A stretch of DNA of 24,000 bases from Clostridium sp. Lineage in GTDB: Bacteria; Bacillota; Clostridia; Clostridiales; Clostridiaceae. Every line of letters starts with the position of its first letter. Positions within the stretch are counted from its first letter, which is position 1. The notes beneath the pieces were generated by a model. It was not told where the DNA came from, made no database searches, and saw only the letters and a list, made by a program, of their open reading frames with translations. A program made the translations under genes and the position numbers. This document shows positions 1 to 24,000 of the stretch, piece by piece. Where the stretch lies: positions 1 through 24,000 of the forward strand of contig NZ_JBNMNU010000014.1 of assembly GCF_051278035.1 (NCBI RefSeq), written 5' to 3'.

Positions 1-534
1 CAACTGAATGTTCTCACATTCCACATTAAAACTTACGAAATACTTACCACTAGGTACTTTAGATATGGTGGCAAATAATATCTTGCCGATAAATTTTCTG
101 TGAAGTTTGGCCTTTATTGTGCCAAGCTTAGGCAATTATACTAAATTATCATCAAACTTTACTTTAATATTATTGTTAGTGAAATTGGTCATGTAAGAAT
201 AATTGTGGTCATGTTTTGATTTAAATTTAGGGAATCCTGAGTGTTCTTTAAAAAACTTTTTATAAGAACTATCTAAATTATATATTGAATTAGTTAAAGC
301 AAATTTATCCACATCTTTAAGCCATATAAATTCTTTTTTAAGCACTCGATTACAATAATTATTACAATCTATTTTAGACAAATATTTTTTGTCGACTTTA
401 TACGAATTTATTTTTTTAGATAATATTTGATTATATACAAATCTACAGCATCCAAAGGTTTTACCCATCTGATTTTTTTGTTGTTCGGTAGGATATATTC
501 TATATTTAAAGCCTTTTAACATAGATAAATTCAC
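1..534 (-). pseudogene. tnpB: TnpB (OrfB) RNA-guided endonuclease, N-terminal part, interrupted by an in-frame TAA at 136..138 and truncated by the window edge
   Basis: ORF 136..534 starts MNLSMLKGFKYRIYPTEQQKNQMGKTFGCCRFVYNQ, a canonical TnpB N-terminus. After the TAA the same frame continues LPKLGTIKAKLHRKFIGKILFATISKVPSGKYFVSFNVECENIQL down to position 1, which is the typical TnpB 'LPKIG..KAK.HR' segment. Confidence 0.85.
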
Positions 535-668
535 CTTCTTTCATCACTTGATTATACCATGCAAACATAGTACTATCAACGTTTAGTATATGTTATTTGA
601 CCATATTTTATACAATAGAACCTAACACCACTAACTCATGACTGAAGTCACGAGAGTGCGTGGTGAGT
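1..668 (-). mobile_element. IS200/IS605-family insertion sequence (tnpB-only, IS1341-like): left end plus the 5' part of tnpB. It continues past the window start.
   Basis: tnpB on the minus strand is preceded by a ~135-nt non-coding end (535..~668). This end carries nested imperfect palindromes: caccac 626..631 / gtggtg 660..665 around ctcatgac-tgaa-gtcacgag 635..654. That resembles the subterminal hairpins of IS200/IS605 ends. No tnpA lies between the end and tnpB. The neighbouring DUF58 frame loses family-like sequence at ~665-670, which places the junction. The right end and omega-RNA region are outside the window. Confidence 0.65.
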
Positions 669-831
669 CTTCAATAGTTGTAGTTAATGTGAATTCTTCA
701 TGTGGTTTCATTCTATTTTTATTGATACTTCTAGTTATTTTAAGATTAGAAAAGCCTTTTCTTCGTGTAAACTCACCGATTAAAGCGATAATAGCAACTA
801 TGGAAAGCATTAAAGCAAATCGTATAAACAT
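631..831 (-). pseudogene. DUF58-family protein (MoxR partner). Only the N-terminal ~55 codons remain; the 3' part was removed by the IS insertion.
   Basis: An N-terminal TM helix is followed by LKITRSINKNRMKPHEEFTLTTTIED, the DUF58 'v.R.l...r...Ge.v.v.l.v.N' start. It lies 10 nt downstream of moxR with its own GGGGGAG SD, matching the conserved moxR-DUF58 gene order. The last ~11 codons (SPRTLVTSVMS*) are read from IS-end sequence. Confidence 0.6.
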
Positions 832-841
832 AACTCTCCCC

Positions 842-1789
842 CTACAAGATTTCTAATGGAGCTTTAATAGTACTTATTATTTCCTCTATAATTGATTTAC
901 TCTTATTTCCTGAACTAAGTTCGTTTTCAAGCATTAATCTATGACTTAAAATGGGGATTGCCAGTTCCTTAACATCCTCAGGAATTACGTAGTCTCTTCC
1001 GCGTATAGCAGCAAGCGCTTGACTTCCCTTCATCATGTTTAGTGTGGCGCGAGGGCTACAACCAAGTTCCACTTCTCTATGACTTCTTGTAGCCTTTACT
1101 ATTTCAATTATGTAATCTTTTATTTCTTCGCCTACATGTACCATAGTATAATTATTTTGAACATAAGTTATGTCCTCCATAGTAACCACGGCCGTAAGCT
1201 CAGAAAGAGGATCCACTTTCATAAATCTATTCATCATTATCTTCTCTTCACTTGAATCCGGATAGCCCATGGAAATTTTCATGAAAAATCTATCTAGTTG
1301 TGCTTCTGGAAGCGGAAAAGTTCCAAACTGTTCCACTGGATTTTGAGTAGCTATTACGAAAAATGGCCTTTCAAGTTTTATTGTATTGCCCTCCACAGTT
1401 ATCTGCCCCTCTTCCATACACTCTAAAAGTGCTGACTGTGTTCTAGGTGTAGCTCTATTAATTTCATCAGCTAAAACAAATTAGCTTAACAGCGGCCCAG
1501 ACCTAAACTCAAAGTCCTCTTTCTTTTGGTTATAATAATATATCCCTGTTAAATCTGAAGGTAGCAAATCTGGAGTGAACTGTATCCTCTTAAAACTGCA
1601 ATTCATAGTTCTTGAAAGACTTTTTGCAAGCTTAGTTTTCCCAAGTCCAGGAACATCCTCAATAAGCACATGCCCAGAACATATAAAACACACTATAACT
1701 TTCTCAATAGTATCCTCTTTACCCACTATAACTTTACCCACATTATCCACAATCATAGTTCTAAATTCCTCAAATTTCTTTGTATCCAT
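842..1789 (-). pseudogene. MoxR-family AAA+ ATPase with one in-frame TAA at 1481..1483
   Basis: ORFs 1481..1789 and 842..1417 are in the same frame. Translating across the gap gives ...[41 protein letters not shown].... Walker A is GLGKT, Walker B is LADEINRA, and ATQNP...LPEAQLDRF is also present. Read through, the length would be 315 codons, normal for MoxR. Confidence 0.85.
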
Positions 1790-1923
1790 TACTTAGCCTC
1801 CCTTAACTTCTATTGTTTATTTCCAAAATTTTTTAATGTAAATATATGATTTATTTTAACATACTTTGCCATTGTTTCGTACCAATTATTACTATTTTCA
1901 ACAAATAAATATTCTCGTATACT

Positions 1924-1957
1924 AAAAAAACTTCACCACTGAAGGTAAAGTTTTTTT
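1924..1957 (-). terminator. Rho-independent terminator after the 1960..2418 gene
   Basis: aaaaaaacttcacc / ggtaaagttttttt stem (one mismatch) with loop actgaa. The A and T runs are part of the arms. It starts 3 nt past the stop codon. Confidence 0.6.
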
Positions 1958-1959
1958 GA

Positions 1960-2418
1960 CTATAGTATATTTAAAAAAGCAGGAAAAGCTAAACTTAAAG
2001 CAGTAACAATAATTCCACATATAAATGATCCTATAACTGCACACATAATGGATTTTTTAAAATCTAACTTTAAAAAAGCAGCTATGGCAGTTCCAGTCCA
2101 AACCCCTGTAGTAGGAAGTGGTATGGCAATAAAAGTTATTAATGCAATTTCTTCAAACCTTTCAAATTTAGCTTTATTCTTATTTATTTTTCTATCAATT
2201 AGATTGTAAAAACCTCTAAATAACTTATATTTTCCTAAAAAGTCAAATATTTTATTGAAAAATATTAGTATAAACGGAACGGGAAGCAAACTTCCGACAA
2301 ATGATAAAAAGAACACTGTTAGTGGATTAATGTTATACGTGTATATTCCAATGGGTATAGCCCCTTTCATCTCCACTAGAGGAACTGCTGACCATAGTAA
2401 AACTATTAACCAATTCAT
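1960..2418 (-). CDS. Small multidrug-export-like membrane protein (COG2426 / PF06695-type)
   Basis: 152-aa polytopic membrane protein. The motifs VPLVEMKGAIPIG and IPLPTTGVWTGTAIA are typical of this family, recalled from memory. It lies 30 nt downstream of degV, so it is probably co-transcribed. Confidence 0.6.
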   Translation of the reverse strand: MNWLIVLLWSAVPLVEMKGAIPIGIYTYNINPLTVFFLSFVGSLLPVPFILIFFNKIFDFLGKYKLFRGFYNLIDRKINKNKAKFERFEEIALITFIAIPLPTTGVWTGTAIAAFLKLDFKKSIMCAVIGSFICGIIVTALSLAFPAFLNIL

Positions 2419-2448
2419 ATATTATCTCCTTAAATATAAATTATACTT

Positions 2449-3339
2449 TTAAATATCAACTACATGATGTTGTCTTTCCGCACCAACAAAAAACACTGCC
2501 AGTGCACCTGGTCCACTAAATCTTCCCACTACTGGTCCGATATAGTGAATAAGCACTTCATTAACCTGAACGTTTGCAAGTATTTCCTCTTTAAGTTTTA
2601 CAGCTTCATCAAAACAATCGCCATGACATATAGCTATAGTTTGCGACGCAGGATTTTTAATCCTTTCCGCAACTATTTCAGCTAGCTTAGTTATGGATTT
2701 CTTACGCCCTCTAACCTTTAGTACAGGAATAACGAATCCTTCATGATTAAGCGTAAGTATAGGCTTTATATGTAGTACTAGACCTAAGGTAGCCGCTACA
2801 TTAGAAATTCTTCCGCCTCTTTTCAAAAAGTTCAAGTCCTCTACAGTAATATAAGTGTTTAGATTCGGAATATCTTTTTCTATTTCCCTTACAATTTCCT
2901 CTGCAGTATTGCCTTCCTTTTTCATTTGCACCGCTTTCATAATCATAAGCCCTTGTCCTAGCGATGCTGTTAACACATCAAGGATATATATTCGAGCACT
3001 CGGAAACTCTTCTAATATAGAAGTCTTAGCAATATTAGCACTATTATAAGTACCACTAAGACCCGATGAAACTCCAATATAAATTACATCCCTTCGAAGT
3101 TCAGCAGCTGGTTTGAAAATATTATAAAAGCTTTCAGAATTTGCCTGAGAGGTATTAGGCAATGCCCCAGCCCTAAGGTCATCAAAAAACTGTTTTTGAC
3201 TTACACTTTGTCCCAAATCATCTAAATACTCCTTATCATTATAACTAAATGGTAACATAGCGAATGGAATTTTATTACTATAAATGTAATCACTTGGCAA
3301 ATCACAACAAGAATCTGTCATAATAGCGAAATCTCTCAT
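2449..3339 (-). CDS. DegV family fatty-acid-binding protein
   Basis: 296 aa. Starts MRDFAIMTDSCCDLP and contains SSGLSGTYNSA and ...TLGLVLHIKPIL, the classic DegV layout. Confidence 0.9.
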   Translation of the reverse strand: MRDFAIMTDSCCDLPSDYIYSNKIPFAMLPFSYNDKEYLDDLGQSVSQKQFFDDLRAGALPNTSQANSESFYNIFKPAAELRRDVIYIGVSSGLSGTYNSANIAKTSILEEFPSARIYILDVLTASLGQGLMIMKAVQMKKEGNTAEEIVREIEKDIPNLNTYITVEDLNFLKRGGRISNVAATLGLVLHIKPILTLNHEGFVIPVLKVRGRKKSITKLAEIVAERIKNPASQTIAICHGDCFDEAVKLKEEILANVQVNEVLIHYIGPVVGRFSGPGALAVFFVGAERQHHVVDI

Positions 3340-3550
3340 TTACATCCACCCCCCTTTTTCTTTAGTGTCGTTTTATTTGAATAACAGTTCAAAAGAACCT
3401 AAAATTTCTATTAATTATTAGTTAATTACCTAAAAACTATATCATAAAAAGCACCTACTGTAAAACAAAATAGTTGGATTTTTTATTAACATATTACTGT
3501 CGTGCCAAGGGGGTTTAGTCATAAAAATGGACTTAAATGGTAATTTTTTA

Positions 3551-3579
3551 TTGCTTTCTAAATATTACTATATTATACT
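3551..3579 (+). promoter_or_regulatory. Candidate sigma-A promoter for the flavodiiron gene
   Basis: TTGCTT (3551..3556), 17-nt spacer, TATACT (3574..3579), ~50 nt upstream of the ATG. The AT-rich background makes chance matches likely. Confidence 0.35.
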
Positions 3580-3585
3580 ATAAAT

Positions 3586-3613
3586 AATAATTATTGTTTT
3601 AGAATAATTATTA
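3586..3613. promoter_or_regulatory. Two copies of the 10-bp palindrome AATAATTATT; the second lies inside a PerR/Fur-family-like 7-1-7 box
   Basis: AATAATTATT occurs at 3586..3595 and 3603..3612, centres 17 bp apart, between the candidate -10 and the SD. ttagaataattatta (3599..3613) matches the B. subtilis PerR box TTATAATnATTATAA at 12/14 positions. Confidence 0.4.
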
Positions 3614-3627
3614 AAGGAGAGATGTAA

Positions 3628-6168
3628 ATGAAGGCATTAGAAGTTAAAAAAGATATATACTGGGTTGGAGCATTAGACCCTAAACTTAGAATTTTCGATA
3701 TAATTATGTACACCCCTTTTGGTACTACTTATAACTCTTATTTAGTTAAAGGCAGTGAAAAAACTGCAGTATTTGAAACAGTAAAAGAGAGGTTTTTCGA
3801 TGAATATTTAGAAAGATTAAAATCATTAGATGTTAATATAGAGGCTATTGATTACATAGTAGTAGATCATACGGAGCCAGATCATGCAGGCTCAGTTGGA
3901 AAACTATTAGAAATTTCTAAAAATGCCAAAGTTGTAGGCTCCGCTGCTGCAATTGAATTCCTTAAGGATATTATAAATAAAAATTTCGAGTACATAATTG
4001 TAGGAGACGGAGATACTATAAGTCTCGGAAATAAGACCTTATCCTTTGTATCTGCACCATTTCTTCACTGGCCAGATTCCATTTATACATACGTTGAAGA
4101 AGATAAGCTGCTTATAACATGTGATTCGTTTGGAAGTCATTACTGTAATGAAAATATGTATAATGATTTAAATGAAAATAAGGATGATTATAATGAATCA
4201 CTAAAATATTACTTTGACTGTATTATGGCACCCTTTAAACCATATGTATTAAAAGCTATAGACAAAATAAAGGACCTGAAAGTAGACATAATATGTCCCG
4301 GCCATGGTCCTATTTTAAGAGAAGACCCATGGAGTATAGTAAATAAATACAAAGAGTGGAGTCTACCAGAAGAAACTTCCTTAGAGCCACAAGTTACCAT
4401 ATGCTACGTTTCTGCTTATGGATATACTGAATCGATAGCTAAAAAAATAGAAAAAGGTATAAGCTCCCATTGCGATTTCAAGGTTAACACCTTTGATGTT
4501 ATATATCATGATATAAAAGACATTTTAGAAAGTATAGATAAATCTGAAGGGATAATTTTCGGTTCTCCTACTATAAACTCAGACGCTTTAGAACCTATAT
4601 GGGATATACTAACAAAACTTAACCCTATAGTTCATGGTGGAAAAGTAGCCTCTGCATTCGGTTCATATGGTTGGAGTGGAGAAGCTGTTCCAAATATTGA
4701 GGATAGATTAAAACAAATTAAATTAGATTTATATCCTTCCATGAATTTCAAATTTAAACCATCAGAAGATGATTTAAACTTTGCATATAAATTTGGAGAG
4801 TCATTCGCTGAAAAAATATCTAAAAAGATAAAAATGAAAAATCGTCCTACTAAACCTTCTACAGAAAAAAGATGGAAATGTTTAGTTTGTAATGAAGAAT
4901 TTGATGGACCAAAACCACCCGATATCTGTCCTGTTTGCGGTGCAGGTGCTGATCAATTCATCCAAATATCCGAAGACGTAGTAACCTTTTCTTCTGACAA
5001 GAAAGAAAAATTTCTAATCATTGGTAACGGGGCTGCTGGATATTATGCTGCAGATGCAATAAGAAAAAGAAATAAAGAGTGCAGTATTGAAATAATCTCA
5101 GATGAACCCTACTTAACCTACTATAGACCTTCTATTTCTGATGGAATAAGTGAAGACCTTAAAGACGAGAGTTTCTACCTATCTCCGAAAGAGTGGTATG
5201 AGGATAATAACATAAGCCTTAACCTAGGAGTAAAGGTTCAAAACTTAAACCCTGAGAAAAAACAAATATTACTTATGGACGGAACGGCTATAGGTTATGA
5301 CAAACTCATACTAGCAAATGGTAGTAAAAACTTTATGATTCCCGTACCAGGAGTGGAAAAAGAAGGTGTATTCACTTTAAGAAATCTAAAAGACTTACAG
5401 GCTATTAAAAATAAAATGAACACAGCTAAAAAAGTAGTAATTGTAGGAGGTGGACTTTTAGGACTTGAAGCTGCCGCTGAAATTAAAAGCGCTGGTCTTG
5501 ATGTTGCCGTAGTGGAATTTAGCGATTCTCTACTTATAAAACAACTAGATAGTGAAGGTAGCCTTATACTTAAAACTGCAGTTGAAAGCCAAAACATCGA
5601 AGTTATGCTCTCTGATTCTGTAGAAGTTATACAGGGGGAAACTTCTGTTACCTCTGTTAAATTAAAAAGCGGAAAAATACTAGATGCAGACTTAGTGTTA
5701 TTTTCAACAGGTATTGCACCAAACAAAAATATAGCCGATAACACCAATATAATTACAAATAAAGGCATAATAATAAATGAAAATATGGAAACTAATATTA
5801 AAGATATATATGCCTGCGGAGACATAGCAGAATTTGACGGTAGAGTATATGGAAATTGGCCTGCCGCTATAGAAATGGGAAAAGTCGCCGGTATGAACGC
5901 AGTAGGTGATCATAAAATCTACGTACCATCCCTAGGCGTAATTTCCTTCAACGCTATGGATCTTTCACTATTATCTGTAGGTGAAATAGCCAAAAATGCA
6001 TATAAAGCTATTAGCACAAATGATACCGAAAACAAAATATACAAAAAACTATTCTTCACTGAAGATATAATAACGGGCGGCATAATAATAGGAGATAACA
6101 AAGCTTCATCAAAATTAATAAGTGACATCGAAGATTCAAAATCACTAAAAGAAGTGCTTGTCCTATAA
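3628..6168 (+). CDS. Multidomain flavodiiron protein: metallo-beta-lactamase-like diiron domain, flavodoxin, rubredoxin and NAD(P)H:rubredoxin oxidoreductase (O2/NO reductase)
   Basis: 846 aa. N-terminus has the HTEPDH diiron motif. A flavodoxin-like block follows (GSPTINSDAL...GSYGWSGEA). The rubredoxin module is WKCLVCNEEF...CPVCG (about 4870..4960). Then come FLIIGNGAAGYYAA (FAD) and VVIVGGGLLGLEAA (NAD) Rossmann motifs. Strong SD AAAGGAGA. Confidence 0.9.
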   Translation: MKALEVKKDIYWVGALDPKLRIFDIIMYTPFGTTYNSYLVKGSEKTAVFETVKERFFDEYLERLKSLDVNIEAIDYIVVDHTEPDHAGSVGKLLEISKNAKVVGSAAAIEFLKDIINKNFEYIIVGDGDTISLGNKTLSFVSAPFLHWPDSIYTYVEEDKLLITCDSFGSHYCNENMYNDLNENKDDYNESLKYYFDCIMAPFKPYVLKAIDKIKDLKVDIICPGHGPILREDPWSIVNKYKEWSLPEETSLEPQVTICYVSAYGYTESIAKKIEKGISSHCDFKVNTFDVIYHDIKDILESIDKSEGIIFGSPTINSDALEPIWDILTKLNPIVHGGKVASAFGSYGWSGEAVPNIEDRLKQIKLDLYPSMNFKFKPSEDDLNFAYKFGESFAEKISKKIKMKNRPTKPSTEKRWKCLVCNEEFDGPKPPDICPVCGAGADQFIQISEDVVTFSSDKKEKFLIIGNGAAGYYAADAIRKRNKECSIEIISDEPYLTYYRPSISDGISEDLKDESFYLSPKEWYEDNNISLNLGVKVQNLNPEKKQILLMDGTAIGYDKLILANGSKNFMIPVPGVEKEGVFTLRNLKDLQAIKNKMNTAKKVVIVGGGLLGLEAAAEIKSAGLDVAVVEFSDSLLIKQLDSEGSLILKTAVESQNIEVMLSDSVEVIQGETSVTSVKLKSGKILDADLVLFSTGIAPNKNIADNTNIITNKGIIINENMETNIKDIYACGDIAEFDGRVYGNWPAAIEMGKVAGMNAVGDHKIYVPSLGVISFNAMDLSLLSVGEIAKNAYKAISTNDTENKIYKKLFFTEDIITGGIIIGDNKASSKLISDIEDSKSLKEVLVL

Positions 6169-6303
6169 TTGCCGCCTAAATATAAGATAAAATCCACAAT
6201 ATCTCTTATATTATCTTTTATATATTAACTTCCAACTATCTCATAGTATTTCATGTACACAAAAAGTCTAACATAATAAAAATAGTTTATTATGAAAAAA
6301 GGA

Positions 6304-6477
6304 GGACTTTTTATGGGACATAAGAAACATAATAAGAATGATTATCTTAATCCTGAACGTGATAGAATAGAAAAATCAAATAGAAAAAAAGAATTGGAAA
6401 ATATGAGCTCTGTTAAAGTAGAAAATGCGAAAGACATTCAGGAAAAAAGCGGAGTAAAAATGAAAGGATTTTATTAA
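6304..6477 (+). CDS. Small, highly charged hypothetical protein (~57 aa)
   Basis: The ORF track starts at 6292, but AAAGGAGG sits 7 nt before the ATG at 6304. The sequence is Lys/Glu/Asn-rich with no TM segment and is followed directly by a strong terminator. No family recognised. Confidence 0.45.
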   Translation, partial: GLFMGHKKHNKNDYLNPERDRIEKSNRKKELENMSSVKVENAKDIQEKSGVKMKGFY

Positions 6478-6482
6478 AACCA

Positions 6483-6533
6483 AGAAAGTTAAAACCGTCA
6501 AAATCCTAAGGATTTTGACGGTTTTAACTTTCT
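6483..6533. terminator. Bidirectional terminator between convergent genes
   Basis: agaaagttaaaaccgtcaaaatcc...ggattttgacggttttaactttct forms a ~23-bp perfect stem. Confidence 0.8.
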
Positions 6534-6543
6534 ACGCAGGTTT

Positions 6544-7239
6544 TTATTTTCTACGCAATATTTTATTTCTTTTTTTAATTTTCTTAGTTTGGATAGTATC
6601 TGCAACTTGTAAATCTGTTTTAAACGGATATTTAGAAATAATTTCCCTTTTCACAATCTTAAGGTGCTCTTGATTAATCACATATCTATCTCCATTCTCT
6701 CTCTCTATAAGAAAAGTCCGGGGATAGTATACTCCTCGTTTCTCGTCCCTCTCAACACCTAGATGAATCCTACGCTCGAATACCGTATCATACAATATAA
6801 ATTCACAAGATATCCTAGAACGAAGTAAATTATTACTGAATTTTATAATTTCACAATTCCGCAATAATTTATACAGATATGTGAAACAAAGAATCTTGTC
6901 CTTATCCCTAGCAAACTTTCTTGAATCTATACTTCTTAATTTTTTTATAGTTATGTCGCCATTGAAAACACCTACATAACCATTTTCTCCACCATAAAAT
7001 TTGCTTAGCTTATAAGGAACTATATGTTGAAAGCCCATTAAATGGCAAAAGTTCACATCCAAAAATTCTAGTTTTATTGTACTTTTATCTTCAAGTTCGA
7101 ACAAATATATGCTCGGACAAATATATATATCATAAAACTCCTGAAGGAGCTTTAGTGAAATCTCAGAAATCTTAGGTATTCTAGTTAAATTAAATAATTC
7201 ATCTGTCGTTAGCATAATCCACCCCATAAGAAAACTCAT
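6544..7239 (-). CDS. Hypothetical protein; possible PBECR-type (Barnase/EndoU/ColicinE5-D/RelE-like) nuclease
   Basis: 231-aa ORF. The block IKLEFLDVNFCHLMGFQHI resembles the 'F.HL.G' core I associate with PBECR4-like nucleases (memory only). The C-terminus is very basic (KKIKKRNKILRRK). The start codon is uncertain (ATGs at 7239, 7227, 7215; none has a strong SD). Confidence 0.55.
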   Translation of the reverse strand: MSFLMGWIMLTTDELFNLTRIPKISEISLKLLQEFYDIYICPSIYLFELEDKSTIKLEFLDVNFCHLMGFQHIVPYKLSKFYGGENGYVGVFNGDITIKKLRSIDSRKFARDKDKILCFTYLYKLLRNCEIIKFSNNLLRSRISCEFILYDTVFERRIHLGVERDEKRGVYYPRTFLIERENGDRYVINQEHLKIVKREIISKYPFKTDLQVADTIQTKKIKKRNKILRRK

Positions 7240-7573
7240 ATTTAAAAAAATATCCTCATTATAAATATTTTAAAATACCCTATGAAAATACTAAAGTCTC
7301 AACTTCTAAAAGTTAAGACTCAAAAATTCATATATTATAATAAGATGAACAGCATATTAGTACTTTATGCCCTAATCGGCTAAGCTCCTAGTATATTTAT
7401 TGTCCCCTAGGCGAGAGTGCGGGGCTGTTCGCTTATTCCCTCACAAGACTTAAATTTTTTCAAGTCTATGTGTACATTATACTCCTTTTAAATGAGTAGT
7501 ACAAGAATTAAATTCCGCTAGATAATAGTATAAGAGTTTTATGAAACGGGAAATATATTGCTGAGGTGACGCA

Positions 7574-8104
7574 ATGTTATTTAAAAACTTTATATTTTCA
7601 TTTATTATTGTACTTTTATTAGTTTCAAGCTCTGTATGTAAAGCAGATACCAGAAATACTGTTAAAATGGGTATTACTTCGTACAATATTAATAATCATA
7701 TTTATAAAGAAACTGTAACTTCACAACAACTCAAATCTCAAATAAAGTTCTTTAAAGATGCCTTAGACCAATTTGTAGCAACAAGTCCTAAACAAGTTAT
7801 TGAACTATGGATTAAGGGTTTTGAAGAACGTAATGGGGTTTTGCAATACTCTGTGTTTTGCGACAAAATAAAGGATAAGTTCGTTAAAAACCTAGGAGAA
7901 GCATCAAATTCCTTTTGGATTATAGGAGGCTCAAGTCCGTCGTTGCAGAAGTATGAAATAGTAAGTAATAAGAGATTAAGTGATTCCGCTTATGAAATAA
8001 CTGTTAAATTAACCTGGGTAGCAACTAAATATAAAAAGTCAGAGAAAATGACTCTTACTATTGTAAAAGAAAAAAATAAATGGTGCATTGAGAATATAAG
8101 ATGA
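7574..8104 (+). CDS. Secreted hypothetical protein (signal peptide)
   Basis: 176 aa. The N-terminal hydrophobic segment ends ...SSSVCKA-D. SD GAGGTGA lies upstream. No family recognised. Confidence 0.7.
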   Translation: MLFKNFIFSFIIVLLLVSSSVCKADTRNTVKMGITSYNINNHIYKETVTSQQLKSQIKFFKDALDQFVATSPKQVIELWIKGFEERNGVLQYSVFCDKIKDKFVKNLGEASNSFWIIGGSSPSLQKYEIVSNKRLSDSAYEITVKLTWVATKYKKSEKMTLTIVKEKNKWCIENIR

Positions 8105-8407
8105 TTTGAGATGCAGTATTATAAAATGAATGATGGAAGGAGTTCTAAATATTCTTATAAAACGTCACAACTATTAAAACCGAATAATCCATAAAACATT
8201 GTAATATTCACATCTGAATTTATGGTGTTTTTTTACATAATGATACTATTATATAGTCCATTAATTCGTTTATTAGTTTAGCCGTATTTAAAATGAATGT
8301 TTTATGTTAAATATTTGAAACTCATATTAATATTCTATATAATTGAATAAGGACAGACTTTTATTTATTATAAAGCGAAAATCATTTTTAGAATTGGGGG
8401 GATTTAT

Positions 8408-8605
8408 ATGAAAAGATTAAAAGAAATACTCGTTGGAATTGGATTCTTAATTAGTGGCGTTTTAGGCGTATCAATAGGTAATTTGGAACTTACTTTAAAT
8501 ACTGCGCGTCGTTATAGACACTCAGTTTCATATCTTTTGTTTGCGTTCTTTATTATAGTGGGATTAATATTTATAATCATGGGATTGATGAAAAAGGATG
8601 ATTAA
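8408..8605 (+). CDS. Small 2-TM membrane protein
   Basis: 65 aa with a GGGGGG SD 6-7 nt upstream and two hydrophobic helices flanked by basic residues. Confidence 0.55.
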   Translation: MKRLKEILVGIGFLISGVLGVSIGNLELTLNTARRYRHSVSYLLFAFFIIVGLIFIIMGLMKKDD

Positions 8606-8712
8606 CAAATAATAAAAGATATAATCTTTAGCAAATTTAATATACAACTTTCTAAAACTGCGACGCAACAGTAAAATATTATTCAACAAAACAATATAGA
8701 GGGAAAAACTTT

Positions 8713-8904
8713 ATGAAGAAATTTAAACTAGTCAGAAACTTACTTATCCTTTGTGGATTTGGTCTTTTGTTATCTGCTTTTATAGAATTACGTGTTTTTC
8801 AATTATCAGCCAATAAATATTCTCTTGTAGCAACAATTTTAGGTGGAATATCATGTATTCTCTGTTTTATTAACGCTTATATATACCATAAGAAAATTAA
8901 TTAA
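8713..8904 (+). CDS. Small 2-TM membrane protein
   Basis: 63 aa with a GAGGGA SD and the same MKK-TM-loop-TM-KK layout as the preceding ORF. Confidence 0.55.
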   Translation: MKKFKLVRNLLILCGFGLLLSAFIELRVFQLSANKYSLVATILGGISCILCFINAYIYHKKIN

Positions 8905-9248
8905 TCCACAAGTATTAGACCAAAGTGATTCTGAATTTCATCATCATTTCTTAGTATTGCATTCTTTACATCGCTTACATGGACCACTACCAAAAGCTAT
9001 CGCCTTATAATATCCATCTAGTTACAATTGATTTAGTATTTATAATAGATATACTATCTGATCCCATATTCTTTAGCAACAGTTTGTACTTTTCCATATT
9101 AATCTTCCTTCCATTTCTTAAGACTTTTACAGAATCTTAGTTTATGTAATGAAAAATCCCCGTAAGCATCCTCCACTCATTTAACCGTTATTTGGCATAA
9201 TAGCTTAAATCTATATCAACAAATATTAGCATAAGTAAAAGGATGAAG

Positions 9249-9474
9249 TTTCTCCGCAGTGTCTTGCAATAAGAAGGGCAGAAACAATTGAAATTTAATT
9301 TAGAAATTCTTGTTTTGCAATTGTGAAATTCTCGTAAGCCTGCCAGGACGGCAGGCTAGCGAACCTGAGCCAGGAAGGCGAATGTGAGTGTTAGAGTATT
9401 TTACAAGGGCAAAACCTAGAATTTTTTAATGAAATTTCCTGTTTCAAGCTCTTTTGCAAGGCACGCAGGAGAAG
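9249..9474 (+). repeat. Long-hairpin structured element, copy 1 (candidate ncRNA or ERIC/MITE-like palindromic element); strand tentative
   Basis: This is a ~226-nt imperfect palindrome. The left arm (tttctccgca...gaaattctc) pairs with the right arm (gagtattt...acgcaggaga). The 66-nt apical core 9331..9396 is 59% GC and contains hairpin gcctgcc-aggac-ggcaggc. A second copy lies at 22501..22725. Confidence 0.75.
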
Positions 9475-9483
9475 TCGTCATCA

Positions 9484-10134
9484 TTACTTTGCTAAAGCTT
9501 CCGCTATAAGTACTAGTATATGTTCCCTATCTTTTTCGTTATTCTCAAAATCTAACTTATCCACATTTATCTTTAAAATTGGAGATATATCATAGTCCTT
9601 AAAATAAGCCCTATAATTATCATTTAACTTTTCCCAGTACTCACGTTCCACTATTTTCTCATAATCTCGGCCTCTTTTATTGATTTTAGCCATAGCAGAA
9701 TCCACAGAGGTTTCTAAATATACAAGCAATTTAGGCGCCTTGCAATGCTCAATCATATTTTCAAATAAATCCATATATAAATCAAATTCTTCCTTACCCA
9801 TTTCCCCAGCTTCATTTAACATCTTAGCAAAAATTACATCTCCATAAATACTTCTGTCCATTACTGCATTTTTAACCTTAGAAGCATCCTTTATGTGTCT
9901 AAATCTTCTATTAAGAAAAAATATTTGTAACGAAAAACTATATCTCTCCCTATCATAATAAAACTTTTCCAATATAGGATTATCCGCCACCGGCTCCTCA
10001 AAAGGAATATACCCCTTCTCAGCCATTATATTCATAAGCGTACTCTTCCCTACTCCAACCACTCCATCTATAACTATCATATCCCAAGTGCCTCCTCTAT
10101 TTATCTTGCTCAATGCTTCCTTATAAAATCCCAT
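9484..10134 (-). CDS. Deoxynucleoside kinase (dAK/dGK/dCK family)
   Basis: IVIDGVVGVGKSTL P-loop, then FEEPV.DNPILEKFY and FSLQIFFLNRRF, which are dNK family hallmarks. An alternative start at 10080 (MIVIDG) follows AGGAGG with a 10-nt spacer. Confidence 0.9.
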   Translation of the reverse strand: MGFYKEALSKINRGGTWDMIVIDGVVGVGKSTLMNIMAEKGYIPFEEPVADNPILEKFYYDRERYSFSLQIFFLNRRFRHIKDASKVKNAVMDRSIYGDVIFAKMLNEAGEMGKEEFDLYMDLFENMIEHCKAPKLLVYLETSVDSAMAKINKRGRDYEKIVEREYWEKLNDNYRAYFKDYDISPILKINVDKLDFENNEKDREHILVLIAEALAK

Positions 10135-10225
10135 GCTCCCGTCCCTCTCTCATCTATACTTTTCACACATAATCACCTTTTAAGACTTTTACTTATTATA
10201 TCAGAATCAACCATACATAATTATA

Positions 10226-10267
10226 TAAACAAAAAAGAGCTGGTAAATTGGACGTTTACCAGCTCTT
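10226..10267 (-). terminator. Rho-independent terminator after the HAD phosphatase gene
   Basis: aagagctggtaaa / tttaccagctctt stem with a 7-nt loop, followed on the minus strand by tttttgttt. Confidence 0.8.
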
Positions 10268-10416
10268 CTACATTCATTTAAGAGGAGAAATTAATCTTCT
10301 ATATCAATATTTTTAATCTTTGGGGGAGTTAAAGTGTATCAATATTAGAAGTTTCTATAAACTTATTATATATCCATTTTGATTGTTTGTCAATAATTAT
10401 TATTAATTAATATTCT

Positions 10417-11244
10417 CTATACGACTAAGCTTTCTGCGCCCTTTAGAATGAATTTATTAATAACATGTGCTACCCCATCTTCTTCATTAGTTTTAGTTAT
10501 AAAACTCGCAGTTCTTTTAACCTCTGGAAATGCATTTCCCATTGCAACGCCTAGTCCAGCATACTTAATCATATGAATATCATTACCTGCATCACCTATG
10601 CATATAACTTCTTCTTGTTTGATATTTAGCATTTCTGCCAAGGCTGCTATTCCTGCTCCTTTATTAACAGATTTATGAAGAAACTCTAAGTAGAATGGTG
10701 CGCTTCTAACTATTGTATACATATCGCTAACTTCTTCCGGGATCTTATCCATTATTTCCTCTATAATTTCTGGCTCATCCACAAACATAACTTTAACTAC
10801 AGTTGTGTCTGAAGGTACATCATAAACATCTGCTATTTCCCTAGAAATACCATTCATCTTCGCTTCATGTTTAGTATACTTACTGTCAACAGGAGAAATT
10901 ACAGTAGTCTCTGTTAAAGCATGTATATTAACTTTTAGCTTTTTACTTAACTCATACAAATATTTATAATCATCAATGGTTAATGTTGTTTTTGACACTA
11001 TTTCTCCACCTTCAGAACTTTGTACAAGCGCACCGTTAAATGCAACTGCATAATCATCTTCTGAAACTAATTCAAGTTCTTCTAAATATTTTCTAAAACC
11101 AACTAAAGGTCTTCCTGATGCTAGTACAACTTTTACTCCATTTTCCCTAGCCAGCTTAATTGCCTCATAATTTGCTGGTGAAATTTTCTTTTCATCATTA
11201 AGTAACGTTCCATCCATATCTAATGCTATTAATTTATACATCAA
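10417..11244 (-). CDS. Cof-type HAD-IIB family hydrolase (sugar-phosphate phosphatase)
   Basis: LIALDMDGTLL (motif I), ASGRP (motif II) and GDAGNDIHM (motif IV); 275 aa. Confidence 0.9.
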   Translation of the reverse strand: MMYKLIALDMDGTLLNDEKKISPANYEAIKLARENGVKVVLASGRPLVGFRKYLEELELVSEDDYAVAFNGALVQSSEGGEIVSKTTLTIDDYKYLYELSKKLKVNIHALTETTVISPVDSKYTKHEAKMNGISREIADVYDVPSDTTVVKVMFVDEPEIIEEIMDKIPEEVSDMYTIVRSAPFYLEFLHKSVNKGAGIAALAEMLNIKQEEVICIGDAGNDIHMIKYAGLGVAMGNAFPEVKRTASFITKTNEEDGVAHVINKFILKGAESLVV

Positions 11245-11382
11245 TTACCTCCATATACCACATTTCTTCTAAAACACTTTTTATTATAACACATGATTTT
11301 TAAAGAAATGGTTTACAACGTTTATAAAGTTTCTATTAATTTTTTCTTTAATTGTAAATATGTTTTATTTTAATAAAATTTG

Positions 11383-11402
11383 CTATATAATCAATTATAT
11401 AG
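11383..11402. promoter_or_regulatory. 20-bp perfect palindrome upstream of the diguanylate cyclase gene (candidate operator)
   Basis: ctatataat-ca-attatatag, 50 nt upstream of the ATG at 11452. The AT-rich context lowers its significance. Confidence 0.3.
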
Positions 11403-11451
11403 ATATATATAATTAATTAATTCTATTTATAAGTGAGGGAGATTATAAAAT

Positions 11452-13740
11452 ATGATGATAAAAAAAGAAAAACCGTTAATTATCAGTCTGTCAATTATTA
11501 TTTTAGCGGCGTTATTATACGTTATTTTCACCTTGAATAAATTCGCTACATTCACCACATCATCAGAATTAGGTTCTCAAACTGGCGTCTTGGATCTTTC
11601 AACTTGGGATTTTAATAACGATGGGTATACTGAACTAGGAGGACATTTTGAATTTTATTGGCATCAATTATTGACGCCAGAAACTATTAAAACTACAACT
11701 TCTGTCCCCTCCTATATGAAGATTCCCATGGCTTGGAATAAATATAATAAAGAATATGATTCTATTGGGTATGCCACCTATAGTCTAACCGTAAAAGTGA
11801 ATCCAAAATACAAAGATACACTTCTAGGCATAAGCGTTCCCTCCATGCTTTCATCATATAAATTATGGGTGAATGGAGAAGATTTTTCATCAAATGGCAT
11901 TGTTTCTACCAACAGTTCCTCCGAAATCCCTGAAAATTTACCCATAACCAATTATTTTATGAATAATAAGGACAATGTTCATTTAGTCTTGCAAGTATCA
12001 AATCATAACTTTAGAAACGGCGGTACTCGGGATAATTTTCACCTAGGCACACAATCTCAAATGGCCAATAAAAGAGAGGCTTCAATAGCCCTTGAAATTT
12101 TTTACTTTGGCGTACTTTTAATAATGGGCTTATACCATCTCTGGTTATATACTTTTAGAACATCTGATGTCTCTAAGCTTTATTTTGGTGCTCTTTGCAT
12201 AACTATATCTTTAAGATCCTTAATGATTGGTAACAAATACTTTTTAACCTTGTACGATAACATAAATTATACACTGACTCTTAAACTAGAATATCTAACT
12301 TTCTACGCGGCAGTTTATTTTATGTTGAATTACATATATTTATTTTTGGAAGAAGACATGTCAACGAAAATTATAATGTTTTGCAAATCATTTTGCCTTC
12401 TCTTTATAATTACTAATATTTTTATTCCTCCATTACTTGCATCAAAATTTGTTATAGTATTTCAAATATATACACTGTTACTTTGTGCTTATTCTATTTT
12501 TGTTATATTTAAATCATATCTTAGGAAAAAACGAGCGATTGTAGTTGTCGGAGTTGGTTGTTTATTAACCATTACAATAAGTGCAGTATCAATATTAGGT
12601 TATCTTGGCATTATTAATACAAAGGACTATTCAGTATTAGGATTCTTCATTCTTATACTAATAAACGCTTTTATATTGGCAATGACTCAGGCTAAAGCCT
12701 ATGTTAAAATTGAGAAGTTATCAAAAGAAAAAGAACAATATCTTTTAGTAGACAAACTTAGAGAGATAACTTTTTTACTAAATTCCACCTTGAATTTAGA
12801 AGAAGTTTTAGATAAATTATTAGATAGCCTAAAAGAATTAGTGCCTTATGACAGTGCCTCATTCTTTATGGAGGAAAATGGTCGATATAATGTAATGGCA
12901 GCAAATGGATTTGAAAATATGGATGATATATATAAAATTTCTATAAATAAAAATGATGACAAGCTTTTTAAAGAGCTCTCTGAAACCACTGCTCCATTAT
13001 TAGTCTCTAATGTTAAAGAAGATTCTCGTTTTAAGTATTTTACAAGTCCATCTGTTATTGAAAGTTGGATGGGTATTCCTATAATCTTTAAGGACAAAAT
13101 GGTGGGTATCTTAACATTAGATTCGAGTAAAAAGGCCATTTATACTAAGTACCACAGTGATATAGCCTTTTCCTTTGCAAACCACGCAGCAATGGCTATA
13201 GAAAATGCTAAATTGTATGGCAAAATTAAGAAGCAATCTCGAATAGACCCTCTAACTAATTTATATAATAGGCGTAGTTTTTTTGAACTTGCAAATATTA
13301 GCTTCGATAAAGCTAAATTATCAACACAAACTATTTCCGCCATTATGATGGATATAGATGATTTCAAACAAATCAATGACAAATTAGGTCATCACACCGG
13401 CGACTTAGTGTTAATACGCCTTGCTAAAATATGTTTAGAAACCTTAAGTAGCAACCATGTTTTAGGTCGTTTTGGTGGTGAGGAGTTTATTGCTTTATTA
13501 CCTTCAACCTCCCTAATCGAGGCTGAAATAATTGCAGAAACTCTAAGAAGTGCTATAGAGTGCAACCCTTTAATTCTTAGAAAATCAGATTCAATAACCA
13601 TTACCGTAAGTCTTGGGGTGGCCTCCATTACTCCAACTACTCAAAATTTAGATTATCTATTCATAGAAGCGGATAAAGCCATGTATACTGCAAAACAGCA
13701 GGGTAAAAATAGAATTGTCTCAGTAAATTCGAATTTATAA
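11452..13740 (+). CDS. Membrane sensor diguanylate cyclase: 7TMR-DISMED2 extracellular domain, 7TMR-DISM 7-TM, GAF and GGDEF
   Basis: GVLDLSTWDF...GGHFEFYWHQLL is the 7TMR-DISMED2 start. Seven hydrophobic helices span about aa 210-415. A GAF-like block follows, then PLTNLYNRRSF...GGEEF...DKAMYTAKQQGKNR. Confidence 0.9.
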   Translation: MMIKKEKPLIISLSIIILAALLYVIFTLNKFATFTTSSELGSQTGVLDLSTWDFNNDGYTELGGHFEFYWHQLLTPETIKTTTSVPSYMKIPMAWNKYNKEYDSIGYATYSLTVKVNPKYKDTLLGISVPSMLSSYKLWVNGEDFSSNGIVSTNSSSEIPENLPITNYFMNNKDNVHLVLQVSNHNFRNGGTRDNFHLGTQSQMANKREASIALEIFYFGVLLIMGLYHLWLYTFRTSDVSKLYFGALCITISLRSLMIGNKYFLTLYDNINYTLTLKLEYLTFYAAVYFMLNYIYLFLEEDMSTKIIMFCKSFCLLFIITNIFIPPLLASKFVIVFQIYTLLLCAYSIFVIFKSYLRKKRAIVVVGVGCLLTITISAVSILGYLGIINTKDYSVLGFFILILINAFILAMTQAKAYVKIEKLSKEKEQYLLVDKLREITFLLNSTLNLEEVLDKLLDSLKELVPYDSASFFMEENGRYNVMAANGFENMDDIYKISINKNDDKLFKELSETTAPLLVSNVKEDSRFKYFTSPSVIESWMGIPIIFKDKMVGILTLDSSKKAIYTKYHSDIAFSFANHAAMAIENAKLYGKIKKQSRIDPLTNLYNRRSFFELANISFDKAKLSTQTISAIMMDIDDFKQINDKLGHHTGDLVLIRLAKICLETLSSNHVLGRFGGEEFIALLPSTSLIEAEIIAETLRSAIECNPLILRKSDSITITVSLGVASITPTTQNLDYLFIEADKAMYTAKQQGKNRIVSVNSNL

Positions 13741-13746
13741 TTATAT

Positions 13747-13794
13747 CTAACACGAAAAAACTACCAAAATATTTTGGTAGTTTTTTCGTGTTAG
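13747..13794. terminator. Bidirectional terminator
   Basis: ctaacacgaaaaaactaccaaaa-tatt-ttggtagttttttcgtgttag: perfect ~22-bp stem between convergent genes. Confidence 0.85.
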
Positions 13795-13843
13795 CTTTCT
13801 ATATTTCTTTTTTAAATTTCCTTGCCACTCTGCCTCCAAATAG

Positions 13844-14098
13844 TTACAGGCCAATTAAATTTTTTATGAAATCTATAATTGGATTTAACACTTGAAGTAA
13901 AATTTCTAAAATATCCGTTAATATAGGAATTGAAATACCTATTTGTTGAAGCACATATATTAAAAGGAATATACCGACAGTAAGACTTAGTATTCTTCCA
14001 ATCATTTTAAATACTGAAATACCCAGATACACAAGCAATATAGCTAATGCGACCATAATAATGGTATTGAGATTAATACTTGAAAAATCAACGTTCAT
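13844..14098 (-). CDS. Small hydrophobic membrane protein
   Basis: 84 aa, almost entirely hydrophobic helices, lying just downstream of spoIIP on the same strand. Confidence 0.55.
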   Translation of the reverse strand: MNVDFSSINLNTIIMVALAILLVYLGISVFKMIGRILSLTVGIFLLIYVLQQIGISIPILTDILEILLQVLNPIIDFIKNLIGL

Positions 14099-14170
14099 AA
14101 AAACACCTCCATTATTTATAATATTATAACTTAGCCAATATGATTTAGCAAAGGAAGAATTATCAAATTG

Positions 14171-15271
14171 TTACTTTTTACCATTTAATTGCTCTGCAAA
14201 TACTCTAGATAAATACATACCAGTATTTTTTACTTCTGCAATCGTATTAGTATATGTTCCTACTTCTATTAAAATTGCATTATCACTTTTATTTTGGTTA
14301 TAAAAAGCAATTCCACGATTAACCGTACTAATTTCTTGATTCTTTAAAAAATTAGGGTATATTTTATTGGATATCCCTATCATAGAATCTACTAGTTTTT
14401 TCTGCTCGGCATACCTAGGGTTTCCCTTTGCCATTACAAACATAATCTGGGCAACATTTTCCCCGTTTATTTTAGTAGTTACTAAATTCTTATTTGCTAC
14501 ACCATCTCTATGTAAATCAATAACTAAATCAAAATCTCCATAAGCCTTTAAATACTTATCTATAGTAATTCCAGACTTTTTGTATGATCCATTATAATCT
14601 CCTACATTATGTAGAGTCTCATCATGTATAACTGCAATTCCATAATTTTTTTCTAGTTCTTCTTTTATTACTTCGCCCACAGCGCATACATTTTTTGTTA
14701 AATCCAGATTAAAAGCATTTTTACTCTTATCGTTATCTGAGGTGCGATAAGATTCAGTTGCATGAGAATGATATATTAACACTCGTGGCTTGGCCTTATT
14801 TAGAGTTTGTTTCAATAATGGATTATAGAGATCTGCAATCACATTAGTGTTATTATTTTCAGCTTCAATTTTTTTCACCTGTTTATCATCTAAATTAAAG
14901 GGATTAAGTATAAATGTTATTAAATCTCCCTCCTCCGTGCCTTCATTATTCACATCACTACTAAATTCACTTTTATCTAAATATGCAATCTCTTTAGTTA
15001 TTATTGTTATAGGGTTTCGAGCATCTATTCCTAAAAAAGCTAATGCCGTAGTTTTCATGCTAATTTCACTTTTCGATGGTTTTATTGCAGATAATACATT
15101 ATTAATAACATTAACATAAAAGTAATTTTTATATCCCACACCATTATCCGCACTAGCATTTTTAGGTATAATCAAGCTTATTAAAAAAATAACGACAAAT
15201 GTGAAAATACATATAGATATTCTCACCCTACCGTCCTTTTTAATACCTTTGATACTCACACTCATATCCAT
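14171..15271 (-). CDS. spoIIP: Stage II sporulation protein P (engulfment amidase)
   Basis: N-terminal membrane anchor, then RVLIYHSHATESY, VIDLHRDG and ILIEVG, which are SpoIIP family signatures. Confidence 0.85.
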   Translation of the reverse strand: MDMSVSIKGIKKDGRVRISICIFTFVVIFLISLIIPKNASADNGVGYKNYFYVNVINNVLSAIKPSKSEISMKTTALAFLGIDARNPITIITKEIAYLDKSEFSSDVNNEGTEEGDLITFILNPFNLDDKQVKKIEAENNNTNVIADLYNPLLKQTLNKAKPRVLIYHSHATESYRTSDNDKSKNAFNLDLTKNVCAVGEVIKEELEKNYGIAVIHDETLHNVGDYNGSYKKSGITIDKYLKAYGDFDLVIDLHRDGVANKNLVTTKINGENVAQIMFVMAKGNPRYAEQKKLVDSMIGISNKIYPNFLKNQEISTVNRGIAFYNQNKSDNAILIEVGTYTNTIAEVKNTGMYLSRVFAEQLNGKK

Positions 15272-15319
15272 ACCCCCTTTTGCCTATATAATATATATGA
15301 CGGGATATACAAAATAATA

Positions 15320-16762
15320 CTATGAATATGGAATCACATACTCCTTTATCTTCTCTAATATTTCCCCAATCACCGCTTCCGTACTGACGTTAGAAGTATC
15401 TATAACTAAATCATAATTACTCTCGTCACCAGAATCAATATCATAAATTTCCTTAAATCTACTAACTTCAAGCCTTCTTCTCTCAATTATATTATCCTTA
15501 GCATCCTGCACCCTCGCATACTTCTCTGACTTACCTCTATCATCTTTCATCGCCCGCTGCACTGCGACATCTACATTTACTTTCAAATAAATTTTAAAAG
15601 AATCAGGAATGAAGTTCCATGCGAGCCTAGCATCAAAAATAAAATTTTCTTTATCTCTTCCAATTTCCATAGTTTTATTATCAACCTCATGGTCTAAATT
15701 ATTATCTGACATATATTTGTTGTACTCTGTTATAGACATGCCTTTTTCTATGGCTAACTTCCGCTGTAAATCACCTACACTAAAATAAGTATACTTTAAG
15801 GCCTCACTTATAGCCTTAGCAACGGTACTCTTACCTGAATATAAATCTCCTGTTATCGTTATTTTCATTTTTGTATCATCTCCTTTGCTATCCTTTTCCT
15901 TTTGTCCTACTGTAAGAATTAACACTGAAAACAAAATCAATACGCATCCAATTACAATTCTAAATGACAACTGTTCTTTAAGAATTAACACTCCTAGTAC
16001 GATACTTACTATCGGCTCTAAAGTGCTTAGTATAGCAGCACTAGAAGGACCTATGATTTTTATTCCCTTTAAAAACATTGTAAGGGCTAAAACTGTAGAT
16101 ACTAGAGCAATTCCAAAGCAAGCTACAAAGCCAGAGGGTTTCATATTAAAATCTAATCCTCCAGTAATCATTCCCATCGTAAAGACAACCAGCGAAGATA
16201 TTAAGGCTAGATAAAAGGTCAGCACAAAAATATCAATCCTATTAACCCTATTATGCGAAACTCCAATAATATAATATGCGTAAAAAAAGCCTGAGCTAAT
16301 AGCAAAAGCTATCCCTTTAAAATTTAATGCACCGCCACTATTCCCCACTAACATGTAGATTCCCAAAAGGGATAAACCAAGTGCTAAAATTTTACCAAAG
16401 TATAATTTTTCTTTGTACAAAATCACTGCAAAAACCGTTACTGTTACAGGATAAATAAAATGAAGCGTAGTAGCTAGCCCAACTGTTATATAATTATAGG
16501 ATATAAAAAGTGTATAAGCTGTGGCAGTATATCCCATAATGGCCAAAAGAATAATATGTATTATTCCCTGCTTATTTAATCTCAAATCCTTTTTTGTAAA
16601 AAGTATATAAGGTAATATAATTAGGGAAGCTAAAAAGAACCTAAGAAATACTACTGTTAGCACATTCGCACCACCACTATAAGCCATTTTTACAAAAATC
16701 GGCATAACTCCAAAAGCTGCTGAGGACACTACAGTAAATATTATTCCGTATATCTTTTTCAT
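15320..16762 (-). CDS. EamA/DMT-family transporter (aa 1-~290) fused in frame to a cytidylate-kinase-like P-loop kinase (aa 299-480)
   Basis: There are ten hydrophobic helices in the EamA duplication pattern. After the linker KEKDSKGDDTK comes MKITITGDLYSGKSTVAKAIS... (182 aa). No stop codon separates the two parts. AAAGGAGA (15879..15886) lies 10 nt upstream of the internal ATG at 15868. Confidence 0.8.
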   Translation of the reverse strand: MKKIYGIIFTVVSSAAFGVMPIFVKMAYSGGANVLTVVFLRFFLASLIILPYILFTKKDLRLNKQGIIHIILLAIMGYTATAYTLFISYNYITVGLATTLHFIYPVTVTVFAVILYKEKLYFGKILALGLSLLGIYMLVGNSGGALNFKGIAFAISSGFFYAYYIIGVSHNRVNRIDIFVLTFYLALISSLVVFTMGMITGGLDFNMKPSGFVACFGIALVSTVLALTMFLKGIKIIGPSSAAILSTLEPIVSIVLGVLILKEQLSFRIVIGCVLILFSVLILTVGQKEKDSKGDDTKMKITITGDLYSGKSTVAKAISEALKYTYFSVGDLQRKLAIEKGMSITEYNKYMSDNNLDHEVDNKTMEIGRDKENFIFDARLAWNFIPDSFKIYLKVNVDVAVQRAMKDDRGKSEKYARVQDAKDNIIERRRLEVSRFKEIYDIDSGDESNYDLVIDTSNVSTEAVIGEILEKIKEYVIPYS

Positions 16763-16834
16763 AAGCTCACGTCCTTTGCCTTATTTTAGCATAATTATTG
16801 TTGCTCAACTATATTTATAAAAAAAATAAGTTCA

Positions 16835-16863
16835 TTGACAAAATTAACCTTTAAGACTACAAT
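16835..16863 (+). promoter_or_regulatory. Sigma-A promoter of pepA
   Basis: TTGACA (16835..16840), 17-nt spacer, TACAAT (16858..16863). Confidence 0.6.
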
Positions 16864-16868
16864 TTATA

Positions 16869-16883
16869 TGATAATCATTATCA
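16869..16883. promoter_or_regulatory. Perfect Fur-type 7-1-7 box
   Basis: TGATAATcATTATCA is an exact match to the B. subtilis Fur 7-1-7 consensus TGATAATnATTATCA and a perfect palindrome. It starts 6 nt downstream of the -10 hexamer. Confidence 0.65.
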
Positions 16884-16914
16884 ATTTTAATAATGAAAGA
16901 GAAGGTGAAGTAAT

Positions 16915-18411
16915 TTGATACTAACTAGCAAAAGTATAAAATCATATAATAATGAAGCTGAAACAAAAATCATTACAATTTTCGAGGATTCAAAGTTAGA
17001 CAAAACCGATTTGGGTTTGGACAATGAAACTCTACTTAAAGTCAAATTCATAATAGAAGATAAAGACTTTAACGGCAAACACGGAGAGTTTAGAACCATC
17101 AATTTATTTAGAGATAAGTGCCCTAAAAATATAATTTTAATTGGTCTTGGAAACAAAGAGGACTTCACTTTAGCAAAGCTTCGAAAAAATATAGCTAAAT
17201 CAGTAAAAGAATCATCAAAGATTAAATCTAAATCTATTGATTTAAACGTTGATAATTTACTGAGCCTAATGAAACTCAGCGAAACTATTAGAACTATTTC
17301 TGAAGCTACCGTTATGTCTAGTTATACATTTGATAAGTATAAAGTGGATAAAAAAGCGAAAGTCTTAGAAGAGTTCAATATAATATATTCCAAGAAAGAA
17401 GTATTAGAAGAAATTAATATAGGTATTAATGAAGGCTTGATTCTTGGTCAGGCTAACATATTAGCTAGAACGTTAGTAAATGAACCTTCTAATCTATTAG
17501 GACCCTTAGAACTAGCATATGAAGCGAAAAAATCCGGCGATGAAAGTGGCTTTGAAGTGGAGATATTTGATGAATTATCCATAAAGAACTTAAATATGAG
17601 TGCATTTCTAGAGGTAGCTAGGGCTTCTACTAATCGACCAACATTAATTGTTATGAGATATAATGGTAACCCTGAAAATAGCAAAGAGATTATAGGTTTA
17701 GTTGGTAAAGGCCTTACTTATGACTCTGGCGGATTATCTATAAAAACTACACCTGGAATGGTCACAATGAAATCTGACATGGGTGGAGCTGCTGCGGTAA
17801 TTGGTGCAATGACTGCTATAACAAAACTAAAAGCAAAGGCAAATGTAGTTGCAGTAGTTGCTGCATGTGAAAACATGATTAGTGGCAATAGTTACAGACC
17901 AGGAGATATAATAAACTCCATGGGTGGCAAAACTATAGAAGTACTTAACACTGATGCCGAGGGACGATTAACTCTTATAGATGCAGTAAATTATATAATC
18001 GAAAAAGAACATGCTACAAAAGTAGTGGATATAGCCACCTTAACTGGTTCAGTTTTACACGCTCTAGGTCATACAGCTACAGGCGTAGTAACAAACAATG
18101 ATTACTTTTTTAATAGATTAGATGTGGCTTCAAAAACATGTGATGAGAAGGTCTGGAAATTACCAGCTTTTGATGAATATAAAGAGTTAATAAAATCTGA
18201 CGTAGCAGACCTTAAAAATGTAGGAGGTCCAACCGCCGGTAGTATAACTGCTGGATTATTTATAGGTGAATTTGTAGGAGCAACCCCTTGGCTACACCTT
18301 GATATAGCGGGTACTGCTTGGACTAATAAAGACAGTGATTATGGTTCAAAAGGCGGAACTGGTGAAGGCGCTAGATTATTGTATCACTTAATTAAACAAC
18401 TAGAAAACTAA
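16915..18411 (+). CDS. pepA: Leucyl aminopeptidase (M17 family)
   Basis: VGKGLTYDSGGLSIK, MKSDMGGAA and NTDAEGRL (the M17 signature). TTG start after GAAGGTGA. Confidence 0.9.
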   Translation: MILTSKSIKSYNNEAETKIITIFEDSKLDKTDLGLDNETLLKVKFIIEDKDFNGKHGEFRTINLFRDKCPKNIILIGLGNKEDFTLAKLRKNIAKSVKESSKIKSKSIDLNVDNLLSLMKLSETIRTISEATVMSSYTFDKYKVDKKAKVLEEFNIIYSKKEVLEEINIGINEGLILGQANILARTLVNEPSNLLGPLELAYEAKKSGDESGFEVEIFDELSIKNLNMSAFLEVARASTNRPTLIVMRYNGNPENSKEIIGLVGKGLTYDSGGLSIKTTPGMVTMKSDMGGAAAVIGAMTAITKLKAKANVVAVVAACENMISGNSYRPGDIINSMGGKTIEVLNTDAEGRLTLIDAVNYIIEKEHATKVVDIATLTGSVLHALGHTATGVVTNNDYFFNRLDVASKTCDEKVWKLPAFDEYKELIKSDVADLKNVGGPTAGSITAGLFIGEFVGATPWLHLDIAGTAWTNKDSDYGSKGGTGEGARLLYHLIKQLEN

Positions 18412-18453
18412 AAAAAACATCAAAATACTAATTAGTATTTTGATGTTTTTTTT
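18411..18453. terminator. Bidirectional terminator
   Basis: A7-catcaaaatactaa/ttagtattttgatg-T8: perfect palindrome between convergent genes. Confidence 0.85.
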
Positions 18454-18461
18454 AGTTTCAA

Positions 18462-19382
18462 TTACATTCCAAAAGTCTGTCTTAATACTCCGATACTACC
18501 TGGGTCTACATTTAAAACTACTGCATCCTTTACTCTCTCCTTGCTTTCAAAATCCAAACTTTCATAATCAGCCTTAACAGACGCTGTATCGGCAGTTGAG
18601 TCATAAGAAGGATCTTCGTTCATCATATTTATAGTTGATATCATTTTTGATATTACCTGCACCTCTTTGGACGTCTCAAGCTGAGATTTTGCAGTCATTA
18701 AACCCTCTTCAGCTTCTTTTAACATAGTTTTCGTACTCTTAATTTGAGGATTCTCTTTTATAATCAAATTAATAATATCTTTGTCTTTTTTTCCCGCTGC
18801 TTTATCTATCTTCTCCGCTGTGCCTAATATTTTATTATCTATAATTTTAAATTCCTCTATCTTAAATGGAACTACACTTGTATCAACTATTATAGAATTA
18901 CCATGCGCAGAAATATTATTATTATCAAGCTTTGAAATTTGTGAAACCACTAATTTTTTAGGAATTTTAATCTTTCCAATTTTAAAATTTTCAGCATCAA
19001 ATACAATATCTCCATTTAAAAGGTTTAATTATCCTTTTGAAGAGATTAAAAAATCAAGGTTTTTGTAACTAATAGGAGCCACCATTAAAAGCTTATCATC
19101 TGCCATTTCTATGTTGATTCCCTTTAGAGTCATGTCACCTTTAGTTTTAGGTTTAACAAAATATAAACTACTTATGTCATTTAAATCATTTTGAGTTAGT
19201 TCAAATTCCCCACCCTTTTCCTGTATACCTTTAAGTTTATCTAATACCTGTATGGAATCTGCCTTTTTAACGGCTACGTCTCCATTATATAAAGCTCCAC
19301 CTATTAAAGCTGCTAATGCCCCTATTATAATGATTAGTATATATATTAATTTATTTTTCTTTCGCTTATTATTTCTAGACAT
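18462..19382 (-). pseudogene. DUF2140/YpmS-like membrane-anchored protein split by one in-frame TAA at 19029..19031
   Basis: ORFs 19029..19382 and 18462..18950 share a frame. The 26 codons between them are open and read *LNLLNGDIVFDAENFKIGKIKIPKKLVVSQI. This parallels B. subtilis YpmS '...ENGDLILKVTKFSLGSLSIPISFVL' (from memory). Confidence 0.7.
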
Positions 19383-19578
19383 ATTTTTTCCTCCTTATTC
19401 CTCACATTCTTTATATTTTAGCACAATAAAAGTGCTTTTCTGATTCAAATAAAAGAGTTCATAAAGATTTAACGGTTATTTTACGTTAACTTGGGCATAT
19501 TATCCTAATATTGAAAATTGCGGAGAAGCACTTTGGTATGATATTATATATTTAATTAAACGAACCTAGGAGGATATT

Positions 19579-21402
19579 ATGGAAACTAAAAAACCACTTT
19601 ATGCTAATGAAAAAAGGCATTATACTTATCTATTAAAAAAACAAAATGAAGCCATAAGTTTTATAAGCTTATTAAGGTTTTTGATCTTTGCAAGTGGACT
19701 TGGCTTTACAATCTTCTTTTACGTAAGGTCCACTTATTACATGTGTATTTCTGTAATAAGTGCCACCGCTATTATATTTGTATTTTTGGCAATCAAACAT
19801 AATAAGCTGAAATATAATAAAATTCGTTGTTCTATTCTATGCGACATTAATGAAAACTCAACAAAACGTGTTAATAATAATTGGAAGGATTTCTCCGATA
19901 GTGGTGAGGACTTCTCTGACGAGGAACATAATTACACAAAGGACCTAGATATATTTGGTAATAACTCCATATTCCAGTGGATTAACACCTGCATAACTTA
20001 TCTTGGAAGAAAAAATTTAAAGGATTCACTATCGAAACCTCAATATAGCGTTGAAGAAATATATAAAAGACAAAAAGCTATAAAAGAGTTAGCTAGTATT
20101 GTAGGCTGGAGGCAGAGATTCCAAGCGGAAGCCATCCTTAGCGAACATAAAAATCATAACCCAGAGAAATTATATGGATGGGTAAAGGATAAAAACGAGT
20201 TTTTCCTAAAATCCTGGGTAAGAATTATAGTAAGGATAATACCAGTAATAACTCTATCCCTCCTTGCGGCCTCTTTTATATTTAAAGCTGTATCCTATAA
20301 AATATTTCTTGCAGCTCTTGTTGTGCATATAATACTGCTTGTAATTGGATATAAAGAAATAAGCCTTAGCCTGGATACTGTACACCAATATAAAGATACC
20401 CTCCTTATATATAATAAACTGCTTATGCATATAGAAAAAAAGACCTTCCACTCTGAGTATTTAATAAAATTAAGAGCTAAACTTATAAATACGGAAGGAA
20501 TAACAGCCTCTTCTCAGATAAAAAAATTAGCAAACCTAGTAAACTTAATATCTGATAGAGCAAATATGTATTATTTACCTATAAATATCCTCCTCCTTTG
20601 GGATTACCAATGTTTAATAAATCTACAGCGCTTCAAAAATGAAAGTGGTCCATTTTTAAAAACTTGGCTGGAGGTTATAGGTGAAATTGAAGCCTTAAAT
20701 AGTTTATCAATTATATCCTATGAGAACAATGATTGGGCAACTCCAAAATTCCAGTCAGGTTCCCCTATTTTCAAAGCAGGAAATCTAGGCCATCCACTAC
20801 TTGGAAGCAGTCGCGTATATAATGACATTAATATAGCAAAATCACAAAACGTTCTTCTAATAACAGGTTCTAATATGTCTGGAAAAAGTACACTGCTTAG
20901 AACTACAGGAATTAACTTAGTTTTAGCCTATGCTGGCGCTCCAGTATGCGGAAATACTTTTACTTGCTCTATTATGGATATATATACCTGCATGAGAACA
21001 AGCGATAACTTAGAAAAAAATATTTCTTCCTTCTATGCAGAGCTATTAAGAATAAAAACCCTCGTTAGTGCTACAGAAAATAATGCGCCGATTTTCTTCT
21101 TATTAGATGAAATTTTTAAAGGAACTAACTCTATAGATCGACATACTGGTGCAACTGTTTTGGTAACGAAATTAAGCAATGAGAATGCACTAGGTTTTGT
21201 ATCTACACATGATCTGGAACTCGGTGACATAGAGAATACTAACGATAAAGTAAAAAATTTCCACCTTAGAGAATACTATAAAGATGATAAATTATTCTTT
21301 GATTATAAGCTGAGAAGTGGAGTATCTACCACAAGAAACGCACTATACTTAATGAAAATGGCAGGTCTTGAAATCCCAAGCAATATGGAACTGCCAAAAT
21401 AA
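19579..21402 (+). CDS. MutS-family ATPase (domain V only) with N-terminal and central transmembrane helices
   Basis: GSNMSGKSTLLR (Walker A), FLLDEIFKGTN (Walker B) and STHD. There is no mismatch-binding domain. Hydrophobic helices lie near aa 30-75 and 215-260. SD AGGAGG. Confidence 0.85.
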   Translation: METKKPLYANEKRHYTYLLKKQNEAISFISLLRFLIFASGLGFTIFFYVRSTYYMCISVISATAIIFVFLAIKHNKLKYNKIRCSILCDINENSTKRVNNNWKDFSDSGEDFSDEEHNYTKDLDIFGNNSIFQWINTCITYLGRKNLKDSLSKPQYSVEEIYKRQKAIKELASIVGWRQRFQAEAILSEHKNHNPEKLYGWVKDKNEFFLKSWVRIIVRIIPVITLSLLAASFIFKAVSYKIFLAALVVHIILLVIGYKEISLSLDTVHQYKDTLLIYNKLLMHIEKKTFHSEYLIKLRAKLINTEGITASSQIKKLANLVNLISDRANMYYLPINILLLWDYQCLINLQRFKNESGPFLKTWLEVIGEIEALNSLSIISYENNDWATPKFQSGSPIFKAGNLGHPLLGSSRVYNDINIAKSQNVLLITGSNMSGKSTLLRTTGINLVLAYAGAPVCGNTFTCSIMDIYTCMRTSDNLEKNISSFYAELLRIKTLVSATENNAPIFFLLDEIFKGTNSIDRHTGATVLVTKLSNENALGFVSTHDLELGDIENTNDKVKNFHLREYYKDDKLFFDYKLRSGVSTTRNALYLMKMAGLEIPSNMELPK

Positions 21403-21531
21403 TTTTATATTTTTTTCTTTTTACATTTTACCCATGTATAAATTTTAGCAAATTTCCTATGATTCAATAGTCTTTTAATAGTATTTTCGGGCAAAATACT
21501 ATTACAATACTACGTCGAAAGGAGAAATGTT

Positions 21532-21696
21532 ATGAAATTTAATTTGATGTTTAAAAATTTGATTATATTAATTTCTATAACAACTCTTTTAAATGGTACT
21601 TGTTCAGTTAATTATTCAAGAAAAAACAAAGATTTCAAAAACAAGTATGGTGTTCAGCTAGTATTAGCTCAATCTCCAATGTTTATAACAACTTAA
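21532..21696 (+). CDS. 54-aa small exported peptide (not in the ORF track)
   Basis: AAAGGAGA lies 6 nt upstream of the ATG. MKFNLMFKNLIILISITTLLNGTC looks like a signal sequence. A terminator follows immediately downstream. Confidence 0.35.
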   Translation: MKFNLMFKNLIILISITTLLNGTCSVNYSRKNKDFKNKYGVQLVLAQSPMFITT

Positions 21697-21697
21697 C

Positions 21698-21743
21698 AAA
21701 AAATTGTACTTGCAACCCAAAATGGGGCAAGTACAATTTTTTT
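21698..21743. terminator. Bidirectional terminator
   Basis: aaaaaattgtacttg...caagtacaatttttt arms with an inner ccc-aaaat-ggg; serves convergent genes. Confidence 0.8.
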
Positions 21744-21753
21744 AATTCATGCT

Positions 21754-22323
21754 TTATCTACTTAATAAAACCTTGAACGTTTCATCCGTAATATCAATAT
21801 CATTCTTATCATAAAAATTTATGTTTTTTGCCTTAGGATATATACTTTGTGTTTCGCTTGGAACTGTGCAATAGGCTATAAAATATTCTTGCTGTGGGAT
21901 ACTAATTTTATATTCCTTGTTTTCCAATGTTACTTTTGTATATGCACTTTTCGTATTAGGATTTTTACCTTTCAAAATAAGATATTTGCCCTTATTTGTT
22001 TTATATATTTGATCTCTAAAATAACCACCGCCACCTCTTATAGCTTCAATTTTATATTTACTATTAAGGCCTTTGGTTAATTCTGCATCACCCAAAGTGT
22101 TATTAGTCATAAATAGAATATATTTTTTATTATCAAGATTTAATTCCTGTTTAATATCAATATTATTTGAAATTGCTGTAGGTCTTTTACTAAATTGCGT
22201 TATATTATCCTCTAATTGTCTTTTATTATCTGTAATTGTATATATTCTTGAATATGAAATAAATACTATACAAACGATTATTATTATTATTATACCTAGT
22301 GAAGCAAAAATACTTTTTTTCAT
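21754..22323 (-). CDS. Membrane-anchored hypothetical protein
   Basis: 189 aa with an N-terminal TM (IIIIIIVCIVFI) and a Lys/Asn-rich extracytoplasmic domain. No family recognised. Confidence 0.7.
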   Translation of the reverse strand: MKKSIFASLGIIIIIIVCIVFISYSRIYTITDNKRQLEDNITQFSKRPTAISNNIDIKQELNLDNKKYILFMTNNTLGDAELTKGLNSKYKIEAIRGGGGYFRDQIYKTNKGKYLILKGKNPNTKSAYTKVTLENKEYKISIPQQEYFIAYCTVPSETQSIYPKAKNINFYDKNDIDITDETFKVLLSR

Positions 22324-22404
22324 GTTTTCCCCCTGCTATTTGCGGATTTTATGTGTTTTCTTGTATGGAATGAGCTATGATAAATCCTTAAAAAATTAAC
22401 GATT

Positions 22405-22440
22405 GTGAAAAAGCGCAAGTCAATAAACTTGCGCTTTTAC
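22405..22440 (-). terminator. Rho-independent terminator of the galE transcription unit
   Basis: aaaagcgcaagt-caataa-acttgcgctttt, followed on the minus strand by tttttcac. It lies downstream of galE and of hairpin-element copy 2. Confidence 0.8.
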
Positions 22441-22500
22441 TAATCCTTTTCTAATATCTTTTCGTTACTATGCACACCACTCATAAAGTTCACATAATAC

Positions 22501-22725
22501 TTTCTCCGCAACGCCTTGCGAAAAGAATCGAGAAACTATTAAATTTGATTTTAGAAATTCTTCTTTTGCGAATGCAAAATTCTCGTAAGTCTGCCAGGAC
22601 GGCAGACTAGCGAACCTGAGCCAGGAAGGCGAATGTGAGCGCTAGAGAATATTGCATGAGCAAAATATTAGAATTACTAGCTTTAATTTCTCGTTTTGAG
22701 TTTCTTATTGCAATAACGCAGGAGA
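22501..22725 (+). repeat. Long-hairpin structured element, copy 2; strand tentative
   Basis: Same architecture as 9249..9474. The first 10 nt (tttctccgca) and last 10 nt (acgcaggaga) are identical in both copies. Core 22582..22647 is 62/66 identical to 9331..9396. The right end is 5 nt from the galE stop codon. Confidence 0.75.
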
Positions 22726-22730
22726 TTCGC

Positions 22731-23717
22731 TTATTTTACGTACCCTTTCGGATGTCCCTTGTGCCACTCCCATGCTGTTGCTATGATGGTTTCTAGTGAA
22801 TCACATTTAGGCTCCCATCCTAATATTTCCTTAGCCTTTTCACTCGAAGCGATAAGCACTGCTGGATCTCCAGCACGTCTTGGTGCCATTTCTGCTTTTA
22901 TTTCTTTTCCCGTAACTTTTCTAGTTACATCTATTACCTCTTTAACAGAAAAACCCTTACCGTTTCCAAGATTGCATATTACGCTATCTTCGCCTCGTCT
23001 AAGCCTTTTTACTGCAAGCAGATGAGCACTGGCAAGATCAGATACATGTACATAATCTCTAACACAAGTACCATCAGCTGTATCATAATCCTCTCCAAAC
23101 ACCATTATTTTTTCTCTTTGTAAAAGAGCTACCTGAAGTATAATAGGAATTAAATGAGATTCTGGTCTATGATCTTCTCCTATTTTACCGCTTACATGTG
23201 CCCCTGCTGCATTGAAATATCTTAGAGCCGTATATTTTATACCATAAGCTTTATCACACCATTTTAAGATCTTCTCAACCGCAAGTTTTGATTCTCCATA
23301 AGGATTAGTTGGAAAAGTCATATCCTCTTCAAGAATAGGAATATTCTCTGGCTCTCCATAAGTAGCTGCAGTAGATGAAAAAACTATGTACTTAACTTTA
23401 TGCTCCCTCATAGCCTTAAGTAAATTTATAGTAGATCCAATGTTATTTTCAAAATACTTTAAGGGCTCCGTAACGCTTTCCCCCACAAGTGAATCTGCCG
23501 CGAAATCTATAACTGCATCTATATTATTCTCCGTAAAAACCTTATTAAGTATTTCGTCGTCTCTTAAATCTCCAGAATAAATCTTTCCACCAAGTAATGA
23601 ATCATGATGGCCCTTTTGAAAATTATCTAAAACAACTACCTCTTCACCTTTTTCTAAAAGCTCAGCTACCATATGACTTCCAATGTAACCTGCTCCTCCA
23701 CATACTAAAATAGCCAT
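22731..23717 (-). CDS. galE: UDP-glucose 4-epimerase
   Basis: [15 protein letters not shown] (NAD Rossmann), SSTAATYG and YGESK (the SDR catalytic Y..K); 328 aa. Confidence 0.95.
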
Positions 23718-23791
23718 TAATTAAATTCCTCCTTAAACCTTATTTAATTTTCTCTAATCATTTTAACACATCCATTTGCTTTAGATGAAGA

Positions 23792-23998
23792 TTACGTGTT
23801 AACATTTTTCTTACAATAAATAAATTGAATAAGTGAAATAAAAGTTGCAGAAAAACCTATAATACTAACTATCGTATCAAATTTGTCATAATGATATATT
23901 GCAGAATAACCTAAAAGACTAACTACCGTACCATATATATAGTAATGAATTGCATTCATCATATTCATAAACCATAGCATTGCTGGGATTGACAACAA
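23792..23998 (-). CDS. Small membrane protein. The frame is still open at the window end, so the N-terminus may lie outside.
   Basis: Hydrophobic 68-aa ORF directly upstream of galE on the same strand. No family recognised. Confidence 0.45.
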   Translation of the reverse strand: MLSIPAMLWFMNMMNAIHYYIYGTVVSLLGYSAIYHYDKFDTIVSIIGFSATFISLIQFIYCKKNVNT

Positions 23999-24000
23999 AT

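Follow-up and report, generated by a model that had tools for sequence, protein, structure and literature searches.

A hairpin repeat of psychrophilic Clostridium as a probable divergent TwoAYGGAY RNA at convergent stop codons

The locus and its two hairpin copies

We analysed a 24,000-nt stretch of DNA from Clostridium sp. (contig NZ_JBNMNU010000014.1, positions 1 to 24,000; hereafter the window), and found two copies of a long hairpin element in it. Each copy faces the end of a convergent gene on the minus strand, encoding a deoxynucleoside kinase (dNK) at copy 1 and an NAD-dependent epimerase/dehydratase at copy 2 (Table 1).

Table 1. Positions of the hairpin copies, their parts and the convergent genes in the window
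Feature	Positions	Strand	Evidence or remark
Copy 1, whole rod-like hairpin (closing stem and apex)	9237..9486	+	folding, nhmmer profile, copy comparison
Copy 1, 5' arm of closing stem (P0)	9237..9336	+	pairs with 9394-9486
Copy 1, 3' arm of closing stem	9394..9486	+	outer end overlaps dNK stop codon
Copy 1, apical domain of probable TwoAYGGAY type, two hairpins	9337..9391	+	R1 45.9 bits, E about 5e-9
Copy 1, hairpin 1: 8-bp stem, loop AGGAC (9345-9349), closed by C9344-G9350	9337..9357	+	
Copy 1, hairpin 2: outer stem AGCGAAC / GUGAGUGUU, loop AGGAA (9372-9376)	9358..9393	+	
Deoxynucleoside kinase gene, convergent with the element; stop 9484-9486	9484..10134	-	Pfam dNK, E = 5.5e-55
Copy 2, whole hairpin, outer arms more decayed	22488..22739	+	nhmmer match 22482-22745
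Copy 2, apical domain of probable TwoAYGGAY type	22588..22642	+	R1 49.2 bits, E about 9e-10
NAD-dependent epimerase/dehydratase gene, convergent with copy 2	22731..23717	-	Pfam Epimerase, E = 2.4e-59

The first-pass annotation had described positions 9249-9474 as one long imperfect hairpin, and folding bears this out. The plus-strand RNA of this segment reached -96.8 kcal/mol, compared with -54.6 +/- 4.5 kcal/mol for dinucleotide shuffles (z = -9.4), and none of the 200 shuffles folded as well. The minus strand of the same segment folded to -78 kcal/mol (z = -7.8). The nhmmer profile match of copy 1 spans 9231-9492, and comparison with about 25 relatives indicated that pairing extends outward to approximately 9237-9486. 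The element thus has consensus ends AAGTATGAA...TTCATACTT, a total length of about 245-250 nt, and a closing stem of about 100 bp. Since the pairing reaches about 9486, copy 1 touches or overlaps the dNK stop codon; the earlier description was right that the hairpin adjoins this stop, and its distance of 9 nt has to be given up. A consensus scan of 9000-9700 found no other terminator for dNK, as had been noted. The GC-rich apex was also recovered, with 0.56 GC in the 66-nt interval 9328-9393 against 0.24-0.36 in most neighbouring intervals.

The second copy that had been reported is present in the same orientation at about 22500-22727, at a spacing of 13,251 nt and with 84% identity to copy 1. 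Here the stop codon of the epimerase gene (22731-22733) lies within the outermost part of the hairpin. The differences between the two copies at the apex are compensatory: GCC...GGC of hairpin 1 becomes GUC...GAC, and the stem of hairpin 2 reads CGCUA. Copy 2 has an orthologous copy at locus L046.

Across 15 aligned Clostridium copies, the 70-pair consensus hairpin was 95.1% paired. Substitutions kept the pairing, with two-sided changes at 34 of the 70 pairs, compared with 10.1 +/- 2.2 in shuffles (0/500 as high) and 6-12 in slid controls. The arms showed no strand bias in their mismatches (27 G·T, nine of them from one conserved site, versus 17 A·C), and the strand asymmetry described below is confined to the apex. 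We also considered the plus strand as the generally better folder of the whole hairpin and rejected this, as it applied to just 8 of 15 copies; the mean difference was -2.2 kcal/mol.

The lack of strand bias means that arm pairing could be a property of the DNA. Loci L072 and L107 have identical flanks but differ in the direction of the element, which is inverted as a whole in one relative to the other. In the high-copy family C, the arms are 270-435 nt long, and their outer parts are copy-specific yet complementary. These three observations fit a correction of one arm by the other and do not require selection on an RNA duplex. Template-switch mechanisms are known in quasipalindromes. Arm pairing may therefore be kept by arm-to-arm correction or recombination at the DNA level rather than by selection on the RNA.

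The apex and its relation to TwoAYGGAY

The apex of the three-way junction consists of two hairpins, each with a C-AGGA-N-G loop and tandem G·A pairs. In copy 1 the loops read C-AGGAC-G (9344-9350) and C-AGGAA-G (9371-9377), and the distance from GGA to GGA is about 28 nt. The loop form CAGGA(N)G equals the CsrB repeat consensus. Hairpin 1, which the first-pass annotation had drawn as gcctgcc-aggac-ggcaggc, was confirmed as a stem of 7-8 bp that covaries among copies. Its second helix, cctg-agc-cagg, is not a conserved pairing; the comparative data instead back GCC / AGGAA / GGC, with AGGAA as the loop. This conserved hairpin 2 stands on tandem G·A pairs (CUGAG / CGAAU) and is closed by UAGCGAAC / GUGAGUGUUA, and the order of its pairs from the outer stem inwards is tandem G·A, U-A, G·A, A·G, G-C, C-G, C-G.

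Covariation at the apex was measured over 111 model matches, representing 104 distinct sequences. Taking both hairpins over the 111 matches, 91.4% of the cells were paired and 18 of the 20 pairs varied on both sides. The covariation score was 0.558, compared with 0.129 for shuffles (0/500 reached the score) and 0.036-0.066 for slid controls. Among the 104 distinct sequences, all nine pairs of hairpin 1 varied on both sides and 95.2% were paired. In hairpin 2, the pair next to the loop-closing pair covaries as well (CG 50, GC 27, AU 26). Some families were seen to carry tandem G·A in place of Watson-Crick pairs.

Both the non-canonical and the wobble pairs of the apex were one-sided. We counted 143 G·A/A·G pairs versus 7 C·U/U·C pairs, and 30 G·U/U·G pairs versus 2 A·C/C·A pairs. 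Because these pairs suit one strand, the folded strand is the one with the CAGGA loops, which is the plus strand of the window and convergent with dNK. The one-sided G·A and G·U pairs thus identify window plus as the predicted functional strand of the element.

The element was compared with Rfam and with a model of our own. The window copies gave no match to TwoAYGGAY (RF01731; gathering score 43 bits), either at the gathering score over the window or at E <= 10, a threshold applied to 9100-9650 and 9255-9470. At E <= 10, Rfam returned only weak CsrB, miRNA and snoRNA noise in the window, and no family match. The weak CsrB-model matches fall on both loops, with the match to hairpin 1 at 9337-9356. 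The first-pass annotation could therefore not have recognised an RF01731 match by eye.

Relatives of the window copies did match the family. The orthologous element at the dNK locus of L026, 89% identical to copy 1, scored 65.1 bits over the full RF01731 model, and a copy of a second subfamily (B) in L039 scored 46.4 bits. Among loci found in metagenome contigs by the core pattern of the window copies, RF01731 gave 90.2 bits for L072, which has the loop type of copy 1, 93.6 for L164, 79.8 for L172, 60.8 for L115 and 51.1 for L163. Only 1 of about 17 subfamily-A copies (18 loci) passed the model. The clade therefore lies at the edge of the current Rfam model, and the window copies, which fall below it, are counted as divergent members. 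The label "unclassified" in the first-pass annotation is thereby withdrawn, as L026, L039 and the metagenome loci essentially supply the match to a described Rfam family that it had named as its refutation.

We also modelled the apex ourselves; the resulting covariance model, R1, is 59 nt long and was trained on seven non-Clostridium sequences. R1 detected both window copies, on the plus strand only (scores in Table 1), and the next best match in the window reached 8.6 bits; this test is not fully independent, as the pattern that retrieved the training loci and the metagenome set came from the window, and the agreement between R1 and the metagenome set is partly by construction. Subfamilies A and B have a common skeleton, CAGGACG - spacer - CUGAG N CAGGANG N CGAAU. 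Searching metagenome contigs for this skeleton yielded more than 120 loci at the least, on contigs of 29-68% GC. In every metagenome locus among the matches listed, the core motif forms the tip of a 250-870-nt hairpin, and the hairpins of these families among the matches listed had minimum free energies of -110 to -197 kcal/mol.

Weinberg et al. (2010, PMC2864571) described TwoAYGGAY from human gut metagenomes, gamma-proteobacteria and Clostridia, and rated it as a probable, non-cis-regulatory RNA, often with a very large closing stem. Gardner & Eldai (2015, PMC4333381) later recognised the CsrA-binding motif in both loops and tandem G·A pairs in the stems, and proposed that the family consists of CsrA-binding sRNAs of Clostridia. 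We read the CsrA-like loops and the tandem G·A pairs from the sequences independently of these papers, which supports the description of the motif and is silent on function. Taken together, the comparative data suggest that the element is very probably a divergent member of the TwoAYGGAY family (RF01731), in the CsrB/Rsm clan.

Other identities were considered and set aside. In line with the first-pass annotation, which could not match the core to any of them, the element is none of SRP, 6S, tmRNA, a riboswitch, a T-box, group II domain V, an integron attC site or an IS605 end. An attC site would have RYYYAAC...GTTRRRY ends, and these are missing. For an IS200/IS605 end or a single-stranded DNA transposon of that type, there is no tnpA or tnpB nearby, the neighbours are housekeeping genes and the element is fully palindromic; should the neighbouring genes be co-oriented with replication, its structured strand would also fall on the leading-strand template. 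A short peptide starting from the ATG of the terminal repeat was rejected by eye, as the reading frame is not conserved between copies. The core residues also misfit, by eye and with no Rfam support, the hammerhead, hairpin ribozyme, K-turn, T-loop, SRP and ssoA/CS-6.

Dispersal in Clostridium and placement at stop codons

We searched genomes with a 19-nt core word and obtained about 25 true copies; the other 25 matches were chance hits in GC-rich genomes. All of the approximately 25 copies belong to the psychrophilic Clostridium estertheticum group (C. frigoris, C. bowmanii, C. estertheticum, C. tagluense, C. algoriphilum and related MAGs), at no fewer than 2-5 copies per genome. Profile searches of the same loci added further copies, half-copies and tandem partial copies, and revealed subfamily B, which has different arms and a related apex. 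The mean identity of the copies is 76%. A nested 46-nt mini-insert, itself a hairpin, enters only the apex of element copies. A neighbour-joining tree of the copies was star-like and distorted by insert residues, and on it a single ancient insertion at the dNK site could not be told from repeated ones. Close pairs of copies always stand back-to-back in a (-,+) arrangement. Phage and plasmid collections (BLASTN) and viral contigs (exact patterns) gave no match to the element.

The dNK locus provides both filled and empty sites. The element is present there in the window, L026, L051, L052 and L055, and it is absent from L054, where the kinase gene ends in ...TKIKY* and is followed by a canonical terminator. 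The window dNK ends in ...ALAK*, while orthologs end in ALGKQR*, ALGKIK*, ALEKIEKE* and, at the empty site, ALTKIKY*. Since the C-termini vary among filled sites, the element must lie at or inside the last codons. In some loci (L039, L052), the terminal TGA or TAA of the element itself serves as the stop codon. For the C. estertheticum group, such a dispersed repeat, divided into two subfamilies, with sites both filled and empty and with a nested 46-nt insert, appears to be undescribed. The lack of any transposase or target duplication found with the element likewise appears to be a feature not described before.

These features raise the possibility that the element is a selfish palindromic DNA repeat of the MITE or foldback kind, with no RNA function and with the apex as the site of a mobilising enzyme. 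Its copies are dispersed, fragmentary, tandem and nested, with terminal inverted repeats and many copies below 300 bp, as expected of a MITE, and the unbiased arms, the inversion between L072 and L107 and the family C arms that fit arm-to-arm templated correction all agree with it. Against this, a target-site duplication could not be defined: none was consistent across about 16 independent loci, and duplications of TA or TTA were rejected as inconsistent, while at a mean identity of 76% the copies are old enough for a 2-3 bp duplication to have decayed. No transposase or recurrent neighbour gene was found across the element families, and all-against-all clustering of 1,363 flanking ORFs turned up no conserved neighbour, only commonplace families (ABC transporter, GntR/UTRA, PDZ) and orthologs confined to a single locus. 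The apex is kept over hosts of 29-68% GC with strand-specific pairs, which points to a folded single strand and not to duplex DNA, and TwoAYGGAY is a curated Rfam RNA family. Furthermore, the traits of a repeat and those of an RNA would both be expected of a mobile sRNA gene, so that selfish spread is compatible with an RNA function. We consider a repeat devoid of RNA function unlikely, and prefer an RNA read from the plus strand.

The placement of the element relative to genes is highly regular. In 21 of 22 evaluable genome copies, its right end, taken in the plus orientation of the window, adjoins the stop of an oppositely oriented gene. After orthologous loci were collapsed, the distance to the stop was -8 to +9 nt in about 13 of 16 independent loci; of the remainder, one is 28 nt off behind an ordinary terminator, one is at 56 nt and one has no nearby gene. 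On the other side of the element, 82-1,127 nt of intergenic space is free, so the stop-flush placement would be very unlikely to arise by chance, by rough estimate rather than formal testing. Counted automatically across all families, 32 cases were convergent (3' base within 25 nt of the stop) and 6 co-directional (5' base). The (-,+) pairs are what such a stop-codon rule predicts between convergent genes. This flush position, with the 3' base about 10 nt or less from a convergent stop, is shared by several unrelated groups of hosts and appears to be undescribed. Neither this position nor the behaviour as a dispersed repeat appears to be mentioned in the TwoAYGGAY literature (PMC2864571, PMC4333381).

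The element occupies the place of the gene's own terminator, and this could mean that it acts in the neighbour's transcript, as a hairpin in the 3' UTR of the dNK and epimerase mRNAs that ends or stabilises these transcripts or makes ribosomes stall at the stop. The abutted or overlapped stop, the lack of another terminator, the canonical terminator found in the same place at the empty dNK site and the high stability of the folded minus strand (-71 to -118 kcal/mol) all speak for such a role. However, it leaves unexplained a 55-nt apex conserved across phyla, the fixed orientation, and the fact that the non-canonical pairs suit the strand facing the gene and not that of the gene itself. In addition, the locus of L015, L019 and L020 keeps an ordinary terminator between the stop and the element. 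A function purely in the neighbour's mRNA is quite improbable on these grounds. Nor does the element look like an intrinsic terminator: its stem is far longer than such terminators have, and only short U-rich runs follow it.

Possible function and comparison with known systems

We suggest, with somewhat better than even confidence, that the element specifies a divergent TwoAYGGAY RNA of the plus strand, whose paired GGA loops would bind a CsrA-type dimer and whose long stem would act as a nuclease-resistant terminator working in both directions. In this model, the plus strand would be transcribed, and the two GGA loops, about 28 nt apart, would clamp one CsrA-type dimer, as the published hypothesis for TwoAYGGAY holds. 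The RNA could then serve as a decoy or sponge for the protein, while the long stem would confer resistance to nucleases and stop transcription arriving from either side. The apex has the two or more GGA hairpin loops looked for in a CsrA sponge, and their spacing falls inside the 10-63 nt that a CsrA dimer can reportedly bridge, a range ascribed to Mercante et al. in 2009. We consider the CsrA-binding step itself less likely than not. Reading through from the gene would place the complement, with UCCU loops instead of GGA loops, in the mRNA.

Neither window copy showed a convincing promoter. In 34 of 65 low-GC copies, the promoter-like sequence TAGAAA-N17-TAAAAT ends about 12 nt short of the apex; it lies on the plus strand only and has no mirror site in the other arm. 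Together with the convergent orientation flush with the gene end, this would suit a cis-antisense regulator, in which a promoter in the 5' arm starts an RNA at the apex that runs through the 3' arm into the convergent gene and carries a protein-binding 5' domain, but the match is weak (9/12 positions) in AT-rich DNA, both window copies lack the site at the same cut-off, and the Rfam model and the covariation include a closing stem that such a transcript would lack, which makes this alternative very improbable.

More broadly, TwoAYGGAY elements might be self-propagating sRNA genes with no dedicated transposase, which settle at convergent stops or grow their arms towards them and replace terminators; we regard this extension as improbable. 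On this view, each copy would deliver a twin-GGA protein-binding module, a possible Firmicute counterpart of the CsrA sponges, and antisense or transcriptional interference could link the module to how the neighbouring gene is expressed. The 46-nt apex insert would then be either a second-order parasite or a switch acting on the module. An orphan among RNA motifs since 2010, TwoAYGGAY is still described as relatively unexplored in a preprint of 2025. Our results indicate that the family reaches psychrophilic Clostridium as a multi-copy repeat mostly missed by the Rfam model, and that annotation pipelines under-call it.

The element can be compared with several known systems. The REP sequences of E. 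coli, of about 35 nt and mobilised by RAYT transposases, lie close to stop codons (within about 15 nt) and may hinder terminating ribosomes and protect the 3' end of the mRNA; the role of stop-proximal REPs in E. coli is said to have been addressed by Liang, Rudd and Deutscher in 2015. The element likewise places a stable hairpin by the stop codon, but its conserved structured strand is opposite to the gene.

With MITE-type repeats (ERIC/IRU, Correia/NEMIS, RUP, Bacillus cereus bcr1; reviewed in PMC3184786), the element has in common that it is small, non-coding and dispersed, with inverted-repeat ends. Such repeats are intergenic, often co-transcribed with their neighbours as RNA hairpins and polymorphic for presence and absence. 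Unlike them, the element has no target-site duplication or parent insertion sequence that we could find, and its apex is conserved across phyla while its arms are family-specific and its orientation to the neighbouring gene is fixed.

The CsrB, RsmY and RsmZ sRNAs (clan CL00106) also present GGA motifs in hairpin loops. Such sponges have 4-22 sites per RNA, whereas the element has two, and the candidate RNA differs further in being rod-stemmed, multi-copy and Firmicute. According to PMC4333381, the class of CsrA-titrating sRNAs had been identified only in Gammaproteobacteria, and no CsrA-titrating RNA appears to be established in Firmicutes.

The closest likeness is to TwoAYGGAY itself. As in that family, two adjacent hairpins carry (Y)GGA(Y) loops, the stems contain tandem G·A pairs, the closing stem is very large, as it often is in the family, and the occurrences lie in Clostridia and gut metagenomes. 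The element differs in its 5-nt loops, AGGAC and AGGAA, where the family has the 6-nt AYGGAY, in having almost no linker between the hairpins, in that the window copies score below the Rfam model and in a closing stem of about 100 bp. It is not a new class of RNA; what looks new is the behaviour as a repeat, the placement at convergent stops across unrelated hosts and the mini-insert specific to the apex.

A mini-insert nested within the element apex

In some elements the apex, a two-hairpin core at the tip of the long closing stem, was found to contain a nested 46-nt mini-insert (CATAACAATTAATAATTGTTATG-TCCCCCAGAGAACTACCCAGAGG) made up of a perfect 9-bp hairpin and a direct repeat, CCCAGAG. 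Across the DNA that was fetched, the mini-insert is confined to element apices, keeps a constant orientation, and occupies at least three distinct sites. It was not found in the window. Orthologous loci differ in its presence (L015 compared with L019 and L020) and in its position (L045 and L028 compared with L017 and L009), and L014 does not carry it. Because of these differences between orthologous loci, the mini-insert is either mobile or propagated by gene conversion.

Coordinates of features in the comparison loci and in the window
Feature	Locus	Positions	Strand
Mini-insert, hairpin-1 loop	L005	6255-6300	
Mini-insert, hairpin-1 loop	L015	6625-6670	
Mini-insert, hairpin-1 loop	L028	1458-1499	
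Mini-insert, hairpin-1 loop	L045	6988-7033	
Mini-insert, after GAAUGUGAGUG	L009	2188-2234	
Mini-insert, after GAAUGUGAGUG	L017	3833-3878	
Mini-insert, after GAAUGUGAGUG	L034	1669-1714	
Mini-insert, after GAAUG	L038	2692-2737	
Mini-insert, further loci	L064, L073, L080, L095		
Subfamily B copy	L039	960-1220	-
Subfamily B copy	L026	3923-4144	-
Subfamily B copy	L035	530-790	+
Long-arm family	L068, L069, L094, L114, L117, L127, L143 and others		
Element, one orientation	L072	~3900-4160	
Element, opposite orientation	L107	~4930-5180	
Equivalent of promoter-like site	window	~9303-9331	+
Short ORF	window	8408-8605	
Short ORF	window	8713-8904	
PBECR4-domain gene	L052	2814-3545	
PBECR4-domain gene	L055	2785-3462	
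Decayed second apex	L052	~2410-2490	

Further families and element orientation

Subfamily B, which shares genomes with the window-type copies (subfamily A), was also identified in at least 16 metagenome loci (e.g. L057, L087, L133). Its arms, the two sides of the closing stem, are unrelated to those of subfamily A, and its apex reads CAGGCC-AGGAC-GGCCUG / GCACUU-CUGAG-AC-AGGAC-GU-CGAAU-AAGUGC. Subfamily B often lies back-to-back with a subfamily A copy, at most a few hundred nt away. We also found a convergent stop codon 86-119 nt from subfamily B copies, a distance equal to one arm length.

A high-copy metagenomic family (about 32 contigs, about 41% GC) scored below the RF01731 cut-off. Its apex is identical, and arms of 270-435 nt give rods of 650-870 nt in which hypervariable blocks are interleaved with conserved ones. 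The outermost arms are specific to each copy, yet left/right complementarity is kept within every copy; some copies (L089, L094) carry nested insertions on one side only.

Between L072 and L107, the flanks are the same and the whole element, arms and apex together, is oppositely oriented. This comparison of sequences suggests either that recombination between the arms inverted the element or that a single site received insertions in both orientations. The same family is present in a human-gut contig (L112), and in most samples a gene end adjoins its 5' side, not its 3' side.

Promoter-like site and surroundings of the dNK-locus element

A promoter-like TAGAAA-N17-TAAAAT was found at a fixed position on the plus strand in 34 of the 65 low-GC copies, with no mirror on the opposite arm of these copies. 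About 12 nt separate the end of its -10 element from the apex downstream. Both window copies fall below the cut-off, with TGAAAT and CAAAAT at that position.

On the 5' side of window copy 1, about 1.1 kb (8105-9236) holds no ORF longer than 65 aa, and two short ORFs there gave no Pfam match. In L052, a decayed second apex, with a mini-insert of diverged sequence (ctctgggggacataattatttattgttatgagtgctggcaggctta), directly follows the element at the deoxynucleoside kinase (dNK) locus, which is a further case of elements clustering or nesting.

Comparison of L052 and L055 with L054, an empty dNK site, and L056 showed that some genomes carry an extra gene downstream of dNK and the element, encoding a domain of PBECR4, a predicted toxin-like nuclease family. 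In other genomes, an amidase gene comes directly, without it. Since the PBECR4-domain gene is present in some genomes and absent in others, the region around the dNK-locus element is, judged by gene content, a variable spot.

Follow-up and report, generated by a model that had tools for sequence, protein, structure and literature searches.

Three genes in a short stretch of a Clostridium genome were each broken by an in-frame TAA that was followed by TT, which raised the question of whether such uniform lesions have a systematic cause or are independent products of gene decay. The stretch (24,000 nucleotides, hereafter the window) was the first 24 kb of contig C14 from a 4.48-Mb draft genome of a psychrophilic (cold-loving) Clostridium (297 contigs, 31.4% GC, 91.7% complete, and 4.2% contamination), and relatives for comparison were taken from the psychrophilic Clostridium group. 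The TAA–TT arrangement, reported in a preliminary description of the window, was confirmed for all three genes, namely tnpB, moxR, and a YpmS/DUF2140-like gene. Judged from the sequence comparisons below, the three TAA codons are very probably independent and recent single-base nonsense substitutions, i.e., ordinary gene decay.

The moxR–DUF58 operon and its insertion element

Two of the three stops were located at one end of the window, in the following features:

1..679, minus strand: one end of a tnpB-only IS200/IS605-type element (HTH_OrfB_IS605), inserted in the DUF58 gene
1-534, minus strand: 5′ part of tnpB, cut by the contig end
136..138, minus strand: in-frame TAA in tnpB (context gta TAA ttg), replacing CAA (Gln)
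631..831, minus strand: N-terminal remnant of DUF58, the partner gene of moxR, severed by the IS element, with the rest on contig C54
842..1789, minus strand: moxR AAA+ ATPase gene (AAA_3 plus AAA_lid_2), with one break just before the Walker B segment
1481..1483, minus strand: in-frame TAA in moxR (context agc TAA ttt), replacing CAA (Gln)
C54:743-1700, outside the window: remainder of DUF58, with its own in-frame TAA at C54:1142 (GAG/GAA in Clostridium estertheticum)

The moxR gene retained complete AAA_3 (208 bits) and AAA_lid_2 (83 bits) Pfam domains, and both domains together with the DUF58 partner, which also adjoins moxR in C. estertheticum, identified it as a member of the MoxR family. 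Its orthologues displayed 80–84% nucleotide identity, and CAA was present at the stop site in all six same-genus orthologues. The metagenome scan at this site recovered three relatives, every one with a sense codon; an ENA fragment 97% identical to moxR had Q at the stop site (reading ...LLSQFVLAD), and a JGI metagenome contig with 92% nucleotide identity had CAA there.

The IS copy at the start of C14 ran on into C54:742..2 (reverse-complemented) across a gap of ~21 nt, and a full second copy with 97–98% identity was found on contig C3 (~56084-57525). At the site of the window stop, the C3 paralogue of tnpB read gtt CAA ttg, the base immediately 5′ of this codon also differing from the window copy, while at codon 63 it had TGA in place of the CGA of the window copy; the two tnpB copies were thus nonsense-broken at different C>T sites. 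Since DUF58 was split by the IS element and its remainder and moxR each contained a TAA, the operon carried three lesions, and the inserted tnpB added a fourth. The moxR and tnpB stops therefore share one decaying locus, a pattern typical of decay that follows an initial hit.

A DDE transposase gene (DUF772 plus DDE_Tnp_1) at ~4157 of contig C24 (minus strand) displayed 95% protein identity to a C. estertheticum copy that adjoins moxR in that species; it was far closer to the relative than housekeeping genes were, which points to recent sharing of a mobile element. This transposase gene was broken by TGA, where the relative had CAA, a two-base difference.

The YpmS/DUF2140-like gene

The third stop was located far from this operon:

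18462..19382, minus strand: gene for a YpmS/DUF2140-like membrane-anchored protein, 306 codons on read-through, broken at codon 118
19029..19031, minus strand: in-frame TAA (context gga TAA tta), replacing a Lys/Glu codon, AAA or GAA

Translation of 19382..18462 gave 306 codons and a terminal TAA with TAA 19029-19031 as the sole interruption, and the family segment F.iG.i.iP, expected downstream of the stop, was found there as FKIGKIKIP, invariant across the family alignment; both points agreed with the preliminary description. The read-through product (306 aa with X at the stop) matched its closest full-length homologues in length and was 78–80% identical to them. Several close homologues bore PF09911 or the JGI name YpmS, PF09911 being present in homologues at 63–78% identity. 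Like the DUF2140/YpmS family (PF09911), the window protein had a membrane anchor at its N terminus and, after it, a conserved domain containing the F.IG.I.IP segment, but it differed in two respects: (i) it had a C-terminal extension of ~110 residues that was common only to close Clostridium relatives and (ii) its own score against DUF2140 PF09911 (20.2 bits, E = 4.5e-4) lay under the Pfam cut-off of 34.3 bits.

The codon at the stop site was AAA in six of seven same-genus relatives and AGA in the remaining one, while the closest protein homologues had K in four cases and E in four; an exact-pattern metagenome scan at this site gave no match. The gene was single-copy, with no paralogue in this assembly. 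It had nine private substitutions at otherwise invariant columns, within the range of 3–11 displayed by its homologues, and the lesion would thus be recent. Its loss appears to be very recent and separate from the events at moxR, DUF58, and the IS element. This stop, the one lesion of a single-copy gene with no other damage, could also stem from a consensus error or a minority allele. Two related genomes contained three tandem paralogues of this gene (G011:C39:16937-21824 and G012:C6:12805-17473), while the genome of the window had one copy, the broken one.

Interrupting stops across the genome

Interrupting stops were surveyed genome-wide with junction peptides: every in-frame stop flanked by 25 or more open codons both upstream and downstream was translated with X at the stop and searched by tblastn against a relative, C. 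estertheticum (2.0 Mb, corresponding to 37% of its genome). Two filters were used: (i) a loose one, in which the match spanned the stop, the relative was stop-free and in its longest frame, and coding scores were positive on both sides and (ii) a strict one, in which the HSP extended for 35 aa or more to either side of the stop. The loose list contained a few false calls, e.g., stops in 5′ leaders; an FtsW/RodA family gene on C86 and a V-ATPase F gene on C29 were rejected on inspection, as each stop proved to be in the 5′ leader, ahead of the true ATG. This survey, with its six-frame and coding filters, took the place of plain counting of stops in tblastn HSPs of all relative ORFs of at least 150 codons, which was overwhelmed by shadow ORFs and 5′-leader stops. 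A dicodon coding-potential scan for same-frame ORF pairs across the genome gave 169 candidates, missed moxR, and admitted antisense "shadow" frames, and it was too noisy and therefore kept for stop usage only.

The nonsense spectrum expected from codon usage (720,000 codons from long ORFs) was TAA 0.50, TGA 0.27, and TAG 0.23 under all three mutation models, and the probability of TT as the next two bases after a TAA was 0.083. The probability that three of three stops were TAA was ~0.12, and that of three TAA with any common 3′ dinucleotide was ~0.011; the TAA–TT triple as such had a nominal probability near 1e-3, which counts against coincidence. The local density (three stops in 24 kb versus ~0.2–0.3 expected from the genome-wide estimate) likewise counts against ordinary decay. 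Outside the window, the loose scan detected 22 in-frame stops (TAA 11, TGA 6, and TAG 5), matching the expected proportions (chi-square P = 0.999), and TT followed one of the 11 TAA (8.3% expected); the strict scan gave 12 events including two of the window genes, and those outside the window comprised TAA 4, TGA 4, and TAG 2, with TT after none of the four TAA. The rule "only TAA, always TT" thus failed beyond the window, because genome-wide stops were mixed and TT occurred at the expected rate. The nominally unlikely triple was noticed after the fact, and the common TT is a coincidence.

TAA itself was an expected product, since the codons one step away from it (AAA, GAA, CAA, TTA, and TAT) are common in this AT-rich genome. 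The one-step sense codons at the three sites, which had been proposed as a check for mutational bias, were CAA in moxR, CAA in tnpB, and AAA/GAA in the DUF2140-like gene, and the corresponding base changes were C>T, C>T, and A>T or G>T, respectively. Neither a single base change nor a single amino acid was common to the three genes, because Gln, Gln, and Lys/Glu were replaced by differing substitutions. The preliminary description took independent nonsense decay as its default reading, and this was borne out by the differing ancestral codons and by a stop mix and context that matched codon-usage expectation; its suggestion that the uniformity might have a systematic cause found no support, none being detected and the pattern not being repeated genome-wide. 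The outcome that it had named as refuting such a cause, interrupting stops with a chance-like rate and context across the genome, was observed for their context, while their rate was above that of the related complete genome.

With the same criteria applied in both directions, nonsense-broken genes numbered 12 (strict) and 24 (loose) in the draft versus three and seven in C. estertheticum, most events in the latter being gene junctions and one or two being real. Frameshift-like junctions numbered ~7 among 910 orthologous ORFs. The broken families were mostly accessory (transposases, integrases, chemotaxis receptors [MCP], GerA germination proteins, and ECF sigma factors), and further broken genes encoded an ABC transporter, a Zn-dependent alcohol dehydrogenase, a helicase-nuclease, and a second pyruvate kinase. 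Several genes had more than one lesion: the pyruvate-kinase paralogue on C4 had a stop plus a frameshift, the orthologous copy being intact; an epimerase gene (C51) and an ECF sigma gene (C232) had two stops each; and the Zn-dependent alcohol dehydrogenase gene on C140 was a multi-lesion pseudogene. If 22 errors were distributed at random over ~1500 genes, ~0.15 doubly broken genes would be expected. Real decay was therefore favored over random consensus error, given these multi-lesion genes and the mostly accessory families, and the several-fold excess looks like genuine gene decay, as far as sequence can tell. That the excess would reflect a real process particular to this lineage (decay after a change of lifestyle, or low-level ochre read-through easing selection against UAA) and not draft-assembly noise was considered very unlikely. 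A hypermutator was considered and rejected, as mutS and mutL had intact open frames.

Read-through, mutational signature, artefact, and decay

If UAA were suppressed, read through, or reassigned in this organism, the three genes would still give full-length protein; their ORFs were otherwise intact and in frame, and the ancestral Gln and Lys/Glu are residues inserted by classical ochre suppressor tRNAs. In Escherichia coli, such tRNAs (supB/supL/supC types, anticodon UUA) read UAA as Gln, Lys, or Tyr, which would match the ancestral residues here. However, a U after UAA makes for a strong termination context in E. coli. ARAGORN detected no tRNA with anticodon UUA among ~80 tRNA genes of the whole assembly, which at ~92% completeness could lack one such gene, and there was no sign that the ~70% of genes ending in TAA tolerate read-through. 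TAA ended 677 of 969 ORFs of at least 400 codons (70%) and so was not a rare terminator, and two PCRF-domain release-factor genes (RF1 and RF2) were open. Residues aligned to TAA sites were Q, Q, K/E, E, E, Y, L, and F, with no consistent amino acid. None of the three stops was shared by any relative, and the 95 nt from each stop folded no better than shuffled sequences (z = +1.15, +0.66, and -0.09). Thus, none of the marks of UAA reassignment (a rare terminator, a cognate tRNA, and one aligned amino acid) was seen, nor were those of programmed read-through (conservation of the stop and a 3′ signal that stimulates read-through). The stop reassignments known from bacteria are all of UGA (PMC8629427), and those in which it becomes Trp or Gly (NCBI tables 4 and 25; Codetta screen, PMC8629427) resemble the present case in having in-frame stops inside conserved genes, but here the codon was UAA, the main terminator, without cognate tRNA or consistent amino acid, and all three stop codons interrupted genes at the mutational ratio. 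Suppression or recoding of UAA is accordingly scarcely credible. ARAGORN also detected a tmRNA and a tRNA-Sec (anticodon tca), and some in-frame TGA of the coding scan are therefore probably selenocysteine codons and not lesions; a high-scoring pair on C3 at ~53205 (minus strand) was a candidate. A context-specific mutational signature, e.g., a damage- or methylation-linked process on NAATT favoring TAA–TT stops, would account for the first base of NAA-TT having changed to T in all three window cases, and two of these changes were C>T, the commonest bacterial mutation. Yet the third was A>T or G>T, TT was no commoner after TAA outside the window than expected, TGA and TAG interruptions occurred at their expected ratio, and mutS and mutL were intact, all of which makes such a signature highly improbable.

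Sequencing or assembly error is unlikely. On this reading, one or more of the stops would have entered a fragmented or metagenome-derived draft through consensus error or as a minority allele that the assembler fixed, and the real genes would be intact. The number of contigs, the incompleteness, and the contamination of the draft are consistent with this, as are its several-fold more nonsense-broken genes than in the complete relative, the pristine state of the DUF2140-like gene apart from its TAA, and the position of the tnpB stop, which lay 136 bases from a contig end and within a repeat, where a consensus is least reliable, next to a second base difference. Against it, lesions clustered in the same genes or operons (moxR–DUF58–IS and the genes on C4, C51, C140, and C232) far beyond the expected number of doubly hit genes, the affected families were accessory or paralogous, and the exact truncated products were on record in NCBI, JGI/IMG, and Logan, records that may not be independent of one another.

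Independent nonsense decay, the preferred reading, agreed with the sense codons found in orthologues or the paralogue and with stop type and context as expected genome-wide. The substitutions would be CAA>TAA in both moxR and tnpB and, in the YpmS/DUF2140-like gene, a change of AAA or GAA to TAA, and the new stops would inactivate these genes by ordinary release-factor termination. The IS element would first have split DUF58 of the moxR–DUF58 operon, after which moxR, the DUF58 remainder, and tnpB would each have gained a stop; the DUF2140-like gene would have been lost separately, in a genome with an above-average load of broken accessory genes. The phenomenon is already known: as in ordinary bacterial nonsense pseudogenes, there was one in-frame stop where relatives have a sense codon one step away, the flanks were still conserved, and lesions clustered in accessory genes and an IS-split operon. 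Nothing of substance set the present genes apart from such pseudogenes, only the local density and the TAA–TT context having stood out.

The three genes should thus be entered as pseudogenes, or at least bear the flag "internal stop", rather than serve as evidence of an unusual code; the finding has little import beyond annotation. Half of nonsense mutations yield TAA at 31% GC, and a run of identical stops is therefore to be expected. A 3′ dinucleotide common to three cases calls for caution, as it failed the genome-wide check. The high load of broken accessory genes may concern users of this draft for metabolic or comparative inference.

Follow-up and report, generated by a model that had tools for sequence, protein, structure and literature searches.

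The long inverted repeat lying downstream of galE in the window (the whole 24,000-nucleotide stretch of Clostridium DNA that was analysed) belongs, by homology and as a divergent representative, to the TwoAYGGAY RNA motif (Rfam RF01731, CsrB/RsmB clan), and thus to an already catalogued family. The hairpin is real and strongly structure-conserved, and its conserved structure is on the + strand, antisense to and convergent with galE. The explanation as a whole, that of a TwoAYGGAY-type RNA convergent with galE, dispersed as a gene-end repeat and likely bound by CsrA, is considered somewhat probable. TwoAYGGAY has been in Rfam since 2010 with no demonstrated function, the sole recorded hypothesis being that of a CsrA decoy in Clostridia, which is unvalidated.

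Location of the element and its family

Two copies are present in the window, the second of them between galE and a terminator-like hairpin:

9239 to 9481, + strand: copy 1, type A, adjoining the stop codon of a deoxynucleoside kinase gene (9484 to 10134, - strand)
22410 to 22437, no strand assigned: terminator-like G+C hairpin between A and T runs, seen in the sequence about 60 nt past copy 2 on the galE sense strand
22491 to 22734, + strand: copy 2, full type A element including the outer inverted repeat, with limits projected from the family profile, alignments and nhmmer
22731 to 23717, - strand: galE, UDP-glucose 4-epimerase family (Pfam Epimerase, 2.4e-59; ORF list)

Copy 2 is an imperfect palindrome of about 245 bp, of which positions 22501-22725 form the inner part, and blastn gives 79% identity between both copies over the whole length. 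The ends proposed initially are correct as sequence, as the decamers tttctccgca (from 22501) and acgcaggaga (up to 22725) are the same in copy 1; nevertheless, the inverted repeat extends about 10 nt more on each side, to 22491-22734. From those narrower limits there are 5 nt to the galE stop, in agreement with the initial annotation, and in the full element the stop codon (22731-22733) lies inside the outer repeat. The terminator claimed beyond copy 2 was also recognized, as the hairpin at 22410-22437, which Rfam matches partially, on both strands, to terminator hairpins of sRNAs.

At least about 75 full copies of the element were found in psychrotolerant Clostridium genomes and metagenomes, and they split into two subfamilies, A (including both window copies) and B, which share the apex and differ in their distal arms and ends. 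Even so, a type B profile matches both window copies (E 5e-18 and 1e-13). The element measures roughly 245-300 nt in the family, with a closing stem (P1) of about 75 pairs and the ends AGTATGAAnT...AnTTCATACT, this outer repeat reaching or overlapping the galE stop codon in copy 2. In the C. estertheticum group, a culturable clade, genomes apparently carry it in many copies. A blastn comparison of copy 2 with plasmid and phage collections gave no match, pattern scans of viral contigs gave nothing relevant, and the literature on C. estertheticum repeats, EFAR and REP with trans-translation gave nothing usable.

Conserved fold

The RNA read from the + strand folds into a long stem whose tip is a three-way junction with two adjacent hairpins, each carrying a C-AGGAN-G loop:

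22501 to 22587, + strand: 5' arm of P1 within the limits first annotated (helices 1-5 of the covariation analysis)
22588 to 22608, + strand: hairpin 1 (P2), 8-bp stem with the pentaloop AGGAC at 22596-22600 (CAGGACG), with covariation at all 8 pairs and 98.4% of cells paired
22610 to 22640, + strand: hairpin 2 (P3), with the loop AGGAA at 22623-22627 (CAGGAAG), tandem G.A pairs (22618-19/22631-32) and a conserved C.U
22641 to 22725, + strand: 3' arm of P1, including two unpaired junction bases (22641-22642)

The two GGA loops of copy 2 are spaced by 27 nt, and the GGA loops are invariant among the copies, which is partly imposed by the search patterns used to collect them. For copy 2 the fold has z-scores of -5.0 (+ strand) and -5.9 (- strand), and none of 200 shuffles folded as well. 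Among 47 type A copies, compensatory double changes occur at 58 of 83 pairs and 92.3% of cells are paired, against 27-45% when the partners are slid, and all five covariation measures are better than in 500 of 500 shuffles. Comparing A and B, covariation is seen all along P2 and P3, the stem of hairpin 2 being found as GCC/GGC, GGC/GCC and GAC/GTC. The G.A/A.G tandem at 22618-19 with 22631-32 is invariant in 59 cores, and at the second G.A tandem of type A, type B has A-U/C-G Watson-Crick pairs instead. This massive covariation, together with an apex kept across A and B and the lack of target duplications, supports the earlier view that selection on the fold explains the element better than a recent plain MITE.

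Regarding the 66-nt core (22582-22647), exactly four positions distinguish it from copy 1 (22590, 22606, 22640 and 22642), as had been counted, and three of them are paired, not all four as proposed. The change at 22590/22606 is a genuine double one, from C-G to U-A in hairpin 1. Position 22640 does turn a G.U into a G-C, with the G at 22610 in hairpin 2 as its partner instead of the one assigned before. Meanwhile, 22642, also read as a G.U to G-C change, sits unpaired in the junction and can be any of the four bases among family members (T 42, A 9, C 7, G 1). With the tagcg/cgcta register behind that reading, 13 of 59 cores would have A.C in the second pair, as would 15 of 15 type B cores in the fifth, and the register therefore does not hold.

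Membership of the TwoAYGGAY family

Siblings of both types match RF01731: six of type A (59.6-76.3 bits) and six of type B (46.4-62.9 bits) are over the Rfam threshold, and the type B sibling L066 is aligned end to end with 58.3 bits (gathering score 43). A type A copy that passes (L018, 2930-3083) is 91% identical to copy 1 of the window. The motif first surfaced on scanning a type B relative. For both window copies, RF01731 was absent from the Rfam scan results, at the gathering threshold as well as with E<=10, including when a stretch of 167 nt was scanned, and 12 further type A copies were likewise missed, among them L082, the core of which is identical to that of L092, a copy that passes; loss at the speed filters is a plausible cause. 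The filtered scan misses most copies of the pentaloop subtype, and therefore genome annotations under-report it. With the filters off, the model CM R1, built only from the 12 RF01731-positive siblings (6 type A and 6 type B), gives 151.9 bits for copy 1 (9288-9440) and 146.3 bits for copy 2 (E 3e-29) on the + strand, the latter over the following stretch:

22539 to 22692, + strand: TwoAYGGAY core and inner P1 as matched by CM R1 (146.3 bits; 32.9 bits for the same span on the - strand)

The topology, with P1 enclosing two adjacent hairpins, is the same as in the Rfam consensus structure line. Copy 2 lacks the AYGGAY hexaloop, keeping the A, the GGA and the closing C-G but having no Y after the A. 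In the family the loop consensus is A-GGA-N, and the strict AYGGAY loop is not operationally required, because the Rfam model still accepts siblings with loops of the AGGAC/AGGAA type. As for other known RNAs, hammerhead and other ribozymes, SRP, 6S and K-turn were discarded, judging from the sequence, as their defining motifs are lacking and no Rfam match was obtained. A meaningless origin, by chance inverted repeats in AT-rich intergenic DNA, has next to no probability; the low genome G+C would favour it, and nothing else does, and it is refuted by the copy number (at least about 75 full copies in many genomes), by covariation above all controls, by the scores of CM R1 and the matches of siblings to an Rfam family, and by fold z-scores of -5 to -6.

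Position at gene ends

At 31 distinct genes, each convergent with the element, the element's 3' end adjoins the stop codon, which lies at -6 to +12 nt from the hairpin base in most copies. A systematic placement near stop codons, raised in the initial annotation, is borne out by the family, since 36 of the 47 evaluable type A copies are at most 30 nt away, compared to 1 of 50 at the other end. Moreover, the orientation is about 97% one-sided relative to the adjacent gene, and in head-to-head pairs some 400 bp apart at convergent genes (e.g., L056) each element follows its own gene, so that replication direction, in the style of IS200/IS605, cannot explain the orientation. The stop-codon rule and the DNA-level turnover of TwoAYGGAY described below are apparently unreported so far; the former, found at 31 independent genes, is absent from the original description and constrains any functional model.

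Strand of the conserved structure

On the - strand, CM R1 gives only 35 bits for copy 1 and 33 bits for copy 2, and the RF01731 matches of the siblings fall on the + (RNA) strand. The minimum free energy is lower on the + strand by 5.0 kcal/mol for 47 type A copies (p 2e-4) and by 7.4 kcal/mol for 18 type B copies (p 8e-5). In addition, 139 G.U cells are counted versus 75 A.C cells, the high-frequency sites being all G.U, and the tandem G.A pairs would turn into U.C/C.U if read on the - strand. Mutation bias was rejected by reasoning as the source of the G.U excess, since deamination of C to T in the sense strand, when exposed, would lead to more wobbles on the other strand.

A transcript of the + strand would thus be the structured form, and its transcription is inferred. 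Upstream of the element on that strand, a conserved promoter was not found, only weak, non-conserved promoter-like sites; the left end of type B has a conserved TATAAT-like sequence with no -35, and the terminator-like hairpin is just upstream of copy 2. After the element there is no clear U-tract (only 50-60% T), and a role as intrinsic terminator was rejected on account of this tail and because the sense strand has no U-run after the element. Nor was the SD-like GGAGA of the element ends retained as a translation start, since a start codon is absent after it.

The initial annotation saw the functional form in the 3'UTR of galE on its sense strand, where a hairpin of about 240 nt, similar to REP, ERIC or Correia elements, would act as a barrier to 3'-exonucleases, an RNase III site or a ribosome obstacle. 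On the galE sense strand, copy 2 comes after the stop codon and before the terminator-like hairpin, no other terminator lying within this interval, and at the distances seen in the family a terminating ribosome would have to melt the hairpin base; the - strand also folds well, as its z-score indicates. Liang et al. (2015) reportedly observed ribosome stalling by REP sequences located up to about 15 nt from a stop codon, which would count for the same reading. Further points in its favour are that REPs are mainly downstream of coding regions (PMC3733652) and that the effect of ERIC on mRNA stability depends on the orientation (PMC2229807). However, all the strand-sensitive measures favour the opposite strand, and on the sense strand, besides the loss of the tandem G.A pairs, the frequent G.U pairs become A.C. 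A simple barrier hairpin has no need of a conserved apex, and in the locus family of L010, L013 and L014 the gene's own terminator lies before the element. A sense-strand function is hence distinctly unlikely: because the structured strand runs antisense to galE, its 3'UTR would carry only the reverse complement.

Turnover at the DNA level

Besides its conserved fold, the element is a dispersed and turning-over DNA repeat, and the choice once posed between a folded molecule and a MITE is a false dichotomy. Types A and B replace each other at the same gene end in different genomes (6 sites), at least 10 left-half copies stop exactly in the loop of hairpin 1, which marks a breakpoint hot spot, and a 47-nt hairpin module is inserted at this loop and at two other core sites. 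Two remnants are seen in the window itself:

9122 to 9171, + strand: left-arm fragment of type B, truncated within hairpin 1 and located 67 nt before copy 1 (nhmmer, type B profile, E 4.6e-11)
15330 to 15344, + strand: about 15 nt like the right end of a type A element (GGAATCACATACTCC), by comparison of flanks and sequences

At the site orthologous to the first one, L018 has a type B element with its left arm cut by the contig end, and at the site equivalent to the second one the metagenome locus L046 has a full copy. Pairs of filled and nearly empty sites, with a right-end remnant left in the latter, are L046 versus the window and L054 versus L089.

These dynamics are equally compatible with a purely selfish repeat, similar to REPINs or MITEs, with hairpins as the single-stranded DNA substrate of a transposase or recombinase (e.g., Y1/HUH). 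The pairing would then be kept since only foldable copies propagate, gene ends would be tolerated landing sites, and no RNA function would exist. The multi-copy, dispersed nature of the family speaks for this, as do the A/B replacements, the left halves, the module insertions and the lack of a conserved promoter, and both right-end remnants resembling excision footprints and compensatory changes are known from REPINs (PMC3116915). On the other side, no target-site duplication is visible in two dozen copies with their flanks read, nor around AGTATG...CATACT in the aligned copies, as the initial annotation had noticed for the window. In 655 kb of loci, neither an autonomous IS with the same ends, nor a transposase flanked by elements, nor a RAYT gene was seen; the sole Y1 transposase, searched with an IS200 TnpA sequence, belongs to an ordinary tnpA/tnpB of the IS605 type, which L008 has at 1.3 kb from a copy. 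The strand asymmetry and an orientation that follows the adjacent gene even in head-to-head pairs are against it as well, and the same junction-plus-GGA-loop design is catalogued for TwoAYGGAY in gamma-proteobacteria and gut Clostridiales, an unusual range for a single MITE lineage. As for the breakpoints, they are near the geometric centre of the palindrome, where generic palindrome fragility could make them. A purely selfish nature is thus regarded as unlikely, without being far-fetched.

Proposed mechanism

In the preferred reading, that of a TwoAYGGAY-type RNA, the + strand transcript would display two C-AGGAN-G hairpins on the three-way-junction tip of a very long P1, and the two loops, 27 nt apart, would contact the two RNA-binding faces of a protein dimer. 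CsrA is the leading candidate, as CAGGACG (P2) and CAGGAAG (P3) fit its loop motif, CAGGA(U/A/C)G, which is repeated in the hairpin loops of CsrB, and CsrA dimers bridge sites 10-63 nt apart (PMC7652899). The transcript could then serve as a decoy or regulatory platform for CsrA. Since the read-through transcript of the neighbour gene is perfectly complementary, expression of that gene could antagonise the element RNA, any effect on galE being likewise inferred. Against CsrA, SELEX indicates that long stable stems under GGA loops may disfavour it, and the stems closing the loops in the element are long and stable. A csrA gene was not found in 655 kb of loci, its presence in the host genomes being assumed.

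As described by Gardner and Eldai (2015; PMC4333381), TwoAYGGAY was independently put forward as a CsrA-binding sRNA of Clostridia, two tandem GAs being noted in one stem, and CsrA-antagonist sRNAs have so far been identified in Gammaproteobacteria only (PMC4333381). A bolder extension, in which TwoAYGGAY would be a self-propagating, gene-end-seeking module that places a two-site CsrA-type decoy convergent to the 3' end of a host gene, and whose roughly 100 copies per genome form a distributed protein sponge, each gated by the transcription of its neighbour, is offered as a long shot. Were this extension true, Firmicutes could have a first RNA-based antagonist of CsrA, with a regulatory RNA at the heart of a mobile element.

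Comparison with known systems

Short target-site duplications on both sides and a relationship to known IS families are usual for classical MITEs, in contrast to the element, with no visible target duplication and no parent IS seen. ERIC, Correia/NEMIS, RUP and BOX (PMC2229807) are also imperfect palindromes, of 100-250 bp and some with internal insertions, that are transcribed with neighbour genes, orientation-dependent effects on mRNA stability being known for ERIC; the element differs by its orientation, one-sided relative to the adjacent gene. REPIN/REP sequences, mobilised by RAYT (PMC3116915, PMC3733652), are likewise hairpin-forming, non-autonomous and vertically persistent extragenic repeats, mostly downstream of genes, with compensatory changes and a short right-end remnant upon excision. 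However, the window element is two to three times longer and has an asymmetric, conserved three-way-junction apex, and REPINs are described as randomly distributed extragenically, whereas the element follows a rule of stop codon and orientation. A short REP unit tagged by GTAG/CGTC is not demonstrated in the element, the bases before hairpin 1 being GTAAG or GTGAG, with GTAGG or GTAGT only in L014, L022 and L090.

Similar to the CsrB/RsmB/RsmZ sRNAs (Rfam clan CL00106), the element has CAGGA(U/A/C)G in hairpin loops, at a spacing inside the range of CsrA dimers, and weak CsrB fragments are the only clan matches on copy 1 of the window. It differs by having two sites per RNA, compared to about 18 in CsrB, by its long, stable stems, and by a promoter or terminator of defined type not being found.

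Compared with TwoAYGGAY itself, the element has pentaloops (A-GGA-N) instead of hexaloops (A-Y-GGA-Y) and an extreme P1, of about 75 pairs, with P1 already noted as 'often very large' in the original description (Weinberg et al. 2010, PMC2864571 supplement). That description does not flag the motif as repetitive, transposon-associated or acting at the DNA level, unlike the dispersed gene-end repeat seen here, and, if confirmed, spread and replacement at the DNA level would change the view of the family. Both share the long P1 around two adjacent hairpins, GGA loops closed by C-G, tandem G.A pairs in one stem, strong covariation with modest non-canonical pairs, and their occurrence in Clostridia.

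The element and its two copies

The element behind galE (copy 2) reads tttctccgca...acgcaggaga between 22501 and 22725, as initially annotated, and a direct repeat of it is present in the window at ~9250-9472 (copy 1). The terminal decamers are common to both copies, and the 66-nt cores differ at exactly the four positions expected (22590, 22606, 22640 and 22642), the overall identity being 79%. However, these limits lie inside the repeat: in the family alignment, the inverted repeat is ~10 nt longer per side (AGTATGAAnT...AnTTCATACT), and the full extent of copy 2 is 22491-22734, overlapping the galE stop codon. Copy 2 folds as one long hairpin on either strand (z -5.0 for the + strand, -5.9 for the - strand), none of 200 shuffles being equally good, and the terminator described beyond it corresponds to a terminator-like hairpin at 22410-22437. 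The features surrounding the two copies are as follows.

22731-22733, stop codon of galE (Pfam Epimerase, 2.4e-59)
9484-9486, end of the deoxynucleoside kinase gene, adjoining copy 1
9122-9171, + strand, left-arm fragment of type B, its end falling precisely within hairpin 1 (...ccccgtaagcatcc); full copy 1 follows 67 nt downstream

Searching with a 19-mer of the core retrieved ~27 psychrotolerant Clostridium loci (C. estertheticum, C. frigoris, C. bowmanii, C. tagluense, C. algoriphilum and related MAGs) and a degenerate core pattern retrieved 50 metagenome contigs, while searches of plasmid, phage and viral contig collections gave no match. A profile search over 94 sources returned 121 matches, comprising ~55 full copies of type A, the subfamily of both window copies, ~20 of a second subfamily, type B, and partial copies as the remainder. 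The two types differ in their distal arms and ends, with the apex and adjoining arm segments being homologous. Two ~110-nt "mini" derivatives possess the ends only (profile positions 3-58 plus 172-243; L003 5670-5778, - strand, and L086 1396-1506, + strand, among the collected loci), as would result if the centre of the palindrome had been deleted.

Assignment to TwoAYGGAY

Copy 2 is best explained as belonging to a known family, TwoAYGGAY (RF01731), of which it is a new, pentaloop-type member. A type B copy matched this Rfam family over its full length, scoring 58.3 bits (gathering score 43), on the strand equivalent to the window + strand. Five further type B copies (46.4-62.9 bits) and six type A copies (59.6-76.3 bits) were also above the gathering level, one of the latter, L018 2930-3083, having 91% identity to copy 1. 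Rfam's filtered cmscan reported the family for only 6 of ~20 scanned type A copies; it was unreported for both window copies, even from a 167-nt stretch, and twelve other type A copies were also missed. This detection is patchy, as the core of a missed copy (L082) is identical to that of a passing one (L092), and loss at the speed filters is a plausible cause. Since near-consensus copies such as L082 escape the scan, this pentaloop subtype is likely under-annotated in genomes. In view of the patchy detection, a covariance model was built solely from twelve RF01731-positive sequences and run on the window with filters off, scoring copy 1 at 151.9 bits and copy 2 at 146.3 bits (22539-22692, + strand), compared to 35.3 and 32.9 bits on the - strand.

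TwoAYGGAY was described as having two terminal AYGGAY loops and a P1 stem that is "often very large", occurring in Clostridia, gamma-proteobacteria and the human gut (PMC2864571 and supplement). The original coding gave it strong covariation and modest non-canonical pairing, and did not class it as cis-regulatory, repetitive or transposon-associated (PMC2864571). Gardner and Eldai pointed out two tandem GAs in one stem and that the CsrA-binding motif is strongly matched, proposing a clostridial CsrA-binding sRNA, still unvalidated (PMC4333381). These descriptions fit the element, and its loop sequences point to the same CsrA-type reading independently of the Rfam match.

Secondary structure and covariation

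When 47 distinct type A copies are aligned with MAFFT, standard pairs occupy 92.3% of cells, compared to 27-45% after sliding the partners by 1-3 columns; changes on both sides occur at 58 of 83 pairs, and all five pairing measures exceed those of 500/500 shuffles. The apex, a three-way junction at the tip of the long closing stem P1, was refined by comparing 59 distinct cores of types A and B without gaps. P1 extends to a pair that switches from A-U to G-C in 12 sequences, and hairpin 1 (P2) has eight pairs, with covariation at every one, and the loop AGGAC. Hairpin 2 (P3) starts with G-C and C-G. Two positions follow, occupied by G.A/A.G in type A and by A-U/C-G in type B, and then come two pairs with covariation, a C.U that is conserved, U-A, a G.A/A.G tandem that never varies and three pairs, the middle one being C-G, G-C or A-U, closed by the loop AGGAN. 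That the loops and some junction bases do not vary was partly imposed by the search patterns, the covarying positions being free to vary; AGGA is retained in both loops by five of the seven copies found as by-catch only.

This comparison contradicts the tagcg/cgcta helix of the initial annotation, in which the four differences between the cores of copies 1 and 2 all fall on pairs. Two of them do form a compensatory pair in P2 and one converts G.U to G-C in P3, but the fourth is an unpaired, freely varying junction base.

Strand of the conserved RNA

Every strand-sensitive measure points to the + strand, antisense to galE and the kinase gene, as seen in the covariance-model scores, folding energy, G.U excess and G.A tandems. 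For 47 type A copies, the folding energy of the + strand RNA lies 5.0 kcal/mol below that of the - strand (p 2e-4), and for 18 type B copies the gap is 7.4 kcal/mol (p 8e-5). G.U cells number 139 against 75 A.C cells, with all high-frequency sites being G.U, and the conserved G.A tandems become pyrimidine mismatches if read from the - strand. Mutation bias was rejected as the source of this asymmetry, as by reasoning it predicts the opposite one.

These measures bear on the rival idea that a sense-strand hairpin alters galE mRNA fate or translation termination. Copy 2 folds on that strand too, and at the DNA level the earlier claim of at least co-transcription as a galE 3'UTR may hold, but such a transcript would be the complement of the conserved RNA. 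Transcription of the + strand would be expected under the TwoAYGGAY reading. No conserved + strand promoter was found: the consensus matches beside the window copies are weak, the type B left end is TATAAT-like without a -35, and the tail downstream of the element is no more than T-rich. Outside the type B left inverted repeat, ~15 nt (TATAAATTATAATCA) are conserved and unmirrored at the right end (in L064, L066, L073 and L086, for example), holding a perfect TATAAT placed for transcription from the 5' end of the hairpin on the + strand, with no conserved -35.

Position at gene ends

The placement near stop codons proposed earlier holds for most copies, in which a convergent ORF stops close to the + strand 3' end.

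Convergent ORF stops within 30 nt of the element ends (evaluable copies)
Type A: 3' end, 36/47, mostly -6 to +12 nt; 5' end, 1/50
Type B: 3' end, 10/18; 5' end, 0/16

With a 60-codon threshold, the rule holds for 52 of 75 copies, beside 31 distinct flanking genes. The outer repeat itself contains the stop codon in some copies (TGA in AGTATGAAGG at L046, TAA at L028). Head-to-head pairs between convergent genes are each oriented by their own gene, such as those ~400 bp apart in L056, thus tying orientation to the gene and not to replication direction. This rule is apparently unreported for the element, and may reflect either insertion preference or selection.

Turnover at the DNA level

No target-site duplication is visible in the two dozen copies with flanks examined, in agreement with the initial annotation. 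At six gene ends, the subfamily present is type A or type B depending on the genome, and the kinase-gene end is one of these (type A in the window; type B in L018, its left arm cut by the contig end). At the end of a 437-aa gene, type A occurs in L012, L045, L083, L084 and L090 and type B in L066, L070 and L078.

At least ten left-half copies end in the hairpin 1 loop, usually just upstream of a full copy abutting a stop codon; examples are those of L070, L071 (twice), L079, L081, L084, L093 and window 9122-9171. Tandem arrays in L071 (6789-7338, - strand), L081 (7156-7522, - strand), L070 and L084 follow the order left half to the hairpin 1 loop, short spacer (a module hairpin in L071), left half, full copy and stop codon, the gene-adjoining full copy always being the youngest-looking; one idea is break repair copying an ectopic copy.

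A 47-nt module, CATAACAATTAATAATTGTTATG then TCCCCCAGAGAACTACCCAGAGG, with a perfect 10-bp hairpin (CATAACAATT/AATTGTTATG) before TCCCCCAGAGAACTACCCAGAGG, occurs in the collected loci only inside elements and in constant orientation, at three core sites including the hairpin 1 loop, its state varying among positionally orthologous copies (L005, L008 at 2188-2234, L010, L011, L019, L021, L025, L030, L039, L040 and L063). It is absent from the window. The orthologous region of L040 (5287-5636) has no counterpart of the 189-aa ORF downstream of copy 2 (window 21754-22323, - strand) or of the terminator at 22410-22437, their place being taken by a degenerate second element copy with the module (L040 5442-5600).

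The full copy of metagenome locus L046 (341-583) corresponds in the window to a remnant of ~15 nt resembling a type A right end (GGAATCACATACTCC, 15330-15344), which lies within the 3' terminal part of ORF 15320-16762 (- strand). The orthologous ORF of L046 takes its TGA stop from the outer repeat of the element; in the window, the ORF continues across the remnant and stops at a TAG further on. Similarly, L089 has a 45-nt right-end remnant of a copy intact in L054.

Such remnants recall the asymmetric excision footprints of REPINs (PMC3116915), and another rival explanation holds that the element is REPIN-like selfish DNA only, its single-stranded fold serving propagation. The sole Y1 transposase in the collected loci belongs to an ordinary IS605-type tnpA/tnpB in L008 (85-706, - strand; 134-aa tnpA and the tnpB start), 1.3 kb from an element copy, with no sign of a family link.

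Copy 2 differs from its positional orthologue in L040 at 19% of sites (43/225), with five doubly compensated pairs, compared to 27% (36/135) of galE fourfold-degenerate sites. As copies are replaced at fixed sites, these differences are no clean readout of in-place compensatory evolution.

Significance and relation to known systems

The element is real and well supported, and its family is already catalogued, thus representing no new class. The best-supported reading is that TwoAYGGAY in this Clostridium clade is a dispersed repeat docked at gene ends; the selfish-DNA and sense-hairpin explanations are not mutually exclusive with it or with each other. As far as searches show, there is no earlier report of the positional rule, of the repeat character with its turnover, or of the pentaloop subtype, which the Rfam scan largely misses; these features make this old orphan motif more testable.

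The most plausible function would be to present the two GGA loops to an RNA-binding protein that is dimeric, such as CsrA. RF01731 shares clan CL00106 with CsrB/RsmB. The loop of the element is A-GGA-N, with five bases, whereas that of the family is A-Y-GGA-Y, with six; both loops are CAGGA(C/A/T)G, the CsrB repeat unit, and lie 27 nt apart, within the 10-63 nt range of CsrA dimer bridging (PMC7652899).
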